From an uncultured Alphaproteobacteria bacterium (lineage in GTDB: Bacteria; Pseudomonadota; Alphaproteobacteria; Rs-D84), in assembly GCA_951801825.1 (NCBI GenBank), contig CATOOF010000002.1, positions 100,441-164,440 on the forward strand: a stretch of DNA of 64,000 nucleotides. Reading direction: 5' to 3'. The notes beneath the pieces were generated by a model. The model saw only the letters and a program-made list of their open reading frames with translations, was not told the origin of the DNA and searched no databases. Positions 1 to 64,000 of the stretch are shown here, one piece after another (positions within the stretch are counted from its first letter, which is position 1; every line of letters begins with the position of its first letter). The position numbers and the translations under genes were made by a program.

Positions 1-32
1 GCGCTTATTTATAGTGATGTTAGAAGCTGTAT

Positions 33-219
33 AAAAAAACCACATGAAGTAAGTTCAGGTGGTTGGAGGCAGAAAACAATACAAGATCGATTGCTCTGCT
101 TATTCAATATATTCGCAGACCTCCAACCAAAGGGTTGGACGTGTTTTACGCCCACGCGGGCGATCTTGTATTATGGAGTTTCTAGCCCCAATTAGTAACA
201 GGATTGAATACCGGTTATG
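33..219 (-). promoter_or_regulatory. Structured leader/attenuator RNA, copy E1B; the gene it controls lies beyond the left window edge
   Basis: Minus strand. TGaTATAAT -10 box at 226-234; HP4 at 122-139; conserved loop at 97-117, 21/21 nt identical to 28148-28168; antiterminator 120-128 pairs with 61-69; long-range pair 161-172/78-89; terminator stem 38-64 with U7 at 33-39. Confidence 0.7.
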
Positions 220-276
220 CGTTCCATTATATCATCGCAGCACGTGATTTCCAGCGAAAATGCCGCAATAAAATAT

Positions 277-442
277 AAAAACCCATCATAGGAAAGACGG
301 GCTGGAGGTTAACACTTTTGCACACTAGGTTGCTCACCGTTTATTTATGTATATCACGGCCCCCAACCCAAAAGGATTGGTCGCCCGCGTGGGCGCCTAG
401 TGAGCGAGGTGTTAAACTCGCATAACGGTCTTTTCCGTTACG
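277..442 (-). promoter_or_regulatory. Structured leader/attenuator RNA, copy E1A (no ORF directly downstream; possible sRNA)
   Basis: HP1 421-442, HP2 404-421, HP3 382-395, HP4 363-380, AU-rich loop hairpin 337-359; long-range pairs 409-415/309-315 and 396-402/323-329; antiterminator 360-369/299-308; terminator 282-301 with U5 at 277-281. Confidence 0.65.
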
Positions 443-448
443 ATATGT

Positions 449-477
449 ACTATATCCTAAAAAAGCGCTAAATGCAA
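449..477 (-). promoter_or_regulatory. sigma70-type promoter for E1A
   Basis: TTGCAT (477-472), 17 bp spacer, TATAGT (454-449); predicted TSS about 442, at the start of HP1. Confidence 0.65.
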
Positions 478-482
478 TCTAG

Positions 483-505
483 AAAAAACGCCCCGTTTGG
501 GGCGT
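483..505 (-). terminator. Intrinsic terminator of ssb
   Basis: acgcccc-aaac-ggggcgt followed by a T-tract on the minus strand, 20 bp after the ssb stop. Confidence 0.8.
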
Positions 506-525
506 CTGGGATAAATTGATTTCCA

Positions 526-990
526 TTAAAACGGAATATCGTCGCCAATTTCTGCAACAGATATTTCTTCGCGCGGGGCGGCGGGGGCGCTTGACGGGGC
601 CGGGCCATATTCGCCGGGCATTGCGCCGTCCATCGATTTTACACCGCTTAAGATTACCATTTGACCCATGAACGGATTCAAAACAACCTCGGTCGTGTAA
701 ACGTCCATTCCCTGCTGATTCTGCCATTTGCGGGTTTTCAGCGCACCTTCTAGATACAGCTTGGTTCCCTTTTGCAGCATGCGTTCGGCAACATCAACCA
801 AATTCGGGTTAAATATTACAACGCGATGCCATTCTGTCTGCTCTTTCTGTTCGCCTGTCTGGCGGTCGCGCCAGCGCTCTGACGTGGCCAGCGAAAAGCT
901 GACTACTTTTTGGCCGCTGTTCATTGTGCGAACCTGTGGGTCTTGACCCACGTTTCCAACCAGTATTACCTTGTTTATGCTGCCTGCCAT
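526..990 (-). CDS. ssb: Single-stranded DNA-binding protein
   Basis: MAGSINKVILVGNVG OB-fold start and acidic C-terminus DDIPF. Start moved to ATG 990 (purine-rich RBS upstream); the 1200 start in the ORF track overlaps rho. Confidence 0.97.
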   Translation of the reverse strand: MAGSINKVILVGNVGQDPQVRTMNSGQKVVSFSLATSERWRDRQTGEQKEQTEWHRVVIFNPNLVDVAERMLQKGTKLYLEGALKTRKWQNQQGMDVYTTEVVLNPFMGQMVILSGVKSMDGAMPGEYGPAPSSAPAAPREEISVAEIGDDIPF

Positions 991-1161
991 ATCTTCTTCC
1001 TTTGTTATTTTTTCTATGATTGATTTGAGCAAGAAAACGGACAAAAAGCAAGGGAAAAGGTAAGGGGGAAGGCGAACTTGACTTTTTGGGCGTTTTGTGC
1101 TATAATATGTCTTGTCATGGCGCGTGGTTCCACGCAGCCTTTTTCCAAAAAAGGATTTTAT

Positions 1162-2430
1162 ATGCATATCAACGAACTGAAGGCGAAATCGCCAAAGCAA
1201 CTATTGAAAATGGCCGAGGATATGGGAATTGAAAACCCGGCACAGCTTAATGTGCAGCAACTGCGCTTTGCCGTTATGCGCGCACATGCCGCCGATAACA
1301 AGGTTACGCTGATAGGGGACGGTGTGCTGGAACGCATGCAGGACGGATTTGGTTTCCTGCGCGCACCGGAAAGCAACTATCTGGCCGGGCCGGATGATTT
1401 GTATGTATCGCCCGCGCTGATTAAAAAATATGGGCTAAAGACCGGCGACTATGTCGAGGGCCAGATTCAAGCCCCGCAGAACGAATCGGAACGCTATTTC
1501 GCGCTGGAAACGATAGAGCGTGTTAACGGCGGTAATCCGGAGCAACTGCGCCACCGCGTGTCGTTCGATGATATGACACCGCTGTACCCGGACGAACAGC
1601 TAAAGATGGAGGTAGAGGGCGACAAAGACAAAGGACGCAGTCTGTCCGCGCGTGTTATCGACCTGATTTCCCCCACAGGTAAGGGGCAGCGTTCGCTAAT
1701 CGTTGCGCCGCCGCGTACCGGTAAAACAGTTATGTTGCAGAATATTGCGCATTCCATTGCGACGAACTATCCGGATGTAAAGCTGATTGTATTACTGATT
1801 GACGAGCGCCCCGAGGAAGTTACCGACATGCAACGTAGCGTCAAAGGCGAAGTTATATCATCTACATTTGACGAGCCGGCCGCCCGTCATATTCAGGTTG
1901 CCGAAATGGTAATCGAAAAGGCAAAGCGCCTGGTTGAGGCGGGTCAGGATGTCGTTATCCTGCTGGATTCCATTACACGTCTGGGGCGTGCATATAATAC
2001 TGTTGTGCCAAGCAGCGGCAAGGTTTTAACCGGTGGTGTTGATGCGTATGCGTTGCAACGGCCAAAGCGCTTTTTCGGTGCGGCCCGTAATATAGAAGGC
2101 GGGGGCAGTCTGACTATTATCGCGACGGCGTTGGTTGATACCGGCTCTAAGATGGACGAAGTTATTTTTGAAGAGTTCAAAGGTACCGGTAACAGCGAAA
2201 TTATTCTGGACCGCAAGCTGTCGGACAAGCGCGTATATCCCGCGATTGACATTACTAAATCCGGCACGCGCAAGGAAGATTTGTTGGTGGGCAAGGATAT
2301 GCTGTCGAAAATGTATGTTTTGCGCCGCATAATCAATCCTATGGGGACGCTGGAGGCGATGGAGTTCCTGTTGGATAAGTTGCGTATGACAAAAACAAAC
2401 GCGGATTTCTTTAGCGCGATGAACCAGTAA
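1162..2430 (+). CDS. rho: Transcription termination factor Rho
   Basis: DGFGFLR RNA-binding motif, APPRTGKT Walker [15 protein letters not shown]; start at ATG 1162 (MHINELK). Confidence 0.98.
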
Positions 2431-2432
2431 AC

Positions 2433-2458
2433 AAAACGCCCCAAACGGGGCGTTTTTT
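2433..2458 (+). terminator. Intrinsic terminator of rho
   Basis: aaaacgcccc-aaac-ggggcgtttttt immediately after the stop codon. Confidence 0.85.
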
Positions 2459-2476
2459 ATAAAGGGCTGTTATATC

Positions 2477-2713
2477 ATGCGTTTTTATTTTTTTGCGCTG
2501 GCCTGTGCGGGGGCGGGCGCTTTTTATTTTATTGGACGCGGTGTCGGTGATGCCGAATGCCGGGCACGGGTTGCCGCACAAAATGCGGATGCCGCCGTCG
2601 CGGCCCAGATGGTTGTAATTCAAAAACAAAGGAGCGCTGATGAGGCTGCTGTTAATACCGGTATTGGCGATATTCGTCGTATCTTGCGCGAAAAATACAC
2701 AATTGCCGAATAA
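2477..2713 (+). CDS. Inner-membrane spanin-like (Rz-like) protein
   Basis: Single N-terminal TM segment then an Ala-rich helical domain; 3' end overlaps a lipoprotein ORF in another frame. Confidence 0.55.
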   Translation: MRFYFFALACAGAGAFYFIGRGVGDAECRARVAAQNADAAVAAQMVVIQKQRSADEAAVNTGIGDIRRILREKYTIAE

Positions 2714-2834
2714 TGTGTGCGTACCGGTGTCATGTGTGCCGATATATGGTCGGGCGGGGGACTGGGGCGTGATTAGTGATGAATTGGCGCGTAATATTTA
2801 CCGACATAATAAAATGTGTGAGGAAATGCAATAA
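2640..2834 (+). CDS. Outer-membrane spanin-like (Rz1-like) lipoprotein
   Basis: Signal peptide with lipobox VVSC (Cys16), Pro/Cys region, C-terminal DELARNIYRHNKMC resembling phage o-spanin ends; overlaps the previous ORF by 74 nt. Confidence 0.6.
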   Translation: MRLLLIPVLAIFVVSCAKNTQLPNNVCVPVSCVPIYGRAGDWGVISDELARNIYRHNKMCEEMQ

Positions 2835-2873
2835 GGCTATTGACAAAAGAATAGTTTTGTCTATAGTATTAGT

Positions 2874-3812
2874 ATGAAACCTCAGGAACAAAATTCTTCA
2901 TCAGTTGACACACGGCAAAAGCATTCGGCGCTGACCAAACTGGTCCGGCGCAAATGGTGGCGTTTTCCTGAATTGGTGTACTCGATTTTATCAAACTGTG
3001 ATGTTGCACCTTATTTCGGCTGTATGCCGCCGGAGTTGCGGGCGCGCGTACCAAAGGAGCGGCTGGGGGATATCACATATAAATTTCATGTTTATTTAGA
3101 GAATTTTTTAACCAACAATGTTTGTGATATCTTGAATTCTTTCGAAGGGCTGACATACTATATGGATGAAATAGGCCGTATGTTTGGTTCGTCCTGTACG
3201 ATAGAGGTGGGGGCCATAAACTATGCGGGTGTGCGCATATGGGCCGGTAAGTTTGGTGTTGTCTGTCAGATGTCTTTTCCGGAAATAGGTGCCAAATATG
3301 CGTTGAAAATATTTGTTCCCATAAAGAAAGAGGATGATTATGGCGCACATGGTGCGGATTATGAGATTACAACAGCATTTGCCGCCGCCTGTGCCGAGCC
3401 GCGTGATAATGCACGCGTATATATGGGATCATTGCTCAATCAGCCTTATATTCTCTCACTGTGGGAGGGCGACGTCATAGATGGCAAATACCGTAAAAAC
3501 GAGAACGAAATATTTGTTACTGATGCATCAGAGGTAGCGCCCAGAAATTATCGCAAAGGGCGCCGTATAGATTTTGGTGATACATATCAGACGACATATG
3601 GTGCGGCCAGCTATCGGGTTCGCAAATTATATCGTCAAATAAAAAACTTCGCCCACAGTCAAGATTACAATTCGCTGTGCCGTCTGGCACAGTTGGCGGT
3701 CGGCGCCGCGCCGACCGCCACAGATATTAGCCGGGCATTTGAACTGGTTCGGCATAATTCCGACCAAAATATTCGGGATTTTATTGACCGCGCCCATGGC
3801 CGCGCTTATTGA
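2874..3812 (+). CDS. Protein-kinase-like fold protein with atypical catalytic loop
   Basis: WAGKFGVV (Gly loop), YALKIF (Lys), YEI (alphaC Glu), SEVAPRN (catalytic loop with Glu at the Asp position), RIDFG. Confidence 0.55.
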   Translation: MKPQEQNSSSVDTRQKHSALTKLVRRKWWRFPELVYSILSNCDVAPYFGCMPPELRARVPKERLGDITYKFHVYLENFLTNNVCDILNSFEGLTYYMDEIGRMFGSSCTIEVGAINYAGVRIWAGKFGVVCQMSFPEIGAKYALKIFVPIKKEDDYGAHGADYEITTAFAAACAEPRDNARVYMGSLLNQPYILSLWEGDVIDGKYRKNENEIFVTDASEVAPRNYRKGRRIDFGDTYQTTYGAASYRVRKLYRQIKNFAHSQDYNSLCRLAQLAVGAAPTATDISRAFELVRHNSDQNIRDFIDRAHGRAY

Positions 3813-4642
3813 TTCGCAACAATCCCGACAAGTTCGCGAACGGCGGCCTGGGCCGCGGCGTCGCCTGTGGGGGCGTATTCTACGAATTCAAAACTGTGCG
3901 CATCTGAAAATTCACGGGTCAGGCGGCGTGCGGCATACATGCTGATACCGTCTGGTTCCGGAACCAGCACATCTTTAAAATATTTTGGATCAATTGCATC
4001 AAAATCAAAAGATACTATAAACGGCCGGCCGTCCAAGCGGCGGCGAATTTCCATAATTGCATCATCCAGGTCGCCGTCGGTCTGCAGACTGTCGGCGGTG
4101 CGCATAAATATACCATTGTCACGAACAAAAGCGATTTCAGACGGCTCATATGAGCGCGACCCCAAATAAAACAGATTTTCCGGACGCAGGGCAGGGAACT
4201 TTGTCTGCAGTGACAGCCAGCGCGTGTCGCCTTCGCCCAGGTTGGCGCGCACGTTTGTTCCATGCGGTGCACCGGATGCCTCTGCCTGAGAGCTTTCTGG
4301 TGTATGTATATCCAAATGTGCATCAATATATATCAGGCACAGGTCTTCGTCGGGCATTTTATCCGCCATGGCGGCAAAATGGCCAAAGTTAACGCTGTGG
4401 TCGCCGCCAATCAAAATATGGCGATCGGTCGGCGTTGCCGAATAAACCTTTTTATGTATTTCAAATGCATCGCCAAAACGGTCCGCCATGCATTGTGCCG
4501 CATCAACCGGCGCGGATGATATCATTGTCCAGTTCGCGTCTGGAAACATTTCCTGTACCGCGGCGGGGCCACGGGCGGGGCCTCCCTCTACTATATTTGC
4601 GGTTGCACCGCGGCTGTATTCTACACCAATAAAACTAGTCAC
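3806..4642 (-). CDS. Arginase/agmatinase (ureohydrolase) family protein
   Basis: GGDHS, DAHLD, PHG and SFDFD Mn-binding motifs all intact; GTG start. Confidence 0.9.
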   Translation of the reverse strand: MTSFIGVEYSRGATANIVEGGPARGPAAVQEMFPDANWTMISSAPVDAAQCMADRFGDAFEIHKKVYSATPTDRHILIGGDHSVNFGHFAAMADKMPDEDLCLIYIDAHLDIHTPESSQAEASGAPHGTNVRANLGEGDTRWLSLQTKFPALRPENLFYLGSRSYEPSEIAFVRDNGIFMRTADSLQTDGDLDDAIMEIRRRLDGRPFIVSFDFDAIDPKYFKDVLVPEPDGISMYAARRLTREFSDAHSFEFVEYAPTGDAAAQAAVRELVGIVANQ

Positions 4643-5606
4643 TGTAACTCTCCACTATGCTTTCGGCGGCATTTTTGATTTTTGCCAAACCTGATTCGTA
4701 TGTTGCGCAGTCGCGCGATATTTCTGAGCGATATGCATCGCGCATGTTTGACGCCATGTATGCGCATCCGCGCAGATGCTGGACGCAATAGTCGTGGCCT
4801 GTTGCAAATGCCTGTTGGCCGCGTACGCGGCTTTCCGTGCCGGCCCAGTTTATGTTCAGGGCATTATCCAAATTAACCCATGAATTATCGCCGGTATATT
4901 TACCGATAGTGTCCATCCAGTATTGGTTCATTTCGGCATCCGTCCATGCATTATTACTGCGCAGGCTTAGAATCTGTTTTATCAGACTGTCGATTGCAGG
5001 CTGGTATTGTGCGTCTATTTGCGCCAGCTTAGAACTGCAGTAACAGCGGTTATATGCGGTCTTTTCCCGCTGGCAGTATCGGTTCATACATTCGGTATAG
5101 TCGGCCAAACAGCGTGTTGACGGCAGGCTGGTTCCAGTGTTTAGCGCCGCGGCCGCGGTGGCATTTGCCGCCGCATTGACGGTCTGGGATGCGTAGCCGC
5201 GACTCGAGCGCATGGTTGATGTTTTTGTTCCGGAACGCGCGACAACGCGTCGTGTCGTGTTTGTGTTCTGGCCGGCGACAGGTGCCGTGCGTACAGAGTT
5301 TGTGGTTCCCGCCCGCGCCGCCGGTGTGGCGCTGCGCGCGGCACTGCGGGAAACGACCCGCCGCGGGGCGGACAGTTCTTCGGTTTTTGTTATGACGTTT
5401 ATCGGGTTGGAGCCCTGGTTTGGTGTGACGCCCGGGTTCAGGTCCGTTCGCATCTGGTTGTTTAAGTAAGGGTACATGTAATTATAGTTATATGCCGCAT
5501 TGGGTGATGCGGTCGCGGCGCGTGCCCCAGTGTTGCGCGTGGTAATGGCCGCCCCAGGGCCCGTTGCCCCCAGCAATAATAAAAATACAGAAAATATATA
5601 CCGCAT
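4635..5606 (-). CDS. Secreted Cys-containing hypothetical protein (paralog of the N-terminus of 46431-49073)
   Basis: Signal peptide MRYIFSVFLLLLG, R/A/T/S-rich linker, C-x6-CM-x2-YC...RCYCS motif. Confidence 0.75.
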   Translation of the reverse strand: MRYIFSVFLLLLGATGPGAAITTRNTGARAATASPNAAYNYNYMYPYLNNQMRTDLNPGVTPNQGSNPINVITKTEELSAPRRVVSRSAARSATPAARAGTTNSVRTAPVAGQNTNTTRRVVARSGTKTSTMRSSRGYASQTVNAAANATAAAALNTGTSLPSTRCLADYTECMNRYCQREKTAYNRCYCSSKLAQIDAQYQPAIDSLIKQILSLRSNNAWTDAEMNQYWMDTIGKYTGDNSWVNLDNALNINWAGTESRVRGQQAFATGHDYCVQHLRGCAYMASNMRDAYRSEISRDCATYESGLAKIKNAAESIVESYSD

Positions 5607-5703
5607 AACCATTGTATACATATTGTAGAATATTTTAAGAATACGAAACAAGTATAAAAATTTGCAATTCTAAAAAAGACTGGTATACTTTCATAACATA
5701 TAT

Positions 5704-5780
5704 CGGGGCGTAGCTCAGTCTGGTAGAGTGCTTGCTTTGGGAGCAAGATGTCGCATGTTCGAATCATGTCGCCCCGACCA
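5704..5780 (+). tRNA. tRNA-Pro(TGG)
   Basis: Cloverleaf; acceptor cggggcg/cgccccg; anticodon arm cttgc-tttggga-gcaag; encoded CCA. Confidence 0.97.
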
Positions 5781-5826
5781 CGCTTTAATAAAACGGGTGC
5801 CAACCGGCACCCGTTTTATTAAAGCG
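5781..5826. terminator. 21-bp perfect inverted repeat, likely bidirectional terminator
   Basis: cgctttaataaaacgggtgcc-aacc-ggcacccgttttattaaagcg directly after the tRNA CCA. Confidence 0.75.
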
Positions 5827-5956
5827 GTGTGCAAATTCAAGCGCTATGAGGATGCGAGTTTAGAATACATCCGCATTTTAATATGCGCTGTGGCGAAATA
5901 AATCAGCATGTTTATTATAGCTATTCCCCGTGACGATGCCGTGATAATGGGGATGT

Positions 5957-6065
5957 AAAAAAGCCCGACAAGCGGGCAATAGAGGATGTTGTTGCCAACA
6001 GAGCCCCACAGAGTATTTCTTTATTGTAGATTGCTTTCCAGTTCAGTCTTTAATTTAGAAATACA
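5957..6065 (-). ncRNA. tracrRNA of the type II-C system
   Basis: 6024-6039 (ttgtagattgctttcc) is identical to 16 nt of the crRNA-sense repeat, so the minus-strand transcript is the anti-repeat. It is followed by AAUAAAG, hairpins and a gcccg-cttgt-cgggc-tttt terminator. Promoter TTGACA (6099-6094), 16 bp, TACAAT (6077-6072). Ends approximate. Confidence 0.85.
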
Positions 6066-6115
6066 TTGTGTATTGTAGTTATACGAATTAAAATGTCAAG
6101 AAAAAGGCAAAAGAT

Positions 6116-9100
6116 ATGCGGATATTTGGTTTTGATTTAGGGGTTGCTAGTATTGGTTGGGCTGTTGTTGACATAGACAAGGAAAACGATAATCCAGAGG
6201 CGGGACGGGCCGCTATTGGAAAAATACAGCAATCCGGGGTGCGCATTTTTAGTAAAGCTGAAAGTACAGATGGTTCTTCGTTGGCGGCACCTCGTCGTGA
6301 AAAGCGACTGGTTCGGCGTGCCTTACGCAGAAAAGCGCTGCGAATGAAAGAAATTCGCGCATTGTTAGAAAATAGCGGACTAGGTAGCCAGAATATCGTT
6401 GTTAATGCTGATGATATTGATGTCTGGGCTTTGCGCGCGCAAGACGCTTTTTGCCGCAAGTTGTCGGCGCGTGAACTATCGCGTGTATTGATTCATATGG
6501 CGAAGCATCGCGGGTATAAGTCAATGCGTAAATCCGCAGAGGAAAACGATAAAGAAACAGGAAAAGTACTCGTTTCAATTGCTCGGAATCGCGAAAGTAT
6601 GGGCGAATATAAAACAATGGCTCAGATGATTTATAAGAGTAATTGTGATGGGGCGAGAAAATATCGTAATGGTGACGGAGTATATGATAATTCAATTCCG
6701 CGCGAAGAAATAGAACGAGAACTGAATTATATATTTGATGCCCAGCAGAAATATGGGGTTTTTACTGAAGATTTACTAGAACAATACAAAAAAATTGCAT
6801 TTCGTGTACGCCCAATACAGTCGGTTGGTAAAATGGTTGGTTTGTGTACGTTAGAGCCAAATTGTCTGCGTGCGCCAAAAGAATCCCCAACGGCGGAGTT
6901 ATTTGTGGCGTTGACTAAGATAAATAATATGAAAATTGTTATAGATGGTGAGGTGCGTTCTGTGGATGACGCAGAACGGGCAGCTATATTAGAATTGCTA
7001 AGCAAGACGCAAACGGTTAAATATAAGACACTACATAACAAAATATGGAAGGGGAAAGATGTTGTTTTTCGTGGTGTCAAAGAAGAATCTCAAGATTTTT
7101 ATTCCATGACGGGATGGCATAAACTAAAAAAAATCATGGATGAGGCCGATATGGCTGATACGCGAATGCTTGACCGGATTATGAAGGTTGTTGCCACCCA
7201 GAAAGATGACAGTGCCATAGAAAAAGAATTGCGCCGCAAGAAGGTACCAGAAAAGTATATTGTCGAATTAAAGAAACTATGTACGTCCAAGTTCATAAAT
7301 CTGTCGTTACAGGCACTGTATAAAATAGTTCCAGAAATGATGCGTGGGTTGACGTATGATAAGGCTTGCGATGGGGCGGGCTATGATTTTAAAAGTAAAG
7401 TCTCTGGAGAAGTAAAGGCTGACAATGGATGTATCGCAGAGATTTCAGAATGGACACATGTCCCGGTTGTAAATCGTACGGTCGCCCAATTTCGCAAGGT
7501 TTATAATGCGCTGGTGCGTAAATATGGTATACCAGACCAAGTAAATTTGGAAGTCGGTCGCGAATTAAAGAATAATTTTGACGACCGTAAGAAAATAGAA
7601 CGTAAACAAAACGAAAATCGCGATAAAACAGAAAAAGCCCGAGCAGAGTATGAAGCATTAATCAGCCGCAAAGTCACAACTAAAGAAGTTTTAAAATACA
7701 AACTTTACCAAGACCAAGGCGGAAAGTGTATGTATTCGGGTGAATCAATTGATTTAGAGCATCTGGATAACTATGAAGTTGACCATATTTTACCGTATTC
7801 GCGGTCATTGGATAATTCTTATATGAACAAAATTCTTGTTAAATATACAGAAAACCAGATCAAAGGCAACAAAACGCCATATGAATATTTTGGCAATACT
7901 CTACGATGGGATGATTTCGTTGTACGCGTATCTGCAACCAAGACCTTGGGGGCACGTAAGATTTATAATCTGCTGAATAAAGATTTTGAAACAACAGAAG
8001 ATGATTTTCGCAAACGTAATGCAAATGATAACGCCTATGCCGCCCGATATGTTAGACAGGTATTAAATACCGCATTTCCAGACCTGCGGGTTGACGTGCG
8101 TGCTGGGGCATTGACGCATTATTTACGTGGTCAATGGGGGTTGGAAAAATCACGTACAGAATCGGACAGGCATCATGCCCAGGATGCAATTGTTATTGCC
8201 TGTGCAACGCCGGGTATGGTTCGTTACTTATCAACGATATCCGGATTGTTTGAAAATAAACGTAATGAGAAAGGTAAGCCGTGGTGGAATAATTTGAAAC
8301 AAAATATTCAAGAGCCGTGGGCTGGTTTCCGCGCGGATGTTTTTCGGTCTGTTGATGACGTTTTTGTTTCGCGTACGGTGCGTGGCAAGGCAACTGGTTC
8401 GGTGCATAAAGATACGATTAATTCACCAAAATCTAGTAAGGGGAGTTTAATTTTACCGCGTGGGCGAGCTGATAAAGAAAACATGTTCCGTATGGATGTC
8501 TTTAAGAAAGACGGGAAATATGTGGTTGTGCCAATATTTGTAGCAGACACAGTTGATAAAAAGCGTCAAGATATATTTTATCCGCAACCGGCTAAGGCAG
8601 AACATTCGGTTGCAATTGATGGTACGTATGAATTTGTTATGACTCTGCACAAGGAGGATTATATTAAAATCGTAACAGTGGACGATAAAGTATATGAAGG
8701 ATATATTATTCAGTGTGATATGCCGCGCGGGAAGTTTGTTTTCAGAAATTCTGATAATTCTGCAGTATTTTCTGTTAAAACAGATACGTTTGAGCCAGGT
8801 GATTTTATTGTTATAGATGGTAATTTGTGCAAGGTTATGGATTATTTGGCAGGTAAATTGCGTGCTCTATCTCCGAACGGCATTGTTGAAGAAGTAGAGG
8901 CGGTAAAAAAGCAAACGCGTAAGGGTAAACAAATACAAACTATTGATAAATATGAAAAACGCAGTAAGCAGAAAACAATAAACATAGGTACGGTTAAGAA
9001 TCTGCAAAAATTTCAGATTGGCGTGTTAGGCGACATGTCAGAGGTAAAATCTGGGCATCGTGCACCTGTTTGTGCTATAAAATTGCAATCAGAAAAAAGA

Positions 9101-9169
9101 AAAGGAAGGAAACAGCCAAAAAGGAATAAAAATGGGTTGGCGAATCCTTCAACTAACGAAACCATGTAA
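6116..9169 (+). CDS. cas9: Type II-C Cas9, 1017 aa
   Basis: RuvC-I FGFDLGVASIGWA, Arg-rich bridge helix, RuvC-II NLEVGRE, HNH EVDHILPYSRS-DNSYMNK, RuvC-III RHHAQDA; no csn2 or cas4 in the locus. Confidence 0.98.
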   Translation: MRIFGFDLGVASIGWAVVDIDKENDNPEAGRAAIGKIQQSGVRIFSKAESTDGSSLAAPRREKRLVRRALRRKALRMKEIRALLENSGLGSQNIVVNADDIDVWALRAQDAFCRKLSARELSRVLIHMAKHRGYKSMRKSAEENDKETGKVLVSIARNRESMGEYKTMAQMIYKSNCDGARKYRNGDGVYDNSIPREEIERELNYIFDAQQKYGVFTEDLLEQYKKIAFRVRPIQSVGKMVGLCTLEPNCLRAPKESPTAELFVALTKINNMKIVIDGEVRSVDDAERAAILELLSKTQTVKYKTLHNKIWKGKDVVFRGVKEESQDFYSMTGWHKLKKIMDEADMADTRMLDRIMKVVATQKDDSAIEKELRRKKVPEKYIVELKKLCTSKFINLSLQALYKIVPEMMRGLTYDKACDGAGYDFKSKVSGEVKADNGCIAEISEWTHVPVVNRTVAQFRKVYNALVRKYGIPDQVNLEVGRELKNNFDDRKKIERKQNENRDKTEKARAEYEALISRKVTTKEVLKYKLYQDQGGKCMYSGESIDLEHLDNYEVDHILPYSRSLDNSYMNKILVKYTENQIKGNKTPYEYFGNTLRWDDFVVRVSATKTLGARKIYNLLNKDFETTEDDFRKRNANDNAYAARYVRQVLNTAFPDLRVDVRAGALTHYLRGQWGLEKSRTESDRHHAQDAIVIACATPGMVRYLSTISGLFENKRNEKGKPWWNNLKQNIQEPWAGFRADVFRSVDDVFVSRTVRGKATGSVHKDTINSPKSSKGSLILPRGRADKENMFRMDVFKKDGKYVVVPIFVADTVDKKRQDIFYPQPAKAEHSVAIDGTYEFVMTLHKEDYIKIVTVDDKVYEGYIIQCDMPRGKFVFRNSDNSAVFSVKTDTFEPGDFIVIDGNLCKVMDYLAGKLRALSPNGIVEEVEAVKKQTRKGKQIQTIDKYEKRSKQKTINIGTVKNLQKFQIGVLGDMSEVKSGHRAPVCAIKLQSEKRKGRKQPKRNKNGLANPSTNETM

Positions 9170-10037
9170 ATTATCAGTAAAGCAAAAGCAATTATTTTAT
9201 GAATCAGATGATACCAAAATAACGATTCCGATAGAGGATTTATCGGCCGTTGTTTTGGAGACTGGATTTGTGCAACTAACAGGGCATGTTTTGGCAGAGT
9301 TTGCTACAAATGATGTAGTTCTGATTACGTGTGATGCGTACCATTTACCATCGGGAACGTTTTTCCCATTTCATGATAACTCACGTTATTCAGAAGTGGC
9401 ACATATTCAAATTTCTGCCAGTGAACCATTAAAAAAGCGCGTTTGGCAATCGGTGGTACAACAAAAGATTCTAAATCAATCTGCCGTATTGTGCGCATTA
9501 GGAATAGATAATGTGCTAAGTGAAATAGTCAAGCGAGTGCAAAGCGGTGATAGTGATAATCGCGAAGCTCACGCGGCGCAATTATATTGGCGGTTACTAT
9601 TTGGAGATTTTACGCGTCGCGATGATGCGAATATTATAAATAAGGCTTTAAATTATGGTTATGCCATTGTGCGTGGCTGTATGGCACGCAACATTGTTGC
9701 GTCGGGATTGTTGCCTTGTTTTGGTATTCATCATGATAATCAATTAAATCAGTTTAATCTGGTTGATGATATGATGGAGCCATTGCGTCCATTTGTAGAT
9801 TATTGTGTAGCGAAGTTAGATTTATCCGAGTGTTCGGATTTAACGCCAAAATTAAAAAGCAAACTAATATCAGTATTGTTGTGTAATGCAAATATGAATG
9901 GTGAGGCCATATCATTACTTAAATGTGTGGAAATAATGTCGGCATCATTGGCCAAGACATTAAGACAAAAGGATTATCGTTTATTATCTTTGCCTGTATT
10001 TGATTTTTCTATGTTGGATGTGGGAGATTTTAAGTAA
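9132..10037 (+). CDS. cas1: CRISPR-associated endonuclease Cas1 (type II)
   Basis: MGWRILQL start, NREAHAAQLYW, LNYGYAIVRG, GIHH-NQLN-FNLVDDMMEP. Confidence 0.97.
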   Translation: MGWRILQLTKPCKLSVKQKQLFYESDDTKITIPIEDLSAVVLETGFVQLTGHVLAEFATNDVVLITCDAYHLPSGTFFPFHDNSRYSEVAHIQISASEPLKKRVWQSVVQQKILNQSAVLCALGIDNVLSEIVKRVQSGDSDNREAHAAQLYWRLLFGDFTRRDDANIINKALNYGYAIVRGCMARNIVASGLLPCFGIHHDNQLNQFNLVDDMMEPLRPFVDYCVAKLDLSECSDLTPKLKSKLISVLLCNANMNGEAISLLKCVEIMSASLAKTLRQKDYRLLSLPVFDFSMLDVGDFK

Positions 10038-10366
10038 TGGCGCAATATGGGGAACGATTTATGAGAATGATAGTATTTTTTGATTTACCAACACTAACAA
10101 AACAAGATAGAAAGCGAGCATCTAAATTCCGTAACGCTTTATTAAAGGATGGATACTATATGATGCAATTGTCTGTTTATTCCAGAATTTGTAAGGGTAT
10201 GGCACAGGTTGAAAAACATGTCGGACGCCTAAAATGCTTGATTCCGCCAAGCGGAAGTGTTAGGCTAATGACAGTAACAGAAAAGCAGTTCGCTGATATG
10301 GAAATATTGGTTGGCGAATCGAAAAAACAAGAAAAAATAGGTGCAAAGCAGCTTGTTATGTTCTAG
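10037..10366 (+). CDS. cas2: CRISPR-associated endoribonuclease Cas2
   Basis: RFMRMIVFFDLP, FRNALLKDGYYMMQLSVYSR; start overlaps the cas1 stop. Confidence 0.96.
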   Translation: MAQYGERFMRMIVFFDLPTLTKQDRKRASKFRNALLKDGYYMMQLSVYSRICKGMAQVEKHVGRLKCLIPPSGSVRLMTVTEKQFADMEILVGESKKQEKIGAKQLVMF

Positions 10367-10384
10367 TTTTTCTTTAAATAATTG

Positions 10385-10418
10385 CGAAATAACCCGCTAT
10401 ATTCAGCGGGTTATTTCG
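10385..10418. terminator. 14-bp stem hairpin between cas2 and the array (probably bidirectional terminator)
   Basis: cgaaataacccgct-atattc-agcgggttatttcg. Confidence 0.7.
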
Positions 10419-10423
10419 TTTGT

Positions 10424-10723
10424 ATTATATCAATGCCAATTAGGAAAGCAATCTACAACGATAAAGCCAATGCCAAAGAATCAATTGATATTATATCAAT
10501 GCCAATTAGGAAAGCAATCTACAACAGTATCAGCGTACATAGACGAACAACATAAATTATATCAATGCCAATTAGGAAAGCAATCTACAACCTATTTTTA
10601 TTATAGAAACCATTAACAGCTATTATATCAATGCCAATTAGGAAAGCAATCTACAACGTTGAATCGTGAGATATTTACTACTGGTCAATTATATCAATGC
10701 CGATTAGGAAAGCAATCTACAAC
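10424..10723 (-). CRISPR. CRISPR array: 5 repeats of 36 bp and 4 spacers of 30 bp, plus a possible 5th spacer and degenerate repeat to about 10763
   Basis: Repeat (+ strand) attatatcaatgccaattaggaaagcaatctacaac at 10424, 10490, 10556, 10622 and 10688 (last copy has one A>G change). The minus sense GTTGTAG...TGATATAAT matches II-C repeat style and the tracr anti-repeat. Confidence 0.97.
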
Positions 10724-10785
10724 TAAAGGTTGTTTTTTATCGGCCATCGCCGAGTTGTATCAAAATTGAGTTTAATTTTTGTGCT

Positions 10786-11424
10786 TTATCTGATGCGTTT
10801 TGAAAGTAAGGTTGCACGAAAATCATTATTCAGGACCACGCTGTCCGCAAACCAGCTGGCGCTGCGCAGTACACAGTAGCTCTGTGCGCCGCAATTTTCA
10901 ACGCCAATCCATGCAGGAGACCATAGTTCTAGCCGGCCCCTGGATTTGTTGCGTACTATCAGGTTTCCAACTGTTGCGGTTCCCGTAGCGCAATGTTTTA
11001 CATTATGTGCCCATTTTTCATAGCCGGGGAAGTCGCGTTTGCTAACTATTAGTGTTATATTTGCAACCAGTTCATATTTCTTTGAAAATTGCGGTATTGT
11101 TTCCAAGGCTTGTTTAAGTTTTTTTGCGGTTGCTGTATCAACCTCTTGATCCATAATGAAACATCCGTTATAGAAATTACGGTTCCATTTTTCCGTGTCA
11201 TGATTGTAGTATACAACATTGTTATACAGGTCGCCCAATATACGATGACAAGATTCTGGCGTCAGCTGTTCTTTTTCGGTTTTTTTATATCGCGCCAGTA
11301 TTTCTTTTATTTTCTTAATATTTTGGTCGGCATTATCTGTGTATTTGTCTAATAAATTAAAATCATGTTGCGATATTATATAATCGGTGTACTTGGCAAT
11401 GTTTTGCGTATTTTTCTGATGCAT
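10786..11424 (-). CDS. Hypothetical protein (212 aa) next to the CRISPR array
   Basis: Long AT-rich ORF; ATG 11424 lies just downstream of a consensus promoter; no family recognised. Confidence 0.7.
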   Translation of the reverse strand: MHQKNTQNIAKYTDYIISQHDFNLLDKYTDNADQNIKKIKEILARYKKTEKEQLTPESCHRILGDLYNNVVYYNHDTEKWNRNFYNGCFIMDQEVDTATAKKLKQALETIPQFSKKYELVANITLIVSKRDFPGYEKWAHNVKHCATGTATVGNLIVRNKSRGRLELWSPAWIGVENCGAQSYCVLRSASWFADSVVLNNDFRATLLSKRIR

Positions 11425-11452
11425 AACAATTTCTTTTATAAGGTTGACAAAA

Positions 11453-11481
11453 ATTATAGTTGTGATTGTGGTTTGTGTCAA
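11453..11481 (-). promoter_or_regulatory. Perfect consensus sigma70 promoter
   Basis: TTGACA (11481-11476), 17 bp, TATAAT (11458-11453). Confidence 0.8.
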
Positions 11482-11711
11482 CTTTTTATTCATGGGAAAT
11501 ACATTATTTCGATAAAAAATCCGGTCCTGGTGGACCGGATTTTGCCTTCTCATCTCTTTAAAGAGTATTACATATTTTATGAATAAAATCCAGTGCTATT
11601 TTTAAGTAAGGGTATTTATTCTTGAATATAGAAGCTTGAATTTTTATTAAAAAATGTAATAATTATGAGACGACAATAATCCTAGTACTTAAAGCATTCA
11701 GGAGAGAGAAA

Positions 11712-12509
11712 ATGCCCAAGGTAAAAAAACAGAATACAAAATCTGAAACAACGCCCGCTGATGCGACAAAAAAGCGGCGGCGTGTTGTGTATATTGTTGC
11801 CGCCGTTGCCACATTGTGTGCCGGCGCGGTTGTGTTAAAGCATGTTTTGACATCGGGGCCATTTATGTATGCGGGTACGCTTGAAACGACCAAGGTTACA
11901 CTGGCGGCGCGCGTGGCGTCTGATATTTCCGATGTGTTTGTATCTGAGGGCGACTATGTCATTCGGGGCCAGCGCCTGATGGAGCTTAGCTGTGATACAT
12001 ACAAAATTCTGGCGACGCAGATAGATAATGATTATGGGCGTGCCCAGGCATTGTCAGAACGCGGACACATGTCCCAGGCGGAATTTGACGTGCTTAGCCG
12101 GAACAAGCAAGACAATGACTTGAAATTGCAGTGGTGTCGCATTACGGCGCCAATTGATGGAATTATAACAACCAAGTTTCGTGAGCCGGGAGAGGTTGTG
12201 GCACCCGGAACGGTGTTGATATCACTGGCAAATCCGTATGAAATATGGGCTTATTTTTATGTTCCGTATACAATGTTGCACAAGCTGCATGTGGGGCAGA
12301 TTGTTACAGGCATTTTGCCGGAGGCCGATGATAAACAGTTTCAAGGCAAGATAGTTAAAATCAGCGAAGAGGCCGAGTTTACCCCGAAAAACGTTCAAAC
12401 ACGCGAAGAGCGCACGCGTCTGGTATACGGGGTAAAGGTGCAGTTTGAAAATTCTGATTTGACGTTAAAATCAGGCATGACAATTGAAAGTGCGTTGGTC
12501 GATGAATAA
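11712..12509 (+). CDS. HlyD/membrane-fusion periplasmic adaptor (YbhG-like)
   Basis: N-terminal TM, lipoyl-like halves (V-EGD-V; ITAPIDG...PGEVV), C-terminal AEFTPKNVQT-EER--LVY. Confidence 0.9.
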   Translation: MPKVKKQNTKSETTPADATKKRRRVVYIVAAVATLCAGAVVLKHVLTSGPFMYAGTLETTKVTLAARVASDISDVFVSEGDYVIRGQRLMELSCDTYKILATQIDNDYGRAQALSERGHMSQAEFDVLSRNKQDNDLKLQWCRITAPIDGIITTKFREPGEVVAPGTVLISLANPYEIWAYFYVPYTMLHKLHVGQIVTGILPEADDKQFQGKIVKISEEAEFTPKNVQTREERTRLVYGVKVQFENSDLTLKSGMTIESALVDE

Positions 12510-13230
12510 AGTCGAGATAAATATTTCCAACGTATCGAAAAAGTTCAAGGCGGTATCCGCGCTGGACAATGTTTCCATGCGTTTTGAAACAGGAAAGCTG
12601 TATGGCATAATTGGTCCGGCCGGTGCGGGCAAGACCACGTTGTTTCGATTGATGCTGCGTCTGATGCAGCCCGCGGCGGGTAATATAGAATACCGCGCGG
12701 ATGGGCGTGTAATAAGCTTTTCGGATTTTTCAGAAAACATAGCATATATGCCGCAAAGCCAGAGTCTGTATGCAGATTTGTCTATAAACGAACATCTGGA
12801 TTTTTTTAAAAAGCTGTATGGAATAGGTGATTCGGAGTATGCGCAAAAAAAGCAAGAGCTGGTGCATTTGGCGCGACTGGAAAAATTTTTACATCGTCCG
12901 GCGGGGCACCTTTCTGGTGGGATGTACAAGAAACTGGGGCTGATGTGTGCACTGTTGCGATCGCCAAGGGTTATGCTGCTGGATGAGCCGACCAATGGGG
13001 TCGACCCAATCAGTCGGCGCGAGTTTTGGGGCCTGTTGCATGAATCGCTGGCGCAAGGAATTTTAGTGATTATGACCACCGCATACATGGACGAGGCCGA
13101 ACGCTGTAGCGAGGTTGTTTTGATGGAGGAGGGACGCGTCCTGGCCAGCGGCGAGCCGCGTGATTTGCTGACTCGGTATGGTTGTTCAAATTTTGACGAA
13201 TTCTTTTTGAAACGCGGGGGTGAAAAATGA
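12502..13230 (+). CDS. ABC transporter ATP-binding protein (YbhF N-half-like)
   Basis: GPAGAGKTT, LSGGMYKK, LLDEPT; start at ATG 12502 overlapping the upstream stop. Confidence 0.92.
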   Translation: MNKVEINISNVSKKFKAVSALDNVSMRFETGKLYGIIGPAGAGKTTLFRLMLRLMQPAAGNIEYRADGRVISFSDFSENIAYMPQSQSLYADLSINEHLDFFKKLYGIGDSEYAQKKQELVHLARLEKFLHRPAGHLSGGMYKKLGLMCALLRSPRVMLLDEPTNGVDPISRREFWGLLHESLAQGILVIMTTAYMDEAERCSEVVLMEEGRVLASGEPRDLLTRYGCSNFDEFFLKRGGEK

Positions 13231-14138
13231 CCGCCCCAATTGTTGATGTTCGTAATTTGTCGGTTATATTTGGTGATTTTTATGCCGTTCGCGATGTTTC
13301 TTTTCGCGTGGCGCCGGGGGAAATATTTGGATTTCTGGGCGCCAACGGTGCCGGCAAGACAACCACAATACGTGTGTTGTGTGGTTTGCTGCCCGGCAGT
13401 CGCGGGGATGTGATAATTGATGGCGAACACTTTACCGCCGGCCGTGAAAATATAATAAAGCAAAAGGTCGGTTATATGTCACAGCGTTTTACGTTGTATG
13501 ACGGGCTGTCGGTAAAAGAAAATTTTGATTTTGCGGCCGCACTGCGCGGACTGTCGCGCCAGGAATATCTGGCAAACAGAGAGCGCCTGTTGCGCTTTAT
13601 CGGTTTTAAGGAAAGCCTGGCAACAGTGGTAAAGAATTTGCCCGGCGGAATAAAGCAAGAGGTGGCACTGTGCGTGTCGCTGTTGCACAATCCAAAGATT
13701 GTCTTTCTGGACGAACCCACCGCAGGTGTCGCACCGGTGTCGCGCAATCGTTTTTGGCGGTTGATAAAAGATTTGGCCGCAGATGGAAAAACGGTTTTTG
13801 TTACGACCCATTACATGGACGAGGCGGAAAACTGTAACCGTATTGCGCTGATGCGGGCGGGGGAACTGATTGCGGTAGACTCGCCGGAAAACCTTAAGCG
13901 TCAGACATTCGGGGATTCGCTGTATAACTTTACGCCGCGCGGCCGTGTGACATCAATTGTGGCGGATTCCGATATGGACATATGCGAGCCGTACGGGCGG
14001 CACTGGCACGTAAAGTTCAAAGATGGCGTCAATGTCACGGCCGCGCTAAAGAAATACAAGGCTGATTTTGAAATTGAAAAAATACAGCCGTCACTGGAGG
14101 ATGTTTTTATCCGCCTGGTAGAGGGGCAGAACCGATGA
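13227..14138 (+). CDS. ABC transporter ATP-binding protein (YbhF C-half-like)
   Basis: GANGAGKTT, LPGGIKQ, FLDEPTAG, TTHYMDEA. Confidence 0.92.
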   Translation: MTAPIVDVRNLSVIFGDFYAVRDVSFRVAPGEIFGFLGANGAGKTTTIRVLCGLLPGSRGDVIIDGEHFTAGRENIIKQKVGYMSQRFTLYDGLSVKENFDFAAALRGLSRQEYLANRERLLRFIGFKESLATVVKNLPGGIKQEVALCVSLLHNPKIVFLDEPTAGVAPVSRNRFWRLIKDLAADGKTVFVTTHYMDEAENCNRIALMRAGELIAVDSPENLKRQTFGDSLYNFTPRGRVTSIVADSDMDICEPYGRHWHVKFKDGVNVTAALKKYKADFEIEKIQPSLEDVFIRLVEGQNR

Positions 14139-15259
14139 AGATGTTTTCAATGCGCCGCATGGGTGCAATATTTTCAAAAGAGTTCAAGCATATATTTCGT
14201 GACCCGTTTACGCTGTTGATGGCGCTGATGTTGCCGCTGGCAATTGTGCTGATACTGGGTAATTCCATAGAGTTCAATGTAAAGTCTATAAACATGGCAT
14301 ATCATGACGCGGACAGAACGGAAAGTTCGCGTAAGCTGATGGAAACGTTTGCCAGCTCGAATTATTTCAGGCCGTTTACCATAGAAAGTCCAGAAGACGG
14401 CTTTTCCAACATTGTCGACGAACGGGCGCGCGTTATGGTGTCTGTTGCGCCGAATTTCGAAAAAGATGTTTTGGGCGGCGGTACCGGACATGTTCAGATT
14501 TTGCTGGATGGGGCGGACAACTCTTCGGTTATGGCGGTTGTAAACTATTTGAATACAATAAACAGAAACGCCTATTTTAAAATAATGGACATGCCGCGCG
14601 ATATGGCAACGGAAAGCCTGTCTTTTAAGACGCGGTATATGTTTAACCCGGAATTAAATTCAAGATGGTTTTCGGTGCCGGGGCTGTCGGCGGTTATTAT
14701 TGCGCTGGTTGCGATTATGCTGACAACGCTTACCATATGTCGCGAGTGGGAGCGAGGCTCGATGGAAATGCTGTTGTCTACGCCTGCGACATCGCTGGAG
14801 ATTATACTGGGCAAGGTGCTGCCGTATGCCATTTTAAGCTTTGTCGGATTTATTTTGGTGTTTATTGTTGCTCGCGTGGTATTCGGTGTTCCGTTTGCGG
14901 GCCACTATTTGACTCTTGTTTTGGGGACACTGTTGTTTATATTGGGGTATTTGGCCATAGGCCTGTTTATATCAATATCCACACACAAGCAAGAAGTTGC
15001 AATTCAGTTCGCATGCATAATCGGTTTGTTGCCGACGGTTGTTCTGTCGGGTTTTGTGTTTCCGGTTGAATATATGAACCGCGGATACCAGCTGTTTTCG
15101 TCACTGTTTCCGGCCCGTTTTTACATGGATATAACGCGCGACCAGTTTCTAAAGGGCAGCTCTGTAATCGATTTATGGGTGCTGTTTGCCTTGTTGGGGT
15201 TGCAGGCGTTTGTTTTGCTGGTCGCATGTCTGGGGCGGTTCAAAAGGACGTTGGAATGA
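14135..15259 (+). CDS. ABC-2 type permease (YbhS-like)
   Basis: KEFKHIFRDP, YMFNPELNSRWFSVPG, REWERGSME, multiple TM segments. Confidence 0.92.
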   Translation: MKMFSMRRMGAIFSKEFKHIFRDPFTLLMALMLPLAIVLILGNSIEFNVKSINMAYHDADRTESSRKLMETFASSNYFRPFTIESPEDGFSNIVDERARVMVSVAPNFEKDVLGGGTGHVQILLDGADNSSVMAVVNYLNTINRNAYFKIMDMPRDMATESLSFKTRYMFNPELNSRWFSVPGLSAVIIALVAIMLTTLTICREWERGSMEMLLSTPATSLEIILGKVLPYAILSFVGFILVFIVARVVFGVPFAGHYLTLVLGTLLFILGYLAIGLFISISTHKQEVAIQFACIIGLLPTVVLSGFVFPVEYMNRGYQLFSSLFPARFYMDITRDQFLKGSSVIDLWVLFALLGLQAFVLLVACLGRFKRTLE

Positions 15260-16347
15260 AAAAGTTAATAGGCTTTTTTAAGAAAGAGATAATCGGCCTG
15301 TTGCGCGATCCTGTGCTGTTGGTGGCGGTTATGGTCATGCCTGCGGTTCAGCTGGTCGTGCTTAGCGGGGCGATAACGCTGGAGGCTAAAAATCTGCGTC
15401 TGGCGGTGGATGTCGGGACACATGACGTAATGATGGAAAAGATTTACAATCATGCCATCGGCTCTGGCTGGTTTGTGCGGGCGCCCAATACAGACAAGGA
15501 TGTTGTCGCCGCCGTGCAAAGCGGGCGTGCAGATGTTGCAATTGTTGCGCCCGATGGTGGTTTAACCCGGGCCGTTATGCGCGGCGAGGGCCAGGTTCAG
15601 ATTTTAATAGATTCCATGAATATTTTAAAAGCCCAGAGCATAGAGGCATATCTGCACGGGGTGGTTGCGCATGCGGCGGCGGAAATGGGGTATGCGCTGC
15701 CTGCGTCGCCGATTGCGTTTGATTTGCGTATTTTATTCAATCCCCAGCTGGATACGAAATGGTTTATGGTTCCGTCGCTGATTGCCGTACTGGTTTTTAT
15801 CGCGCTGTTGGTTTTGATAACGATTTCCATAGCCAAGGAAAAGGAAACCGGCACGATAGAAACACTGATTTCGTGTCCTGTGTCCAAGTACGACATAATT
15901 CTGGGCAAGGTTTTGCCGTATGTCATGGTTTCCTTTTTAATAATGCTCTCTATTTTGATAATAGGGCTTATTGTTTTCGGACTGCCGTTTGTTGGGTCGG
16001 GGTTGATGTTTGTGCTGGGGTTTTTAGTGTTTTGCATTCCGGGCAGTGCAATTGCAGTGTTGCTGGCAAACTTTACCAAGAACCAACAGCAGGCATTGCT
16101 GGGGATTGTAATTGTAGCGTTTTTGTCGCTGATGTTGTCCGGGGCGTTGATTCCTACGGAAAACATGCCCGCCGCGTTGCAATATATCAGTTATATAAAC
16201 CCGCTGAGTCATTATTCTTATATGGTTCGCAGCATAATATTAAAAGGGCCCGACTGGTCGTATTTCGCCCAGCACTCGTTTATAATGATTATAGTTGGAA
16301 TTTTGATTTGGGTTATCGCTATTAAAAAGTTTAAAACCACGCTATAG
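15256..16347 (+). CDS. ABC-2 type permease (YbhR-like)
   Basis: KEI--LLRDP, LFNPQLDTKWFMVP, KEKETGTIE; start at ATG 15256 (ATGA overlap). Confidence 0.92.
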   Translation: MKKLIGFFKKEIIGLLRDPVLLVAVMVMPAVQLVVLSGAITLEAKNLRLAVDVGTHDVMMEKIYNHAIGSGWFVRAPNTDKDVVAAVQSGRADVAIVAPDGGLTRAVMRGEGQVQILIDSMNILKAQSIEAYLHGVVAHAAAEMGYALPASPIAFDLRILFNPQLDTKWFMVPSLIAVLVFIALLVLITISIAKEKETGTIETLISCPVSKYDIILGKVLPYVMVSFLIMLSILIIGLIVFGLPFVGSGLMFVLGFLVFCIPGSAIAVLLANFTKNQQQALLGIVIVAFLSLMLSGALIPTENMPAALQYISYINPLSHYSYMVRSIILKGPDWSYFAQHSFIMIIVGILIWVIAIKKFKTTL

Positions 16348-16361
16348 GAGAGGCAAGAAAC

Positions 16362-17645
16362 ATGAAGGGTATATTGTATTTTAATTTGGCGGTTGTATTG
16401 TCTGCGACACCGGCGGCGGCGGATGTTTATTCCGCATTGCAGGGTGTATATGACACCAGCCCCGTTATTTCAGAGGCGCGTGCGGCCGTTGGTGTTGCCG
16501 ATAGCGAGCTGGCCGCGGCCCGGACTGAAACGAAGCCGTATTTGGGTATTTCTGCAAATGCCGGCGTGGCCCGGACTAAATTTTTTGACCAGACGTTTGA
16601 TACGACGCCCACTGAAATCGGCGCAACATTTCAGCAAAACGTGTTTCAGGGCTTTTCCACAATGGCGAAAATAAAGGGGGCCAAGGGAATCGTTGCCGCC
16701 CGCCAGGCATCGCTGTATGCAACGCAACAGCAGGTTTTTCTGGATGCAATAAACGCATATATAAATGTTTTAAACGCAGACGAGGTTTGGAACCTGAAAA
16801 AGAACAACCAGCATGTTTTACAGGAATATTATGACCTGTGCCGTCAAAAGCAAGAGGTTGGTGTTTTAACCGCAACCGATGTCGCCCAGGCGTCGGCACG
16901 TCTTGAGGGGGCGAAATATCAAACCATCGACGCGCGTGCGGAATATGACAATGCGCTGGAAACTTTTCGTCGCATATACGGTTGTGCGGATGAAAAATAT
17001 ACAGAAATCAGCCTGAAAAAAGTTCAGCATTTATTCCCTGAATCAGTCCAGGCGGCCGAGGAATACGCAATGCGCAACCATCCTGTTATAATGGCGCTGA
17101 ATGCGCAAGAGGCCGCCGCCCGGGAAAACATTACCGTTGCACGAAAATCGCGCTTGCCGTCAGTGGATATAAAAGCCTCTGCGATGCAGATAAACGATAT
17201 TCCTGTTGCCGACAAACTGCGAGACGGCCGTGTAGGAATATATTTAAGCATGCCGCTTTACGACAAGGGCAATGCCGCCGCAAATGTGGAAAAAGTGCGA
17301 TATACTGTTGCCGGAATCCAGGAGCAGGCAATTGATGCGCGCCGAACAATTGTAGAGCGCCTGCGCCAGGCATGGAATATGTACGATTCCCAGACATATG
17401 CAATAAACGCCGCCCAGGCCGCGGTCAGTGCTAACCAGCTGGCGCTGGATGGCACCCGCGAAGAACAGGCACGCGGTCGGCGAACGGTTCTGGATGTGCT
17501 GAATGCAGAACAGGAGTTGCTAAATTCTCGCGTGTCGCTGACACGTGCGCGTCATGGAAAGGTGGCCGCTTATTTTGCTGTTTTGGCGGCGACCGGAAAG
17601 CTTAGCCCAGAGAACCTGGGGCTGAAGATAAGCGACGGGCAATAG
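16362..17645 (+). CDS. TolC-family outer-membrane efflux protein
   Basis: Signal peptide; QQVFLDAINAYINV, GVLTATDVAQA and RGRRTVLDVLNAEQEL repeats. Confidence 0.92.
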   Translation: MKGILYFNLAVVLSATPAAADVYSALQGVYDTSPVISEARAAVGVADSELAAARTETKPYLGISANAGVARTKFFDQTFDTTPTEIGATFQQNVFQGFSTMAKIKGAKGIVAARQASLYATQQQVFLDAINAYINVLNADEVWNLKKNNQHVLQEYYDLCRQKQEVGVLTATDVAQASARLEGAKYQTIDARAEYDNALETFRRIYGCADEKYTEISLKKVQHLFPESVQAAEEYAMRNHPVIMALNAQEAAARENITVARKSRLPSVDIKASAMQINDIPVADKLRDGRVGIYLSMPLYDKGNAAANVEKVRYTVAGIQEQAIDARRTIVERLRQAWNMYDSQTYAINAAQAAVSANQLALDGTREEQARGRRTVLDVLNAEQELLNSRVSLTRARHGKVAAYFAVLAATGKLSPENLGLKISDGQ

Positions 17646-17653
17646 GCTTTGAC

Positions 17654-18592
17654 ATGAGCCGGGACGAAATACAGCGCTTTTTGGTGGAATGCTTTCCGGG
17701 CGAGGAAATAAATTTTGCAGGCTGTGGTACTGATTCAATGGCGTTTAAGGTTGGGGGCAATATATGTCGGTTCCCACATAAAAGCGTTGATGTTTATGCG
17801 GCAGAGGCGGCGGTTGTGGATGCCGTGCGTCATGGTGTTAGTGTTCCCATTCCGCGTATAGATATTGTTTCTGTGGGCGGGCATGAATTTGCCGTACACA
17901 AAATGATAACCGGCGGAAAATGGTCTTGGCACAAATATTCATGGGCGCCGCGTCGCCAGCGGAATTTGGCACGCTCGTACGCGCAATTCTTGGGAGAGTT
18001 GCATGCTCTGGATACCGGCACGCTGGTACGGCGTGTGCCAACATTGAGTGATACGGTGCCGTATTGTGACTGGGGCGAGATTTCACAATGGCTGGGACGT
18101 TTTATGACGCCGGGCCAGATGCGATGCTTTGCCCGAAACTATAGGCGCATTGTTAATGCGCCGGTGGATGCGGATGACATGGTGTTTGTGCATATGGGGA
18201 TGAAGGGCGCTAATTCCGTGGTGGACCAAGAGGGCAATATCTGCGGTGTGTTTGATTTTTGCAACGGTGGTATTTATGAACGCTGGCGTGATTTTGTGCT
18301 ACCGTATTTGGGGCGTAATGGGCGCTTGTTTCGCAGTATCTTACGCGAATATTATTCCAGAACGGGGCGGCGTCCGAATTCGGGCCGTATTGCAGACCTG
18401 GCGGCGATAGAGTTTTTATGGCGTCGCCGATTGTATGTAAACGGCGTTTTTGCGCCGCGCAGCGACCATTTTATAAAAAAGAATCTGGCGGTTGCGCTGG
18501 CGCGTTTTCACAGGTTGCCAAAACCGTTGTACTGGCTGATATATGCCCGAATGTCGATGTATCAAAAAAAACGTCGCGGAATAAACGCCTAA
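17654..18592 (+). CDS. Aminoglycoside-phosphotransferase/choline-kinase-like fold protein, catalytic Asp absent
   Basis: AGCGTDS-AFKVG-CRFP N-lobe; HMGMKGAN where HxDxxxxN is expected; GVFDF. Confidence 0.75.
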   Translation: MSRDEIQRFLVECFPGEEINFAGCGTDSMAFKVGGNICRFPHKSVDVYAAEAAVVDAVRHGVSVPIPRIDIVSVGGHEFAVHKMITGGKWSWHKYSWAPRRQRNLARSYAQFLGELHALDTGTLVRRVPTLSDTVPYCDWGEISQWLGRFMTPGQMRCFARNYRRIVNAPVDADDMVFVHMGMKGANSVVDQEGNICGVFDFCNGGIYERWRDFVLPYLGRNGRLFRSILREYYSRTGRRPNSGRIADLAAIEFLWRRRLYVNGVFAPRSDHFIKKNLAVALARFHRLPKPLYWLIYARMSMYQKKRRGINA

Positions 18593-18644
18593 GGGGTGTC
18601 GGCAATAAATATGATAAAATTATAACAAAAAACAGGAGGGCCAA

Positions 18645-19277
18645 ATGGCAAGAGAAAAACCAAAGCAAAAAAATAAATCATCCACGCAATCAGAGCGTCG
18701 TACGCGTAATCCGATGTTTGCGTATATTCAAAATTTGTATAACCGCAGTGCGCCGCTGTTGATATGCGAGGCGGCATTGCTGGGGTTTGCCGCTATTTTA
18801 ATCGTATTTCGTCCGATTGCAATGTTGTCGATGATGACATTTATTGTTGGGGTGGCGCTTATCCTGTTCGGGCTGTATCGCACGATTGCCGGATTTATGG
18901 TGTCACGTGCGCCCGGTGGTGGCTGGATAGATGTTATATTCGGTTTGGTAAACATTATTTTGGGTGTTTTGTTCTGTGCATACCCGGTTGATTCATTTAT
19001 GGGTGTGGTGTATGTGTTTATTGCGCTGTTGCTGTTCAAGGCGATAAAGGCACTGATATTTGCAATAAATATGGCACGCGCCCGCGTGGGGCATTATGCA
19101 ATGGATTTAACTGTTGCGGTGGTGCTGTTCTTGTTGGCGATTCTGCTGATGTTCTTTCCAATTGTTGGCGCAATTACAATGATATATACGCTGGCGATAA
19201 TATTACTGTTGTATGCTGCGTCGGATATATATATGTTTATTGAGCTGGTGCATTTGAAAAACAAGATAAAAGAATAA
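18645..19277 (+). CDS. HdeD/DUF308-like membrane protein
   Basis: About 6 TM segments in the duplicated G-ALILFG / GLVNIILG pattern. Confidence 0.7.
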   Translation: MAREKPKQKNKSSTQSERRTRNPMFAYIQNLYNRSAPLLICEAALLGFAAILIVFRPIAMLSMMTFIVGVALILFGLYRTIAGFMVSRAPGGGWIDVIFGLVNIILGVLFCAYPVDSFMGVVYVFIALLLFKAIKALIFAINMARARVGHYAMDLTVAVVLFLLAILLMFFPIVGAITMIYTLAIILLLYAASDIYMFIELVHLKNKIKE

Positions 19278-19307
19278 AAAAACGACCCCAAAAAGGGGTC
19301 GTTTTTT
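19276..19307. terminator. Bidirectional intrinsic terminator
   Basis: aaaaaaacgacccc-aaaaa-ggggtcgtttttt between convergent genes. Confidence 0.85.
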
Positions 19308-19331
19308 ATCTCTGTCCAGATTCAAATTCCA

Positions 19332-20177
19332 TCAGTCTCTGTTTCTGAAACTGGATTTGTCGAAAAAGTCTTTCTTTATTATCAGTATCAGGTTTGATGC
19401 ATTCCACAGCAACAGGCACATCGGTATCCATAACAACCAGGCCAAGCTGAAAATATATTCAGACTTTGTTGTCAGGCATGCCGCCTGGTGGCCCATATAA
19501 CCGCATAAAAACCAGTCACCAAACATAGAATAGGCCAATATGAATAATCCCATAATGAACAGCAGTACCGCACCGCACCGTGACGTGTTACGAATAGTTG
19601 TAATTCCGGCAATTTCTTGTTCTTCGCGAACCTCTTTTTTTGCCTCTGTTTTTATTGTTTCGATTACTTCCAGGCTGATTTGGTCATAAAGTTCGTCTTT
19701 TACCTCATCCGGCAGATTCTCGGACAGCTTGTTTTTTGCCATGACGGGTTTCCAGTTATATTTTGATATTTCATCACGGACATAGCTGATTATCTGCTCA
19801 AAAGACTTGTTGTGCAGATTGGGATATTTTTGTACATATTCGCGGGTAATTGATTCCACGCCTTCGGGTGACGGCCAGCCGGTCGACGCCTTTACGCACA
19901 GTACGGCCAGTGGCGGTAATCCATACGCCAGGCAGTAATAATGTATGGCATCCAAAATGCGTGCGGAAATTTTGCTTAACTGGTGGTGTACGATGTATTC
20001 TTGCGGGATGCCGGAATGCTGGGCCAGTATTTTATATGTTATGTTCTTTTTATTGCGTGCACAGTATACCAGATAATTTAAAGCCTTGACCGCCGCCTGG
20101 TATGTGTCAATTTGGCCATAATATTGCTTTACGGGTTTTTCTTCGTTCAAGAAATTTATCAAACTTTTAAGTGCCAT
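19332..20177 (-). CDS. Winged-helix domain + helical linker + two C-terminal TM helices
   Basis: LVYCARNKKNITYKILA...ILDAIHYYC--YGLPPLAVLCV--STGWPS motif; two hydrophobic segments at the C-terminus; strong RBS ggaggggg. Confidence 0.7.
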   Translation of the reverse strand: MALKSLINFLNEEKPVKQYYGQIDTYQAAVKALNYLVYCARNKKNITYKILAQHSGIPQEYIVHHQLSKISARILDAIHYYCLAYGLPPLAVLCVKASTGWPSPEGVESITREYVQKYPNLHNKSFEQIISYVRDEISKYNWKPVMAKNKLSENLPDEVKDELYDQISLEVIETIKTEAKKEVREEQEIAGITTIRNTSRCGAVLLFIMGLFILAYSMFGDWFLCGYMGHQAACLTTKSEYIFSLAWLLWIPMCLLLWNASNLILIIKKDFFDKSSFRNRD

Positions 20178-20201
20178 ATTACGCCCCCTCCGTTTTATTA
20201 T

Positions 20202-20278
20202 TGGCGCGCCCTGCAGGATTCGAACCTGCGACCTGCGGATTAGAAATCCGATGCTCTATCCAGCTGAGCTAAGGGCGC
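20202..20278 (-). tRNA. tRNA-Arg(TCT)
   Basis: gcgcccttagctcagctggatagagca...tttctaa...ggttcgaatcc...gggcgcgcca. Confidence 0.95.
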
Positions 20279-20512
20279 ATGTCCTATATTGTATATTAAA
20301 TTTTTGTCAATTTCAAGTATGTGCTTTATCTGCCGGAACTATTTTCAGGTCTTGTTTCTTAAAAATAGTTCTTGCGGGGTGTTTTTTTTGGGATTAGAAT
20401 AAATTAACTCATGTGATTTCCCGTAGGACGCTGTCAAATTGTTGAACGTGTCGTATGGCAAAAGCCGGGTTGCTGTGTCGTTTCTTATTTTAAAGGAAAA
20501 AAGGAGAAAATA

Positions 20513-20884
20513 ATGAAGAAAATTTTTGTTTTGCCCGTATTGTGTGGCGCACTGTTGGCTGGTTGCAACAGCAAGGATAACACTGTTGAAATTTTGGGCC
20601 AGAAATGCGAGAAAATCGCGGTTGGTGAACGTGGCGATTTCTTGGTAAAATGCCCGGTTGTTCCGGAATTGGATGCGGTTCGCAATGCGGACAAGAACGC
20701 GATGTTCCTGTCGGTTACCCCGAGCGAAGAAATCCTGGCGGATGTTGAAAATGTTTATATCGACGTTGTTCCGGCAAACACTATTGAGGGTGTCGGTGGA
20801 ACATGCTATCGCGTATTGGGTGTAAATCCGACCGTTGACGGCGAGGCTCTGTATGCAGTAGAGGTTTGCGAACAGCAGCAGTAA
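20513..20884 (+). CDS. Lipoprotein of unknown function
   Basis: Lipobox LAGC (Cys18), RBS aggag, followed by terminator aaaaaaggccgc-gtat-gcggccttttttt. Confidence 0.85.
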   Translation: MKKIFVLPVLCGALLAGCNSKDNTVEILGQKCEKIAVGERGDFLVKCPVVPELDAVRNADKNAMFLSVTPSEEILADVENVYIDVVPANTIEGVGGTCYRVLGVNPTVDGEALYAVEVCEQQQ

Positions 20885-21104
20885 TTCTGTAATCAAACTG
20901 TATTAAAAAAGGCCGCGTATGCGGCCTTTTTTTCAGCGTGGGCCCGAAATTCGGGCCCACGGGTGCGTCTTCTCAACTCCAGTGTATATTATTACAAATT
21001 TTATCTGAAATTTCTAATATTTTTTATACTTATTACACGAAAAGGTTCCTGTGTGAGATATGGCGGTGACAATGTTATAATAGAATTATAAAAAGGTGCG
21101 CTAT

Positions 21105-21578
21105 ATGAAAAAAATATTAAAGTTTATTTGTGCAATGTTTTTTGCGTTTCTGCCGGGCTTTTTCGGAATTATGTTCACGCCAAGTGGTGCGTCGGATGCA
21201 TGGTATAATGCACTTAACAAATCTGTGATAACACCTGATGGCTGGATTTTTGGTGTCGCGTGGACTATTTTGTATGCGCTGTTGGGGCTGGCACTGTTTT
21301 TGATTATGAACACCGCCCGCAGTGGTTCCGGCAAGACACGGGCATATACTCTCTTTGGCGCCCAGATGATATTAAACGGATTGTGGACTTATTTGTTCTT
21401 TGGCGCACATTTGATAGGTGTCGCATTTGCGGTCAGCGTTGCATTGCTGGTGATTTCAATATGGATGATGCGGTCATTTTACTCTATCAACCGTGGCGCG
21501 TCATACATGGTTGTTCCATATATATTGTGGCTGGGGTTTGCCACGTACTTAAATGGTGTGATATTATATCTAAACTGA
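21105..21578 (+). CDS. tspO: TspO/MBR family membrane protein
   Basis: WYNALNK---TPDGWIFG-AWTILY, LNGLWTYLFFG, PYILWLGFATYLN. Confidence 0.92.
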   Translation: MKKILKFICAMFFAFLPGFFGIMFTPSGASDAWYNALNKSVITPDGWIFGVAWTILYALLGLALFLIMNTARSGSGKTRAYTLFGAQMILNGLWTYLFFGAHLIGVAFAVSVALLVISIWMMRSFYSINRGASYMVVPYILWLGFATYLNGVILYLN

Positions 21579-21579
21579 C

Positions 21580-21906
21580 TTACAGTTTCAAAATTTTGAA
21601 ATTCGGATCGCCTATGTTCAGGTATCGCAGCCCCAGTTCCTGGACATAGTCGGGGCTGTAATTCTGAATCAGTTCTATATGGCGGGCCAGGGTGTCCATC
21701 TTTTTCTGTTCCGTGGCCAGCTGTTGCTGTTCCGCATTCAAACGCCATATGTTCATTATGAATTTTTGGACGTTGACCTCGCCCCAAAAGATGCGAATAA
21801 ACATAAATCCGGCAAATAGTGCGAACAAAACACCGATTTTGCCGCGAATGCTGCCCGACCATGCACGCCCGATAAAGCCAAATAAATTTTTGATTTTTTC
21901 CCACAT
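21580..21906 (-). CDS. ftsB: Septum formation initiator (FtsB/DivIC-like)
   Basis: Single TM, coiled coil, C-terminal DYVQELGLRYLNIGDP; start codon uncertain (21906, 21915 or 21936). Confidence 0.65.
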   Translation of the reverse strand: MWEKIKNLFGFIGRAWSGSIRGKIGVLFALFAGFMFIRIFWGEVNVQKFIMNIWRLNAEQQQLATEQKKMDTLARHIELIQNYSPDYVQELGLRYLNIGDPNFKILKL

Positions 21907-21925
21907 GTTTGTCATTATATCATAA

Positions 21926-22846
21926 ATGTTTACCAATAATCAAATTTTTGCAGCACCTCTGGCGGGCGTTACGGATCGGCCATTTCGACGCATTGTGCGC
22001 GAATTTGCACCCAACGCCCCGATTGTAACGGAAATGATTTCATGCCATTCGCTGGTTGGGGGACGCAAAAATTGTCTGCGTAATTTTGACAGATATGATG
22101 AAGAAGGACCCGTCGGTGCCCAAATTTTTGGCGCGGATGCCGGTCTGATGGCGGATGCGGCGCGAATTTTGCAGGATGCCGGCGCCAAATGGATTGATAT
22201 AAATATGGGCTGTCCCGTGCCAAAGGTTGCCACGCGTGCCGGTGCGGGCGCCTTTTTGATGCGCGACCATCGTCTGGCCGGGGATATTATGCGTGCGGTT
22301 GTAAATGCGGTGCAGATTCCTGTTTCTATAAAAACGCGCCTGGGGTGGGATGATGCGCATCGCGACTGGCGCGATATGATAAATGTTGCCGCCGACTGCG
22401 GGGTTAAATTTGTTGCATTGCACGGGCGTACGCGGGCCCAGTTGTATCTGGGACCCGCGGTGCTGCCGGATGTTCACGGGTGTCCTCTGCCGGTTATTGC
22501 AAATGGAGACATACGATGCGCTGATGATTTAAGCCGTGCGTCCGAACTGGGCTATGCGGGGGCCATGATTGGGCGTGCAATGCTGGGGCGGCCCTGGATT
22601 ATAGGGACCATTGGGGGTGGTGCGGCGCCAACAAATGTCGGCAATATCGTGCGTCGTCATTTAGAATATTCACTGGAATATTATGGTGCAAAAACAGCGG
22701 TGCCAATGTTTAGAAAGCATGTTGCATGGTATAGCGCAGGGATGCCAAATTCTGCCGAATTTCGTATCCGGGTGAATGGTATAATAGACCCAGACGAACT
22801 GCGGGTGGCAATTGATGAATTTTGGGGTTGCGATTTGGACATATAG
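21926..22846 (+). CDS. dusB: tRNA-dihydrouridine synthase (DusB-like)
   Basis: APLAGVTD, IDINMGCPVPKV, LHGRTRAQ, ANGDI, MIGRAMLGRPW. Confidence 0.92.
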   Translation: MFTNNQIFAAPLAGVTDRPFRRIVREFAPNAPIVTEMISCHSLVGGRKNCLRNFDRYDEEGPVGAQIFGADAGLMADAARILQDAGAKWIDINMGCPVPKVATRAGAGAFLMRDHRLAGDIMRAVVNAVQIPVSIKTRLGWDDAHRDWRDMINVAADCGVKFVALHGRTRAQLYLGPAVLPDVHGCPLPVIANGDIRCADDLSRASELGYAGAMIGRAMLGRPWIIGTIGGGAAPTNVGNIVRRHLEYSLEYYGAKTAVPMFRKHVAWYSAGMPNSAEFRIRVNGIIDPDELRVAIDEFWGCDLDI

Positions 22847-22885
22847 ATTCTATTATAAAAACAATCAGCAGGGGAATTAATCAAC

Positions 22886-23758
22886 ATGAATGAAAATATT
22901 GTAAATGATACAGAAGTACAAAATGTGGAAATGACCGCGGGGGAAATGTTGCGCAACGCCCGTACGACGGGGCGTCGCAAGCGTGAGATTCCGACAATTG
23001 CCAAACAATTATGCATCCGGGAAGAGTTTTTGCAGGCGTTAGAGGACGGTGATTATTCAGTAATCCCCGAACCTGTTTATATTTTGGGATTTGCCAGAAA
23101 TTATGCGATGGAGCTGGGGCTGAATCCGGATGATGTTGTCGCCAAGATAAAGCGTGAGATGGGGATGGCAACAGAATGTGCGGCGGATGCCGATGCGGCC
23201 GATTCTGGCTCTTGTGGTACGGGCGGGGTTCCCGGCGGGATTGTTGCGCGTGCGGCGATATTTGTACGCAAAAAATGGAAATGGTTTGCCGGTGCGGCGG
23301 TATTGCTGGGGGCGCTGGTTGTCGGGATTGTTATACTGGTTGCGTCGGGTCGCGGCGATGATGCGGCACAAACCCCGGATGTAGTGGTGGCGGAAACAGT
23401 TCAGGCCGTATCGGAGCCGGCGTATTCCAAAACCGTACGTGAGCGTTTTGGAACAGAAAACAGGGCGAATGCGCGTGTTATCCTGCAGGCGGCCCAGGAA
23501 TCGTGGGTAAAGGTTGAAGATGCACGCGGCAATACTGTTTTCAGTCGCGTTCTGGTCCCGGGCGATGTTTATTATGTTCCGGCGGCGGCGAATCACAAGG
23601 CAACGTTTGGCAACGCCGGTGGCATTGATATCTGGGTTGATGGTGTTGCGGCGGAAAAGGCCGGGCCTGCACATACAAGACAGTCGGGCATATCGTTGAA
23701 TCCGGAAAGCTTAAAGCCGGCGGCAAAATCTGCGCCGGATACAGAAACGGCGGAATAA
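22886..23758 (+). CDS. rodZ: RodZ-like protein (HTH, TM, DUF4115)
   Basis: GEMLRNAR...LEDGDY--IPEPVYILGFARNYA HTH, TM segment, SWVKVEDARG...FGNAGGI. Confidence 0.85.
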   Translation: MNENIVNDTEVQNVEMTAGEMLRNARTTGRRKREIPTIAKQLCIREEFLQALEDGDYSVIPEPVYILGFARNYAMELGLNPDDVVAKIKREMGMATECAADADAADSGSCGTGGVPGGIVARAAIFVRKKWKWFAGAAVLLGALVVGIVILVASGRGDDAAQTPDVVVAETVQAVSEPAYSKTVRERFGTENRANARVILQAAQESWVKVEDARGNTVFSRVLVPGDVYYVPAAANHKATFGNAGGIDIWVDGVAAEKAGPAHTRQSGISLNPESLKPAAKSAPDTETAE

Positions 23759-23890
23759 AACAATCCCCCAATATGGGGGATTTTTAATTAACCCCCAAAA
23801 TGTGCCGTGAATAAATACCGGCTGTTGTATATAAGAAAAATTGCCCTTTTCCTTGAAATTTTGAATATTTCAGCTATATTTTAAGATACT

Positions 23891-26767
23891 ATGGCAAATA
23901 TGATAAAAATTCGCGGCGCACGCGAAAATAATCTTAAAAATATTGATTTAGACCTGCCAAAAAACAAACTGGTGGTCTTTACGGGCGTTTCCGGGTCGGG
24001 GAAATCGTCGCTGGCGTTTAATACCATTTACGCAGAGGGCCAGCGCAGATATGTCGAATCCCTGTCTTCGTATGCGCGCCAGTTTTTGGATATGCAAAAA
24101 AAGCCAGATGTCGATTTAATAGAAGGCTTGGCGCCGGCGATATCAATTGAACAGAAAACCACATCAAAAAATCCGCGCTCTACCGTTGGAACGGTTACAG
24201 AAATTTATGATTATTTGCGATTGCTGTGGGCGCGTATCGGTGTGCCGCATTCGCCGGTGACGGGTTTGCCTATTAAGTCACAGTCAATATCTGAAATGGT
24301 TGACTGGACCATGAAAATACCAGCCGGGACCAAGATATTTGTTATGGCGCCGCTGGTTCGTGACCGCAAGGGCGAATATCGCAAGGAAATTGCGTTTCTT
24401 ATAAAGCAGGGCTATAGTCGGGCAATTATTGATGGCGAACTATATGACTTATCCGCGGTGGGGCCTCTGGACAAGAATAAAAAGCATAATATTCTGGTAA
24501 TTGTAGACCGCCTGGTCATGCCATCCGCATCAGATGACACTGAAGAGTTTCGTTCGCGCCTGTATGCCTCGTTTGAGGGGGCGTTGCGTCTGGTTCCGGG
24601 ATCTGTGCTGGTGCGGCGCCTGGATACCGACGAAGACATTTTATATTCTCAAAATTACGCATGTCCGGTCAGTGGTTTTACCGTACCCAAGATAGAACCG
24701 CGCCTGTTTTCGTTTAACGCGCCCGCGGGTGCGTGTCAGTCGTGCGACGGACTGGGGGTACAGCTGAAAATGTCGCCAGATTTGGTAATTCCGGATCCGT
24801 CTAAATCTATTTTGGATGGTGCAATTGCGCCGTGGTCGCGCGGTGGCATGCTTAGCCAGTTTGAGCATCTGCTGAGTGCTTTGCATAAAAAATACAAGAT
24901 TCCGATGACGCGGCCATGGCATGCATTGACCGAGGAGCAAAAAGACCTGATTCTGTACGGCAGCGGGGATGAGCCGATAAAAATAAACTGGAACGGTTTC
25001 GTGTATGAAAAGCCTTATGAGGGCGTTATTCCAAATATTGAACGACGCTGGCGCGAATCGGATTCAGAGGCGATGCGTACCGAATTGGCAAAATATCAGT
25101 CAGAAAAGCCATGCCCGATGTGTCATGGAAAACGTTTGAACATTCAGGCACTGTGCGTAAAAATCAACGGTGCAGACATTATGGATGTATGCGAAATGTC
25201 CGTCGAAGACGCATTGCGCTGGTTTAATGATTTGCCAGGTCATCTGACACAAAAAGAAAATGATATCGGCCGCATTGTTCTGCGCGAAATTACCAGTCGT
25301 CTGCAGTTCTTAAAGAATGTCGGGCTGGGGTATCTGACAATGTCGCGCATGGCCGGAACACTGTCCGGTGGCGAGGCCCAGCGAATACGTCTGGCGTCGC
25401 AGATAGGCAGTGGGTTGTCGGGCGTATTATATGTTTTGGACGAGCCGTCCATCGGTCTGCATCAAAGCGATAACGACAAACTGTTGGAAACGCTGAAAAT
25501 GTTGCGTGACAAGGATAATACGGTAATTGTTGTAGAGCATGACGAGGATGCCATGCGTGCCGCTGATTATCTGGTGGATATCGGGCGTGCGGCGGGTGTC
25601 AACGGCGGACGCGTTGTTGCGTGCGGTACGCCGGCCCAGGTTATTAAAAATCCGGATTCCCTTACGGGGCAATACCTGTCGGGTAAAAAGAAGATAGATG
25701 TGCCGAAAAAACGGCGTACTGGGAACGGCGGTGTGATTTCCGTTCACGGTGCGCGCGGCCATAACCTAAAGAATATCGATGTGGAATTTCCGCTGGGGAA
25801 ATTTATTGCGTTGACGGGTGTGTCCGGGTCCGGAAAATCAACGCTGCTTTTGGGGACGCTGTATCCGGCGCTGATGCGTGCGCTGTATAACTCTAAGATG
25901 GAGACGGCGGCACACGATATTATTCGCGGAATGGAAAACGTGGACAAGGTTGTAGACATAGACCAGTCGCCAATCGGACGTACGCCGCGCAGTAATCCCG
26001 CGACATATACTGGGGTGTTCTCAAACATTCGTGATTTTTTTGCCGGTCTGCCAGAGGCTAAGACGCGCGGATATACATCCGGCCGATTCTCTTTTAACGT
26101 TAAGGGCGGCCGGTGCGAGGCCTGTCAGGGCGACGGCCAGATAAAGATAGAGATGAATTTCCTGGCAGATGTGTATGTAGAGTGTGACAAATGCCATGGC
26201 GCACGCTATAACGAGGAAACGCTGGCGGTAAAGTATAAGGGAAAATCGATTGCAGATGTGCTGAACATGACTGTAGACGAAGCATATCGGTTCTTTATAA
26301 ATGTTCCCCAGATTGCGCGAAAACTGGAGCTACTGAAACGGGTTGGTTTGGATTATATCAAACTGGGGCAGAGTTCGCTGGACCTGTCGGGCGGCGAGGC
26401 CCAACGTATAAAGCTGTCAAAGGAATTGGCGGCGCGTAGCACTGGGCAGACGCTTTATATCCTGGACGAGCCGACAACAGGTCTGCATTTCGAGGATATC
26501 AAGATGCTGTTGTCTGTTCTGCATGAATTGGTAGAGCAGGGAAATACAGTCATTGTAATTGAACATAATCTGGAGGTTATAAAAACCGCAGACTGGATAA
26601 TTGATTTGGGGCCGGCTGGCGGTGCTGGCGGTGGTCGTGTTATTGCCACTGGCACGCCCGAGCAAGTTGCCGCAACAGACGCGTCATCCACGGGACGGTA
26701 TTTGAAAAAGTATCTGCCCGCGCCGCGAACGGTTAAATCAAGAGTTTTAAAAAAGGAGAAAGCATAA
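23891..26767 (+). CDS. uvrA: Excinuclease ABC subunit A
   Basis: Two GxSGSGKS Walker A motifs, two LSGGEAQRI signatures, Zn-finger CxxC pairs. Confidence 0.98.
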
Positions 26768-27282
26768 TGTTTGGTTTTGGAAAAAAGAAAGAAACGGCTA
26801 CAAACGGTGCCATGCCGTCAATTGACGATGCAAAAATCCCCAGCGGGATGAAGGAAACAGCCGCACGTATGATGTCGGGTGAGTTTAACCTGAATGATAT
26901 GCTGGCGCAGTTAAAGCAGATTAAAAAAATTGGTAATTTCAGCGGCCTGCTTAAAATGGTGCCGGGCATGTCCGGGGCGGTGTCTGCAATGAAGGAAAAG
27001 ATAAAGGACGGCAGTGTTGATGCCCAGATAAAAATTTTGGAGGCCATGACGCCCGAAGAGCGCGCCAATCCGGAGAAAATTTTTGCAAATGCAAAAACGC
27101 GTATTGCTGAAACGGCCGGGTGCACCGTGCGTGATGTTGAACATATTATCAAACAGCATGCAAAGATGAAACAGCAGATGGCAATGATTCAGCGCATGGG
27201 CGGAATGGAGGCCGTAATGCAAAAAATGCAGGCGGCCCAGGGTGCTGGTGGTGTTCCTGGTGCGCCGATTGGTGTAAAATAA
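26767..27282 (+). CDS. Stand-alone SRP54/Ffh M-domain-like protein
   Basis: GEFNLNDMLAQLKQIKKIG...MVPGM finger loop, AMTPEERANP, RIAETAG; Met-rich; no NG GTPase domain; coupled to uvrA by a TAATG overlap. Confidence 0.8.
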   Translation: MFGFGKKKETATNGAMPSIDDAKIPSGMKETAARMMSGEFNLNDMLAQLKQIKKIGNFSGLLKMVPGMSGAVSAMKEKIKDGSVDAQIKILEAMTPEERANPEKIFANAKTRIAETAGCTVRDVEHIIKQHAKMKQQMAMIQRMGGMEAVMQKMQAAQGAGGVPGAPIGVK

Positions 27283-27283
27283 T

Positions 27284-27943
27284 ATGAAGATATTAAACAA
27301 AAAAATTGCGTCGAAAAAGTCATCTGTTGCCTGGCTGCAGCGCCAGGCGGCGGATCCGTATGTCGCCCGTGCCCAGCGTGACGGGTATCGCGCGCGCGCG
27401 GCATACAAATTGATAGAAATGAACGAAAAATTTCATTTCTTAAAAAATGGCCAGGTTGTTGTTGACCTGGGGGCGGCGCCGGGTTCATGGACACAGTATG
27501 TAACGCGTGAATTTCCGCGTAGCAAGGTTTTTGCTATGGACCTGTTAGAGATAAAGCCTATTCCCGGCGTAGAATTCTATCAGGGCGACTTTACAGAGGA
27601 TGCGGCGCTGGGGTGGCTGGTTGAAAAATTAAATCTGTCCGCAGATGCCGCGGAAAACGGTACGGTGGATGTTGTAATGTCCGATATGGCACCCAATACG
27701 GTGGGGCATAAAAAAACCGACCATATCAGACAAATGGTGTTGCTGGAATATGCGTTTGATTTTGCGTTGCGCGCACTGAAGCCTGGCGGAACGTTTGTTG
27801 CAAAATCTTTTACAGGTGGCACTACAAACGAACTGTTAAAGCAGATAAAGGACAATTTTGACAAGGTTTATCATATAAAACCGCCATCATCTCGCAAGGA
27901 TAGTGTTGAAATGTTTATTGTTGCAATGGGATTTCGTGGATGA
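27284..27943 (+). CDS. rlmE: 23S rRNA Um2552 methyltransferase
   Basis: YRARAAYKL, VDLGAAPGSW, SDMAPN, KPPSSRKDSVE (K-D-K-E tetrad). Confidence 0.95.
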   Translation: MKILNKKIASKKSSVAWLQRQAADPYVARAQRDGYRARAAYKLIEMNEKFHFLKNGQVVVDLGAAPGSWTQYVTREFPRSKVFAMDLLEIKPIPGVEFYQGDFTEDAALGWLVEKLNLSADAAENGTVDVVMSDMAPNTVGHKKTDHIRQMVLLEYAFDFALRALKPGGTFVAKSFTGGTTNELLKQIKDNFDKVYHIKPPSSRKDSVEMFIVAMGFRG

Positions 27944-28014
27944 TGTTCGGCCGCTTTTATAGCGGCCATTTTTTATTTCTTGTTTTATCAACCGGTAATG
28001 TATATAATATCAAA

Positions 28015-28228
28015 TGTCACAAAGTGTTTTTGTGATGGGGTGTGAAGACCTCTGCGTAAGCGTCGGAATATTAAGTCTGTGGTGTTTTGTATACATCGGA
28101 CTTGGCCTTTCGATGACAAGTAATCTCCTGGCCTTGGTCAGGAGGGTTGCGAATATATTGAATAAGCACACGGTTCTTACGATTGTCTTCAACCTCCTGA
28201 CCACCACAAAGCTGGTGGTTTATTCTTT
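28015..28228 (+). promoter_or_regulatory. Structured leader/attenuator RNA, copy E2
   Basis: Promoter TTGTTT (27980), 17 bp, TATAAT (28003); HP1 28017-28035, HP2 28037-28052, HP4 28125-28144, conserved loop 28148-28168; long-range pairs 28043-49/28185-91 and 28055-60/28176-81; antiterminator strand 28190-28202; terminator accacca/tggtggt with T-rich tail. Confidence 0.8.
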
Positions 28229-28253
28229 GAAAAAAAGTGGGGGATTGAGCAAT

Positions 28254-28862
28254 ATGGTAAAAAGATATTTGGTGGCATGCATAATGTTGGGCGGGGTTTT
28301 GCATTGTATACCGGCCGCGGCATTGGTCCAGGGCCAGGCATGCCCCACGACCGGTTTTGGCAGTTGGTATGTATATCAATGCAATTGTGCAAATGATGGG
28401 CGTCACTGGATGTGTAATAACAGCCCAGATTATTTAGAGGTCAACGGGCAAACAACATGTTATATAACCAGGGCTGATGGTGGTGCAGATGATGAAGCGA
28501 CCTGGATTTGCGCCAAAGAGCGTAACGGCAGTCCGTGTACCGTGTGTAAGTGTCCGCAATCAACCGGCTGGGAAGTGTATCCTGGGGATGAAACCAGTGT
28601 TGTAAAATATACGTATAATAATGTAAGTTCTTCCTATTTATGCGATTTTATATCAAGAAAAGAGGAATATGGCTGTAATGTCGGATATTATGAAGATGGG
28701 AGTAATTGGTGTGTTGATTGTCCGTCTTATGGCGGGATTTCCGGGACCAACGAAATTGGAACAACGGCTAAGGCTACATGCTATATCCCGCCCAATGTCA
28801 CTGGTAACGACGGGGCCGGAACATTTACCTATGTGGCGAAATGTAACTGGTCGGGTTCATAA
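28254..28862 (+). CDS. Cys-rich secreted/surface protein
   Basis: Signal peptide MVKRYLVAC..AAA, many Cys, CNVGYY and C-terminal CYIPP...D-AGTFTY--KC-W; start moved from 28014 to ATG 28254, downstream of the terminator. Confidence 0.8.
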   Translation: MVKRYLVACIMLGGVLHCIPAAALVQGQACPTTGFGSWYVYQCNCANDGRHWMCNNSPDYLEVNGQTTCYITRADGGADDEATWICAKERNGSPCTVCKCPQSTGWEVYPGDETSVVKYTYNNVSSSYLCDFISRKEEYGCNVGYYEDGSNWCVDCPSYGGISGTNEIGTTAKATCYIPPNVTGNDGAGTFTYVAKCNWSGS

Positions 28863-28887
28863 AAAAACGCCCAAAGGGGCGTTTTTT

Positions 28888-29316
28888 TTATTTTAATGAT
28901 TCGGCCGCCGTGCGTGCCAGAATGTCACAACGCTCGTTCAGTTCTTCGCCGGCATGGCCCTTTACCCAGACCCAGTGAATTTTTGTTCGTGCCGACGCGG
29001 CGTCCAGTGCCTGCCACAGGTCCTGGTTCTTTACCGGCTTTTTATCCGCCGTGCGCCAGTTGTTGCGTTTCCAATTTTTCAGCCATGACTGCATGCCGTT
29101 TTTTACATACTGGCTGTCTGTGTGAATTTCCACCTCTGCGTGACGGTGTGCCGCCGTCAGTGCACGCAGTACCGCCATTAATTCCATGCGGTTGTTTGTT
29201 GTGTCGTTTTCGCAGCCGCAACGTTCGGCGGTATCTTTTCCGTTGGTTGCCACAAATGCCCAGCCGCCGGGGCCTGGGTTGCCAAGACAGCTGCCGTCGG
29301 TCCATATTTTTAACAT
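28888..29316 (-). CDS. rnhA: Ribonuclease HI
   Basis: IWTDGSCLGNPGPGGW, TTNNRMEL, TDSQY, WVKGHAG---NERCD. Confidence 0.96.
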   Translation of the reverse strand: MLKIWTDGSCLGNPGPGGWAFVATNGKDTAERCGCENDTTNNRMELMAVLRALTAAHRHAEVEIHTDSQYVKNGMQSWLKNWKRNNWRTADKKPVKNQDLWQALDAASARTKIHWVWVKGHAGEELNERCDILARTAAESLK

Positions 29317-29352
29317 TTTTTTCGTAATCCTTTTGTGATATAATATCATAAA

Positions 29353-31149
29353 ATGATATACGATTCCAAAAAATTACAAGAAATGTCTCGCGCGGTGCGC
29401 AGTGCCGCGCTTGCGTCAATAATTTCCGCACGCAGTGGGCATGTCGGTATCGTCCTGGGGGCGGCCGATGTTGTCACGGATATATTTGCCAACCACCTGC
29501 GACGTGGGACGGACCGGTTTGTTTTATCCGCCGGTCATGGCAGCGCGTTGTTGTATGCGGTATTAAAACTGGCCGGGTATGCATTGCCGCCGCTTGAATC
29601 TTTTAGAAAGATTGGCGGTCTGCCGGGGCATCCGGAATTTGGTATTCCCGGGGTGTTTGCAACCACCGGGCCGCTGGGCCAGGGTATTGGTAATGCGGCC
29701 GGGTTGGCGCTGGCGGATAAAATGGGTAAGGGTGATGGGCGTGTATACTGTTTGTGCAGTGACGGTGATTTGATGGAGGGTGTCGCCCAAGAGGCGATTG
29801 CGTTCGCAGGCCGATACAGATTAAATAATTTGATTGTCGTATGGGATGATAACGGTATCAGTATCGACGGGGCGGCGCTGACGGATATGGATGTGCCAAT
29901 GCGGATGGAGGCGGCCGGCTGGCACGTAATGTCCATAGACGGACACGATTTTGAACAGATTTCTGATGCCTTAGACGATGCGGCAAATTGTGATGGGCCG
30001 GTATTTATTCAGGCAAAAACAACACTTGGCCAGGGATCCAGTGTTGCCGGAACGCCCCGCGCGCATGGGCTCGGGGTTGATTTGGGGGAACTGGGGCGCC
30101 TGGCGGATGAATTGCATTCAGACAAGGGACTGGAACTGTGGGGCGAAGTGTCGTCGACATCGTCGCATGGTGACGATGTGGTTCCCGCATGGACAGTGCC
30201 TGATATGACGCCACTGAATATGACATGGGATGTTGGTGTGGATATTTCCACGCGCGAACTGTCGGGCATGTTTTTGGCGCGTCTGATGTCAAATGATAAT
30301 TGTATTGTTTTGGGCAGTGCCGATTTAGGCGGCAGTACAAATGTAAAAAGTGATGCGACGCATGCGATAAATCCGGGCGAATTTACGGGCAACTATGTAA
30401 ACTATGGTGTGCGCGAGCATGCGATGGGGGCGGTAATGAATGGTTTGGCCGCCGCCGGAATGCGCCCGATTGGTTCTACGTTTTTGGTTTTTTCAGATTA
30501 TATGCGGCCATCGATTCGGCTGGCCGCGCTGTCCGGTCTGCCGGTAATTTACGTGTTTACGCACGACAGTATTGCTGTTGGCGAAGACGGGCCCACGCAT
30601 CAGCCGATAGAACAGTTGCCGTCATTGCGGCTGATGCCTAATTTGAATGTGCTCAGACCGTGTAACGGGCCAGAGGTTGCGTTTTCATGGACGTATGCAC
30701 TGTCGGATACGGCGCGTCCGTCTTGCATTGTTTTGTCGCGCCAGAAGGTATGGCAGATGTCGGTTCCCGAATCGGCGGATATGTCGCGTGGTGCGTATAT
30801 TATAAAGCCGGCTGCATCGCGCCGCGTGCGCGCAACCTTAATCGCGACCGGGTCAGAGGTGCCGCTGGCCGCGGATGTTGCGGAAAAGCTGGGGGATGAT
30901 GTACAGGTTGTTTCCATGCCGTGTGTTTCTATGTTTCGCGGGCAAAGTGACGAGTTTAAAAAAGAAATACTGCGCGGTTATGTTGTCGCAATAGAGGCGG
31001 CGGCCGGTGCACCGTGGTTTGAATTTGCAGACGCCGTTGTCGGTATCGATGAATTCGGCGCATCAGGCGACGGTGCCGCGGTGTATAAGCAGTGCGGGTT
31101 TGATGCGGATGCAATTGCACGGCAAATAAAGAAATATTTAAACAAATAG
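29353..31149 (+). CDS. tkt: Transketolase (compact, 598 aa)
   Basis: SGH-G, TTGPLGQG, SDGDLMEG TPP motif, YGVREHAM, EDGPTHQP. Confidence 0.95.
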   Translation: MIYDSKKLQEMSRAVRSAALASIISARSGHVGIVLGAADVVTDIFANHLRRGTDRFVLSAGHGSALLYAVLKLAGYALPPLESFRKIGGLPGHPEFGIPGVFATTGPLGQGIGNAAGLALADKMGKGDGRVYCLCSDGDLMEGVAQEAIAFAGRYRLNNLIVVWDDNGISIDGAALTDMDVPMRMEAAGWHVMSIDGHDFEQISDALDDAANCDGPVFIQAKTTLGQGSSVAGTPRAHGLGVDLGELGRLADELHSDKGLELWGEVSSTSSHGDDVVPAWTVPDMTPLNMTWDVGVDISTRELSGMFLARLMSNDNCIVLGSADLGGSTNVKSDATHAINPGEFTGNYVNYGVREHAMGAVMNGLAAAGMRPIGSTFLVFSDYMRPSIRLAALSGLPVIYVFTHDSIAVGEDGPTHQPIEQLPSLRLMPNLNVLRPCNGPEVAFSWTYALSDTARPSCIVLSRQKVWQMSVPESADMSRGAYIIKPAASRRVRATLIATGSEVPLAADVAEKLGDDVQVVSMPCVSMFRGQSDEFKKEILRGYVVAIEAAAGAPWFEFADAVVGIDEFGASGDGAAVYKQCGFDADAIARQIKKYLNK

Positions 31150-31854
31150 ATGTCTCGTGCTGAATATGTTTTTAGATTATCGGATGGTAATGATATCCCG
31201 GTGTGTATTGCCACACGCCGGGGGTTGCGTAATATAACACTGCGGCCTAAGACGCATCCTGTTCGTGAAATACATATTTCCAAGCCGTGGCTGGTGCGTG
31301 ATGCGGCGGCGCTTAATTTTTTGGAATCTAAGCGAAAGTGGATAGAGCGCACGTTTGCACGCGGTCCCGCAAAGGAATGCGTCGTGCCCGGAATGTGTCT
31401 AGAGTATTTAGGGCGCAGGGTAACTGTGTTGCATGATCCGGCGCAATATTCAAACTGTGTCAGTCAGGATGGAATGCGGCTGGTTATAGGTGGTGCGCCG
31501 GATATGTTTGAACGGCGCCTGTGCGATGTAATAAAAAAAGAGCTGATGTCCGAGATAAAGCGTATCATACACACCGCGCCGCGCGATGTTTGGCCGCGGC
31601 GAATCGCGCTGCGTGATACGACCAGTCGCTGGGGCAGCTGTTCGTCTACCGGTACGATGTCTTTTTCATGGCGGCTGGCGTTTGCGCCGCATGATGTGAT
31701 GCGATATGTCGTTATGCATGAACTGGCGCATCGGCGGCATATGGATCATTCGGCCGAGTTTTGGGCAACGGTATCGGAATTGTATGGTTTCGGGGTAGAG
31801 CGGGCAAAACGCTGGCTGGTGGTTCATGGCGGCGAACTGCATAAATATTTTTAA
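31150..31854 (+). CDS. YgjP/DUF45 (M48-like) metal-dependent hydrolase
   Basis: RWGSCS, YVVMHELAH--HMDHSAEFW. Confidence 0.9.
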   Translation: MSRAEYVFRLSDGNDIPVCIATRRGLRNITLRPKTHPVREIHISKPWLVRDAAALNFLESKRKWIERTFARGPAKECVVPGMCLEYLGRRVTVLHDPAQYSNCVSQDGMRLVIGGAPDMFERRLCDVIKKELMSEIKRIIHTAPRDVWPRRIALRDTTSRWGSCSSTGTMSFSWRLAFAPHDVMRYVVMHELAHRRHMDHSAEFWATVSELYGFGVERAKRWLVVHGGELHKYF

Positions 31855-32068
31855 TAAACGTCATGGGGCGCCTGGTATTCTGGCGCCTTTTTTATTGCAA
31901 ATTCAAAAATATTCGCTAAAATTAAATGCATGTTTATATGTGGTTTTAATTTTTATAACCCGCATCACGCCCGTCGGGCGTCTTATTAGCTATTGCATTC
32001 TTTTTATGATATAATTACCAACAGCAAAACCGCGGGTGCGCCCGCAAAAAAATATATAGGATTTTATT

Positions 32069-33367
32069 ATGGACTTAAAGCCAACAAAACCATTGTCAGG
32101 ATTTGTAGAACTGTTGCCGGCACAACAACGGTGTTTTGATGCATGTGCGGGGCGCATGCTGAACGTGTTGCGCGGGGCGGGATTTTCGGTTTTGGATCTG
32201 CCCGCGATAGAGCGGGCAGAGGTTCTGACCGACAAAGACAACTGGGAAGAAATAGAAACTCAGATGTTTCTGTTTCAAAAAGGCGATACCAAAATGGGAT
32301 TGCGATATGATGGTACGGTGGGGTTGGCCCGATATGTTGCCGGGCATTTAAACGATTTGACATTCCCGTTTCGCGCGGCCCAGTTTTCTAAGCGATATCG
32401 TGGCGAACGTGCCCAGCGCGGTCGTTATCGCGAATTTTATCAGATGGATTTAGATATTTTGGGTATCAACAGTTTGTCTGTAAATTATGATGCAGAAATA
32501 ATTCAGGTTATTTCCCGTGCATTGGATACGGTGCGGGAATTTATTGGGCCTGCGTGTGTGCATGTTGGCAGTCGTCCGTTCTGGGATGCGCTGTTTGAGT
32601 ATCTGAAACTGACCGCGGACCAGAAAAAACAAGTCTTTGTATTAATTGATAAGAAAGACAAAATGGGGGACGAGGATTTCGCAGAAGGCCTGCATGATGC
32701 ACTCGACAACGGGGAGGTGGAAGGCAGGATAAAATCCGTATTCTCAAATGGGTATGAGGGGTTTGTCGGTGCCTCGCCTGCATTGGATGCCGCAATTGCG
32801 GAACTGACCGGGTTTATGGAAACGTTGCGGGCAATTGGTGTTGAAAAGGCGGAACTGGACTTGTCCATTACGCGCGGACTGGCTTATTACACCGGGCTGG
32901 TGTTCGAGTTCAAACTGACTGAACACCCAGAGCTGGGGACGGCGGCGGGTGGCGGTCGTTATGCGGACTTGGCGGGGAATTTCAGCAAAACAAAAATAAT
33001 CGGTGTTGGCGCCGCAATCGGTTTTTCGCGAATTTTCTGGGCGTTGCTGGAAAGTGGCAAGATAGATGTTACTCGTTTTTCGCGCCCTGTGGCGGTTGCG
33101 GTTTTGGTAATGGGCAATCAAAATGTTTCATATGCCATGCGCGTCGCAGATGATTTGCGTGCCGCCGGTATTGCAACAGTAACATATCTGGATACTGAAA
33201 AGAAATTCAAAAACCAGATAGAATATGCCGATAAAATTGCGGCACCATTCAGTGTCATTATTGGCGATGAAGAGGTGGGTAATAATTCCGTTGCACTAAA
33301 GGATATGACATCTGGGGGGCAACAACAGGTGTCTGTACAGGATTTAATAACAATTTTAAAGAAATAG
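32069..33367 (+). CDS. hisS: Histidine--tRNA ligase
   Basis: LRYDGTVGLAR, RGERAQRGRYREFYQMD, RGLAYYTG, GGGRY. Confidence 0.96.
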   Translation: MDLKPTKPLSGFVELLPAQQRCFDACAGRMLNVLRGAGFSVLDLPAIERAEVLTDKDNWEEIETQMFLFQKGDTKMGLRYDGTVGLARYVAGHLNDLTFPFRAAQFSKRYRGERAQRGRYREFYQMDLDILGINSLSVNYDAEIIQVISRALDTVREFIGPACVHVGSRPFWDALFEYLKLTADQKKQVFVLIDKKDKMGDEDFAEGLHDALDNGEVEGRIKSVFSNGYEGFVGASPALDAAIAELTGFMETLRAIGVEKAELDLSITRGLAYYTGLVFEFKLTEHPELGTAAGGGRYADLAGNFSKTKIIGVGAAIGFSRIFWALLESGKIDVTRFSRPVAVAVLVMGNQNVSYAMRVADDLRAAGIATVTYLDTEKKFKNQIEYADKIAAPFSVIIGDEEVGNNSVALKDMTSGGQQQVSVQDLITILKK

Positions 33368-33369
33368 TC

Positions 33370-34434
33370 ATGATAATAGAACAGAAACTAAAAGATATTC
33401 AGGCGCGTGCCGAAGATATTGCTGCCCAGATGAATTCGGGCTCGGCTTCGGGCGAAGAACTGACGCGGCTGTCAAAAGAATATTCTCGTCTGGGGGAAAT
33501 TTTGCCGCTGATTGACGAATATTTTCAGACAACGCGCGGCATAGCCGATGCGGGCGAGATGCTGCATGATGAAGAAATGCACGCTATCGCGGCAGAACAG
33601 CTGGCTGAGCTGAATCATGTTCTGCCTGAGATAGAGCGCAGATTGCAAATTGCGTTGTTGCCGCGTGACGATGCGGACGACAACAGTGTGATTATGGAAA
33701 TTCGTGCAGGCGTCGGTGGCGAGGAATCGGCGCTGTTTGCGGGCGATTTATTTAACCAATACAAATCATATGCATTGCGCCAGGGATGGAAGGTGGAGGT
33801 TGTAGAAGAAAATGCCACATCCCTGCGCGGGTATAAGGAAATTATTTTTAAGATAGACGGCGCCGGTGCGTATGGCCGGATGAAGTTTGAATCCGGTATA
33901 CATCGTGTTCAGCGAGTTCCCGAGACAGAGGCGGGCGGTCGTATTCATACCAGCGCGGCATCTGTCGCCGTAATGCCAGAGGCAAAAGATATTGATGTCG
34001 TGATTGATGACAAGGATATTCGTATAGATATCTTTCGTGCATCGGGTGCCGGCGGCCAGCACGTTAACAAAACCGATAGTGCGATACGCATTACGCATTT
34101 TCCGACAGGGATTGTAGTAACCTGTCAGAACGAGCGCTCACAGCTGCAAAATAAAATATCTGCAATGGCGGTGCTGCGGTCTAAATTGTATGAAAAACAG
34201 CGTATGGAGCAAATGAATGCATCGAATGCATCACGCAAATCAATGGTTGGCAGTGGTGATCGCAGTGAAAAAATTCGTACGTACAATTTCCCAGAGCAGC
34301 GTGTAACCGATCATAGAATTAAACTGACGCTGTACAAGCTGGATGACATTTTGGCCGGTGGTACCGGGCTTGATGAAATGATTGATGCGCTTATTGCGGC
34401 CGACCAGCTGGAACAATTGGCGGGAATGGAATGA
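33370..34434 (+). CDS. prfA: Peptide chain release factor 1
   Basis: PET anticodon mimic (RVPETE), GAGGQHVNKTDSA, RSEKIRTYN. Confidence 0.97.
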   Translation: MIIEQKLKDIQARAEDIAAQMNSGSASGEELTRLSKEYSRLGEILPLIDEYFQTTRGIADAGEMLHDEEMHAIAAEQLAELNHVLPEIERRLQIALLPRDDADDNSVIMEIRAGVGGEESALFAGDLFNQYKSYALRQGWKVEVVEENATSLRGYKEIIFKIDGAGAYGRMKFESGIHRVQRVPETEAGGRIHTSAASVAVMPEAKDIDVVIDDKDIRIDIFRASGAGGQHVNKTDSAIRITHFPTGIVVTCQNERSQLQNKISAMAVLRSKLYEKQRMEQMNASNASRKSMVGSGDRSEKIRTYNFPEQRVTDHRIKLTLYKLDDILAGGTGLDEMIDALIAADQLEQLAGME

Positions 34435-34645
34435 ATATTTATTTTTTGTGATTTATTAAAATAAGTATCGGGCCCCGGTTAAAACGGGGCCTTTTTATAG
34501 ATCGCATAATATATTTATTTAAAGAATTTTCTGTTGGTTATATTTATGTCTTAAAGTTGTTCGTTATGAACGGGGAAGAGTGTCTTTTGGGGCTGTATTG
34601 TTTTTTAATTGGAATTTTTATGCGTTTTTGTGTATTATATAAAGT

Positions 34646-35218
34646 ATGGAAAAATCCGATTTAAATTTTAAGCCCGACATGCCGATAGTTATGGTTGGTC
34701 TGATGGGTGCGGGCAAGACCAGTGTTGGGCGCGCATTGGCGCGGCGTCTGGGGGTGCCGTTTGTTGATTCTGATAAAGAGATAGAGGCGGCGGCCGGATG
34801 CAGTGTTGTTGATATCTTCGCCATGTATGGTGAAAAAGAGTTTCGGCGCGTAGAACAGCGGGTAATCGCCCGGTTGCTGGATACGCCGCCGTTGGTAAAG
34901 GTTATTTCGACGGGCGAAGGTGCGTTTATCACACCTGCGGTGCGCGAAATGCTGGCGGGCAGGGCGTTGACAATATGGTTAAAGGCAGAGCTGGAACTGC
35001 TTGTTAAAAGAACAAATTTTCGTGATACGCGCCCTCAGTTATTAAATGCGGATAGTAAAAAAATTTTAGCCCAGCTTATAGATGAGCGCTATAAAACATA
35101 TGCCTTGGCGGATGTTATGGTGCAGACACGCGACGAGAGTTTGCGAAAAACGCTGGGGAAGGTGCTGGATGCAATTCAAAATCATGAAAACAAAAGGAAA
35201 AGCAATGGCAAAAAATAA
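34646..35218 (+). CDS. aroK: Shikimate kinase
   Basis: GLMGAGKTSVG, FVDSD-EIE, GEKEFR, STGEG, RPQL. Confidence 0.92.
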   Translation: MEKSDLNFKPDMPIVMVGLMGAGKTSVGRALARRLGVPFVDSDKEIEAAAGCSVVDIFAMYGEKEFRRVEQRVIARLLDTPPLVKVISTGEGAFITPAVREMLAGRALTIWLKAELELLVKRTNFRDTRPQLLNADSKKILAQLIDERYKTYALADVMVQTRDESLRKTLGKVLDAIQNHENKRKSNGKK

Positions 35219-35762
35219 TTTGTTAAAGGATTTTCGCGCGTTTATAGAACGTGGAAATGCAATAGATATGGCTGTTGGTATAATTGTCGGCAGCGTTATG
35301 ACCGGTGTTGTTAATTCGCTGGTAAAAGATATAATAATGCCACCAATAGGGTTGCTGATAGGCGGTGTTGATTTTTCACAATTGTTTATCGTTCTGCGTG
35401 GTGGCCAGGCCGGCGTTGTATATCCTACGATAGAGGCGGCGCAGGCGGCGGGCGCGACCACTATGAATGTCGGGGTGTTTATGAATTCCGTGGTCAGCTT
35501 TTTGATTACTATGTTTGCGATATTTTTGTTTGTCCGCGTGGTTAATAAAATGCGCAGTAAACAGCCGGTTACGGTTCGTGATTGTCCTTATTGTAAAACA
35601 TCGATAAGCAAGGCGGCGACAAAATGTCCGAACTGTTGTTCGGCGGTTGTGCCGGAAGAAGTAGAGGCGCCAAAGGAAAGCGAATTGGTAAAAGGTATAA
35701 AGGGATTAAAGAAAGTTGCGGGCGGTAAGATCTCAAAAGCATCCAGGGTTGTAAAAAAATAA
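35205..35762 (+). CDS. mscL: Large-conductance mechanosensitive channel with C-terminal Zn-ribbon
   Basis: FRAFIERGNAIDMAVGIIVG, SLVKDIIMP, C-terminal CPYC...CPNC. Confidence 0.93.
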   Translation: MAKNNLLKDFRAFIERGNAIDMAVGIIVGSVMTGVVNSLVKDIIMPPIGLLIGGVDFSQLFIVLRGGQAGVVYPTIEAAQAAGATTMNVGVFMNSVVSFLITMFAIFLFVRVVNKMRSKQPVTVRDCPYCKTSISKAATKCPNCCSAVVPEEVEAPKESELVKGIKGLKKVAGGKISKASRVVKK

Positions 35763-35786
35763 GCCTGTGCCATGCGCTATGGTTTC

Positions 35787-35813
35787 GCGGACGCCTGTGT
35801 GGCGTCCGCTTTT
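35787..35813 (+). terminator. Intrinsic terminator of aroK-mscL
   Basis: gcggacgcc-tgtgt-ggcgtccgc-tttt. Confidence 0.8.
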
Positions 35814-35909
35814 ATGTTGTGGTGCTGTTTGGTTGTGAGGTGGCCGGGGTTGGGGCTGCTGGGGCGATTTTTTGTGGTCTTTATATTTGTTGCGGGGCGG
35901 TACACATAA

Positions 35910-35937
35910 AAGGCGCATAATGTATATTATGTATAGT
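35910..35937 (+). other. dif site (XerCD chromosome dimer resolution)
   Basis: aaggcgcataa-tgtata-ttatgtatagt versus E. coli dif ggtgcgcataa-tgtata-ttatgttaaat: 20 consecutive identical nt, in a long intergenic region. Confidence 0.85.
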
Positions 35938-36522
35938 TTTGTTTCGTGTGGTGGAGTAATGGGGTGTTTTATGATTTTTTGAATACTTGATGTGGGTGTG
36001 TTCTTGCGTGATTTGTAATGTTTTTTTGTCTGCTGATGTACGATTGTGGTTCTGGTTTGAATTATTTTATTTTTTTGTTGTTATGTTATATTAATAATAC
36101 TGTTTAGCTGTTTGTTTAAAGTTATTAAATGTTTATTGGTGTTTGTTTTGGTTTGTGTAGCCTGGCCAATGGTGTTTGTTTGTGGTTGAATATATTAATG
36201 TATTATATTAAAATATTAAATTAATTGATTGATTGTATTTTAATATAAAATATTTTTATATAGTCGCCCTATTTTTATTGTTTTTTAGAAAAAATGGCGG
36301 ATTTCTGCGGTTTTTTGGTATTTTTATTACTTTGTTGCGTGGTTTGTATGTTTTTTAGACGGTTGTTTGGGTGTTTGTGGTGGGTTTGGCTTAGGTTCTA
36401 TGGGTGTATGTAATATAAATATAAAATGTATAATCATATTAATATAAATAAGTATTAAAGTATATTATTTGGTATTTACTGTGTTTATAGTTGATTTTTG
36501 GTTTTTCTGGCCTTAATATCAT

Positions 36523-37242
36523 ATGGTAATGAGACTGGATGTGGCGCTGGTTGCGCAAAAAATTTATCCTACGCGTGCAAAGGCCCTGGCTGCGATAAAG
36601 GCGGGGTTGGTTTCCGTTAATGGAACTGTTGCTAAAAAGCCTAGTCTGGCGGTCGTGGAAACAGATTCATTGGTGGGGGGCGCGTTGCCGTATATTTCGG
36701 GGCGCGGCAGTTTGAAGCTGGAACATGCGCTTGATGTTTTTGGAATTAATCCGGCGGGCCTGGCGTGTCTGGACGTCGGGGCCAGTACGGGTGGCTTTAC
36801 AGAGGTTTTGCTGTCCCGTGGTGCCCGGCGTGTTATTGCCGTTGACGTGGGAACTAATCAGATGGTGGCTGAATTGCGTGCGGATTCGCGTGTAATGTCG
36901 CTGGAACAGACAGATATTCGTGATTTAATCCCGCCAATGCCGGTTGATTTGGTTGTGATTGATGTTTCTTTTGTTTCGTTGGCTGATATTGTTGCGTGTT
37001 TGCCGCAATGGGGGGCAAAAAATGTTGTTGCGCTTATAAAGCCACAGTTTGAGGTCCCGCGTGCGGTTGCCGCCGCCGCGCATGGTGTAATAAAATCAGA
37101 ACAATGGCACCAGTATTCGATAAATCGTGCGATAGAGGCATTTGCGCGTTGCGGATATGTATGTTCGATGACCGAGCAGTCCCCTGTTCGCGGCGGCAGT
37201 GGTAATATTGAGTATCTGGGGCATTTTGTATACCGCGGATAA
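36523..37242 (+). CDS. tlyA: TlyA-family RNA methyltransferase (S4 + FtsJ-like)
   Basis: MRLDVALV S4 domain, YISGRG-LKL--AL, LDVGASTGGFT, DVSFVSL, LIKPQFE. Confidence 0.92.
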   Translation: MVMRLDVALVAQKIYPTRAKALAAIKAGLVSVNGTVAKKPSLAVVETDSLVGGALPYISGRGSLKLEHALDVFGINPAGLACLDVGASTGGFTEVLLSRGARRVIAVDVGTNQMVAELRADSRVMSLEQTDIRDLIPPMPVDLVVIDVSFVSLADIVACLPQWGAKNVVALIKPQFEVPRAVAAAAHGVIKSEQWHQYSINRAIEAFARCGYVCSMTEQSPVRGGSGNIEYLGHFVYRG

Positions 37243-37318
37243 ATTGTATTTTTCCTTGAACGCGGTGTGTTTTGCGTATATTATTTTGCATACATTATAT
37301 AAACCCAAGGATTAGAAA

Positions 37319-39715
37319 ATGGCGGACGATATCAAAAAAATAGCAGAGCGTGATGCAAAATGGCAGGGACGCTGGGCGGCGGCCCGTGCATTTGTGCCAA
37401 AAAATGACGGGAAAAAGCCTAAATATTATAATTTGATAGAGTTCCCATTCCCCAGTGGTTCTGGGTTGCATGTGGGGCATATGCTGCCCTATACTGGCAT
37501 GGATGTTATGGCGCGATTCCGCCGCGCCCAGGGGTATGATGTTTTATTTCCAATTGGGTATGATTCAATGGGGATTTCGTCTGAAAAATATGCGACAAAA
37601 ATTGGAAAGCATCCCAGCGAATCTGTGGCGGAACTGATAAAGATTTTTGAGCGTGATATATCCGTAATGGGGTTGTCTTTTAATCCGGAATCAAAACTGG
37701 CAACATCCGACCCGGAGTTTATAAAGTGGACCCAGTGGATGTTTATTCAATTCTTTAAGGCGGGCCTGGCGTATAAGTCTGAGCTGCCGATGAACTGGTG
37801 TCCGAACTGTCGCACCAATCTTACCAACGAAGAGCTGGAAGATGGCAAGTGCGAGCGCTGTCATGGGCCCGTTGAAAAGAAGATGAAGATGCAATGGAAT
37901 TTGGCCATTACCAAATATGCCGATAGGTTGATTGATGATTTGGCATTGGTTGATTTCCCGGCACGCGTAAAGACAGAGCAGATTAATTGGATTGGGCGCT
38001 CGGTCGGGGCTGATGTGGATTTTCGTGTCGGCGATGATATAATGACGGTGTACACCACGCGTGTTGATACTATATTCGGGGTTACTTTTTGTGTAATTGC
38101 GCCCGAGCATGCACTGGTTCAGAAATGGATTGCCGACGGTCGTGTGAAAAATGCGGATGCGGTTCGCGAATATATCGCCGCCGCCAAGGCAAAGTCTGAG
38201 ATAGAGCGTACAGACATAACGCGTGAAAAAACGGGTGTGCGCCTGGACGGAATTGTTGCAACAAATCCATACAACGGTCGCGAGATTCCGGTATTTGTTG
38301 CGGATTACGTACTGGCGGATTACGGGTTTGGTGCGATTATGGCGGTGCCGGCGCATGATGGCCGCGACTGGGATTTTGCAAAGAAGTTCGGGCTGGATAT
38401 AATTCCGGTTTTGGCCGGTGGCGATGCCGATGCGGTTTGGGAGGGCGACGGCCCGCATATCAATTCAGAATTTATGAATGGTATGAACAAGCACGATGCG
38501 ATAGAGGCCGCAATCAAGTACGGCGCCGAAAAAGGAATTGCCCGCGCAACGAAAAAGTACAAGTTAAAAGACTGGGGATTTTCGCGCCAAATGTATTGGG
38601 GCGAGCCTATTCCGCTGGTTCACTGTGAAAAGTGCGGATGGGTTCCGGTGCCTGAATCCGAGCTGCCGCTGATGCAGCCGTTTATGTCTGACTACAGGCC
38701 AACTGATGAGGGCGAAAGCCCGCTGGCCCGTGCAACTGAATGGGTTAATGTGCCCTGCCCGTGCTGTGGTGCGCCGGCGCGGCGTGAAACAGATACGATG
38801 CCGCAATGGGCGGGGTCTTCGTGGTATTTTCTGCGCTATATAGATTCGAAAAATAACGATGAATTTTGCAATCGCGCATTAATGGATAAATGGATGCCGG
38901 TTGATCACTATAACGGCGGTATGGAGCATACAACGCGTCATCTGCTCTATTCCAGATTTTGGTACAAGGCGTTGGCCGACTTGGGGCTGGTTCCCGGAAC
39001 GGAGCCATATAAAAAGCGCACCAGCAGTGGTCTGCTGATGGCCGAAGATGGCCGCAAGATGTCCAAATCATTGGGCAACATGGTGCCCAGCAGTGATGTT
39101 GTTGCGCGTGCGGGGGCGGATGCCTGTCGCATGACTATATTGTCCCTGGGGCCGTGGGACCAGAATGTGAACTGGTCCGAAGGAACATTGGCCGGGGTTC
39201 AGCGCTTTTTGCGCCGTGTGGAAAACATGGCGGGTAATTTAACGGATGATGTCATGACGCCGGAACAGGAGCGCCTGATGAATCAGTTGGTTTCCGATGT
39301 TACAGAGCGCATTGACGGCATGCGGTTTAATACGGCCATATCTGCGATGATGGAGTATTTAAATGCGTTTTCCGGGACGATGCCGCGCGCCGCGTACACC
39401 GCCCTGTTGCGGGTTTTGAATCCGTTCGCGCCGCATCTGACAGAAGAGATGTGGCAGCGGTTGGGTAACGAAGAAATGCTGGCGTTTTCGTCATGGCCAA
39501 CGTTTGATGCGGGCAAGCTTGCAAAGACAGAAATGACACTGGTTGCGTCTGTAAATGGAAAGCGTGCGGCGGAATTTAAAATGCCGGTGGGTGCGCCAGA
39601 GGCGGATATAATATCCGCGGCACAAAATGCCGCCGGTGCAAAGCTGGCCGGGGCGGATATAATAAAGACGATTGTCGTTCCGAACCGAATGGTAAATTTT
39701 GTTGTGAAAAAATAA
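37319..39715 (+). CDS. leuS: Leucine--tRNA ligase
   Basis: FPFPSGSGLHVGH, CP1 editing motifs YTTRVDT and GAIMAVPAHD-RD, KMSKS. Confidence 0.97.
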   Translation: MADDIKKIAERDAKWQGRWAAARAFVPKNDGKKPKYYNLIEFPFPSGSGLHVGHMLPYTGMDVMARFRRAQGYDVLFPIGYDSMGISSEKYATKIGKHPSESVAELIKIFERDISVMGLSFNPESKLATSDPEFIKWTQWMFIQFFKAGLAYKSELPMNWCPNCRTNLTNEELEDGKCERCHGPVEKKMKMQWNLAITKYADRLIDDLALVDFPARVKTEQINWIGRSVGADVDFRVGDDIMTVYTTRVDTIFGVTFCVIAPEHALVQKWIADGRVKNADAVREYIAAAKAKSEIERTDITREKTGVRLDGIVATNPYNGREIPVFVADYVLADYGFGAIMAVPAHDGRDWDFAKKFGLDIIPVLAGGDADAVWEGDGPHINSEFMNGMNKHDAIEAAIKYGAEKGIARATKKYKLKDWGFSRQMYWGEPIPLVHCEKCGWVPVPESELPLMQPFMSDYRPTDEGESPLARATEWVNVPCPCCGAPARRETDTMPQWAGSSWYFLRYIDSKNNDEFCNRALMDKWMPVDHYNGGMEHTTRHLLYSRFWYKALADLGLVPGTEPYKKRTSSGLLMAEDGRKMSKSLGNMVPSSDVVARAGADACRMTILSLGPWDQNVNWSEGTLAGVQRFLRRVENMAGNLTDDVMTPEQERLMNQLVSDVTERIDGMRFNTAISAMMEYLNAFSGTMPRAAYTALLRVLNPFAPHLTEEMWQRLGNEEMLAFSSWPTFDAGKLAKTEMTLVASVNGKRAAEFKMPVGAPEADIISAAQNAAGAKLAGADIIKTIVVPNRMVNFVVKK

Positions 39716-39739
39716 AAAAATCCCCCAACTGGGGGATTT

Positions 39740-40225
39740 TTACCATGGGCAAATATCTGCATACGTGCCGTTTCCCGATGTGTCGGAAAAGCTGAATCCT
39801 TTTGGTATATAGCATTCTTCCTGCTGGGTGGCGCCTGGGCCAGATGTTGTTCCAGGCGATGTGCATGCGGTGCATCCCGTGCATTGGGTTTTAAGGTTGT
39901 TTAATTTGGCGGTGCCGTAATAGCCCTGCCGACAGCGTGCCGTTATTGTTACAGAGCAATAATTGTTAACGCAGCCCTTGGTGCTGACCTTGTTGCATCC
40001 ATTGCCCATATTGCTAACAGTTTCGCCCGAACATGTTGAAGGGGAGCATTCCATTGGGTTTGGCGGCTCGAATTCGCATGGCGGACAGCATGTTGCGCCG
40101 TAATTCAGGCATTTCGTATTGTCTGTTTCGAGGGTGCACTTTATGCATGTAATCCCCAGTGCCACTGCGTTTTGCGTTAACATAAGGGTTGCGCCGATTG
40201 TGGCGATTGTTATACCGGTTTTCAT
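39740..40225 (-). CDS. Cys-rich secreted/surface protein (paralog of 28254-28862)
   Basis: Signal peptide, CRQGYYG, C-terminal CYIPKG---SD-SGNGTY---CPW; RBS aggag; start ATG 40225. Confidence 0.85.
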   Translation of the reverse strand: MKTGITIATIGATLMLTQNAVALGITCIKCTLETDNTKCLNYGATCCPPCEFEPPNPMECSPSTCSGETVSNMGNGCNKVSTKGCVNNYCSVTITARCRQGYYGTAKLNNLKTQCTGCTACTSPGTTSGPGATQQEECYIPKGFSFSDTSGNGTYADICPW

Positions 40226-40261
40226 TTGTTCTTGTCTCCTGCTCTGTTCTTTCTGCGAACG

Positions 40262-40472
40262 AAAAAACCACCAAAACATTTGGTGGTCAGGAGGTTGAGA
40301 ACAATCCTTAGAATTGTGCTGTTTATTCTATATACTCACAGCCCTCCTGACCCGGGCCAGGAGTTTGTTTATCGTCGTAATACTAAAACGGGCGCACAAC
40401 GGCGCGCCTTAAGATTCTATTCCGACGCTAAGGCAGAGGTTCTCACACCTCATTCGCGGAACACCCGCGAAC
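40262..40472 (-). promoter_or_regulatory. Structured leader/attenuator RNA, copy E3
   Basis: Promoter TTGTAT (40507-02), 17 bp, TATACT (40484-79); HP1 40453-71; HP4 40344-63; loop hairpin 40319-41; long-range pairs 40439-45/40296-302 and 40428-33/40306-11; terminator accaccaaa/tttggtggt + U5. Confidence 0.8.
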
Positions 40473-40543
40473 AAGATAAGTATAGCCTGTATGCGGTAAA
40501 AATACAAACGAAAAAATCCCGCCGTCGCGGGATTGTGATTTGA

Positions 40544-40990
40544 TTAGGATATTTGCTCTATTCTGCGAATGCGTCGCTCTATGTTATCAAACGGGCTTTC
40601 CAGGAATGTCTGAACGCAAAGATATGCCATTTCGATATCTATATCGTCCGCCGCCAGTGCCAAAACATTTATGTCATCGTGAAAGCGATCATCACGTGCC
40701 TGTTCCGGGCGGTCGCATCGCGAGGCTCTCAGATTACGGTAACGGTTTGCCGCAATCATAACGCCGGCGCCCGTGCCGCATATTGCGATTCCGCGTGCGT
40801 TTTTATCGTCGCCGATTGCATCGGCCAGACGTTCGGCCACATCGGGATAGTCGGCGGAAACACCGGGGTCATCAACGCCCAGGTTTACAACCATGTATCC
40901 GGCCGCGGTCAGCATTTCAATCAAATATAGCTTCAGGCCAACCCCACGATGGTCGGCGGCAATATATACTTTTGAAACGGTTTTATTCAT
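40544..40990 (-). CDS. rpiB: Ribose-5-phosphate isomerase B
   Basis: IAADHRG, ADYPD, ICGTGAG, ANRY---RA, HDDINVL. Confidence 0.92.
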   Translation of the reverse strand: MNKTVSKVYIAADHRGVGLKLYLIEMLTAAGYMVVNLGVDDPGVSADYPDVAERLADAIGDDKNARGIAICGTGAGVMIAANRYRNLRASRCDRPEQARDDRFHDDINVLALAADDIDIEMAYLCVQTFLESPFDNIERRIRRIEQIS

Positions 40991-41336
40991 CCTTTTTGTC
41001 CTTTCTTTTTGCCAGTTTGCATTCCAGGCCGGTATTGCCGGTAATGTTTATGGTTCTGTATGACAGTGTGCCGGACATTTTAGCCGCGCTGAACATGTTG
41101 GCGGTGCTGACGGTTGCTGGCCCGTCCAGTTCGCCATGTAGGAACAAGTTTTCGGCTGTAATCCGCCCAACAACGCGTCCGCCGCGCCCTATTACAACCG
41201 TGTCTGCCGTTATGTTGCCGTGCACAATTCCGTGAATTTGAACAATATGGTCGGTCTTGATGTCGCCGGTCAGGCTGCATCCCGCACCGATAATTGTAGG
41301 TGAATTTTTTTCCAAAGAGTTAGTAAATGCCAGCAT
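40983..41336 (-). CDS. Bactofilin (polymer-forming cytoskeletal protein)
   Basis: TIIGAGC-LTGDI...V-IHG-V-GNI-A beta-helix repeats. Confidence 0.9.
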   Translation of the reverse strand: MLAFTNSLEKNSPTIIGAGCSLTGDIKTDHIVQIHGIVHGNITADTVVIGRGGRVVGRITAENLFLHGELDGPATVSTANMFSAAKMSGTLSYRTINITGNTGLECKLAKRKDKKDE

Positions 41337-41339
41337 CTT

Positions 41340-42647
41340 TTATTCCTTTACAAATTTTGCCGGGTCGAATTGAGCGCCCTTGTATCTGATTTCGTAGTGC
41401 AGGTGTGGCCCCGTACTGCGTCCGGACGAACCGCCCAATCCCACAACCGTTCCCGGGCGGACCCAGTCGCCGCGCGACACTGTTATCTGGGACAGGTGCG
41501 CGTAAAGAGTTGTAAATCCAAGGCCGTGGTCTATTTCCACTGTTGTTCCGTATCCAACGCGTTCCCCGGCCGATACAACACGGCCCGGCGCCACCGCCAT
41601 CAGTTCGGTTCCGATCTTGCCTGCGAAGTCAATGCCGCGGTGACGTTTTTGCTTGCCGTCAAACGGGTCTTTGCGCATGCCATAGTTGGATGTAATGCGC
41701 ATTTGCTTTACCGGTGCGCCGATGGGCAGTATTGTATGCAGGCGTGCCAGACCATGCCACAATTCCAAATCATCGGCCAGTTTTTGATATTTTGGATCCA
41801 ATGATTTGTCTATTTCCAGCGGGCTGAACGCGGCCCCGACCAGCGGGTTTGTATATTTGTTGGCTTTTGCGACCAGGGCGCGCTCGCTAAGGCCCAGTGT
41901 TGCAATCGTGGCGTTTATTTTCTTTAAATCGCGGCGTAATTCTTCTGTTTTGTCGGCGGCCAGGGCGCTGACCGTGTCAATTATTTCAGTGTCGGCCGCG
42001 ACAACAGCCTGCATCGATTCCACAATTGCCGCATTGCGCTTTTTCAGCTCTTCATTTTCAGAGCGGGTCAATTCATATTCGGCCGACAGCTCAGATAATT
42101 TTGCATATTCCGGCGTATACTCGTCATCGGTAAAGATTTCAGATACGCGCGTGCGCAAAAAGTCCAGTTCGCCCCACGTTTTTAAGCGTGCGTTTATAAG
42201 GTTTTCTTTTTCTTCGTCGCTTAACTTTTTGGCGTTTAGTATTTTGTCATCGGTTACGTTCAAACTGCGCGTCAAATCGTTAAATTTTGCCAGATATACC
42301 TGTAAATCTGTCATTTGGCGGGCATGCTGGGCACGGGCCTGCTCCAGTTGCTGGGTGCGCTTTTGCAACAGCGGGCGGTGGTATATGAATACATATGTAG
42401 ACCATGCGGCCCAAATGAACAGGCCTATTTTGCCGCAGAATTTGGTAAAGCGCCAAAAGCTGCTCTGCTTAAATGTATAAACGTTCCCGCGCGGGGTGTC
42501 CATTACCGTAAATTCGCGCGGTGGGAAAATACGTGAAATGATGCGCCAAATTGCCCGGAATGGCGATGTTATCAACGCCCAAAGAGATGTAAAATGTCTT
42601 GTAATAAAGTTTATCATTTCAACCAAGTGTAGACAATGCGGCATCAA
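41340..42647 (-). CDS. M23 family peptidase with TM and coiled coil
   Basis: HRGIDF, TTLYAHL, GRSTGPHLHYE; directly upstream of the bactofilin gene. Confidence 0.93.
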   Translation of the reverse strand: MMPHCLHLVEMINFITRHFTSLWALITSPFRAIWRIISRIFPPREFTVMDTPRGNVYTFKQSSFWRFTKFCGKIGLFIWAAWSTYVFIYHRPLLQKRTQQLEQARAQHARQMTDLQVYLAKFNDLTRSLNVTDDKILNAKKLSDEEKENLINARLKTWGELDFLRTRVSEIFTDDEYTPEYAKLSELSAEYELTRSENEELKKRNAAIVESMQAVVAADTEIIDTVSALAADKTEELRRDLKKINATIATLGLSERALVAKANKYTNPLVGAAFSPLEIDKSLDPKYQKLADDLELWHGLARLHTILPIGAPVKQMRITSNYGMRKDPFDGKQKRHRGIDFAGKIGTELMAVAPGRVVSAGERVGYGTTVEIDHGLGFTTLYAHLSQITVSRGDWVRPGTVVGLGGSSGRSTGPHLHYEIRYKGAQFDPAKFVKE

Positions 42648-43299
42648 TAGTCAAGCCGTCGCGTAAAATGTCCGGGTTGTTCATTGGCATACCGTGATGA
42701 ATAATTGTCGGGCCGCGGGTGCCGACGCGGCCGCGAATAATTACGCGTTCGGCCGTGTTTTTTGCCCCGAACAGTGGAAAAATCTCTATATCGCCACATT
42801 TTTGCGCCATTTGGGCAATAACGGTGGCGGCCGTCGCGGCGTCTGTTATTATCGCGAATGTTCCGCGGGGCCTGACCCGGGCCAGGCATTTTTTTGTCCA
42901 CAGGTCTAAATCTGTATTGTGGTGGGCGTTGTGTCGTGCCGGTGTGCCTTTAAAATAAGGGGGATTGGTTATAACCAGGTCGAATGTGCTATCCGTGCGC
43001 CATTTTGTTATGTCGGCGTTTATCAGTTCTATGTCACAGCCGTTAAGGGCCGCGTTTTCCGCGCACTGGGCCAGCATTTGCGGTGATATGTCAATTCCTG
43101 TTATATGTGCGTTGGGCATATGGGCGCCCAGGCACAGTGCGGCGCCCCCGGTGCCGATTCCGACGTCCAGTACGGTTTTTGCGTTTCGCCCCGCCCCGTA
43201 TGCCGCCAGCCACACCGCATCGGATGTGGGATTATAGGTGCCGCGGCGAATGCGTACGCGTCCGCCCATCAGGGTAAAAATATCTTGTTTTTGCGCCAT
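42619..43299 (-). CDS. Class I SAM methyltransferase (tRNA1Val A37 N6-methyltransferase-like)
   Basis: PTSDAVWLA, LDVGIGTG, ITNPPYF; start near ATG 43299/43305. Confidence 0.85.
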   Translation of the reverse strand: MAQKQDIFTLMGGRVRIRRGTYNPTSDAVWLAAYGAGRNAKTVLDVGIGTGGAALCLGAHMPNAHITGIDISPQMLAQCAENAALNGCDIELINADITKWRTDSTFDLVITNPPYFKGTPARHNAHHNTDLDLWTKKCLARVRPRGTFAIITDAATAATVIAQMAQKCGDIEIFPLFGAKNTAERVIIRGRVGTRGPTIIHHGMPMNNPDILRDGLTIDAALSTLG

Positions 43300-43339
43300 T
43301 GGCATATATAATAATTCATCAAAAATAAAAGGCAAGATT

Positions 43340-44347
43340 ATGTTTGATGAAACATTGGTTGTACAAAGTGCGGTCAGCGCGTTTAATAACGCCGCGCTGG
43401 TGGCGCCCACTTTCTTTTGGACGGGCCTGCTGGCGGCGCCGCTGATGGTGCTGGCGTATTTTTACGGGGCAGATTTTTTGCGGCGCATGGGATGGCGTGA
43501 CGATAATGTTGTTACAAATTCTTGCACCTTGACGGTTGCGTTAACGCTGGTGTGGCTGATTATGTTTGGTGGAAATTATGGTGTTCTGCGGGATGCCGCA
43601 TCTGTGTTGCCTTATTGTATTGCCGGTGTTGTGTTTGTATGCAGTGGCCTGATTGGGGCTGTGTCGCGCTCTGTGCCGATGCCGCGTTTGCGCGATATGT
43701 CCTGGCGGTGGCGCGGAATCTGGATGATTTGTTTGGCCTTTGTGGCGTTTGCGGTTGGAATGTCCGGGAATCACACCTGGTGGGGTACTGTGATGCAGAT
43801 AGGTGCATTTGCCGGTGGCGCGCTGATTGGACGCCTGTTTGGGCGTGCCTCTTGGACGGTGCCGGGATGTTTGGCTGTTGTGTGTGCTGTTTCAACGCTG
43901 ATGCTGATGCAACCGGAATTTTTTAGGTTTGGGCAACTGGGGGCGTTGTCGGCGGTGCATCTGGGGGCGCTGGTAATTACCGGCGGCGCCGTTGCCGCAT
44001 TTGCCGCATTATGCTGGGCGCGTCCGGCCGGCCGCATACATCACAGCGCGTATGTTAAGCTGAAATGGATGATGCGATTTGTGACGGCGCTGGCGGTTGT
44101 GCTGTTCATGCTGACGGAATCTGTGCCGGTATTTCTGGGTGCGCTGGGGATGATGTTTTTCATGTTTTTAATGTCTATATGGCATTCCAAGAATATCACA
44201 TGTGGAATTGCGCCGCGAATGTTGGCGGTTGCGCTGGGGCTGTTTGGCCTGATAACCACCATGCCTGTAATAAGCGCGCTGGGGGTTATTATATGGGCGG
44301 CCGCCCCCAAGGATGCGCATTTGCGGGATGCCGGGTTCTTGTTATAA
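43340..44347 (+). CDS. Multi-pass membrane protein of unknown function
   Basis: About 10 hydrophobic segments; start moved to ATG 43340. Confidence 0.75.
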   Translation: MFDETLVVQSAVSAFNNAALVAPTFFWTGLLAAPLMVLAYFYGADFLRRMGWRDDNVVTNSCTLTVALTLVWLIMFGGNYGVLRDAASVLPYCIAGVVFVCSGLIGAVSRSVPMPRLRDMSWRWRGIWMICLAFVAFAVGMSGNHTWWGTVMQIGAFAGGALIGRLFGRASWTVPGCLAVVCAVSTLMLMQPEFFRFGQLGALSAVHLGALVITGGAVAAFAALCWARPAGRIHHSAYVKLKWMMRFVTALAVVLFMLTESVPVFLGALGMMFFMFLMSIWHSKNITCGIAPRMLAVALGLFGLITTMPVISALGVIIWAAAPKDAHLRDAGFLL

Positions 44348-44433
44348 TTTGTTATATTTATTTAATACCAATTATATGCTTGATAATGTATTATTTTAGG
44401 CGAAATAATTACTAAAATAAAGCGAGCAAGCAG

Positions 44434-45234
44434 ATGAGCATACATCCGACCGCCATTATTCATGAAGGCGCAGTGTTGGGCGCCGACTGTAAAATTGGGC
44501 CAAACTGTATTATCGGGCCCAATGTTGTACTGGGTGACCGTGTAGAGTTAATATCAAATGTTATAATTGATGGGCATACGTCCGTCGGGGACGATTCCAT
44601 TGTTTATCCGTTTGCTGTTCTGGGCGTAATGAGCCAGGATTTAAAATGGCAGGACGAGGCGGCCATGACCGGACTGCGTATTGGAAAGCGGTGCCGTATT
44701 CGCGAGTATGTTACAATTCATTCCGGAACACCGGCATCTGATGGTACGGTAATTGGTGATGATTGTCAGATTATGGTAAACGCCCATGTGGGGCATGACT
44801 GCAAAATCGGAAACAGTGTTGTAATGTCCAATTTGGTCCAGGTTGCCGGTCATGTGGAAATAGAAGATTTTGCAATTTTGTCCGGTGGCGTAATGGTGTT
44901 ACAGTTTGCGCGTATTGGACGAAACGCGTTTATCGGCGGGATGTCGGGTGTTGGCAACGATATATTGCCATATGCGATATACGATGGAAATCCGCGTGCT
45001 GTTTATCGTACTATTAATCGCGTCGGATTGATGCGTCACGGATTTACAAACGAAGACATGCATGCGATTCACAGTGTTTATTCGGCTGTTTTCCGTGGCA
45101 CAGAGGGAACCGTGACCGAACGCTTAAACCGTATCCGCAAGGAAGTAAAAAATAATAAATATGCGATGGATGCGATTGATTTTATAGAAAACCGGTCGAA
45201 ACGCGGCATCGGTACATCGAAAAATGCAGAATAA
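44434..45234 (+). CDS. lpxA: UDP-N-acetylglucosamine acyltransferase
   Basis: IHPTAII hexapeptide repeats, QDLK, IREYVTIH-GT, NAHVGHDC. Confidence 0.95.
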   Translation: MSIHPTAIIHEGAVLGADCKIGPNCIIGPNVVLGDRVELISNVIIDGHTSVGDDSIVYPFAVLGVMSQDLKWQDEAAMTGLRIGKRCRIREYVTIHSGTPASDGTVIGDDCQIMVNAHVGHDCKIGNSVVMSNLVQVAGHVEIEDFAILSGGVMVLQFARIGRNAFIGGMSGVGNDILPYAIYDGNPRAVYRTINRVGLMRHGFTNEDMHAIHSVYSAVFRGTEGTVTERLNRIRKEVKNNKYAMDAIDFIENRSKRGIGTSKNAE

Positions 45235-46375
45235 GCCAAAAGTATTTATTATCGCCGGCGAGGTTTCGGGGGATGTTTTGGGTTCTCGGATAATGGCGCA
45301 AATGCCGGATGTGGAATTTGCCGGTATTGGTGGCGAAAATATGACCGCCGCGGGATTGCGGTCATTGTTTCCAATGGCTGATTTGTCTGTTATGGGCGTG
45401 ATAGAGGTTTTGGCGCATGCGCGCACACTGACACGGCGTATAAAGGAAACCGTGGACCAGATAATTCGTATCCGGCCAGACATCGTTTTGACAATAGATT
45501 CACCCGGATTTGCCCGCAGTGTTATTGCGCGTCTGCGCAAAATTCCGGCCGGCCGCGAATTAATTGGCAATGGGTTGAAATTTCATCATGTCGTTGCCCC
45601 CCAGGTTTGGGCGTGGCGCGCGGGGCGTGCAAAAAAATATGCACGCACGTTTGATAAGCTGTATGCTTTTTTTGATTTTGAGGTGCCCTATTTTACGAAA
45701 TATGGACTGGATACTGTTGCGGTTGGGCATCCAATTGCGGATGCGATAATTGGTCAATATGGCAATCCAAAGAAAAATTCATCAGATGAAAAGCTGATAA
45801 CGTTTATCCCCGGCAGCAGAATGTCAGAGGTGCGCCGCCTGATGCCACTGATGCGTGATGTGGCGGAAATTATTGGGCGTTCTGGATATCGTGGGTACAA
45901 GTTTGCGATTCCGACGGTGGAAACCACTGCGGACTATGTTGCGGCCCAGACGGCAAAATGGGATGTGCCGGTGGAGCTGGTGCCGTCGTCTGAGCGGTAT
46001 CAGCTGTATTCGCGGACATATGTGGCCGTCGCCGCCAGCGGAACCGTATCCGCAGAGTTGGCGATGATGCATGTGCCGGCCATAATTGTTTATAAGATGA
46101 ATCCTGTAACGACATGGCTGGTTCGACAGGTCATAAAAATCCGCTGGGTGTCGTTGGTTAATATTTTATTGAACAAGGGCGTTTATCCTGAGTTTTTGGG
46201 TCCGTCGGCGCGTTCTGAATGTGTTATGGATGCATTTGGACAGCTGATTATTCCGTCTGTTCGTGACAAGATGACGGCGGCGCTGCGCTCTGCTGACAAA
46301 CTGTGGCGGCGCGACGGTAATGGGGCGGCGGCGCTGATTGCGGCGGGTGTGCGTGCGGCGATAAAAAATAGCTAA
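45224..46375 (+). CDS. lpxB: Lipid-A-disaccharide synthase
   Basis: IAGEVSGD-LG, IDSPGF, VAPQVWAWR, PGSR-SE, ASGT-SAE. Confidence 0.96.
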   Translation: MQNKPKVFIIAGEVSGDVLGSRIMAQMPDVEFAGIGGENMTAAGLRSLFPMADLSVMGVIEVLAHARTLTRRIKETVDQIIRIRPDIVLTIDSPGFARSVIARLRKIPAGRELIGNGLKFHHVVAPQVWAWRAGRAKKYARTFDKLYAFFDFEVPYFTKYGLDTVAVGHPIADAIIGQYGNPKKNSSDEKLITFIPGSRMSEVRRLMPLMRDVAEIIGRSGYRGYKFAIPTVETTADYVAAQTAKWDVPVELVPSSERYQLYSRTYVAVAASGTVSAELAMMHVPAIIVYKMNPVTTWLVRQVIKIRWVSLVNILLNKGVYPEFLGPSARSECVMDAFGQLIIPSVRDKMTAALRSADKLWRRDGNGAAALIAAGVRAAIKNS

Positions 46376-46430
46376 ATTGATTTGTGGCAAAATAAAAATA
46401 CCCGTAAGTTTTTACGGGCATTTTTTTATT

Positions 46431-49073
46431 TTAGTTCATTCCTTTTGGCAGGTCTGTTTTGCAATCATCCAGCCCCAGGCATACTTGTTGCTGGTTGTTT
46501 ATAAAGACCGGCGGTATCGTGCACCAATTATCAATGGAGTGGTCCTTGCTTTGCAGATGAATAATGTCAACTTTCAGGCCCTGGGTCGTGTCAAAATCAC
46601 ATGTTTCATCGGCTATTTTTGTGCTTGCCACCGGAACCTCTGCGACACATTTGGCGCTTTTGCCCCATTTACTGCGTCGGCCGCCATTTTCCCAGCACAG
46701 GCACGCGCCCCAAGATGCCGTGTCCACATTCAGGCTGTAATCGCGCGGGCACATGTTTTCGTGGTCGCCGATGCCGTATTCCGGAACAAATGGCGCGTAT
46801 ATCGTTTGGCTCGGGTTGGTGCATGTGCCGTCCGGTTTATAGGTGCAGAATGTTGCAAGGCATGCATCGTCGCCGGAGTATACGCCCGGACGTATAAACT
46901 GATATTCAACAAAACGGCCCTGGACGTTTGCGCACTGCGTGTTTAGCGTATCGACTATCTGATTGTAAATCTCGGTCGCAACGCCCGTTGGGCGCAGGTA
47001 TCTGTGCTTTATTGCAGAGTTGTAGGTTGTTTTGTTTTCGCCGTCATTAAGATCCTGGGTTGTCAACAGGCCGTATATGTTGCTTTTTTCGCCGGTCTGG
47101 CTGTCGTCTGTCGCCACCCAGGCCTGGCCGACTGTTTTGTCTTTTTTTGCCTGGGCCAGGAATTTATCAAATCCGCCAAAGGCCTGCTCTATAATTTGCT
47201 GGTCGTTGCATGCGGCAATTTCCGTCAGCTGTTTTGCACATTCTGATTTGTATGCGGCCGGACGTGTTTGGCCGTTGTCGTATGTTACGGTTAAGTCGCC
47301 GTCGACGGTTGTGTCATATAAAGTAAACCAGTCTGGGGCCGCGCCTGACCCGAACAGTCCGCTGTATGGATAATAGAAATTTTCATAACGACTGGCGCCG
47401 TATTTATCAAAGCACTGTTTTACAACCGCGCGGCATGCCGTCAGTGTGTCGGTTTCAGTGCGGTTGTTTATATAATCCTGGACGATGTTTTCATCAAACA
47501 TGTTGTTACAAGAGTTAACATAATCAGTACACAGTTTGTCTGTTAAGACAATGCGATGCGGCTGTACAATGACGCCGGTATCCCCGGTCAGCTCTTTCAT
47601 TGCGGCGGTTATGGATTTGTCGCCGTTCATATAGCATGCGGATACGAAATCAAAGCATCCTTGGCGAATTTCGGCAACTTTTGCCTGCTGGGCATAGAAT
47701 ATGTCCAGCATGGCCTTGTCCAGATAGTCGGCCCAGACGTCGTCTGCCATTTCTGTACATTTATCCAATGCCGGCTGGGCAAATTTTTTTACCCGTTTTT
47801 CAAAATTTTTAACGAACACGGTGTTGCTATGAATCCGGGTCAGCTTCTGGTCGGCGGCATCAACACCGCTGGGGAATGTCAGCAGTTCCCCCAGCTCATA
47901 GAAATTAGCCACGCCGGCGATAGGTGCGCCCGTACTGATGTCTATGAATTCGCCATTATCAAGACATTTGTGGTAATTTGCACCGCATACCTCTTCGCTG
48001 AGTACGGCGGCCTCTACACTGCTAAGACATGCGGCGGCATCGGCGGAGTTATGTTTTTGGCGATTTTCAACGCGTGCCAAATCCAGCATTGCACTGCCCT
48101 CGCGGACGGCTGATTTCATTTGTTTTTGCTTTTCAGAGATTGCAATTTCAACCGTGTTACAGTCTTGTTCTATCGCCATCAGGTATGCGGTAATTGCCCG
48201 CTGTAGCGATGCGTCATTACAGTCTGCCTTTACCGCACTGCGGCACTGGGGATAGACGGCGGAATAAAGGTTTTGGCCGTTATATGATGCGACCGCCTGG
48301 CCCGCATCGGTTACTCCAAATGCGTTTGCCGTGTCAAAAGAAATGTTAATGCTGTTTAAATCTGAATATTTGCCGCCGACGCTGCTGTCGGTGCCGCGTA
48401 TGGAATTCATTATTGCCTGTAACAGCGCCTTGGATGCGGATGTATCTGCGGTTAACGCGTTTTCGCCCTCTGACGGGTTTTTCATTGCGGACGCCTGGGC
48501 GGCAGTCATTCCGACAATGTCCAGATTTTCCGTAAATATGGTCAGTTTTTCGCCCGCCTGTTGTAATGTTTCGCGTTTCTTGGTCAAATCATATACACGA
48601 TTACTGCACGAGCATCTGCGATAGTCGTCATTTTTCAGCGTGCAAAACTGGTCCATGCAGGTAAAGAATGCAGTTTTGCATTGTTCGTACGCCGCACCGG
48701 TGCGGGTTTCAGACATGGATGTTGCGCCACCTGCCGCCGCCGCGCGCGCGACAACGGGCGCTGCGGCTGTGCGTGCAGATACGCCGGCCGCGGTGCGTGT
48801 GCTGACGCGCTGGGGGACATCAGATGCCGTGCCCGACCGGGCCGATATGGTTTGAGTTGTGCGCTGTACTGATGCGGCGCGCGATGTTGATGTCGTGTTG
48901 CGCGGCGTCAAAACAGATGTGCGCGTGGTAAGTGTTTTTTCTGTTGTGGTTGCGCGCTGGGCCGGGGCAGTGTTTGATTTTTGACGTGTCATAGAGTTGC
49001 CGTCGCGCACAGCCGCACGGGCACAGCCCATGGATACAAGGGCAGAAACCGCAAAAATCAGAATTCTTTTCAT
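46431..49073 (-). CDS. Large secreted Cys-rich protein (880 aa)
   Basis: Signal peptide, R/T/A/S-rich linker, repeated helical Cys-paired modules; N-terminal module homologous to 4635-5606. Confidence 0.85.
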   Translation of the reverse strand: MKRILIFAVSALVSMGCARAAVRDGNSMTRQKSNTAPAQRATTTEKTLTTRTSVLTPRNTTSTSRAASVQRTTQTISARSGTASDVPQRVSTRTAAGVSARTAAAPVVARAAAAGGATSMSETRTGAAYEQCKTAFFTCMDQFCTLKNDDYRRCSCSNRVYDLTKKRETLQQAGEKLTIFTENLDIVGMTAAQASAMKNPSEGENALTADTSASKALLQAIMNSIRGTDSSVGGKYSDLNSINISFDTANAFGVTDAGQAVASYNGQNLYSAVYPQCRSAVKADCNDASLQRAITAYLMAIEQDCNTVEIAISEKQKQMKSAVREGSAMLDLARVENRQKHNSADAAACLSSVEAAVLSEEVCGANYHKCLDNGEFIDISTGAPIAGVANFYELGELLTFPSGVDAADQKLTRIHSNTVFVKNFEKRVKKFAQPALDKCTEMADDVWADYLDKAMLDIFYAQQAKVAEIRQGCFDFVSACYMNGDKSITAAMKELTGDTGVIVQPHRIVLTDKLCTDYVNSCNNMFDENIVQDYINNRTETDTLTACRAVVKQCFDKYGASRYENFYYPYSGLFGSGAAPDWFTLYDTTVDGDLTVTYDNGQTRPAAYKSECAKQLTEIAACNDQQIIEQAFGGFDKFLAQAKKDKTVGQAWVATDDSQTGEKSNIYGLLTTQDLNDGENKTTYNSAIKHRYLRPTGVATEIYNQIVDTLNTQCANVQGRFVEYQFIRPGVYSGDDACLATFCTYKPDGTCTNPSQTIYAPFVPEYGIGDHENMCPRDYSLNVDTASWGACLCWENGGRRSKWGKSAKCVAEVPVASTKIADETCDFDTTQGLKVDIIHLQSKDHSIDNWCTIPPVFINNQQQVCLGLDDCKTDLPKGMN

Positions 49074-49195
49074 CTCTGTTAAAAATATTAGCAAAAAAAA
49101 GAATTTCAGGGCAAGCGATTTTATTTGCCAACATATCCGGAACGAGATTTGTTTCTCATGGAATCTGACGTATTGAACAATGTATAATTAATGAC

Positions 49196-49807
49196 ATGAA
49201 AAAATCAAGATTAGAAGCTTTCAGCGACGGCCTGTTTGCGGTTGCGATAACAATAATGGTTCTGGCACTGACGGTGCCGCATGGTGTGACACTGGGGGCG
49301 CTGCGCGGATTGATTCCGCTGTTCCTAAGTTATGTTTTAAGTTTTGTATATGTTGCCGTATTTTGGATAAATCATCATCATTTGCTGGCGGCGACCCGGC
49401 GCATAAACGGCCTTGTGTTGTGGGGAAATCTGCTTTTTTTATTCTGGGTGTCGCTGATTCCGTTCTTTACCGCGTGGGTTGATGAAAATCATGCCGCACC
49501 GGTACCAGTTGCCGCATATGGTATAGTGTTGATGATGTGCTTTATTACATATCGGGTGCTGGAAATACTGCTGATACGCGCACATGATTCCAATGCGGTA
49601 ATCGTTCGCGCACTGCGCCCCGGGCGTCGTGAGAATCCGACCATAGCGGCATTTGCTGTTGCAATACTGATGGCGGCGGTTCATCCGTTCGTTTCTCTTG
49701 GGATTTATATTTTGATTGCAATTGTGTGGATTCGGCCGCATCCCCGGCTGGAAAAAGTTTTGGGCTATGGCGATATTTGCGATACTGATACAGATGCGCA
49801 AAAATAA
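49196..49807 (+). CDS. TMEM175/DUF1211-family K+ channel
   Basis: RLEAFSDGLFAVAITIMVL signature, FW--HH, NLLFLFWVSLIPF. Confidence 0.92.
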   Translation: MKKSRLEAFSDGLFAVAITIMVLALTVPHGVTLGALRGLIPLFLSYVLSFVYVAVFWINHHHLLAATRRINGLVLWGNLLFLFWVSLIPFFTAWVDENHAAPVPVAAYGIVLMMCFITYRVLEILLIRAHDSNAVIVRALRPGRRENPTIAAFAVAILMAAVHPFVSLGIYILIAIVWIRPHPRLEKVLGYGDICDTDTDAQK

Positions 49808-49871
49808 TTTGCCCCGAATGATTTTTCTTGTTGCAAAACGTGGAAACATAAGATAATATATCGCTTACCGT

Positions 49872-49958
49872 GCGGATATGGCGGAATTGGTAGACGCGCT
49901 AGTTTCAGGTACTAGTGGCAGCAATGCCTTGGAAGTTCGAGTCTTCTTATCCGCACCA
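49872..49958 (+). tRNA. tRNA-Leu(CAG)
   Basis: Cloverleaf with long variable arm; anticodon loop ttcaggt; encoded CCA. Confidence 0.95.
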
Positions 49959-49967
49959 AGAAGTTTT

Positions 49968-50043
49968 GGGGTTGTAGCTCAGTTGATAGAGCGCTACGTT
50001 CGCATCGTAGAGGTCGTGGGTTTGAGTCCCATCAGCTCCACCA
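49968..50043 (+). tRNA. tRNA-Ala(CGC)
   Basis: Anticodon loop ttcgcat; G3:U70 identity pair; A73; CCA; non-canonical D and T loops. Confidence 0.9.
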
Positions 50044-50284
50044 ATATAAAGCATGTAAAATCAATAAGTTGCACAAAATAAGAAAGACGGCAGAAATGCC
50101 GTCTTTAATTTTTATCAACACTATATCAACAAATCGGAAGAAAAAATTTCTTGCACCAGAAAACAAAAGTAAATACATTTTGTGGATTTTATATCCCTGC
50201 CCCCCCCCCCAGTGACGTGCCATGGTACCTTTTGTTTGGTCTTTTGGTATTTACAATGGGGTAAATTCCTGATATAATACAAAT

Positions 50285-50480
50285 GAATCCAATGGGAATT
50301 GGGTTCGGGGTCTTTCAAAACCCATACGATACGGCGTGTGTTGCGTCGTAATCCGATTATGCCTGACCGCAAGGTCGGGTGTCTGTTGTTATATAACAGG
50401 CTTGTCCAAAAGCAACAGGGTCATTTATCGTATGATTTTGAAAACGCCCGACCGCCATTCCTTTGGCGGTTTAATTTTAT
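50285..50480 (+). promoter_or_regulatory. Structured leader/attenuator RNA, copy E4 (divergent sequence, same architecture)
   Basis: Promoter TTTACA (50250), 17 bp, TATAAT (50273); HP1 50285-306; HP4 cctgacc-gcaa-ggtcggg; long-range pairs 50313-20/50436-43 and 50324-31/50426-33; antiterminator 50373-82/50444-53; terminator accgcca/tggcggt + T-rich tail. Confidence 0.7.
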
Positions 50481-50494
50481 CTTGGGAGAATTTT

Positions 50495-50914
50495 ATGAAC
50501 TATGCAAATGTGCCCATAGACACACAGCTGGCTTTTGTTTTGCCTGGGTGGCTAATACTTGGACTATTCTCGTTTTCCGTTGTTGCATGTATCGCTTTTG
50601 CTTGTGCCACCAGAAAATATGTCCGAGAAATAAAAGAAAACTTTCCACGACTTAACATCAAAATAAACGTCATACTGTTTGGGTTGATGTTTTTAGCGTG
50701 GTTTGCGCAAATTGCTACATATGTAGAGCTTGCTGTTCGTGGACATGTAGGAATTGGGTGGTTGCATTTCTTTGCTGCAAAGTATTTTATCGCTAGGTCA
50801 ATCGTATTGAATTATTCCGAGCAAGGCTATATCCACAAAACAATTCTGATTTACGCAATAGTGTATATTATTCTATATGCTTGCGGTTTTATATTGGGAG
50901 GGCTGTTATGGTAA
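50495..50914 (+). CDS. Small membrane protein (AT-rich)
   Basis: 3-4 TM segments; RBS gggag; start moved to ATG 50495 after the E4 terminator. Confidence 0.7.
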   Translation: MNYANVPIDTQLAFVLPGWLILGLFSFSVVACIAFACATRKYVREIKENFPRLNIKINVILFGLMFLAWFAQIATYVELAVRGHVGIGWLHFFAAKYFIARSIVLNYSEQGYIHKTILIYAIVYIILYACGFILGGLLW

Positions 50915-51255
50915 TATTTATCTTTATCATGATATTGTTGGGTCTAGCTATGGTGGCGGCAATATTAGAAGACTATGGCGCAGATATATTGGACACAATA
51001 CAACGTACTTGGCGAGTTATATTACCGAAGAACAAAGGGGCTCAGCGGCTGTGCTTTGTTTTAAGTATAACATTATCGGTCGTAGCATTTATTGAAATCC
51101 CAAAACATTCCGGAATTAGTGATATTATTTGCGGCGGCAAAAGGTCTTGCCATATTTTTGGCGAACCGAGCTGGATAACCGCCGTTGGTGCGTTTTGTGT
51201 GCCATTCGTTGTGGCAAAAATTGTTGAATTTATTATCAATGGATTTAGAGAATAA
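50908..51255 (+). CDS. Small membrane protein (AT-rich)
   Basis: 3 hydrophobic segments; overlaps the upstream stop. Confidence 0.6.
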   Translation: MVIFIFIMILLGLAMVAAILEDYGADILDTIQRTWRVILPKNKGAQRLCFVLSITLSVVAFIEIPKHSGISDIICGGKRSCHIFGEPSWITAVGAFCVPFVVAKIVEFIINGFRE

Positions 51256-51257
51256 TA

Positions 51258-51674
51258 ATGAAAATATCTATATTTTTTATGTGCTTGTTTACAATTCCAG
51301 CATGTGGCGTAGAATACGAAAGAAAAGAACCAACAGTCAGAGTCGTATCTTCGTCTTATGGATTAAACGGCGACAGAATGTCAAATAATGTAGTGCAACA
51401 GCTGGATATAATTATTGAGAGTCTATTAGAACGGCCACCACAGGTACCTATTAGGCACTCCAGAATGGTTTGCTTATTAAAAAAATCAGAAACCGCCCTT
51501 TTTGGGCGGTTTAGTGTTTATTTGCTGATATACCATTCAACAGTTTTGACAATACCGGTGTCGAATGTTTCATCCGCGCGCCAGCCCAGCTCTGTTTCCA
51601 GTTTTGTTGCATCAATCGCATATCTGAAATCATGCCCGGCACGGTCCGCAACAAATGTAATTTGCTCTGCGTAA
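51258..51674 (+). CDS. Small secreted or lipoprotein-like ORF; 3' part probably not real
   Basis: Signal-like N-terminus (FTIPAC). The ORF reads through the hairpin at about 51490-51512 and overlaps rfbB antisense by 157 nt. Confidence 0.4.
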   Translation: MKISIFFMCLFTIPACGVEYERKEPTVRVVSSSYGLNGDRMSNNVVQQLDIIIESLLERPPQVPIRHSRMVCLLKKSETALFGRFSVYLLIYHSTVLTIPVSNVSSARQPSSVSSFVASIAYLKSCPARSATNVICSA

Positions 51675-52528
51675 CTGCGGCCGTCTGGACGCGGGCGCTT
51701 TTCGTCCAATATGTTACAGATTGTTTTTACAATGGTAATATTATTACGTTCGTTCCGTCCGCCGATATTATAAGTTTCGCCGGCACGGCCCTGGTGGAAT
51801 ATTAAATCAATTGCCTTGGCGTGGTCCAGAACGTATAGCCAGTCACGAATGTTTTCGCCGCGCCCGTATATAGGCAGGCTTTCGCCCGCCAGGGCCTTTG
51901 ATATAATATGTGGAATCAGTTTTTCATTATGCTGCTTGGGGCCATAGTTGTTCGAACAGTTAGATGTCGTGACATTCAACCCAAACGTGTGGTGGTATGC
52001 GCGAACTATAAAGTCCGAGCTGGCCTTGGATGCGGAATACGGACTGTTGGGGGCGTACGGCGTTGTTTCTGTAAACATCCCGTTTTCGCCCAGTGTTCCG
52101 TATACTTCGTCTGTGGATATGTGATGAAAGCGCGCGTCTTCATAGCCGGGCTTTACCCTGCCCGGCCCGTCCATCCAATGACGGAACGCAACATCAATAA
52201 GATTGAATGTTCCTTCGATGTTTGTTTTTATAAATGCGCCCGGATTTTTTATAGAGTTGTCAACATGGCTTTCGGCGGCAAAGTGAATTACGCCGCGGAT
52301 GTCGTGTTCGCGGAACAGCTGTTCTATTAGCTGGCGGTCACAGATGTCGCCGCGGATGAATGTATAGTTCGGCATATCTGCGCATTCGGCCAGGTTGTCC
52401 AGATTGCCTGCATATGTCAGCTTGTCCAGGTTTATAATGTGATAGTCGGGATATTTGGCCGCAAAATACGGAACAAAGTTGGCGCCGATAAATCCGGCGC
52501 CCCCGGTAACTAGAATTGTTTTAGGCAT
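51518..52528 (-). CDS. rfbB: dTDP-glucose 4,6-dehydratase
   Basis: VTGGAGFIG, HFAAESHVD, HISTDEVYG, YSASK. Confidence 0.97.
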   Translation of the reverse strand: MPKTILVTGGAGFIGANFVPYFAAKYPDYHIINLDKLTYAGNLDNLAECADMPNYTFIRGDICDRQLIEQLFREHDIRGVIHFAAESHVDNSIKNPGAFIKTNIEGTFNLIDVAFRHWMDGPGRVKPGYEDARFHHISTDEVYGTLGENGMFTETTPYAPNSPYSASKASSDFIVRAYHHTFGLNVTTSNCSNNYGPKQHNEKLIPHIISKALAGESLPIYGRGENIRDWLYVLDHAKAIDLIFHQGRAGETYNIGGRNERNNITIVKTICNILDEKRPRPDGRSYAEQITFVADRAGHDFRYAIDATKLETELGWRADETFDTGIVKTVEWYISK

Positions 52529-53331
52529 GTTTTTAAGGCCTCCCGCCAGTGTGGAATTGTTATATTGAAATCTTGCTTGATTTTATCTTTTGATAAAACG
52601 CTGTATGCGGGACGCGTGGCCCGTGTTGGGTATGCAGATGTAGGTATTGGATTTACCCGGCATGACAGTCCCGACAGTTCCATAATCGCACAGGCAAAAT
52701 CATACCAGCTGCATACGCCCTCGTTTGTAAAGTGGTATACTTCTTTCATGCCATTGCGCATTTGCGGCAATATTGTAACAATTGCCGCCGCCAGATCCGC
52801 GGCCGCGGTTGGGGTGCCTATTTGGTCGCATACAACATTTATTGATTCTTTTTCCGCGCCCAATCTGCGCATAGTTTTTACAAAGTTGTTGCCATATGGC
52901 GAATACAGCCACGCCGTGCGGATAACAACCGCCGCGCATGCGTTTTCCAGTACGGCGATTTCGCCGGCGCGCTTGGTTCGGCCGTATACGGATACCGGTG
53001 TGGTTTCGGCATCAGGCTCATATGGCGTGTGGGCGCATCCGTCAAATACATAATCGGTTGATACGTGTATTACCCGTGCACCCGATTTGGCCAGGTTTTC
53101 CGGACCGGTAACGTTTACGCGCCGGGCGGCGTCTTCATCGTCTTCGGCACGGTCTACGGCCGTGTATGCGGCACAGTTGATAATAGTGTCTATGTTGTTG
53201 GTGCGGACAAAATCGCGGACGGCGTCTGCATCTGTTATGTCCAATGTGTCAGAGTCTGTTAAAATAGCCTGGGGCAATAATTTTGCCAATTCCTGGCCCA
53301 GCTGGCCGCGACTACCGGTTATTAGGTACAT
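52510..53331 (-). CDS. rfbD: dTDP-4-dehydrorhamnose reductase
   Basis: ITGSRGQLG, NCAAYTAVD, STDYVFDG, YGRTK. Confidence 0.97.
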   Translation of the reverse strand: MYLITGSRGQLGQELAKLLPQAILTDSDTLDITDADAVRDFVRTNNIDTIINCAAYTAVDRAEDDEDAARRVNVTGPENLAKSGARVIHVSTDYVFDGCAHTPYEPDAETTPVSVYGRTKRAGEIAVLENACAAVVIRTAWLYSPYGNNFVKTMRRLGAEKESINVVCDQIGTPTAAADLAAAIVTILPQMRNGMKEVYHFTNEGVCSWYDFACAIMELSGLSCRVNPIPTSAYPTRATRPAYSVLSKDKIKQDFNITIPHWREALKTCLKQF

Positions 53332-53860
53332 CTTTTAATCCCTTTGCAATTCTGTCTTTTTCGGACGTGATAATTTTATCGGCCGGCACTTTCCAGTCGA
53401 TGCCGATTTCCGGATCGTCGAAACGAATTCCGAACTCTGATTCCGGATGGTACAGGTTGTCGCATTTATACGCGAAAACTGCCGTATCGCTTAACACGGA
53501 AAATCCGTGCAGGAATCCGCGCGGAATAAACAGCTGGCGCTGGTTTTCGTCCGATAGCTCGACTGCAACGTGTTTGCCGAATGTGGGTGAACCGGGGCGG
53601 ATATCCACCGCCACGTCCAAAACGCGCCCGTGCAGTACGCGCACCAGTTTTGCCTGGGCGTGCTCGCCGGTCTGGCAATGCAGGCCGCGCACAACACCAT
53701 AAGATGATTTGGACTGGTTGTCCTGAACAAACCTGTTGGTTATTCCGGCACGGTTAAACTCTGCCTCGTTATAACTTTCAAAAAAGTAACCGCGTGCATC
53801 TGAAAATATGCGTGGTTCTATGATAATAACCCCGTCGATATCCGTTTTAATAAAGTTCAT
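53312..53860 (-). CDS. rfbC: dTDP-4-dehydrorhamnose 3,5-epimerase
   Basis: D-RGYFFE, FVQDNQS, RGLH, PRGFLHGF. Confidence 0.97.
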   Translation of the reverse strand: MNFIKTDIDGVIIIEPRIFSDARGYFFESYNEAEFNRAGITNRFVQDNQSKSSYGVVRGLHCQTGEHAQAKLVRVLHGRVLDVAVDIRPGSPTFGKHVAVELSDENQRQLFIPRGFLHGFSVLSDTAVFAYKCDNLYHPESEFGIRFDDPEIGIDWKVPADKIITSEKDRIAKGLKDVPNNR

Positions 53861-54737
53861 GTTTGTCTTCTCCCGCTACTTTGATTAGATAAGATTTATA
53901 GTCGCTGTTTTTTAAGCCAGCAATAATTTTGTTTAATTGTGCGTTGTCAATAAATCCGCGGCGATATGCAATTTCCTCGATACAGGCGATTTTCAGGCCC
54001 TGGCGCTCTTCTATAATCTGAACGAAATTCCCGGATTCCATAAGGCTTTTTGGCGTGCCCGCATCCAGCCATGCATTCCCGCGACGCATTGGCACGACCG
54101 ACATTCTGTGTTCTGACAGATACATGTTGTTCAGGTCGGTTATTTCCAGTTCCCCGCGTGCCGACGGGACCAGTGTTTTTGCCTTGGCTACAACATCGCC
54201 TGGATAGAAGTACAGTCCAACTGAGGCAAAGTTTGATTTTGGGTTTTGAGGTTTTTCCTCAATCGATACCGCGTTTAAATTGTCATCAAATTCAACCACG
54301 CCGAAACGCTGGGGGTCGGATACGTGATATGCAAATATTGTTGCCCGATGACCGGCGTTTTTAACAACCTCTTGCTGAAACCAGCGGAATTGTTCGCCCA
54401 TATAGAAAATATTGTCGCCCAGTATCAGACAAACGTCATCGGTGCCTATAAAATCTGCACCAATTGTAAATGCCTGGGCGATGCCTTTTGGCTCTGGCTG
54501 AACGGCGTATTGTATGCGCAACCCCAGTGCACTGCCGTCGCCAAACAGGCGCTCTATATTTGGGGTGTCTTGGGGTGTGGATATGATTAAAATATCACGG
54601 ATATCAAACTGCATCAGGGTTGACAGCGGATAATAAATCATAGGCTTGTCATAAACCGGCAGCAATTGTTTAGACGTTGTCTTGGTCAGCGGGTAAAGGC
54701 GCGTTCCACTGCCGCCGGCCAGTATTATTCCTTTCAT
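53847..54737 (-). CDS. rfbA: Glucose-1-phosphate thymidylyltransferase
   Basis: GIILAGGSGTRLYP, SKQLLPVYDKPMIYYP, EKP, RGELEITD. Confidence 0.98.
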   Translation of the reverse strand: MKGIILAGGSGTRLYPLTKTTSKQLLPVYDKPMIYYPLSTLMQFDIRDILIISTPQDTPNIERLFGDGSALGLRIQYAVQPEPKGIAQAFTIGADFIGTDDVCLILGDNIFYMGEQFRWFQQEVVKNAGHRATIFAYHVSDPQRFGVVEFDDNLNAVSIEEKPQNPKSNFASVGLYFYPGDVVAKAKTLVPSARGELEITDLNNMYLSEHRMSVVPMRRGNAWLDAGTPKSLMESGNFVQIIEERQGLKIACIEEIAYRRGFIDNAQLNKIIAGLKNSDYKSYLIKVAGEDKHELY

Positions 54738-54872
54738 ATTCGGTGTTCTCCTAAGTTATTGTTATAATAATAGATTAAATTCAGCGCATTTTGCAAACAA
54801 CTTTTTCCGTGTTTTTTTACTTGCGCGGCCGGATGTATGCTGTTAAAATTTAGGCTACGCCTGTGCACCTGT

Positions 54873-54959
54873 GGGGATATGGCGGAATGGTAGACGCTGA
54901 GGACTTAAAATCCTTTGGTTATTGCAACCGTGTGGGTTCGAGTCCCACTATCCCCACCA
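54873..54959 (+). tRNA. tRNA-Leu(TAA)
   Basis: Anticodon loop cttaaaa; long variable arm; CCA. Confidence 0.95.
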
Positions 54960-54969
54960 GAAATCTGTC

Positions 54970-55046
54970 GGATGTGTAGCTCAGTTGGTTAGAGCGCTTC
55001 GTTCACATCGAAGAGGTCGTCGGTTCGAGTCCAATCACATCCACCA
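54970..55046 (+). tRNA. tRNA-Val(CAC)
   Basis: Acceptor ggatgtg/cacatcc; anticodon loop ttcacat; CCA. Confidence 0.95.
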
Positions 55047-55096
55047 TGTAAAATAAAAGAACCGCCAGCAATGGCGGTTCTTTTATCGTGTATCCT

Positions 55097-55414
55097 TTAT
55101 CGCAACCCTTTTGCGCGGCAGCATGCCGCCGCCGCCGTGCGCCAGTCGGAATATTGTTTCGACGGGTCGCGCAAATCTTTCCATGCCTGCCAGCCGTTGC
55201 ATTTTTTATTCGCGCCGGTTCCGGTGCATTTAGCATAGCGGCGCAATGAACATGTTTGGTTTGAAACCTTGCCTGTATCGGTTGTGCATTTTACAACAAC
55301 ATTCTGGTTTTTTGCGTCGTTTTTGCCTAATTCTTTGGATGACATTACCTGGTATGCGTTTGCCGTGGTCAGCGCTGTGCCACAGATTAAAATAGCAGTC
55401 AATATTTTTTTCAT
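55097..55414 (-). CDS. Small secreted basic Cys-rich protein
   Basis: Signal peptide (ANA|Y), 6 Cys in the mature part, RBS aggagg. Confidence 0.8.
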   Translation of the reverse strand: MKKILTAILICGTALTTANAYQVMSSKELGKNDAKNQNVVVKCTTDTGKVSNQTCSLRRYAKCTGTGANKKCNGWQAWKDLRDPSKQYSDWRTAAAACCRAKGLR

Positions 55415-55518
55415 GGCTGGTGTCCTCCTCTTTTTTAGTTGTTTATATGTAAATTATAAGAGAAAAACAAATGAAAAACAACGGGTATTTTGTCTGGTTT
55501 GCGGATTGGCCGCCGCGG

Positions 55519-57270
55519 CTAGTGCTGGGATGCGGATGCGGTTGACCATGGCTGGTCGTTCATAATCAGATAATATAGCGCGGCATCGGCCTCGCCCGGG
55601 TTGCGAATTACCGGACGTACCACGTAAATATCTATGTTACAGTGTTGGGTGCCCTGTTCTTGCTGGTGCTGGGTTAAATCTTGCCAGACTTTTTCTGCAA
55701 AATCCATTGCCTGGAGATATGCCGCATCATCATCCGCTGCACTGACCGAATCGCCCGCCCACATCAGCCACATGCCATAGTTAACGACGTTTTCCTGGCC
55801 CTGTAAATCATCCGCCGACAGCAGTAACAGCGGCTTGAAATCAATACCACTGGTATAGTCGCCGGTGCTGGTTTCCGTCCAATCGTAAGTTTCACCAGCC
55901 AGACTGATAGCGCCATATAACAGACCGCCGGCCTCTTCTAGTTTTGCAACCTTTCCGATGTTTTTCATTGTTGAGTGAAACAGCCAGTCCCGTACTTTTC
56001 CGGACTGGGTGCTGCTGCGTGCAACTTTTGCGCCGCGGTTTAACGTCTTTGCCCCAGTGTTTGCGGCCTTTAGGCTGCGCCAGGCGCGTGCGGCAATATT
56101 GCCACGCTGTGCCGGTTTCTTGATGGCACGCAGATTTCGTTTGTATTTGTTAAGGTCTGCGAATGTGTCCGCCGATGTTTTAAATTTTTTTACATTGTCG
56201 TCTGTGCGCTCCATCGTGCGCATCGCATCGCCCAGCTGTTTTAGTTCATCTGATTTGCGCGCATATGCGGCGGCATCCGTGGCTTTGTCTATTTTTTTTA
56301 ATTCTTCGGCTGCACGCGAATATTTACTGCCAATGCGTATGTATTTTTGCACGGATTCTGTTTGACGCAGGGTTCGCATTGATGCGCTCAGACCTTTTAG
56401 TGCACGCGATGCGCGGGCCGCCTTGGTCGCCCCCAGAACCACCGCGCCGCCCCCGAAAGTTACGGCGGTTATTACAATGTCCAGTGCAATTTCCGTATAT
56501 GATATCCACTGCAGATTGACATCGCCGGCGACATAGTAATCATTTGTGTCGTCTTCTATATTTACCGCTTTTGCGACGGCTTCGTTGATTTCGTCATTGT
56601 CCAGGGCCAGTGCGCTTTTGCTGGTACAGTGATATCCGCGGGGATAAAGGCTGTCGATGTTATCGTTTATATATTTCATCGATATCGTATTATTTTTCCC
56701 AGGGCCGGCAAAATCACGCAGTGCGCCCGCCTCTACCACCATGATACCGTACCAGGCCGGGTCTGTATTCGTCCATATTGCCGTATCGCCGATGGCGCCA
56801 ATGCGCGGGCTGGGGTTTTTATCTGGCAGTGTGCGCTTGTTCGCAATGGACATGCGTTGATTCAGAATGCGCGGCTGGGTTTCATAATTTATAACAATAT
56901 GACGGCCGGCCGGAAATGTATATTCAATCGGGATAAATCTTATATCGTCGCCGGGGGCCGCACTCGCGATTTCCGGGCAGGCCAAAACCTGTTCCAGAAC
57001 CGCCGGCTTAGAGAATGTGTTGTAAATCCACTGCTGAATTTCTGCCTCTGAAGATTGTTCTGTTACATCGGATACCGCCGCCGCCAATGCGTCTGCAAAA
57101 ACCTTGGTTGCGCATTGCGTGTTTGTTGTATCTGTTCGAATTAAATCGTCAATTGAAACCATGTCGGGCGTATCTGGCTCGGCCGCCGGCACCTCAATCC
57201 CGGCAACAGCATTCGCCCTATGCGTAGAAAAAATCAGGCATGTACATAATATCAGCCGGTATAATTTCAT
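55519..57270 (-). CDS. Secreted protein with hydrophobic hairpin and long basic helical region
   Basis: Signal peptide; IALDIVITAVTFGGGAVVLG segment followed by A/K/R-rich helices; ATGA-coupled to the upstream gene. Confidence 0.8.
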   Translation of the reverse strand: MKLYRLILCTCLIFSTHRANAVAGIEVPAAEPDTPDMVSIDDLIRTDTTNTQCATKVFADALAAAVSDVTEQSSEAEIQQWIYNTFSKPAVLEQVLACPEIASAAPGDDIRFIPIEYTFPAGRHIVINYETQPRILNQRMSIANKRTLPDKNPSPRIGAIGDTAIWTNTDPAWYGIMVVEAGALRDFAGPGKNNTISMKYINDNIDSLYPRGYHCTSKSALALDNDEINEAVAKAVNIEDDTNDYYVAGDVNLQWISYTEIALDIVITAVTFGGGAVVLGATKAARASRALKGLSASMRTLRQTESVQKYIRIGSKYSRAAEELKKIDKATDAAAYARKSDELKQLGDAMRTMERTDDNVKKFKTSADTFADLNKYKRNLRAIKKPAQRGNIAARAWRSLKAANTGAKTLNRGAKVARSSTQSGKVRDWLFHSTMKNIGKVAKLEEAGGLLYGAISLAGETYDWTETSTGDYTSGIDFKPLLLLSADDLQGQENVVNYGMWLMWAGDSVSAADDDAAYLQAMDFAEKVWQDLTQHQQEQGTQHCNIDIYVVRPVIRNPGEADAALYYLIMNDQPWSTASASQH

Positions 57271-58223
57271 AGCCCCGCCCCAATGCCGCATTCTTGTTGC
57301 ATTTGTTGACGTAATTGCTGAACCCGCTGTATCAGTCTGTCGTAGGGATTTTCTGTCGATGCGGTACCCGACTGGACCGCCGCGCCAGAGCTGGCCGAGC
57401 CGGATTGTGGTTGTGAATTAATCGATCGGCAGGTGTTGCCCTCCCGTACATAGCCCTGTTCTTGGTTGCAGTCCCATTTCCAGCAAACATTTTCCACATC
57501 AGGCAACCATACTATCGCGGCGCCGTCTGTTCCGGATTCCGGCTCGGATTGATTCGCGCACCATCTGGGTCTGCATTCTTTTTCCCATTCATCATCTTCC
57601 CACAGGCCATCCCACCATGAGGCCGCCTGGGCTTTGCCGCCCTGTAGGCACTGGCGCACGCCGGGGGGCATTGCCGTACCGTCTTTGCCACAGAACATAT
57701 ATCCGCCGATTGGAACCTGGCGTTGCCCTTGATTAAATACAGTGTTGCAGCATGTAAACTGGCCTGTTATTGGGTCATGCAGGCAGTCTGTTTCCGATAA
57801 TATCTGTGAGCCGCTAACAACGCCGCCAACCACAGCCCCTATGCCGGCCCCAAGTGCCGTTCCCAGGCCCGGTACGATTGAGCCAATAGATGTGCCCATA
57901 ATTGCACCGCTGGCCGTGCCGCCGGCAACATTCATCAGGCCATGTTCGTCCTGACCACTGGCAGATTCATATACACCGTATGCACCGGCCGCGGCACCCA
58001 GTACGCCCACCGCCGCATTTTTAATGCCCACCCCCTTTGGCTTTGGTAACGCGTTTGGATTAGGTGTCGTTTTCTGGTGTACTGTTTGAATATAGCCACC
58101 CGGATTAGATATATTGCCTAAATCAATCGTTTGTGCCGGGGCGACCGATACGGCACCATATGCCGACGGGTGCGCGGCAATTATGCATAACAACACTAAA
58201 AATCCAAGGATTCCTTTTTTCAT
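57267..58223 (-). CDS. Secreted glycine-zipper / Cys-rich protein
   Basis: GxxxG zippers (GTALGAGIGAVVGGVVSG) followed by a Cys-rich domain. Confidence 0.8.
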   Translation of the reverse strand: MKKGILGFLVLLCIIAAHPSAYGAVSVAPAQTIDLGNISNPGGYIQTVHQKTTPNPNALPKPKGVGIKNAAVGVLGAAAGAYGVYESASGQDEHGLMNVAGGTASGAIMGTSIGSIVPGLGTALGAGIGAVVGGVVSGSQILSETDCLHDPITGQFTCCNTVFNQGQRQVPIGGYMFCGKDGTAMPPGVRQCLQGGKAQAASWWDGLWEDDEWEKECRPRWCANQSEPESGTDGAAIVWLPDVENVCWKWDCNQEQGYVREGNTCRSINSQPQSGSASSGAAVQSGTASTENPYDRLIQRVQQLRQQMQQECGIGAGL

Positions 58224-58228
58224 CTATC

Positions 58229-59110
58229 TTAGTAATATGTTCCCTGGGTGTGACAGTCGGCGATAGGCGTCCCGGCCGCCTGGCAACGTTGCAACGTTGC
58301 CAGGTCCGCATCCAATACATTCATTGTTGTACCGTATCTTAGCTCACAGAATTGCTGTTTTAAGCGGGCCGTTTCCAACTGACGTGTTGCGGCGTCTTTT
58401 TTGCTTTCCAACTTGATTCCGTTATAGGCCTTGGCATCCTTGTACGGGGCATAACCGGCGGCCAGATTTTCCATACGGTCCGCAAACGGAATATCGTTTA
58501 TTGTCGTTGGAAAATCAGCCTTGGCTATATGTTCTGTTCCGGTGCCGTTTTGTGACTGTAACTGTTGTAGTTCTATTGTGCGCTCTTTTACATCTGTGGC
58601 CCAGTCCGGAATTTTGGGCGCATATGGATTTTTTATTTTAAAGTCATTGTTTTCAGATGTTGCCGCCGGTGCCGTCGCGGACGGGAACGTTGTCGGGCGC
58701 ACTGTATTTGCGTATTGGTTCACATATGTTTGAAATGCATCATCAATATATCCCGCACAGGCGGTTGCAAAATTATGTCCCGGCAGTCGCGACAGTTCCA
58801 GCATAATCGTCGGCCGAATATCTGACAGCTGTTTGCCAACGCATTTGTTCTGTGCGGTACATTGCGCGGCAACCAAATTTGCAACAATATTTTGGCATTC
58901 GTCCGTGGAAACATCCGGGCCGGTTGCATAAACCGGTGTCGGCATGACACGCTGATTATAAGGGGCATTAGGACTCCAAAACGGGTTGGAGGAATAGTTT
59001 TGGACATTTTGAATCTGGCCGTATTGGGACAGCGGCGCCACCGCATTGGCGCCACCCATGCCCAGCATGACAGATATGCCAGCAATAAAATATCGGATAC
59101 TTATTCTCAT
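58229..59110 (-). CDS. Secreted hypothetical protein
   Basis: Signal peptide (ANA|V), paired Cys residues. Confidence 0.8.
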   Translation of the reverse strand: MRISIRYFIAGISVMLGMGGANAVAPLSQYGQIQNVQNYSSNPFWSPNAPYNQRVMPTPVYATGPDVSTDECQNIVANLVAAQCTAQNKCVGKQLSDIRPTIMLELSRLPGHNFATACAGYIDDAFQTYVNQYANTVRPTTFPSATAPAATSENNDFKIKNPYAPKIPDWATDVKERTIELQQLQSQNGTGTEHIAKADFPTTINDIPFADRMENLAAGYAPYKDAKAYNGIKLESKKDAATRQLETARLKQQFCELRYGTTMNVLDADLATLQRCQAAGTPIADCHTQGTYY

Positions 59111-59137
59111 CCTTGTTAATCCCTATATGTTAATTAA

Positions 59138-59623
59138 TTATAACAAAAACAGGTTTCCAAGGAAAGATAAAATTCCACCAATTATAAAGAATGGCGCAAA
59201 GGGAATATATTTCTGTTTTTTACAGCGCCCCCAAATGATTCCGCCAATGCATGCAATAACCAGCGCCCATGCCAAACCGTCCGGCCCCAGCCATATTCCG
59301 CCGGTAAAAATTAGTTTTATATCGCCCATCCCGATTGGTGTTGCGGCGTCCGGATTTCTGCGGCGAATATAGTAATCAAATGCAAACCCTATCAGTGTCG
59401 CCAGCACGTATCCGAATGTTGCGCCAATAATTGCAATCCGTATTCCGTGGAGCCACGGGAAAAATGTGGTTACAATCAGGCCGATAATCATAAATGGGAA
59501 CAGATATGCGTCCGGAATTATCCGCCGGCGCCAGTCGGCCACCGCCATTTGATACATGCACCATATCGCAGTGACTAATAAAAAGCCGAAAAATCCGTAA
59601 TATACCAATGCATAATAATTCAT
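59138..59623 (-). CDS. Prepilin peptidase (A24, CpaA-like, no methylase domain)
   Basis: Two catalytic Asp motifs ADWRRRIIPD and IGMGDIKL, C-terminal IPFAPF. Confidence 0.88.
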   Translation of the reverse strand: MNYYALVYYGFFGFLLVTAIWCMYQMAVADWRRRIIPDAYLFPFMIIGLIVTTFFPWLHGIRIAIIGATFGYVLATLIGFAFDYYIRRRNPDAATPIGMGDIKLIFTGGIWLGPDGLAWALVIACIGGIIWGRCKKQKYIPFAPFFIIGGILSFLGNLFLL

Positions 59624-59698
59624 ATTTTTCCCCCTTGCCTTTCGATTCGGAACTATGCTACAATATTACATAATAAAGTATAACAGGGGTATATAAAA

Positions 59699-60289
59699 AT
59701 GAGCAAGGGTTGGGATAACGCAATGCTGAAAAAGTTAAAGGCATTGACGGGCAAAGGTTTGTCCACGGCCGAGATTGGCAAAAAACTGGGGATGTCGAAA
59801 AATGCCGTTGTTGGCAAACTGAACAGACTGGGCTGGAATTCCAAGGCCGGTGGCGCCCCCGTCGCCAAGAAAGAGGAACAGGTTTCAAAAAAAGAAACCA
59901 AGTCTGCGCCGCGTGCGGCAAAAAAGGTTGAGGCGCCCGCGGCCAAGGCACCGGCCAAGAAAGCGCCCGCCGTGGCGAAAAAGGCAGCCGCCGCCCCTAA
60001 GAAAGATGCGCCCGCAAAAAAAGAAACGGCGGCCGCACCAAAAAAAGAGGTAAAGGCGCCACGCGTTTCGTCGGGCAAGTCCATGAATAAAACACTGGCC
60101 ATGCACCAGCGGATAATTCAACATTCACTGGAAATGGCAAACCTGAAGCCAAACCAGTGTCGCTGGCCGATTGGTGATCCGGATTCAGAGCATTTTCATT
60201 TTTGCGGTGATCAGGTGTTTGTAGGAAAGCCATATTGTTATGAACACTGTAAACAGGCGTATCAGTTTACGGCGCCGAAAAAGAAATAA
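59699..60289 (+). CDS. gcrA: Cell-cycle regulator GcrA
   Basis: N-terminal HTH (GLSTAEIG--LG-SKNAVVGK--RLG), C-terminal L---QCRWPIGDP---FHFCG...PYC--HC--AY. Confidence 0.93.
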   Translation: MSKGWDNAMLKKLKALTGKGLSTAEIGKKLGMSKNAVVGKLNRLGWNSKAGGAPVAKKEEQVSKKETKSAPRAAKKVEAPAAKAPAKKAPAVAKKAAAAPKKDAPAKKETAAAPKKEVKAPRVSSGKSMNKTLAMHQRIIQHSLEMANLKPNQCRWPIGDPDSEHFHFCGDQVFVGKPYCYEHCKQAYQFTAPKKK

Positions 60290-60310
60290 TTCTGTGTGAG
60301 GGGACGGAAA

Positions 60311-62392
60311 ATGGCAGCCAAGAGAGAGAATGTTTCGAAAAGCAATGGTTTGGGCGCTCTGCGCATGCGTGCGTATAATATTGCCGGAAATAAAATACGC
60401 GCATTTTTTGATGCCTCTGATAAACTTGTTTTTGTTATCGATGATACGGTCACGCCGGACAAACCAAATGCATTACTGGTCATAAATTCTGATGATGACA
60501 GAAAATGGGATGAGATTTTGGCCAAGGATTACGGCGTTTCACTGGAAATGGTTCGGCCTAAAAAAGACAACAAGTATCAAAAGCTGGATATTGAATATAT
60601 TGGGCTGGACGAATATGGCGATTTGATTGCAGATTTTGAAGAAGGCGCGGATATCGAAGATTCGCTGGCGGCGCTGAATATCTTTCGTGAGGACGCATCG
60701 CGCCAGGCGGCCACGGATCGTCTGCGTGCGGCCGATGCGGCCGCAGAAAACGCCCGCGAGACAATAGCAAAGGCCCGTGATTCAATTTCGGAACTGGGGG
60801 GGCGAATAAAAACATTAAAAACCAGACTTGGTCAGCAGCGCAAGGACGTTGGACGTGAGCCGACCAAACAGTCGGCGGCAAAAATACTGCGTACGGAATC
60901 ACAAATAGATGCGCTAAAAGAAAAACAGCGCCGTGCAGAGCGGCGTCTGGAAAATGCCCGCCGCAGGCTGGTGTCGGCAGAGGAAGACGCGGGAATCGCG
61001 CGTGAGATACTGGCGCGCGGCGCCAATGCCGTCGCGGCGCCGGTTCCGGCGGTGGTTGGCGAACGCGCGGTCGCACCGGTTAGGAACACGTCTGATTTGC
61101 CCGTGGCGGTGGCGCCTGTACAAGACTTTGCGGATATGGAACCCAAACAAATTACTGCACAACAATCAGAACAAAAGGCAAAAAATATGGCCGAAGAAGT
61201 AAAACCCTTGTTTGAAAAAGACCCTGAAATTTTGGATGAAGAAATTGCATTCAAGCCCATAGATTTTAGTGTTACGCCCACTGTTGCACCCGCGGATAAT
61301 GCGATGCCGCGGTTTGATGATGCGGCGGAAACCGTTGCGCCGGCGCCGCTGTCGTTTGTGCCGCCAATCAATGCCGATATGGACAGTGATGCGACACAAA
61401 TGGCGCGGACGACGCCTGTTTTGGATACAATTACATCCGTGGAAATACCAGAGCAGTTTGTAGACCAGGCTGTTCCATCCCAGAATGTTGCGCCCCAGAA
61501 TATGGCCGAACCGTTTGTTATGCCGGCACCTACCCCCATTATTAGTGGTGCGGATGAAAACACGGCGCGGCCCGCACCGGTTAGTCCGGCGGTTCCAGGA
61601 GGGGCGCCCGCGGCCGCGGTGCGACCTGTGTCGCCTGTGACGGGCATGCCTGCATCTGATGTGGTTCGCGGTGGTGATACGGGCGGGCGTCGGCCGACAT
61701 TCATGTATTATGTATTGCTGATTGCGTTGATTGTGTTGTCAATATTTACATTGTGGCTGTACCAGAAAAAGAACAATGATACTGTGCCTGATTTGGCAGC
61801 AACCGTAACGACGCAACAAAAAGATGCGCCTGAAAAGACATCTGAAACAGAGGCGCCATCGGAAAGTCCTTTTATCGTGACACAACAAGAGTCCGTTGTT
61901 ATTGAAGAGCCTGTGGCCCCCGCCCCCGCCCCTGTTGTTCAGGAAATGCCGGAACCAGAGCCGATTGCGCAAGAGCCGGCCGCACCGGTAGTTGATGAGA
62001 CTGTTCCGGCAATACCGGTTGTGGCAGAGCCTGCGGTTGTTCAAATGCCAGAAGAAACACCGTTTTTGACAGAACCGGAACCAGAGCCGGAACCTGTAAA
62101 GCCGGTTGTTGTAAACAAGCCGGCATATAACGCGGGATCGCAGAATGAAAATATGTTTGTTGCGGATGCGGGGTATGACACTGAAAAGGTTTCGGCCCAG
62201 GAACCGGCGCCGGTGGTATACGAGGATACAACCATTGTTCAGGAAAGCGTCGGGTCAGGCCTGGTTTGCGATGATGGCGGCACGCCGGATGTAAACGGCT
62301 GTTGCGGTGATGAGCGATATACCGATACCGGCGACGGAACGTATGCATGTTGTTCCGCGTCCAGCGGCGAATGCTATGAACCCATGTTTTAA
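60311..62392 (+). CDS. Large bitopic membrane protein (coiled coil, Pro/Ala-rich region, TM, Pro/Glu-rich region, Cys-rich tip)
   Basis: TM FMYYVLLIALIVLSIFTLWLY; RBS gagggg before ATG 60311. Confidence 0.8.
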   Translation: MAAKRENVSKSNGLGALRMRAYNIAGNKIRAFFDASDKLVFVIDDTVTPDKPNALLVINSDDDRKWDEILAKDYGVSLEMVRPKKDNKYQKLDIEYIGLDEYGDLIADFEEGADIEDSLAALNIFREDASRQAATDRLRAADAAAENARETIAKARDSISELGGRIKTLKTRLGQQRKDVGREPTKQSAAKILRTESQIDALKEKQRRAERRLENARRRLVSAEEDAGIAREILARGANAVAAPVPAVVGERAVAPVRNTSDLPVAVAPVQDFADMEPKQITAQQSEQKAKNMAEEVKPLFEKDPEILDEEIAFKPIDFSVTPTVAPADNAMPRFDDAAETVAPAPLSFVPPINADMDSDATQMARTTPVLDTITSVEIPEQFVDQAVPSQNVAPQNMAEPFVMPAPTPIISGADENTARPAPVSPAVPGGAPAAAVRPVSPVTGMPASDVVRGGDTGGRRPTFMYYVLLIALIVLSIFTLWLYQKKNNDTVPDLAATVTTQQKDAPEKTSETEAPSESPFIVTQQESVVIEEPVAPAPAPVVQEMPEPEPIAQEPAAPVVDETVPAIPVVAEPAVVQMPEETPFLTEPEPEPEPVKPVVVNKPAYNAGSQNENMFVADAGYDTEKVSAQEPAPVVYEDTTIVQESVGSGLVCDDGGTPDVNGCCGDERYTDTGDGTYACCSASSGECYEPMF

Positions 62393-62419
62393 TAAAAAAA
62401 CGCCCCGAAAGGGGCTTTT

Positions 62420-63304
62420 TTAAACGATGCGTCGGCGTACGCCCGCATACATTGCGTATCCAATAAGCAGTGCCATTATCAGGACAAATATTACCCAGCC
62501 GATGCGGCCGTCTTCGGCAAATGGCAGCTTTACATTCATCCCATAGTATCCCACAACAATTGTTGGGGCAATCAGAATAATATTCCACATTGTTAAACGG
62601 TTAATATATGTATTTGAATCCATGTTAATAACACTCTCAAATGTTTCCTTTATGGATTTGAGCATCTTGCTATAGCTGGTAACAACCTCTGTTGCCTGGG
62701 CCAGCTCAATTCGTGCATCCTCGGCCAGTTCTTGGGCGTCTTCGGTTTTGACAAAGCCGCGCACTTTCTCTAGCTTGTCCAGCACGGCAACATTGCCCTT
62801 TATGCCCGCCATATACAGTGTATAGCTGTTTTCAACCTCAAGCAGGGCCATCAAATCTTTTTTTCGGATATGTTCCTGCAGGGCTTTTTTAGATTCAATA
62901 ACGCGCTTGTTCAGCTCTTTTAAGAACCGCAGATATGATTCCGCGATGTAATATATTATGTTTAGAATAAATTCCTCGCGAGATGTTTTTTCAGACTTTT
63001 TTATTTTATCCAGCAAATCACAGCGCTTGCGACAAACGGTTATTACACGGTTTGTCGAATAAATAATAGACAGCGGTTCTGTATGCCAGACGGTGTCAGT
63101 CTCGCGGTTAATAATTGGGAAACGTACGATTATAACCTTGTAATCGTCTTCGATTTCCAGGCGCGGCTGTTCGTCAGGGTCCAAAATGTCCAGGATGTTA
63201 TCTTCGTCTATTTTGTATTCCGTGCGCAGTTTTTCAAAATCATGATGATCGGGATTGCCCACATTAACCCAAGAGAATGTCTTTAACTTTTCTGTGACAA
63301 ACAT
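62420..63304 (-). CDS. corA: CorA-family Mg2+ transporter
   Basis: LDPDEQPRLE, C-terminal TMs with YYGMNV (GMN motif); start at ATG 63304. Confidence 0.9.
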   Translation of the reverse strand: MFVTEKLKTFSWVNVGNPDHHDFEKLRTEYKIDEDNILDILDPDEQPRLEIEDDYKVIIVRFPIINRETDTVWHTEPLSIIYSTNRVITVCRKRCDLLDKIKKSEKTSREEFILNIIYYIAESYLRFLKELNKRVIESKKALQEHIRKKDLMALLEVENSYTLYMAGIKGNVAVLDKLEKVRGFVKTEDAQELAEDARIELAQATEVVTSYSKMLKSIKETFESVINMDSNTYINRLTMWNIILIAPTIVVGYYGMNVKLPFAEDGRIGWVIFVLIMALLIGYAMYAGVRRRIV

Positions 63305-63440
63305 ATCGCACCCCCTTTTGGCTGAGCCAGTGTATTTTAATGCACAAAAAGGCAAAATGCAATAGCTCTGGGAATAAAAAAACATTCCCCCGAATTGTTA
63401 CTGATGATAAAATATATATAACAAAATCAGGAGAAAACAT

Positions 63441-63878
63441 ATGGCAAGTGAAACGAACTCTTTCTCTATTGCGCATTATATATTGCTTATCGCCATGGTT
63501 GCGGCATGCGGCGGTATCGTTGCATACGCCATAATTCATGACACCGGTGCATACCAAGACACCATTGCCGCCCCCGCCCCAGGCACAGACCAACAGCCCC
63601 AGGCGGACAATGAATGTGTAAAGCGCGTTGCGGACGCGGTTGCGCAAATGTGGGCATACAATCCCGAAAGCGTACCGGAAAAATACACAAATATTGCCAT
63701 GGCCCGTCTGACCACACCGGTAGAGGTAACCCAGCGTGGCGAATGCAATGGTGTGAAATTTGTGTGCGCCCCCGGCTCTCGGCCTGCCGACTGTGATCCG
63801 TGTGCCATTGGAAATGCACGCGACTATGCGATTGCCGCCCAGACGCGCGATATGATACAAAAGCACTGTACGCAATAA
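63441..63878 (+). CDS. Membrane-anchored hypothetical protein
   Basis: RBS aggag, N-terminal TM, Cys-containing periplasmic part. Confidence 0.7.
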   Translation: MASETNSFSIAHYILLIAMVAACGGIVAYAIIHDTGAYQDTIAAPAPGTDQQPQADNECVKRVADAVAQMWAYNPESVPEKYTNIAMARLTTPVEVTQRGECNGVKFVCAPGSRPADCDPCAIGNARDYAIAAQTRDMIQKHCTQ

Positions 63879-63925
63879 AAAAGTATTGTTTTTAATATTT
63901 TTATCGTTTATATTATTCGGCATGT

Positions 63926-64000
63926 CGGGGTGTAGCTCAGCCTGGTAGAGTACTTGCATGGGGTGCAAGGGGTCGCAAGTTCGATTCTTGTCATCCCGAC
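63926..64000 (+). tRNA. tRNA-Pro(GGG), cut by the window end
   Basis: Acceptor cggggtg/catcccg; anticodon loop atggggt; the last 'CA' lies beyond the window. Confidence 0.93.

Follow-up and report, generated by a model that had tools for sequence, protein, structure and literature searches.

Two tandem RNA elements at the left edge of a 64,000-nt stretch of DNA from an uncultured alphaproteobacterium (the window, positions 100441 to 164440 of contig C2) are two diverged copies of one structured RNA family. We are fairly confident, on the basis of a model built from sequence comparisons, that these elements, E1A and E1B, represent the orphaned tandem attenuator of a lost XRE gene and that they probably still give rise to terminated RNAs of ~170 and ~187 nt.

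Results

Organization of the E1A and E1B units

Both units are present on the minus strand where the preliminary description had placed them, and each is ~200 nt long. Read along this strand, ssb (990 to 529) and the ssb terminator (502-483) are followed directly by E1A and then by E1B. The E1A unit (270-477) and the E1B unit (33-253) each consist of a promoter, a structured RNA, and an intrinsic terminator. Transcription of E1A is predicted to start at ~442 and to stop where its U-run ends, at ~272, which would yield a terminated RNA of ~170 nt. For E1B, a predicted start at ~219 and a run of seven U residues ending at 33 would yield an RNA of ~187 nt.

A BLAST search of window positions 20-480 over 257 genomes of the genus revealed the full-length pair in six other species, with the following identities to the genome studied here (G000): 94% in G054, 86% in G251, 79% in G260, 78% in G112, 72% in G013, and 70% in G246. 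The E1A promoter (449-477, minus strand) has a -35 element TTGCAT (477-472) and a -10 element TATAGT (454-449) separated by a 17-nt spacer, and it is placed as in paralogous units. The E1B promoter (226-253, minus strand) combines a -35 element TGGAAA (253-248) with an extended -10 element TGaTATAAT (234-226) at a spacing of 16 nt, and it scored 10/12 with an extended -10 (TG) in a consensus scan. The -10 blocks (GGATATAGTAC in E1A and TGATATAAT in E1B) did not change in 7/7 orthologous pairs, with variable flanks around them, and the -35 blocks of both units (GTGGAAAT in E1B) were likewise unchanged in 7/7 pairs. This conservation agrees with the earlier proposal that each unit carries its own promoter. 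The distance from the end of the E1A U-run to the -35 element of E1B is ~19 nt, close to the ~20 bp first estimated between the E1A terminator and the E1B promoter.

In both units the parts follow one another in one order: the hairpins HP1 and HP2, segment A (which is single-stranded), the GC-rich hairpin HP3, HP4, HP5, HP6, and strand 3. HP4 is formed by strands 1 and 2, the loop of HP5 is 15 nt long and A/U-rich, and the loop of the short hairpin HP6 (A') is complementary to segment A. Complementary to strand 2, strand 3 (CCUCC...) also shares sequence with the 5' arm of the terminator hairpin (strand 4 and the U-run). In E1A (all positions on the minus strand), segment A (CACUAGG, 396-402) pairs with A' (CCUAGUG, 322-328) in the loop of HP6 (320-333), giving a long-range pseudoknot. 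HP4 (360-380) joins strand 1 CCAAUCC to strand 2 GGGUUGG (363-380), with strand 2 reaching 360 (GGGUUGGGGG). HP5 (337-359) has a covarying stem, CCGU/ACGG, and a 15-nt loop, GAUAUACAUAAAUAA, which is a class II variant of the family loop. Strand 3 (CCUCCAGCCC, 299-308) overlaps the terminator hairpin AGCCCGUC/GAUGGGUU with its U-run (270-303), so that the two together occupy 270-308.

The corresponding parts of E1B, also on the minus strand, are segment A (AUAAUACAAGAUCG, 161-174), which pairs with A' (CGAUCUUGUAUUGU) within 76-94 in the HP6 region to form a duplex of -16.7 kcal/mol; HP4 (120-139), in which strand 1 UCCAACC pairs with strand 2 GGUUGGA (122-139) and strand 2 reaches 120 (GGUUGGAGG); HP5 (96-118), with a covarying stem CUGC/GCAG around the canonical family loop GAAUAUAUUGAAUAA; and strand 3 (CCUCCAACC, 61-69), which overlaps the terminator AACCAC..GUGGUU and its U7 (33-64) within 33-69. 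Strand 2 of each unit has two possible partners, namely strand 1 in HP4 or strand 3.

Short open reading frames overlap the units (48 aa at 9-155 and 36 aa at 227-337). We found no conserved leader-peptide ORF among the orthologues, in which both of these frames are broken by 1- to 2-nt indels. A leader peptide starting from UUG in the HP5 loop was also rejected, on the basis of a 2-nt indel between E1A and E1B at this place together with the indels among the orthologues.

Fold, covariation, and energetics

Predicted folds reached -69.8 kcal/mol for E1A (z = -6.2) and -64.3 kcal/mol for E1B (z = -5.7), and 0/200 shuffled sequences folded as well. In both units this minimum free energy fold was the terminator state (T-state). 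Forcing the 2:3 helix in ViennaRNA gave -56.7 kcal/mol for E1A and -47.4 kcal/mol for E1B, a gap between the two states that is approximate because the pseudoknotted alternative (the R-fold) is beyond ViennaRNA scoring.

Across the seven orthologues, 97.5% of 321 cells were paired in the E1A terminator fold and 13/46 pairs had changed on both sides; 0/500 shuffles were as good, and slid controls were just 34 to 44% paired. The rival 2:3 helix, scored over the same seven orthologues, was paired in 98.6% of cells in E1A (both-side changes in 1/10 pairs) and in 98.4% in E1B (3/9 pairs). HP4 of E1B had a lower covariation score, with 80% paired, and the sole cause was a register shifted by MAFFT in two species. 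In G013 and G246, strands 1, 2, and 3 of E1B changed jointly (CCAGUC/GGCUGG/CCAGCC versus CCAACC/GGUUGG/CCAACC), a three-way change that supports both rival pairings.

The pseudoknot varied together on its two sides. In E1A, 7/7 pairs of A:A' had changed on both sides and 100% of cells were paired in the seven species. The A:A' sequence differs in five of the seven, with complementarity complete throughout: CACUAGG:CCUAGUG in G000, UACCAAG:CUUGGUA in G054 and G260, CGUUAGG:CCUAACG in G251, CGUUUAC:GUAAACG in G112, and CGCUUAU:GUAAGCG in G013. Compensatory changes in A:A' of E1B were found in G251, in G112/G260, and in G013/G246.

The antiterminator and terminator pairings are mutually exclusive, and covariation backs them: strand 2 pairs with either strand 1 or strand 3, and strand 3 pairs with either strand 2 or strand 4. 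Judged from the orthologue series, the structure of the pair is real, and both rival pairings as well as the pseudoknot have backing. The overlap of antiterminator and terminator that had been proposed for each unit holds up as well, strand 3 overlapping the 5' arm of the terminator and the 2:3 helix being ~98% paired.

A dense RNA family in the genome and the genus

We searched with R1, a covariance model of the 3' domain of the family built from 19 copies. R1 had 45 matches at E<=0.01 in the four contigs of G000 (897 kb), or about one per 20 kb. The scores were 92.2 bits for E1B (E 3.6e-18) and 53.9 bits for E1A (E 3.4e-9), and the 21-mer around the E1B loop recurs exactly at window positions 28148-28168, with 0 expected by chance. 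These matches uphold the assignment of both units to the leader family described at position 28015 of the window. Beyond G000, R1 was positive in 23/24 other genomes of the same genus, with 2 to 47 copies each, and other families of the order had single R1 matches only. The pattern of the canonical loop occurred in at least 119 stretches among 185,579 species genomes, nearly all of them metagenome-assembled genomes of uncultured gut Alphaproteobacteria or Candidatus Enterousia. Copies of the family are ~50 to 70% identical to one another.

The genes that follow single units code for secreted proteins rich in Cys or for small HTH proteins, and their ribosome-binding site (RBS) lies 15 to 40 nt past the U-run. 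Head-to-tail arrays of two to four units with a period of 200 to 240 nt occur at nine loci in G000; thus, the tandem at the window edge follows a recurrent design. Three other G000 arrays lack a downstream ORF (C2 ~62.0 to 62.6 kb, C2 ~82.0 to 82.6 kb, and C1 ~281.7 to 282.05 kb). We ruled out that E1A, with its odd loop, is a degenerate copy: the identical class II loop GAUAUACAUAAAUAA occurs at C2:191716 in a unit before an HTH gene, and four other HTH-preceding units have similar loops.

Rfam searches at gathering and at permissive thresholds returned no match for E1A/E1B (window 1-700, E<=10), and those with the seven orthologous loci returned none at E<=1, including RF02221 and RF01695 (C4). 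The family is absent from Rfam, and the E1A/E1B pair is a member of neither RF02221 nor RF01695.

The XRE gene downstream of the pair

The contig continues past the left edge of the window, and its sequence is readable there. After the E1B terminator come ~30 nt and, within 80 nt, a bidirectional terminator (AAAAAAUCCCGGCAUUCGCCGGGAUUUUU), and then the 3' ends of two convergent genes, which encode a small membrane protein and enolase (eno). In this sequence beyond the window edge, we did not find a gene downstream of E1B in G000. The preliminary description had expected a regulated gene just outside the window, and the adjoining contig offers only the bidirectional terminator and the convergent genes.

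Relatives do carry a gene at this place. In G251 and G112, ssb, E1A, E1B, an RBS, and a gene of 117 aa are followed by the convergent membrane gene seen in G000 and by eno. In G260, too, the 117-aa gene comes after ssb and the pair. In G013 an array of six to seven units, with the pair last, is followed by a homologue of the 117-aa gene. The contig of G246 stops right after the pair, which puts the downstream side outside the sequence. In all four species with a readable downstream side just named (G251, G112, G260, and G013), the product is a 117-aa XRE/Cro-C1-type HTH protein (PF01381 HTH_3, E 7.5e-11), not the Cys-rich or membrane ORFan that had been predicted. A family unit beside ssb was absent from 24 sampled species of the genus, in which unrelated genes come after ssb.

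In G000 and in G054, the species closest to it, the XRE gene is missing after the pair. Compared with G251, G000 has a single clean 379-nt gap that extends from just past the terminator U-run to 2 nt past the stop codon. The resulting scar (23-39, minus strand) has the junction UUUUUUUAU/ACAGCUUC where relatives have the RBS and the 117-codon XRE HTH gene; G054 and two metagenome contigs have exactly this junction, too. Only paralogues of the XRE protein, at 46 to 50% identity, are encoded in the G000 assembly, no contig of which contains the cognate gene. One of the G000 XRE paralogues (C2:49176) is preceded by its own tandem pair.

The simplest reading of these sequences is that a conserved two-unit leader became an orphan through one deletion in the ancestor shared by G000 and G054, the polarity (loss versus insertion) being a parsimony over seven species made without a tree. 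The pair lies in the 5' untranslated region of the gene it would control in G251, G112, G260, and G013; it does not in G000 and G054, because the gene has been deleted.

State of the orphaned units

G000 and G054 diverge by 8.1% at four-fold sites (37/459; rho, ssb, eno, and the membrane gene). Within the 182 nt of E1B, the two genomes differ at 3 positions, each of which lies in a loop or in the U-run. The neighbours of E1B are equally similar (0/68 in the adjacent intergenic spacer and 1/215 in the membrane gene), and we did not accept its low divergence as proof of selection. One potential explanation is that the E1B region may be a recent recombination tract, since the adjoining spacer and membrane gene are just as similar.

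E1A has 22 differing columns between the two genomes (13.7%), concentrated in HP2/A and in A'/HP6. Relative to E1A of G054, E1A of G000 carries 19 substitutions and 0 non-standard pairs; 19 random substitutions would break 8.7 E1A pairs on average, and 0/20000 simulations matched G000. Contig L182 has a G000-type E1A inside otherwise G054-type flanks, and the G054-type E1A address is that of the more distant G260. On the strength of this mosaic and this common address, we regard the two E1A forms as discrete alleles that move by recombination. The recombination of two discrete alleles among strains weakens the idea that E1A underwent gradual compensatory evolution once the XRE gene was deleted, and recombination, rather than selection at the orphan locus, could have brought in the compensated state.

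The units look intact, and a neutral divergence of only ~8% since the deletion makes it possible that they are relics. On balance, our model favours E1A and E1B being intact and probably still transcribed and terminated. It is possible that the orphan RNAs retain a function, and on the present sequences we hold the two outcomes about evenly balanced.

Discussion

Comparison with known RNAs

Among known RNAs, sRNA-Xcc1 and the phage c4 RNA come closest to the pair. The sRNA-Xcc1 (RF02221) is an 88-nt sRNA of Xanthomonas campestris (PMC2996969). Five paralogous G000 units align to RF02221 over model positions 1-87 with 31 to 36 bits (E 0.002 to 0.02), scores that fall below its gathering score of 53 bits and thus short of membership. 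The closing helix of RF02221 coincides exactly with the strand 2:3 pairing in all five alignments. E1A and E1B also have a covarying closing helix around two hairpins (2:3 with HP5 and HP6). The features in common with sRNA-Xcc1 are this closing helix, the two hairpins, of which the first has the A/U-rich loop AAUA(C/U)A, and then N-CC and a U-run; 3' of the 2:3 helix, E1B reads ACC-U and E1A reads GUC-U. Unlike sRNA-Xcc1, family units possess their own promoter and an additional 5' domain of ~90 nt, and their fold includes a strand 1 that competes for pairing and a pseudoknot with a segment further upstream; most of them serve as 5' leaders of genes, whereas sRNA-Xcc1 is a stand-alone sRNA.

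The phage c4 antisense RNA family is RF01695 (PMC2864571). Like c4 of P1/P7, the units described here are small two-hairpin RNAs inside the leader of a small-regulator operon, and a loop pairs with a complementary upstream site of the same transcript. Addresses vary among relatives with complementarity kept, and there is a linkage to phage-type Cro/CI-like regulators, again as in c4. The P1/P7 mechanism, with a1/b1 and a2/b2 sites in the immI operon, was reportedly described by Citron and Schuster in 1990. In our units, complementarity to an upstream site (a1/b1) was found for one loop only (A:A'), and no a2/b2 site over the RBS was found in G251 and G112, which have an equal RBS region (cgggggaaaccgggaAUG) and unlike A'. 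A 7-nt match (GAAACCG) near the RBS of G251 was rejected as an a2/b2 site, as the RBS region of G112 is unchanged and its A' is different. The family further differs from c4 in having a single address loop (A'), with the HP5 loop near-invariant; in control that apparently works via an intrinsic terminator, compared with translational block plus Rho; and in its 45 chromosomal copies, compared with one prophage copy.

Tandem riboswitches and leaders are known from glycine, TPP, and T-box examples. With attenuators and tandem riboswitches, the units share mutually exclusive pairings and an antiterminator strand laid over the 5' arm of the terminator, and at the orthologous loci two full sensor and terminator units stand before one gene, as in tandem riboswitches. 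In contrast to tandem riboswitches, each unit has its own conserved promoter, which makes the upstream unit an independent transcription unit as well; the aptamer-like part is a c4-like fold, and the regulated gene is gone in G000. Unlike known attenuators, E1A/E1B have no known ligand, tRNA, or leader peptide. Functionally, the two units look like terminator/antiterminator attenuators, and the pair in relatives looks like a tandem attenuator. Listeria SreA and SreB are riboswitch-derived trans-acting sRNAs, and such terminated leaders, stable small RNAs that act apart from the downstream gene, offer a model for the orphan E1A/E1B; a search for trans targets in G000, in contrast to SreA/SreB, found none for E1A/E1B.

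Alternative explanations

The strongest competitor of an orphaned, still active attenuator, and one that we think possible though rather unlikely, is that the units are decaying relics whose function went with the XRE gene and that look intact because too little time has passed. The missing downstream gene in G000 fits decay, as does the modest neutral divergence between the two orphan lineages, and the conservation of E1B can be explained by regionally low divergence. In addition, at two places in the 2:3 helix of E1A, G000 has G:U instead of the A:U or G:C of its relatives. Against decay, neither G000 unit has a pair-breaking change, with ~100 paired columns of E1A kept despite its 19 substitutions; the promoters and terminators of the two units have stayed the same across four independent sequences with the orphan arrangement; and gene-less units are recurrent, as the three other G000 arrays without a downstream ORF attest. 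In one of the two models originally proposed, the pair would be two switches in series that give tight or two-input control of a gene just past the window edge. This part of the proposal stands for the orthologous loci of G251, G112, G260, and G013, where the pair lies 5' of the XRE gene. For G000 itself we consider it extremely improbable, given that only the bidirectional terminator and convergent 3' ends follow and that the assembly does not contain the cognate gene.

The resemblance of the architecture to c4 and sRNA-Xcc1, and the behaviour of A/A' as private addresses that differ in five of seven species, would also be expected of c4-type antisense RNAs whose terminated or processed cores act in trans on distant mRNAs via A' or A. 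We judge this quite improbable. A search of G000 for complements of A, A', and the HP5 loops (up to 1 mismatch) led to nothing beyond cis partners and antisense strands of family units; no 13-mer complement of the canonical HP5 loop was found in the G000 genome outside family units; a 14-nt identity at C1:79245 falls within a coding gene and is no more than chance would give; and the equal RBS regions of G251 and G112 leave no downstream a2/b2-like site. The many copies in tandem clusters, and the short ORFs over the units, could likewise suggest a miniature mobile repeat (MITE or REP-like) or small-peptide genes, to which we give next to no credence. Copies share only ~50 to 70% identity and have diverged in a compensatory, not random, manner; terminal inverted repeats and target duplications are absent; units keep a constant orientation and a constant distance from the start codons that follow; synteny of the pair extends over five species; and the ORF frames are disrupted by indels. 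The sequences could also be read as autonomous RNA-only switches, whose RNA products matter in themselves, with the A:A' addresses driven apart between paralogues and between species and the orphan pair persisting as sRNA genes, which strikes us as unlikely.

Proposed mechanism

The orphaned attenuator remains our preferred reading. E1A and E1B would be anciently duplicated, independently promoted, self-terminating units built like sRNA-Xcc1 or the phage c4 RNA. In the predicted T fold, A:A' closes a junction that holds HP3, HP4 (strand 1:2), and HP5, and strand 3, left free, would pair with strand 4 to form the terminator. In the R fold, strand 2:3 would close the c4/Xcc1-like two-hairpin core and destroy the terminator; we infer the c4/Xcc1-like fold to be the ON state. 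Since T is the predicted ground state, termination would be the default outcome, and read-through would need a trigger. This trigger would probably be something that recognises the near-invariant HP5 loop, or else something that displaces A or strand 1. For an HP5-loop trigger, a protein or a small ligand appears more likely than an RNA, because the genome lacks a complement to this loop.

At least four related species have the pair as the tandem 5' leader of the XRE gene, which lies between ssb and eno, and by parsimony so did the ancestor. The orphan units are most likely still transcribed, with initiation at their conserved promoters and termination at the terminator of each unit, which would yield the RNAs of ~170 and ~187 nt. 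The alternative raised in the preliminary description, in which terminated E1A would be set free as a ~165-nt sRNA, is plausible in this model and applies to E1B as well. It is possible that the orphan RNAs retain a function, for example, by titrating a common factor of the family.

Significance

The tandem two-promoter arrangement has been kept in at least seven species and hence is no transient duplication. In the orthologue series, the address is swapped wholesale between close relatives with complementarity kept. The locus also provides a natural knock-out, in which two lineages lost the regulated gene and kept both leaders. Such gene-less lineages separate an RNA-intrinsic role from control of a gene in cis, and a comparison of G251-type loci (gene present) with G000-type loci (gene absent) makes a stand-alone role of the RNAs directly testable.

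The family forms a very dense set of look-alike RNA switches in a genome-reduced, uncultured gut lineage. On the unlikely reading of the units as autonomous RNA-only switches, the distinct A:A' addresses would keep ~45 co-expressed look-alike RNAs from mispairing. The orphan RNAs could then be decoys that titrate a shared factor bound to the invariant HP5 loop, and as decoys they might tune read-through across the regulon, with its surface proteins rich in Cys and its small HTH regulators.

Divergence of the E1A address and genomic context of the pair

The two address patches of E1A, one covering HP2 and segment A (columns 29 to 54 of the A4 alignment) and the other A' and HP6 (columns 121 to 147), differ by 40 to 45% between the genome under study (G000) and its closest relative, G054, whereas only 3 positions differ in the 65 nt that separate them. 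The G054 patches agree with those of the more distant G260, and a metagenome contig (L182) carries the G000 allele of E1A within G054-type flanks. This pattern could have arisen by patch-wise gene conversion or by diversifying selection. Across the genus, synteny breaks immediately 3' of ssb, where the pair lies in G000: the neighbor downstream of ssb differs in almost every one of 24 species (L016 to L040).

Other family units and tandem arrangements

In G013, six to seven family units lie head to tail on a single strand of contig C3 (L051, 2596-3861), each with a promoter-like box; the E1A/E1B orthologues and two HTH genes stand at the end of this array. In G000, the same hairpin of ∼55 nt, CGGGGCC-UGUUUUACCGUCUUCUCAUCUCCAAUCACAGAAACGGUA-(U)CGGGCCCCG, closes four arrays or units with no ORF downstream, at about 61.9 kb (L059, about 1100-1205), 81.9 kb, and 280.08 kb of contig C2 and at about 282.1 kb of contig C1. 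This hairpin has no match in Rfam and may be a further structured RNA or a composite terminator.

Within the window, the covariance model of the family's 3' domain (R1) also matched at 28112-28228 (plus strand, 99.8 bits) and 40258-40376 (minus strand, 111.2 bits), both upstream of Cys-rich secreted proteins, and weakly at 50345-50479 (plus strand, 27.1 bits). The window also contains a CRISPR-like array (10404-10723), in which a 36-nt repeat, ATTATATCAATGCCAATTAGGAAAGCAATCTACAAC, occurs five times with an exact period of 66 nt, its copies being separated by 30-nt spacers, each unique.

A second tandem pair was found in G000 at C2:48791-49520 (R1 scores of 52 and 56 bits), upstream of a paralogue of the deleted XRE gene with 46 to 50% identity to it. 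There seems to be a tie between tandem leaders and this subfamily of regulators, with Cys-rich genes having single long-form units instead.

Follow-up and report, generated by a model that had tools for sequence, protein, structure and literature searches.

A stand-alone Ffh M domain retained in alphaproteobacteria that have lost the SRP GTPase cycle and 4.5S RNA

Ffh, FtsY and SRP RNA are retained even in minimal Mycoplasma-type genomes. All three are listed as universally conserved bacterial genes (bioRxiv 10.1101/2020.02.28.969238). The window analyzed here, the whole 64,000-nucleotide stretch of DNA from a member of Ca. Enterousia (Rs-D84), carries between uvrA and rlmE a short gene for an Ffh M domain. 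This locus raises a puzzling question: Is the gene an accessory to a complete SRP, a decaying piece of ffh, or all that a lineage has kept of its SRP, and what can an M domain do on its own?

An M domain without N and G domains

An ATG opens the frame at 26767..27282 (+ strand), giving a product of 171 aa. This protein matches the Pfam family PF02978 (SRP_SPB) along the full profile and above the gathering score (85.1 bits, cut-off 27; profile positions 1-91 of 91, residues 39-138), and the TIGR00959 ffh model (428 positions) at positions 315-427 only, with 90.5 bits against a cut-off of 473: the N and G (SRP GTPase) domains of a bacterial Ffh are absent. The ORF is a complete SRP54/Ffh M domain without an NG domain, and NG coding sequence is absent upstream because uvrA abuts the gene. 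The operon is made up as follows:

23853..23880, + strand: sigma-70-like promoter candidate before uvrA, TTGAAA-16-TATATT (consensus match only)
23891..26767, + strand: uvrA, 958 aa, first gene of the operon (Pfam UvrA_DNA-bind, UvrA_inter, ABC_tran)
26753..26758, + strand: Shine-Dalgarno sequence AAGGAG, 8 nt upstream of the M-domain ATG
26767..27282, + strand: stand-alone Ffh M-domain gene, 171 aa plus stop (ORF, Pfam, TIGR00959, synteny)
27284..27943, + strand: rlmE, FtsJ-type 23S rRNA methyltransferase, 219 aa, last gene of the operon (Pfam FtsJ, 198.7 bits)
27949..27967, + strand: intrinsic-terminator-like hairpin (7 pairs, 6 G-C) and then a T run, after rlmE

A terminator-like hairpin (23762-23782) precedes the promoter candidate. 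The uvrA stop codon TAA (26765-26767) shares one base with the M-domain ATG, and a single nucleotide separates the M-domain stop from the rlmE ATG (27284). These findings bear out the initial annotation, which had described an intact, stand-alone M-domain ORF with a good ribosome-binding site, translationally coupled between uvrA and rlmE. The arrangement is not peculiar to this genome: uvrA lies directly upstream in 77/80 loci of the genus and rlmE downstream on the same strand in 77/80, and a GGAG core occupies the Shine-Dalgarno position in all three other SRP-less loci inspected (AAGGAG twice, AGGAG once).

Within the protein we distinguish the following segments:

26767..26790, + strand: N-terminal octapeptide MFGFGKKK (pN/pS 0.035)
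26791..26838, + strand: variable polar linker, residues 9-24 (pN/pS 0.76)
26839..27210, + strand: M-domain core, residues 25-148, including the finger loop (pN/pS 0.08)
26935-27024, + strand: finger loop, about residues 57-86, within the core
27040..27123, + strand: remnant of the 4.5S-RNA-binding segment, residues 92-119, EAMT...FANAKTRIAETAGC (alignment, charge)
27211..27279, + strand: Met/Gly-rich C-terminal tail (pN/pS 0.38)

Alignment of the protein with the E. coli Ffh M domain (5aka_5) and with 16 Ffh sequences from the same order shows that it has both the finger loop and the Met-rich helices, as well as an MGGM motif in the core just upstream of the C-terminal tail, with G145 invariant in 36/36 aligned SRP-less and SRP-positive sequences. 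The AlphaFold2 model (mean pLDDT 73; 88-96 over residues 81-140) places helices at residues 42-56, 69-80, 83-93, 96-100, 107-117 and 121-143 and leaves the N-terminal motif disordered (pLDDT <50 for residues 1-23). Its best Foldseek matches are Ffh/SRP54 M domains, e.g. 5aka_5 (TM 0.68, target-normalised); the predicted structure contains the helical M-domain fold with its finger loop.

The RNA-binding segment is altered. In the same alignments the canonical motif SMT..ER..P....(S/A/G)R(K/R).RIAxG(S/A)G here reads AMT..ER..PEKIFANAKTRIAETAG: the S is replaced by A, the invariant R by A and the first Gly by T, and the residue before this first Gly position is now E. R109A and E115 are diagnostic changes. 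The net charge of the segment is −1.3 (−3 to −1) in 20 SRP-less proteins, compared with +4.6 (+3 to +6) in the 16 same-order Ffh proteins; the RNA face is thus reversed in charge, while the groove is as rich in Met and hydrophobic residues as in those Ffh proteins, or richer. Both parts of the earlier description, a retained finger loop and Met-rich groove and a degenerate RNA-binding motif, agree with these data, and the degenerate motif would imply that the protein acts independently of RNA.

To place the protein among other short M domains, we inspected 22 such proteins from a 1.84-billion-protein library. The canonical RNA motif is kept in 21 of the 22, and several have their start at the LGMGD hinge Met or close to it; these library proteins thus resemble 5'-truncated Ffh fragments. 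Among the short M-domain proteins inspected, the degenerate motif and the FG-KKK start are common to P0121 (the Enterousia cluster) and P0125 only.

Loss of the SRP cycle and truncation of ffh in place

The initial annotation had envisaged an accessory decoy working beside full-length ffh and ffs. This premise fails: no other ffh, FtsY or 4.5S RNA is detectable. In this genome (G000, estimated 95.7% complete, 4 contigs), PF00448 and PF02881 give zero matches over cut-off, tblastn with 12 Ffh proteins from other families of the order matches the M domain alone, and hmmsearch --max with order-specific Ffh and FtsY profiles over all ORFs of at least 40 aa likewise recovers the M domain alone (143 bits; next 12.9), the FtsY profile reaching at most 12.8 bits. 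A weak 19-bit PF00448 match (G000:C1:291738-291968) belongs to Der/EngA, which combines two GTPase domains with a KH-like domain at the C-terminus, and not to an SRP GTPase.

Could the SRP be complete, with its other parts too divergent or too poorly assembled to be detected? The incomplete four-contig assembly leaves some room for this, as does the failure of the Rfam model RF00169 to find the 4.5S RNA of the SRP-positive relative G054 (it gave 26 bits in G045); its result within the genus is 0/25. Because RF00169 alone is insensitive in this family, we built an order-specific covariance model (R1), which finds the RNA in 16/17 genomes of SRP-positive genera of the family and in 0/133 SRP-less genomes (0/126 Enterousia, 0/7 from other SRP-less genera). 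For the GTPases, PF00448 scores 188-249 bits on intact genes of relatives and at least 104 bits on contig-truncated pieces, and at most 23 bits (Der) in SRP-less genomes. An SRP GTPase is found in 0/169 Enterousia species, each at least 85% complete, and a single SRP_SPB match in 169/169, with an open frame of 150-231 aa for all among the matches listed. An M domain without SRP partners also occurs in genera g12, g17, g19, g22 and g24, including the single-contig genomes G064 and G091. Together with the replaced RNA-binding residues, these observations bring the idea of an undetected SRP close to refutation. The protein has neither the conserved SRP-RNA-binding motif nor the cognate 4.5S RNA of a bacterial Ffh.

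The origin of the gene is apparent from its position. Other genera of the family retain ffh, FtsY and 4.5S RNA, and five of these SRP-positive genera have a full-length ffh flanked by uvrA and rlmE, while g16, a sixth, has ffh immediately ahead of rlmE (uvrA is outside the stretch fetched). Since there is no second ffh and the site is the same, the M-domain gene is orthologous to ffh: it is the sole copy in the organism, truncated where it stood. In a uvrA+rlmE tree, the SRP-less taxa all fall on one side of a branch supported at 96%. The SRP cycle (Ffh NG, FtsY and 4.5S RNA) was lost in the ancestor shared by Ca. Enterousia and no fewer than five sister genera of Rs-D84, a clade of gut and rumen bacteria with genomes of roughly 0.7-1.1 Mb, of which >169 species were sampled.

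The initial annotation had also allowed that the gene might be the broken 3' half of the only ffh, by artefact or decay. The first part stands, in that synteny identifies a 3' remnant of ffh; artefact and decay do not, given the same gene in 169/169 species and in closed genomes. That the gene is literally the 3' stump of ffh is also what would recommend the view that it is functionless. This view must contend with a frame that is intact in the 80 genus loci fetched and in every match among those listed from the 169 species, and with the comparison across relatives that had been suggested as a check, which gives a pN/pS of 0.08 over the core and indicates strong purifying selection. The pN/pS of MFGFGKKK is lower still (0.035), with its synonymous sites varying freely. 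Within the genus, mean identity is higher for the M core (92%) than for the adjacent uvrA (88%) and rlmE (82%). Judged from these conservation data, decay can be considered already refuted.

Constraint was not always so tight. Across the boundary between SRP-less and SRP-positive taxa, identity of the M core falls to 47%, compared with 71% for rlmE and 78% for uvrA, and SRP-less M domains carry 18 clade-specific diagnostic substitutions. The 92% identity within the genus contrasts with 67% among SRP-positive genera, and the finger loop, variable in SRP-positive Ffh, hardly varies among SRP-less proteins. The retained M domain went through a burst of remodelling and has been under very strong purifying selection ever since.

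Possible functions of the retained M domain

The most constrained element is the N-terminal octapeptide. MFGFGKKK is nearly invariant across 80 genus sequences, its Gly and Phe codons varying synonymously; sister SRP-less genera carry the variants MFGLGKKK, MFNFGKKT and MAWFGRSKK, and a search of this genome found the octapeptide nowhere outside the M-domain protein. The linker that follows is 16-32 aa long across the genus, by a delimitation slightly different from residues 9-24. FtsY proteins begin with MGIFSKI... in the same family and with MFGKLG... or MFGLGKK... in others, a likeness too short and inconsistent for any conclusion; an internal deletion joining the Ffh start (MFD.LT.RL) to the LGMGD hinge is an equally plausible source. 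The octapeptide did not convincingly resemble the trigger-factor signature, which is GFRPGHIP in the Tig of this genome, or the SecA N-terminus.

What, then, is the M domain guarded for? The reading we favor, to which as a whole we assign a probability of about 0.45, is that the SRP was lost and the M domain retained to bind hydrophobic nascent segments independently of GTP and RNA. With its Met-rich groove and finger loop, the protein would capture hydrophobic signal anchors or transmembrane stretches of newly made proteins near the ribosomal exit or the membrane, needing neither GTP nor RNA, and would hand them over to the retained YidC, SecYEG and SecA machinery; MFGFGKKK, on its flexible 16-32-residue linker, may tether it to membrane, ribosome or translocon. 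The genome retains YidC, SecA, SecB and trigger factor, and by a crude count encodes ∼48 proteins with at least four hydrophobic spans that still require insertion. A more specific version, possible if rather doubtful, makes the orphan M domain a GTP- and RNA-independent receptor, tethered by MFGFGKKK at the ribosomal exit or membrane, that couples ribosomes making membrane proteins to YidC/SecYEG. If true, co-translational insertion would proceed in a free-standing bacterial cell without any SRP GTPase.

The main ribosome dock of SRP is its N domain, on uL23/uL29, and the bacterial M domain contacts the ribosome largely through rRNA and the SRP RNA scaffold. Both dock and scaffold are gone here, which counts against a site at the ribosomal exit. 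In work attributed to Zopf and colleagues in 1993, the isolated mammalian SRP54 M domain is said to bind signal sequences less well than the complete protein does and to be unable to promote targeting. A predicted complex of the M-domain protein with this genome's uL23 scored 0.00, which speaks neither for nor against binding. Also weighing against the favored reading, the N-terminal motif is disordered in the AlphaFold2 model and the YidC has no Oxa1/YidC2-like ribosome-binding tail; compensation by such a tail was rejected, since the YidC C-terminus is just as short in SRP-positive relatives as in SRP-less ones.

Loss of the N-domain dock would suit a protein that works off the ribosome: a free cytosolic holdase or decoy, in line with the proposal of the initial annotation, that binds the signal peptides or hydrophobic segments of secretory and membrane precursors post-translationally and so keeps these precursors in solution for SecA/SecB or YidC. 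In its favor are the kept groove and the lost RNA face, the presence of SecB and SecA, and the many exported proteins encoded (∼325 crude ORFs with at least one hydrophobic segment). Holdase roles are already covered by SecB and trigger factor, retained in SRP-less and SRP-positive relatives alike, and the invariant N-terminal tether motif and finger loop go unexplained; we regard this proposal as unlikely.

The burst at the transition (47% identity, neighbours 71-78%) and the later constraint tighter than that on canonical Ffh speak for an M domain taken over by a new, specific partner for some other task after SRP loss, with signal-sequence binding no longer the function. The near-invariance of a normally variable finger loop and the 18 diagnostic substitutions can be read just as well in terms of a partner that has nothing to do with targeting. 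Against this stand the preserved Met-rich hydrophobic character and the full set of M-domain helices; no candidate partner came to light, the neighbours uvrA and rlmE being those of the ancestral ffh. We consider such neofunctionalisation distinctly unlikely.

Experiments in E. coli suggest a further role. There the M domain alone co-migrates with ribosomes and selectively inhibits membrane-protein expression (PMC2921155), which is a precedent for the favored reading as well, and cells that have lost SRP completely survive if translation is slowed (PMC7844537, PMC8299109). The retained protein might accordingly bind ribosomes exposing hydrophobic nascent chains and slow or limit translation, as a kinetic substitute for targeting. 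The E. coli effect was seen on overexpression only, and the sequence offers no sign of an arrest function; we hold this role to be very unlikely.

Relation to known systems

We found no publication describing an M-domain-only Ffh in bacteria. Among the papers found that mention Enterousia, none deals mainly with SRP, and SRP, Ffh and FtsY go unmentioned in the main genome paper (PMC12306168). The case shows the capacity of the M domain alone: the whole GTPase cycle and the RNA have been discarded, yet the M domain is guarded more tightly than neighbouring housekeeping genes. It also makes ffh and ftsY unsafe as universal completeness markers for this group, and their true absence may explain why Enterousia completeness estimates are mostly 91-99%, even for single-contig genomes.

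Life without the SRP GTPase cycle is known from E. coli SRP-deletion suppressors (PMC7844537, PMC8299109) and from insect endosymbionts whose genomes are extremely small: Carsonella and Portiera have neither ffh nor ftsY, and the 357-kb genome of Evansia keeps both (PMC4122945). In contrast to the Enterousia clade, which retains the M domain under strong selection, the SRP-less endosymbionts and suppressors lose ffh entirely. Chloroplast cpSRP54 of RNA-less plastids, summarised in PMC8321541 with reference to Trager et al. 2012, and mitochondrial mtFfh are natural SRP54 homologues that function free of SRP RNA; these differ in keeping the NG domain and an FtsY-type receptor, so that GTP-driven targeting persists. 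With canonical Ffh, especially that of SRP-positive Rs-D84 genera, the Enterousia protein shares the orthologous locus, M fold, finger loop, Met-rich groove and MGGM, but it is without ∼300 NG residues and the partners FtsY and 4.5S RNA, and it has other residues in place of the RNA-binding Arg and the first GxG Gly, in a segment of reversed charge.

The closest likeness is to mL105/MAP67 of the Tetrahymena, Toxoplasma and Polytomella mitoribosomes, an M-domain-only Ffh relative that sits at the tunnel exit, its C-terminal helix inside the tunnel beside uL23, and contacts the insertase (PMC7326499, PMC8321541, PMC9576764). Like the Enterousia protein, it is the M domain alone of an alphaproteobacterial-type Ffh, with no NG domain and no SRP RNA, and it is proposed to have arisen when the N and G domains were deleted internally; the mitochondrial structures 6z1p_AT, 9g6k_Le and 9i05_AI are among the Foldseek matches of our model. 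MAP67 differs in being a eukaryotic, nucleus-encoded, imported and constitutive mitoribosomal protein, its presumed source being a duplicate that existed side by side with mtFfh, whereas the Enterousia protein belongs to a bacterium, is the ffh ortholog itself in truncated form at its original site, and has a distinct N-terminal octapeptide. The protein of this Ca. Enterousia operon is an evolutionary parallel and putative functional analogue of MAP67 rather than a member, and if it binds hydrophobic segments as we propose, it would be the bacterial counterpart of MAP67/mL105. It offers a natural bacterial model for a possible mitochondrial route from SRP to the M-only protein; should the receptor version prove true, Enterousia and its sister genera would be a living bacterial replay of SRP's fate in mitochondria.

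The M gene and its neighborhood

The stand-alone M-domain gene (M gene) lies between uvrA and rlmE, among the following elements:

23853-23880, + strand: promoter-like site 5' of uvrA
8 nt 5' of the M-gene ATG, + strand: AAGGAG sequence
26767-27282, + strand: M-domain open reading frame, 171 aa, ATG start
27949-27967, + strand: strong terminator-like hairpin after rlmE

The uvrA stop and the M-gene start overlap by one base (TAATG), and in the window a 1-nt gap separates the M-gene stop from the rlmE start, in agreement with the initial annotation, which had placed the gene in a coupled position between uvrA and rlmE with a good ribosome-binding site. From this layout the three genes appear to form one operon, bracketed by the promoter-like site and the terminator-like hairpin. 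Across Enterousia species (loci L037-L116), the spacer between the M gene and rlmE ranges from 28 to 745 nt, and in many species 250-700 nt are inserted there. Just 5' of the operon lies a RodZ gene (22886-23758, +; HTH_25 and RodZ_C domains); E. coli RodZ is a model substrate for SecA-mediated co-translational targeting (PMC5674894), a route that could count for more in a cell lacking SRP. Directly beyond the terminator, a gene at 28014-28862 (+) encodes a 282-aa Cys-rich protein that is hydrophobic in its N-terminal region and matches nothing in Pfam.

The M protein covers the whole of the Pfam SRP_SPB profile (85 bits; cut-off 27) and only the last quarter of the ffh model TIGR00959 (positions 315-427; 90.5 bits, cut-off 473). 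An AlphaFold2 model, built on an input alignment of 36 sequences, has a mean pLDDT of 73, with 88-96 across residues 81-140 and disorder in residues 1-23. Foldseek searches with this model returned Ffh/SRP54 M domains first and, at lower ranks, the mitoribosomal protein mL105 (6z1p_AT, 9g6k_Le, 9i05_AI). The SRP-RNA-binding motif, initially described as degenerate, is so too when compared with the E. coli Ffh M domain and 16 Ffh proteins from the same order.

Loss of the SRP cycle

In the source genome, G000 (897 kb, 4 contigs, estimated completeness 95.7%), SRP_SPB has one match, the M gene. Searches with PF00448 (SRP GTPase) and PF02881 gave nothing above cut-off; 12 Ffh proteins from other families in the order, used as tblastn queries, matched the M domain only; and order-specific profiles for Ffh and FtsY, searched with hmmsearch --max over all 12,103 stop-to-stop ORFs of at least 40 aa, returned the M domain alone at 143 bits (runner-up, 12.9 bits). 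No 4.5S RNA was found by Rfam RF00169. The full-length ffh and ffs that the initial annotation suggested seeking elsewhere in the genome were therefore not found by profile, tblastn or RNA-model searches. The best PF00448 match, at 19 bits, is Der/EngA and so no SRP GTPase.

We extended the survey to 200 genomes of the family, each at least 85% complete. Candidatus Enterousia belongs to the Alphaproteobacteria, order Rs-D84 (PMC12306168); each of its 169 species has one SRP_SPB match (169/169), an open frame of 150-231 aa in every case among the matches listed, and a genuine SRP GTPase occurs in none (0/169). The same SRP-less state is found in five more genera (g12, g17, g19, g22 and g24; nine genomes), while Ffh and FtsY are kept in nine other genera of the family and in 5/5 other sampled families of the order. 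In these SRP-positive relatives intact ffh genes encode ~440-500 aa, and FtsY has ~290-340 aa.

Among SRP-positive family members, RF00169 had no match in one genome (G054) and reached 26 bits in another (G045). Because the Rfam model is thus insensitive in this family, we built our own covariance model on nine 4.5S RNAs from the order; this model scores 47-56 bits on these two genomes. It detected 4.5S RNA in 16 of 17 genomes from SRP-positive genera of the family, in 0/126 Enterousia genomes (G000 included) and in 0/7 genomes from other SRP-less genera. Taken together, the GTPase and RNA searches indicate that the NG domain, FtsY and 4.5S RNA are missing together: the SRP cycle has been lost in the SRP-less clade. 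An assembly gap is excluded, because the SRP-less set includes the single-contig genomes G091 (Enterousia, 97% complete) and G064 (genus g19, 91%). Completeness estimates for Enterousia genomes are mostly 91-99%; these values would be lowered by the genuine loss of ffh and ftsY, should both belong to the marker set. We found no publication on M-only Ffh or SRP loss in this bacterial group.

Truncation and remodelling of ffh

Five SRP-positive genera of the family (g11, g14, g15, g20, g23) have full-length ffh flanked by uvrA and rlmE; in a sixth (g16), ffh is directly 5' of rlmE, and uvrA is beyond the fetched stretch. In Enterousia, uvrA is immediately 5' of the M gene in 77/80 loci, and rlmE is 3' of it on the same strand, likewise in 77/80. 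This shared position indicates that the M gene is an in-place truncated ortholog of ffh, not a paralog. We built a maximum-likelihood tree from rlmE and the C-terminal half of uvrA, using 26 taxa chosen to span the genera and omitting the other fetched loci. A branch supported at 96% (ultrafast bootstrap) has all SRP-less taxa on the same side, which fits a single loss of SRP. In the alignment, the new N-terminal MFGFG falls opposite the LGMGD hinge that ends the G domain, and full-length ffh and the M gene both start with ATGTTTG; an internal deletion retaining the original ffh start is plausible but unproven.

A distant stand-alone M-domain protein, P0125 (L159:259-675, +; 138 aa, 51% identical), starts with MGLFGKKK and has a degenerate RNA motif; its neighbors are uvrA 5' and, on the opposite strand, rpsP 3'. 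Because it comes from a metagenome contig of a different sample (ENA ERZ23486243), the SRP-less clade extends past the sampled genera. In genus g19, uvrA and the M gene are separated by a gene of ~200 aa whose start resembles a signal peptide (MKIQKPLLFGLGAILL...; L132:2468-3055, -; L133:2411-3049, -). The uvrA-ffh gap in some SRP-positive genera (L137, L138, L140) is about 0.65-0.8 kb, near the size of the g19 gene, and the uvrA-M gap of ~0.68 kb in g24 (L136) is within this range.

pN/pS in 80 Enterousia coding sequences (synonymous sites near saturation)
M core: 0.08
N-terminal octapeptide: 0.035
Linker: 0.76
C-terminal tail: 0.38

Mean identity (M core; rlmE; uvrA)
Within Enterousia: 92%; 82%; 88%
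SRP-positive genera of the family, compared with one another: 67%; 73%; 77%
SRP-less compared with SRP-positive: 47%; 71%; 78%

The M domain is retained in place under strong purifying selection. The identities describe a burst of change in the M core at the transition, followed by constraint tighter than earlier. The octapeptide, which occurs nowhere else in the genome, is constrained as protein rather than as nucleotides, because its Gly appears in all four codons and its Phe in both; the linker is polar and 16-32 residues long. The initial annotation had also considered that the gene might be the broken 3' half of the only ffh, an assembly or frameshift artefact, or that its homologs might be decaying. 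It is indeed the only ffh, truncated, but the single-contig genomes (G064, G091) exclude an assembly gap, and the pN/pS of 0.08 and 92% identity of the M core within Enterousia speak against decay.

Eighteen diagnostic positions separate SRP-less from SRP-positive proteins, among them Ala109 (formerly the invariant RNA-binding Arg) and Glu115. The net charge of the 28-residue RNA-binding segment shifts from +4.6 (+3 to +6) to -1.3 (-3 to -1), while the groove-forming parts keep or raise their Met and hydrophobic content; SRP-less proteins hardly differ in the finger loop, a part that varies in canonical Ffh. The RNA-binding surface has been lost and the hydrophobic groove preserved.

Possible roles of the M protein

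SRP-less and SRP-positive relatives both have YidC, SecA (zinc-finger tail included), SecB and trigger factor, and YidC carries no extended ribosome-binding tail. By a crude count, ~109 proteins have at least two hydrophobic spans and ~48 at least four: the cell still needs membrane-protein biogenesis.

The M protein may still bind hydrophobic signal or transmembrane segments, without GTP and without RNA. The most attractive reading, by analogy, is that it acts at the ribosomal exit or the membrane. Against such a role, both the RNA scaffold and the N domain that docks on the ribosome are lost, and the SRP54 M domain in isolation binds signals less well; the sequence data would fit a soluble holdase, or a protein with a wholly new function, nearly as well. 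We favor the exit or membrane role because of three precedents: mL105/MAP67 is located at the mitoribosome tunnel exit and touches the insertase (PMC7326499, PMC9576764, PMC8321541); the lone E. coli M domain migrates together with ribosomes and selectively curbs the expression of membrane proteins (PMC2921155); and E. coli tolerates complete SRP loss when translation is slowed (PMC7844537, PMC8299109).

Follow-up and report, generated by a model that had tools for sequence, protein, structure and literature searches.

Five elements in the window, by which we mean the whole 64-kb stretch of DNA that was analysed, are genuine copies of one large leader-RNA family (E1A, E1B, E2, E3 and E4). As we model it, each element is a promoter-driven 5' leader of ~170–215 nt that probably acts as a transcription attenuator, OFF by default and built on a module of the c4/sRNA-Xcc1 type. 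An antisense RNA of the phage-immunity type (c4/Xcc1) seems to have been converted here into a cis-acting terminator switch, with a sequestering strand and a terminator gained and a translational target lost. The 47 copies of this single structured RNA take up ~1% of a 0.9-Mb genome. The family is likely a main gene-control layer in Candidatus Enterousia and its relatives, an uncultured gut lineage with reduced genomes and few protein regulators.

Distribution and layout of the leader family

A covariance model of the 3' core (R1), trained on 15 copies, recovered 47 copies in the 897-kb, 96%-complete source genome, many of them arranged as tandem arrays; the five named elements are its only matches inside the window. 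The preliminary description of this DNA, made from the sequence alone, had listed the five copies with their pairings, and every pairing that it quoted was located where it had been placed. It had also suggested a search of related genomes with such a model. This search found the family throughout the genus, in 24 of 24 sampled genomes at 1–52 copies per genome, and weaker R1 matches both in further families of the order and elsewhere among small-genome Alphaproteobacteria. The family is one of tiny-genome gut Alphaproteobacteria. Distant matches, when inspected, had different sequences and the same architecture: a hairpin carrying a1, then b1, the c:d hairpin, HP5, a hairpin carrying b', a', e, the terminator, and an RBS with a start codon. 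Several assemblies end adjacent to family copies.

The E2 leader (28015–28228, plus strand) illustrates the layout. Upstream of it, an rlmE-like gene ends at 27943 and is followed by its own terminator at 27949–27967, as detected in the terminator scan. A –10 box (TATAAT) is present in the sequence at 28003–28008, and the full sigma-70 scan found no –35 box for E2. In the MFE fold the leader begins with a 5' hairpin, HP1 (28016–28036), followed by HP2 (GGGG...CCUC; 28037–28052), which is also backed by covariation and holds a1 (tgaagac, 28043–28049) in its loop. The linker b1 (cgtaag, 28055–28060) leads into HP3 (28061–28117), a variable insert hairpin that is missing from the type II subfamily. 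HP4 (28125–28145) is formed by the c strand (28125–28133) and strand d (ggtcaggagg, 28136–28145), the latter able to pair with c or with e. HP5 (28147–28169) has the conserved loop GAAUAUAUUGAAUAAG, common to hairpin 1 of sRNA-Xcc1. In the HP6 region that follows (28170–28191), b' (cttacg, 28176–28181), the partner of b1, lies in the HP6 loop, and a' (gtcttca, 28185–28191), the partner of a1, comes after it. Strand e (cctcctgacc, 28193–28202) pairs with d, and its final 4 nt fall in the stem of an intrinsic terminator (28199–28228) that the scan places as an 8-bp stem (28199–28220) with a U-rich tail.

The other elements have the same parts. E3 (40261–40484, minus strand), with a –10 box at 40484–40479 and HP2 at 40451–40436, has a1 at 40445–40439, b1 at 40433–40428, c at 40363–40355, d at 40352–40343, b' at 40311–40306, a' at 40302–40296, e at 40294–40285 and a terminator at 40288–40266. 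E1A (271–454, minus strand; –10 box 454–449) has a1 at 415–409, b1 at 402–396, c at 380–374, d at 369–360, b' at 329–323, a' at 315–309, e at 308–299 and a terminator at 303–280. The corresponding positions in E1B (33–253, minus strand; promoter 253–226, HP5 117–97) are a1 183–179, b1 172–161, c 139–133, d 128–120, b' 89–78, a' 75–71, e 69–61 and a weak terminator at 62–33. For E4 (50250–50479, plus strand; promoter 50250–50278, HP1 50286–50305) they are a1 50313–50320, b1 50324–50331, c 50362–50368, d 50373–50382, b' 50426–50433, a' 50436–50443, e 50444–50453 and terminator 50450–50471. A common order running from promoter to terminator had been described for all five. The sigma-70 scan found promoter-like sites for E1B and E4, and the terminator scan found terminator-like hairpins with U tails in E2, E3, E1A and E4; the order is less complete in E2, E3 and E1A, where the promoter consists of a –10 box only, and in E1B, whose terminator hairpin is weak (15-nt loop). 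The 21-nt HP5 sequence is exactly the same in E2 and E1B, an identity pointed out earlier for the loop, with 0 matches expected by chance.

Several further features were observed around these elements. The HP3 tip of E3 (40408–40391), like that of many type I leaders of relatives (loci L047 and L048), is a terminator-like GC-rich hairpin with a U run, possibly an additional terminator inside the leader that separates a1/b1 from the c4-like domain; HP3 of E2 has no such tip. A run of 11 C at 50200–50210, ~40 nt 5' of the E4 promoter's –35 box, may act as a contingency tract for slipped-strand variation of E4 or of an adjacent gene. Two similar tRNA-gene pairs lie ~5 kb apart (49872–50040 and 54873–55043), with E4 directly 3' of the first. 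Elsewhere in the window, ORFs of 1017 aa (6116–9169), 301 aa (9132–10037) and 109 aa (10037–10366) stand directly 5' of a CRISPR array (10404–10723) of five 36-nt repeats with 30-nt spacers, an arrangement (6116–10723) typical of a small type II (cas9-cas1-cas2) locus, which we annotate as putative.

Genome-wide, most copies stand before genes that encode secreted cysteine-rich proteins or small XRE HTH_3 regulators. E2 precedes a gene for a 202-aa secreted cysteine-rich protein (28254–28862, plus strand), with a GGGGGA RBS ~10 nt upstream, and E3 precedes a gene for a 161-aa protein of the same kind (39740–40225, minus strand). The two proteins have a common C-terminal module, and no Pfam match was found for the secreted cysteine-rich downstream proteins, these two included. 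A 282-aa ORF (28014–28862) stays in frame across the whole E2 leader and continues into the real gene, with its signal peptide start at 28254, an example of how gene callers can misread leaders as coding. The gene after E4 encodes a 139-aa predicted membrane protein (50495–50914, plus strand; GGGAG RBS at 50483–50487). E1A runs into E1B as a tandem array with no gene or ORF after it, and E1B is one of ~8 array-terminal copies in the genome that have no downstream ORF. When the downstream genes were tabulated, as had been suggested, the idea that the family gates accessory surface genes fitted E2 and E3, whose products are secreted, and more loosely E4, with its membrane protein; it does not apply to the geneless E1A and E1B, and it had missed the many small XRE regulators.

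In 26 of the 47 copies an RBS and start codon lie 14–31 nt past the terminator, and relatives have the same layout. Because this gap leaves no room for a promoter, expression of the downstream gene must cross the terminator. The E2 leader and its gene form an accessory, species-variable module, since in 59 of 60 genus genomes homology to the E2 region (window 27943–28900) reaches the end of the rlmE-like gene and goes no further; the orthologous E2 locus is present in only one other genome of these 60 (G724).

Locus-specific address pairing

Long-range pairing of the HP2 loop and linker with a downstream strand (A–A'), with compensatory changes, had been noticed in the five copies and holds in a larger set. 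We aligned 23 full-length type I leaders, seven from the source genome and the other 16 from its relatives. Pairing is complete in both address helices (a1:a', 161 of 161 cells; b1:b', 138 of 138), with as many as four pair types per position, and each of the 23 leaders has an address of its own, distinct from all others. In the b1:b' helix both sides have changed at five of six pairs, and the whole nested structure is paired at 98.6%. There are 110 double-change cells, against 29 ± 4 in shuffled alignments (0 of 500 shuffles as high), so the covariation first seen in five copies persists in the larger alignment. Sliding the partners by 1–3 columns reduces pairing to 52% or less. G-U pairs are frequent on one strand in these leaders, which fixes the transcribed strand. 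Identity among the leaders is 39–54% in the address columns and 97–100% in d, e and the HP6 stem, or 98–100% in d and e alone; hypervariable addresses beside invariant helices suggest selection for locus-specific RNA–RNA recognition.

The same specificity is seen across the wider family. With model-aligned segments from 95 loci, the duplex between the upstream region and a'b' has an energy of –16.5 kcal/mol within a locus and –10.9 kcal/mol with other loci (p = 1e-44). Read base by base, a1/b1 is complementary to a'/b' in 16 of 17 copies, the remaining copy being truncated, and likewise in 23 of 23 type I leaders. The orthologous E2 leader of another species carries a compensatory b1/b' change, from CGTAAG/CTTACG to CCTAAG/CTTAGG. 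A genome-wide search found no second target for any a'/b' pair, and the excess of a'/b' matches over mismatched controls consists of the own a1/b1 site and the antisense of the own a'/b'. Downstream RBSs of the 47 copies showed no target of the a2/b2 type, and duplex energies between a'b' and the downstream 90 nt were –12.6 for the same locus against –11.5 for other loci, with the same locus best in 2 of 47. Such naturally orthogonal address pairs represent a ready set of non-cross-reacting RNA–RNA locks for engineered terminator switches.

These data also bear on the question whether the copies are dispersed repeats or mobile-element remnants, their pairings being by-products of inverted repeats with no regulatory role. 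High copy number, the variable locus of E2 (homology ending at rlmE in 59 of 60 genomes) and the assembly breaks beside several copies would agree with that reading, but we regard it as extremely improbable. Promoter, leader, terminator, RBS and start codon keep a fixed orientation, address pairing is maintained at 100% by compensatory changes although the sequences differ, the G-U pairs are strand-specific, the architecture is kept across families and orders with different sequences, and no transposase is adjacent. Nor do the copies look simply like mobile-element ends, a possibility raised in the preliminary description: the address columns are 39–54% identical and the placement before an RBS and start codon is fixed.

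Relation to sRNA-Xcc1 and c4 antisense RNAs

At gathering thresholds, Rfam 15 identified only tRNAs in the window; the leaders reached no family, known riboswitches among them, in agreement with the first reading of the sequence. The claim that they form an undescribed class, on the other hand, needs revision, for the d...e domain (B...B' in the preliminary description) is a sub-threshold relative of Rfam sRNA-Xcc1 (RF02221). This domain aligns to the whole RF02221 model at 28.8–39.2 bits against a 53-bit threshold, a range that covers every copy scored, those from other families of the order included. Reciprocally, R1 recovers genuine Xcc1 loci at 15–27 bits, with E-values down to 1e-4. RF02221 itself is above threshold in 46 of 401 sampled Pseudomonadota genomes, and sRNA-Xcc1 is known from Xanthomonas campestris, integron cassettes, prophages and Xylella genomic islands.

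The leaders and Xcc1 have in common a 9–10-bp closing stem that starts with GG and surrounds two hairpins in a three-way junction, a hairpin 1 with GAAUA...AAUAAG, a hairpin 2 whose loop varies, a joint that varies too, and an RCC tail. Both can be multi-copy and tandem, as in the case of five tandem Xcc1 copies in Xylella (PMC12189769). Among genuine Xcc1 loci, L031, L034, L036, L045 and L046 also have an upstream hairpin with a1 in its loop and a b1 linker, the same module as in phage P1/P7 c4, and in L036, L045 and L046 the sites are repeated over the downstream RBS or start codon. Unlike these last three, the present copies have no a2/b2 at the downstream RBS. They further differ from Xcc1 in having a c strand, by which the 5' side of the closing stem is sequestered (a contrast in which the GC-rich Xcc1 genomes confound the energy test) and an intrinsic terminator that overlaps the 3' strand; a U-run terminator follows the closing stem in 0 of 16 genuine Xcc1 loci. 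Also unlike Xcc1, they occur as 47 chromosomal copies 5' of genes for secreted proteins and XRE regulators.

Published accounts of the c4 RNA of phages P1 and P7 give it a length of 77 nt and describe RNase P cleavage at a GGW motif, binding of mRNA by its a'/b' loops, and a P1 versus P7 specificity of 4 nt (PMC5320573, PMC11143913, PMC8198154). Two of these accounts, which summarise Citron & Schuster 1990 and Hartmann et al. 1995, place the a1/b1 and a2/b2 sites in the immI operon and describe how c4 occludes the icd RBS via a2/b2, thereby indirectly causing downstream termination (PMC5320573, PMC11143913). Judged by this published description, our leaders are like c4 in that a'/b' is complementary to a1/b1 upstream in the same transcript, specificity resides in a few nucleotides, the closing stem begins at GGW, and the leader of the controlled operon is itself the source of the RNA. 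Candidate RNase P-type features can be read from the sequence, where d starts with GGU, GGA or GGC and RCC follows e. The leaders gave no match to RF01695 (C4 antisense RNA) at E ≤ 10 in one search and E ≤ 1 in another, and they differ from c4 in the lack of a2/b2, in a terminator built into the RNA, and in a location on the host chromosome instead of in phage immunity.

In Acinetobacter baumannii, the group 1 c4-like sRNAs form a large paralogous set with variable a'/b' and arise by processing of longer transcripts; the published description is of trans-acting RNAs, and neither a cis-acting terminator leader locked by a1/b1 nor a c strand is reported for them (PMC5320573). The present family resembles them in its many c4-derived paralogues with variable a'/b' in one genome, and differs in its phylum-level lineage and gene context. 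We found no description of a terminator-leader version of c4/Xcc1 in the literature. What is new is the c strand, together with the intrinsic terminator, the loss of a2/b2 as a downstream target and the genome-wide expansion.

The preliminary description had interpreted the elements as an undescribed riboswitch or attenuator class. Read as a riboswitch, the folded leader would be bound by a small molecule or by a protein of its own, for instance at the junction of its helices or at the conserved loop of HP5, and the balance between terminator and antiterminator would shift. The terminator/antiterminator geometry inside a P1-like helix, the strong conservation of the HP5 loop and the lack of matches to known riboswitches are compatible with this, and a single shared signal could co-regulate a surface-protein regulon. 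Even so, we consider it unlikely. The only strongly conserved unpaired stretch, the HP5 motif GAAUA...AAUAAG, is common to c4/Xcc1 RNAs and inherited from those antisense RNAs, while the A-rich junction linkers are variable and HP3 is dispensable. The fastest-evolving parts are the RNA–RNA address pairs (23 of 23 distinct), and the downstream genes, for secreted cysteine-rich proteins and XRE regulators, serve neither transport nor metabolism. These points make ligand sensing less likely, and we found neither an Rfam riboswitch match nor a set of downstream genes from one metabolic pathway.

Alternative folds and a proposed terminator switch

Strand d can pair either with c, locally as HP4, or with e, which overlaps the terminator stem. 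Both c and e track the changes in d between subfamilies (examples of d are GGUCAGGAGG, GGUUGGAGG, GGGAUUGGAU, GGUCGGGGG and GGCAGGAAGG); because all three strands are invariant within type I, the support for their helices comes from this between-subfamily comparison. Pairing is locus-specific for c:d (p = 1e-14) and d:e (p = 2e-33) when own and other loci are compared, and both sides have changed at 8 of 10 d:e pairs in an alignment of 97 sequences that is model-fitted and so leans towards the model. The HP2 5' strand likewise has two partners, the local HP2 strand or the first bases of e (ACCUC in E2), and HP2 pair 2:15 covaries between G-C and A-U. A structured leader with two mutually exclusive folds and a covarying long-range pairing, as the preliminary description proposed, is supported. 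In one respect its picture was too strong: it had B pairing with the 5' side of the terminator, and the d:e pairing is indeed present and locus-specific, but B' overlaps the terminator stem by only 2–4 nt.

In pseudoknot-free folds, the structure combining A–A', c:d and the terminator (the closed fold) has the lowest energy in each of the five window copies. A–A' covariation alone does not favour this fold, because A–A' could also form a pseudoknot on the alternative, open fold. The cost of forcing d:e in the full-length RNA is 6–17 kcal/mol among the five copies, and when only e has emerged it is 1.7 kcal/mol in E2, 2.3 in E3, 5.7 in E1A, 11 in E1B and 7 in E4. Since the closed fold is the energy minimum in 5 of 5 copies, the default is probably OFF; with termination apparently the default, read-through should need a factor. 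Given its energetic disadvantage in the full-length RNA, the open fold may never form during transcription without an effector.

As modelled, the leaders have the two attributes of an intrinsic-terminator attenuator, a terminator placed between promoter and start codon, and a mutually exclusive alternative helix that involves the terminator stem. They are comparable to three-strand attenuators such as trp (1:2 / 2:3 / 3:4), with c:d as anti-antiterminator, d:e as antiterminator and e:terminator as terminator. Unlike trp-type attenuators and riboswitch platforms, they have no leader peptide and no known ligand aptamer, and unlike classical attenuators they have an extra lock, a private RNA–RNA address pair inherited from an antisense RNA. 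Ribosome-mediated attenuation through a leader peptide was considered and rejected: the conserved AUG where HP1 meets HP2 has no RBS before it and lies inside the HP1 stem.

The data show the helices with their covariation and mutual exclusivity, the overlap with the predicted terminator, the gene context and the homology to Xcc1; regulated termination, its direction and its trigger are what we infer in the following model. In the closed fold, a1 in the HP2 loop and b1 in the linker would bind a' and b', the HP2 5' strand would bind the first half of e, and c would lock d as HP4; the end of e, left free, would complete the terminator hairpin and stop transcription before the RBS. In the open fold HP2 would close on itself and d:e would give a three-way junction of the c4 kind, starting with GG(U/A) and ending in an RCC tail, so that the foot of the terminator would lose 2–4 bp and RNA polymerase could read into the gene. 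The open fold would need a favouring factor. Candidates are the processed c4-like RNA of the locus itself, which would target nascent a1/b1, RNase P, which would bind or cleave d:e as a tRNA-like stem, or a protein on the conserved HP5 loop.

A more speculative extension, which we hold to be rather doubtful, is that each locus is a self-addressed, RNA-only bistable switch in which positive feedback holds its gene ON or OFF. Read-through RNA would adopt the c4-like form and RNase P would cut at the GG foot of d:e. The freed small RNA, with a'/b' exposed, would recognise only the nascent a1/b1 of its own locus and keep the bound transcripts from the terminator-locked fold. If true, the state of a surface-protein or regulator gene would be heritable without a change in DNA. 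Such a switch would explain why 23 of 23 addresses are distinct and mutually orthogonal beside invariant helices, and why a'/b' has no other targets in the genome.

An alternative to regulated attenuation is also conceivable, with the elements as stand-alone sRNA genes of the c4 type that have their own promoter and a constitutive terminator and whose functional product is perhaps an RNase P-trimmed core of ~75 nt. Downstream genes would then be expressed by leak-through or be incidental neighbours. We see this as possible, though on the improbable side. The ~8 array ends without an ORF fit an RNA with a function of its own and count against the attenuator reading; orphan or tandem copies such as E1A/E1B favour stand-alone genes, the tandem arrays recall the Xcc1 copies in Xylella (PMC12189769), the multi-copy processed c4-like sRNAs of A. 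baumannii are a precedent (PMC5320573), and a truncated copy (C2:16858) has its own promoter and lacks a1/b1. Against this stand the 26 of 47 copies that lie 14–31 nt upstream of an RBS and start codon, too near for another promoter to fit, the lack of a second a'/b' target genome-wide, the lack of a2/b2 at downstream RBSs, and a c strand that covaries with d and would have no role in a stand-alone sRNA.

We prefer the attenuator reading. Two further observations deserve mention. The RBS context downstream of the leaders resembles d: among type I genes with a GGAG site, 5 of 5 read CAGGAG (CA background 12%; in E3, window 40240–40234), and (A)UGGAG, with the motif UGGAGG, occurs in 6 of 8 genes after type II leaders. 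With such a context the c or e strand could also mask the RBS; the cases lack independence, since a leader is duplicated along with its gene. The truncated copy (C2:16858–16972, corresponding to L004:209–323 and outside the window) has its promoter directly 5' of the c:d hairpin, and its a' (ATTTCAG) is the same as that of a full copy 400 nt downstream, which makes the truncated copy a possible trans-acting partner.

Follow-up and report, generated by a model that had tools for sequence, protein, structure and literature searches.

Two cysteine-rich genes and their surroundings

Two genes for cysteine-rich proteins, ORF A and ORF B, are located on opposite strands of the 64-kb stretch of DNA analysed here (the window). 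Both proteins start with a predicted signal peptide and end with a similar C-terminal module. The coding regions and the terminators around them are located as follows:

28254–28862, plus strand: ORF A, with ATG at 28254 and TAA at 28860–28862; 202 aa
~residues 1–24 of ORF A, plus strand: signal peptide MVKRYLVACIMLGGVLHCIPAAA, predicted Sec-type, judged by eye
last ~70 aa of ORF A, about 28650–28859, plus strand: C-terminal family module
27949–27976, plus strand: rlmE intrinsic terminator, which insulates unit A upstream
28861–28888, both strands: bidirectional terminator common to ORF A and the convergent rnhA
39740–40225, minus strand: ORF B, with ATG at 40225 and TAA at 39740–39742; 161 aa
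~residues 1–22 of ORF B, minus strand: signal peptide MKTGITIATIGATLMLTQNAVA, predicted Sec-type, judged by eye
residues 23–66 and 96–161 of ORF B, minus strand: hypervariable region and C-terminal module, respectively
40515–40534, minus strand: rpiB terminator, which insulates unit B upstream
39716–39741, both strands: bidirectional terminator common to ORF B and the convergent leuS

Each gene is surrounded by terminator-like hairpins, namely that of the upstream gene, one in the leader and a bidirectional one after the gene. These hairpins bear out the view taken in the initial annotation of this DNA that both are single genes insulated by terminators. BLASTP comparison of the two proteins aligns their C-terminal 47 residues at 38% identity (E = 4e-5) and gives no alignment of the N-terminal parts. 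The N-terminal mature part of A is a unique cysteine-rich sequence, and a word-based search among 5.8 billion proteins found no homolog of it. The annotation had described the two genes as paralogs sharing a C-terminal motif behind unrelated-looking N-terminal parts, and this description holds: the coordinates are exact, the motif is present in both proteins and it defines a family of 17 members in this genome. The two proteins end in ...CNWSGS and ...CPW and their C-termini contain no hydrophobic stretch. Neither a membrane anchor nor a known sorting domain (Pfam, NCBIfam) is present in A or B, and the term 'surface' in the initial annotation is an interpretation.

The window forms part of a source genome of 897 kb in four contigs. 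RlmE encoded in the window is 80–94% identical to RlmE of MAGs labelled Candidatus Enterousia or uncultured Alphaproteobacteria, and the gut samples behind these MAGs came from human, sheep, goat, yak, horse and deer. Candidatus Enterousia and the order Rs-D84 are uncultured gut lineages with genomes below 1 Mb in which most biosynthesis is absent; they are probably obligate symbionts or parasites and are predicted to depend on partner cells (PMC12306168). That report on Enterousia and Rs-D84 makes no mention of the cysteine-rich family or of the leader RNA described below. A membrane-anchored DsbA-like oxidoreductase with a CPYC site is encoded in the same genome, in which DsbB was looked for and not found.

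The C-terminal module and its family

To define the family, jackhmmer was run and an HMM was built from the last ~70 residues. Seventeen ORFs of this ~0.9-Mb genome carry the module, always at the extreme C-terminus and with profile E-values of 1e-11 to 1e-29, and the resemblance among them is therefore far beyond chance. The module has the consensus C-x2-G-Y-Y-G ... C-x2-C-P ... G-T-(T/S) ... C-Y-I-P ... D-x2-G-x-(F/Y)-x-(F/Y) ... C-x-Y. Strong matches occur almost exclusively in the genus Candidatus Enterousia, with 0–23 copies per species genome; outside the genus, only two weak matches were found in the same order, in another genus. A profile search of 1.84 billion cluster representatives returned 1,959 matches at E ≤ 1e-3. 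Among the 150 matches listed, almost all are proteins of 140–290 aa with the module at the very end, and a few are long multi-repeat proteins.

The pattern C-x2-G-Y-Y...C-x2-C-P...G of the Pfam family PF07699 (Ephrin_rec_like, formerly GCC2_GCC3), which is related to TNFR-type and furin-like cysteine-rich repeats, is present in the module. A and B themselves have no match to PF07699 at E ≤ 1 (gathering score 23.1 bits), and one of their paralogs stays below that score at 17.8 bits. The multi-repeat relatives P0015, P0022 and P0024 pass it with 31–34 bits, so that the homology of A and B to PF07699 is transitive, not direct. Three to four cysteines of the module are invariant across two alignments, and the G-Y-Y, the P after CxxC and the last cysteine each occur in at least 90% of 60 aligned module sequences. 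PF07699, TNFR-type and furin-like cysteine-rich repeats are extracellular and disulfide-rich, a feature in common with this family, which is predicted to be exported. Unlike PF07699 proteins, the family members add a conserved tail, CYIP...D..G.(F/Y).(F/Y)...C.Y, and are small bacterial proteins with a single terminal copy; the literature that we found on the PF07699 domain describes it in eukaryotes only. Searches of NCBIfam at E ≤ 0.1 gave no family for A, B, two paralogs and three relatives.

Structure prediction of the module, which the initial annotation had suggested, was successful in part. The AlphaFold2 model of the A module, built on a 60-sequence alignment, is a confident fold with a mean pLDDT of 85, but it has no significant match in the PDB: Foldseek found nothing at E ≤ 0.001, and TRAIL-R2/DR5 appeared only at TM ~0.3. 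The whole-protein AlphaFold2 model of B is poor (pLDDT 57). The family profile, compared with PDB sequences, gave only a weak match to residues 1474–1530 of thyroglobulin (E = 0.008). Judged from its sequence, the module consists of a cysteine repeat of divergent Ephrin_rec_like/TNFR type with a CYIP...D..G..Y...C hairpin as its tail.

It had been proposed that the module acts as a signal for secretion or anchoring. Curated sorting domains (T9SS CTD, PEP-CTERM, LPXTG and others in NCBIfam and Pfam) have no match in A or B and, with no anchor present either, the proposal finds no support. The module may serve all members as a scaffold or for docking, and the variable N-terminal part may contact a partner, host or phage-derived ligand.

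Fast divergence of ORF B and variable gene placement

Orthologs of B are present at the same locus in metagenome contigs, in the order M23 peptidase, bactofilin, rpiB, leader, gene and convergent leuS. B is 63% identical to one of these syntenic orthologs while the flanking RpiB, bactofilin, LeuS and M23 peptidase are 93–96% identical, and the 319-nt leader region at the same locus is 92% identical. The Nei-Gojobori dN is 0.215 for B versus 0.02–0.04 for the flanking genes, i.e. 6–10 times higher at a similar dS of ~0.95. Because neutral sites at this dS would be less than 50% identical, the leader must be under strong constraint. Within B, dN is 0.44 for residues 23–66 and 0.09 for the module. 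Among close orthologs of B, the signal peptide is 90–96%, the module 89–98% and the N-terminal mature part 46–61% identical. The overall dN/dS of B is 0.22, which is below 1, and positive selection on B is at most suggested.

Placement of the genes also varies. The content of the gap between rlmE and rnhA, where A is located, varies: in two species there is no gap between the two genes, several species have other accessory genes there, and in one species another family gene is present just downstream of rlmE. A more distant B-like gene has a different gene context and is again located behind the leader. A search of genome contigs for loci related to B, with B alone as the query, gave no relative.

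Architecture of the leader RNA

Both genes are preceded by a leader of ~230–250 nt. The leaders of A and B are 79% identical over about 270 nt and are the most similar two of the five copies in the window, as the initial annotation had stated. Elements of the leaders in the window are:

28003–28008, plus strand: −10 box TATAAT of leader A, read from the alignment with the −10 boxes of other full-length copies and absent from the output of the consensus promoter scan
28018–28034, plus strand: HP1 of leader A (CACAAAG-UGU-UUUUGUG); the stem varies among paralogous copies with pairing kept
28037–28052, plus strand: HP2 of leader A, GGGGUGUGAAGACCUC; address UGAAGAC at 28043–28049, complementary to J2/1
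28053–28124, plus strand: insertion domain of leader A, of the long leader form found before cysteine-rich genes only
28125–28133, plus strand: X strand of leader A, CUCCUGGCC, rival partner of strand B
28136–28202, plus strand: sRNA-Xcc1-like three-way junction of leader A; P1 28136–28145 paired with 28193–28202
28151–28165, plus strand: P1a hairpin loop of leader A, GAAUAUAUUGAAUAA, a conserved 15-nt loop
28170–28186, plus strand: P2 of leader A; J2/1 address GUCUUCA at 28185–28191
28199–28229, plus strand: terminator of leader A (GACCACC...GGUGGUU and a U-rich tail), its first 4 nt in the P1 3' strand
40484–40479, minus strand: promoter −10 box TATACT of leader B
40471–40453, minus strand: HP1 of leader B
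40451–40436, minus strand: HP2 of leader B; address UGAGAAC at 40445–40439
40355–40363, minus strand: X strand of leader B, CUCCUGGCC
40285–40352, minus strand: three-way-junction core of leader B; P1 40352–40343 paired with 40294–40285, and P1a with its loop
40317–40301, minus strand: P2 of leader B; J2/1 address GUUCUCA at 40302–40296
40258–40288, minus strand: terminator of leader B (10-bp stem and U tract)
32–145 and 275–381, minus strand: two tandem leader cores, the downstream gene lying beyond the window
50355–50477, plus strand: fifth core of the window, a GGUCGGG/CCCGACC variant, before a 139-aa membrane protein without a Pfam match

Seven full-length copies of the leader are present in the genome together with many shorter ones. 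Three forms of the leader differ in their P1 strands: leaders of cysteine-rich genes have GGUCAGGAGG/CCUCCUGACC, those of XRE genes have GGUUGGAGG/CCUCCAACC, and the third form has GGUCGGGG/CCCCGACC. The loop of P1a (GAAUAU....AAUAA) is conserved while the stems covary; a GGGG-type variant of the leader has a different sequence and an extra hairpin in place of this loop. Alignment of 21 copies from this genome shows that 90% of the cells in the three-way junction pair, versus 30–57% in slid controls, and that 14 of the 22 pairs have compensatory changes. For 32 copies located upstream of family genes in other species, the corresponding values are 89% and 19 of 22.

The leader as a putative two-state terminator switch

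The 5' strand of P1 (strand B) has two rival partners, the 3' strand of P1 (B') and the upstream strand X, and X changes in step with B across at least five sequence classes. The terminator stem begins inside the P1 3' strand (GACC|ACCA...); hence formation of the complete P1 removes the base of the terminator. The nested fold composed of X:B and the terminator exceeds the P1 fold in stability by 3–8 kcal/mol, a value that varies with transcript length and leaves out the 7-bp tertiary address pairing. This address pairing connects the HP2 loop with J2/1: the two are exact complements in 23 of 38 cognate leaders versus 28 of 1384 non-cognate pairs. Sixteen different 7-mers are used, and the complement is located 30–130 nt upstream of J2/1.

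For both A and B, only 24–33 nt separate the leader terminator from the start codon, with no promoter-like site in between. Expression of both genes therefore needs read-through of the terminator, and a separate promoter for the genes themselves was rejected because the gap has neither space for one nor such a site.

These features lead to the following model. Each unit would consist of promoter, leader, gene and terminator, set at variable points between housekeeping genes. In the putative OFF fold, strand B (GGUCAGGAGG) would pair with X (CUCCUGGCC) and the terminator would form. In the putative ON fold, B would pair with B' (CCUCCUGACC), closing an sRNA-Xcc1/c4-like junction and taking the base of the terminator stem; the copy-specific 7-nt pairing between the HP2 loop and J2/1 would be part of the fold. 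We infer that read-through may be regulated, in the direction given here. The claim of the initial annotation that both genes are located behind the same RNA switch agrees with this model, as a terminator-containing leader with covarying rival helices, predicted to adopt two states, precedes each gene. As for the trigger, our preferred guess is that a shared factor or ligand would recognise the conserved 15-nt loop, which would place the cysteine-rich family within a larger regulon. Conservation of the loop across copies is a better fit to such a shared signal or factor than to a mutually exclusive choice among loci.

Three other readings of the leader were rejected. A leader-peptide attenuator is disfavoured because the short ORFs after an internal GGAGG are, by eye, not conserved among copies. 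An attC-like or other DNA recombination site is disfavoured by the many pairs retained as G-U and by the orientation of the element, which invariably matches that of the downstream gene. A second target site at the RBS, as in c4, was rejected since the 110 nt downstream show no clear excess of cognate addresses: sites with at most one mismatch occur in 35% of cognate and 21% of non-cognate comparisons, and both exact downstream matches are the HP2 of the next tandem copy.

Distribution of the leader

A covariance model finds about 45 copies of the leader in this genome, five of them in the window. Copy number is 0–48 per Enterousia species and 0–3 in other genera of the order, and only one Enterousia genome, a fragmentary one, is without any copy. 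In the genome studied here, 10 of the 17 family genes are located directly behind a leader, and an eleventh is third in an operon that starts with a leader. The remaining six (the family genes without a leader amounting to 35–40%) lack it even with the speed filters of the search turned off. The initial annotation had named a lack of the leader in most members as evidence against its proposal; here, 10–11 of the 17 have it. The genome-wide count of motif genes and of the share preceded by the leader, which it had also suggested, supports the association in part: a majority of the genes carry the leader in this genome and all of those tested do in one other species (G013, 20/20), but the share is 3/9, 1/4 and 0/4 elsewhere (G017, G004 and G003, respectively). 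The leader is thus not essential to the family, because it is absent from six genes of this genome and, in three other species, from most of the genes tested.

Nor is the leader limited to the family. About 30 non-family loci of this genome carry it, so most copies precede other genes; these include about ten small XRE-HTH proteins, membrane proteins, another cysteine-rich family and small unknown ORFs. In one Enterousia species the leader is present 22 times without any family gene. Tandem arrays of 2–4 copies occur without a convincing downstream ORF, which suggests a role as free RNAs for part of the copies. In this lineage, the leader would serve the control of accessory genes in general and is not a family-specific selector.

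Taken together, we favour the reading that A and B probably belong to a family of disulfide-rich proteins, exported by Sec, that is limited to the genus and diversifies rapidly, and the genes of which are mostly gated by a multi-copy, sRNA-Xcc1-like terminator switch.

Comparison with known RNA systems and alternative explanations

At gathering thresholds, Rfam identifies only tRNAs in the window, and the leader reaches the score of no family. Below threshold, nine copies match the full model of sRNA-Xcc1 (RF02221, positions 1–87) at 28.8–41 bits, against a gathering score of 53. sRNA-Xcc1 is a small RNA borne on integrons and islands of Xanthomonas and Xylella. The likeness consists of a three-way junction in which a 9–10-bp P1 encloses two hairpins (P1a and P2), a U-rich junction before the P1 3' strand and RCC after P1. 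Unlike sRNA-Xcc1, the element described here is embedded in a 5' leader of ~170–250 nt, present in about 45 copies per genome. This leader also comprises a separate promoter, a rival strand upstream of the core, the hairpin with the cognate address and a terminator 24–33 nt before the gene.

A second RNA with related features is the C4 antisense RNA (RF01695), the Rfam model of which has no match at E ≤ 1 on 20 leader loci. As in C4, a short variable sequence of the core pairs with an upstream site in the same transcript (compare a1/b1), and the pairing is copy-specific. However, one pairing segment is present here and not two, there is no second cognate site (a2/b2) at the downstream RBS, and control seems to be exerted on the terminator and not on Rho-coupled translation. 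As a side observation, ACCA or RCC follows P1, which is a sequence hint relevant to RNase P processing as in C4.

Both likenesses bear on a reading in which the leaders are mainly independent small RNA genes of c4/sRNA-Xcc1 type, acting antisense in trans, for example in immunity against phages or mobile elements, with read-through into the downstream gene being incidental. Such genes would fit the sub-threshold match of the core to the whole sRNA-Xcc1 model, the strong terminators and the tandem arrays with no convincing ORF behind them. In addition, the variable address resembles the a'/b' specificity loops that c4 of phages P1 and P7 is said to contain. However, the short gap from terminator to start codon contains no promoter-like site, orientation and spacing of the leader to the downstream gene are conserved at 20 of 20 family loci in G013, and the cognate target of the address is located in the same leader with no second one near the RBS. 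The covariation of the rival X:B helix would also be sensible only for a switch. We therefore regard independent small RNA genes as an unlikely explanation for most of the leaders.

The leader also resembles riboswitches and attenuators in that one strand has two mutually exclusive partners, each supported by covariation, and an intrinsic terminator is located directly before the gene. In a classical riboswitch, a small molecule or ion would bind the junction and the 15-nt loop, stabilise P1 and turn on a 'partner-contact' regulon with the cysteine-rich family among its members. The conserved junction and loop between covarying stems, the terminator/antiterminator layout usual for riboswitches and the presence of the element before many unrelated genes are consistent with this. 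However, the downstream genes encode regulators and secreted proteins and include no transporter or enzyme from which a ligand could be guessed, the loop gives way to another sequence and an extra hairpin in the GGGG-type variant, and the known relatives, sRNA-Xcc1 and c4, are not known as ligand sensors. A classical riboswitch is accordingly rather improbable.

The initial annotation had proposed a variant surface-antigen repertoire in which the module serves for secretion or anchoring and antitermination turns on one or a few loci, in analogy to the VSPs and i-antigens of protists and with no rearrangement of DNA. The family does resemble Giardia VSPs (PF03302) and ciliate i-antigens in being cysteine-rich with CXXC and GYY motifs, and in forming a large, fast-varying repertoire of paralogs with a conserved C-terminal end. 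Unlike Giardia VSPs, A and B have no C-terminal transmembrane anchor or conserved cytoplasmic tail, and they are bacterial proteins with a predicted Sec signal peptide. PF03302 has no match in A or B; one relative reaches 15.9 bits, below the threshold of 31.4. Hypervariable N-terminal parts joined to a conserved module, the copy number that varies between species from 0 to 23, the insulated single genes and the private 7-nt address of each leader, which could in principle allow locus-specific control, are in favour of such a repertoire. However, the same leader precedes genes at some 30 further loci, XRE regulators and membrane proteins among them, it abounds in a species that has no family gene, and over a third of the family genes here are without it. 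The proteins are without an anchor or a known sorting-domain match, no mechanism of mutual exclusion is visible, and the conservation of the loop among copies speaks for a shared input. Of this proposal, the variable repertoire itself is upheld by the variable N-terminal parts and the fast evolution of B, but the leader is not a selector for the family, and we consider the proposal as a whole quite improbable.

A self-addressed, c4-like switch, in which terminated leader RNAs would accumulate and act in trans through the 7-nt address, solely on nascent transcripts of their own locus and of loci with an identical address, so that locus-specific feedback makes each gene bistable, appears very improbable; if it were true, a gut bacterium that depends on partners would vary a fast-evolving repertoire of secreted or surface proteins by RNA-only phase or antigenic variation, with no DNA rearrangement.

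Implications for the lineage

In the literature searched, we found no published description of the cysteine-rich family, of the leader or of their combination. According to the reading that we favour, that of an exported family mostly gated by a terminator switch, the leader would be a distinct use of the sRNA-Xcc1/c4 architecture, namely a proposed cis-acting terminator switch with copy-specific internal pairing, and it would add a class of regulatory RNA. The proteins of the family carry a domain otherwise described in eukaryotes. Seventeen fast-diverging proteins that are predicted to be exported, together with about 45 leader copies, take up a large share of the coding capacity of a genome of less than 1 Mb. 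The proteins of this family are candidate adhesins or effectors for understanding the lifestyle of this lineage.

Leader copies upstream of other kinds of genes

The leader, a folded RNA with a terminator, also precedes genes outside the family of exported cysteine-rich proteins to which ORF A belongs.

50355-50477, + strand: fifth leader core of the window, a GGUCGGG variant, upstream of the ORF at 50495-50914
50495-50914, + strand: ORF after the fifth leader core, 139-aa predicted membrane protein without a Pfam family
C1:464582-465541 (source genome, outside the window): gene for a 319-aa secreted protein behind a leader copy
32-145 and 275-381, - strand: two leader cores in tandem at the window edge

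Because the fifth core precedes the gene of a predicted membrane protein, the leader putatively also controls genes other than those for secreted cysteine-rich proteins. The 319-aa protein, which was not detected by the family HMM, carries a different cysteine-rich repeat (...C.NDQ.L..G.C....Q..CP.G.Y...). Leader arrays of 2-4 copies occur at other sites of the genome (for example C2:62008-62629 and C2:82041-82581), some of them without a clear ORF downstream.

Genomic setting and disulfide machinery

Comparison of the window (27944-28887) with loci L042-L059 reveals that the rlmE-rnhA junction, which holds ORF A, is an accessory-gene hotspot: two species have no gene at this site, and others carry unrelated genes there, for lipoproteins or membrane proteins.

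26767-27282, + strand: stand-alone 171-aa ORF directly 3' of uvrA
C2:40857-41717 (outside the window): membrane-anchored DsbA-like oxidoreductase, CPYC

The 171-aa ORF has no part other than the signal-peptide-binding M domain of SRP54 (Pfam SRP_SPB, 85 bits); it is possibly an ffh fragment, either split off or additional. DsbB was looked for in the source genome and was not detected.

Family genes without a leader

C2:281451-281652 and C2:305744-305945 (outside the window): 202-bp inverted repeat
C1:46028, C2:245293, C2:281615 and C2:305610 (outside the window): leaderless family genes with the box upstream

The arms of the inverted repeat are 98.5% identical and spaced 24 kb apart. They span a terminator, a promoter and a 5' UTR together with the start of the coding sequence, ~11 codons (MPNKIVGFFSA). 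The repeat is common to a family gene that lacks the leader and a different gene for a secreted cysteine-rich protein. The repeat could mediate inversion or gene conversion.

An ATGCC(T/G)AAAAAAA box recurs upstream of leaderless family genes. The genome has eight strict copies, and six of them lie upstream of these four genes at a distance of at most 400 nt. This placement suggests that the box is a second control element, distinct from the leader.
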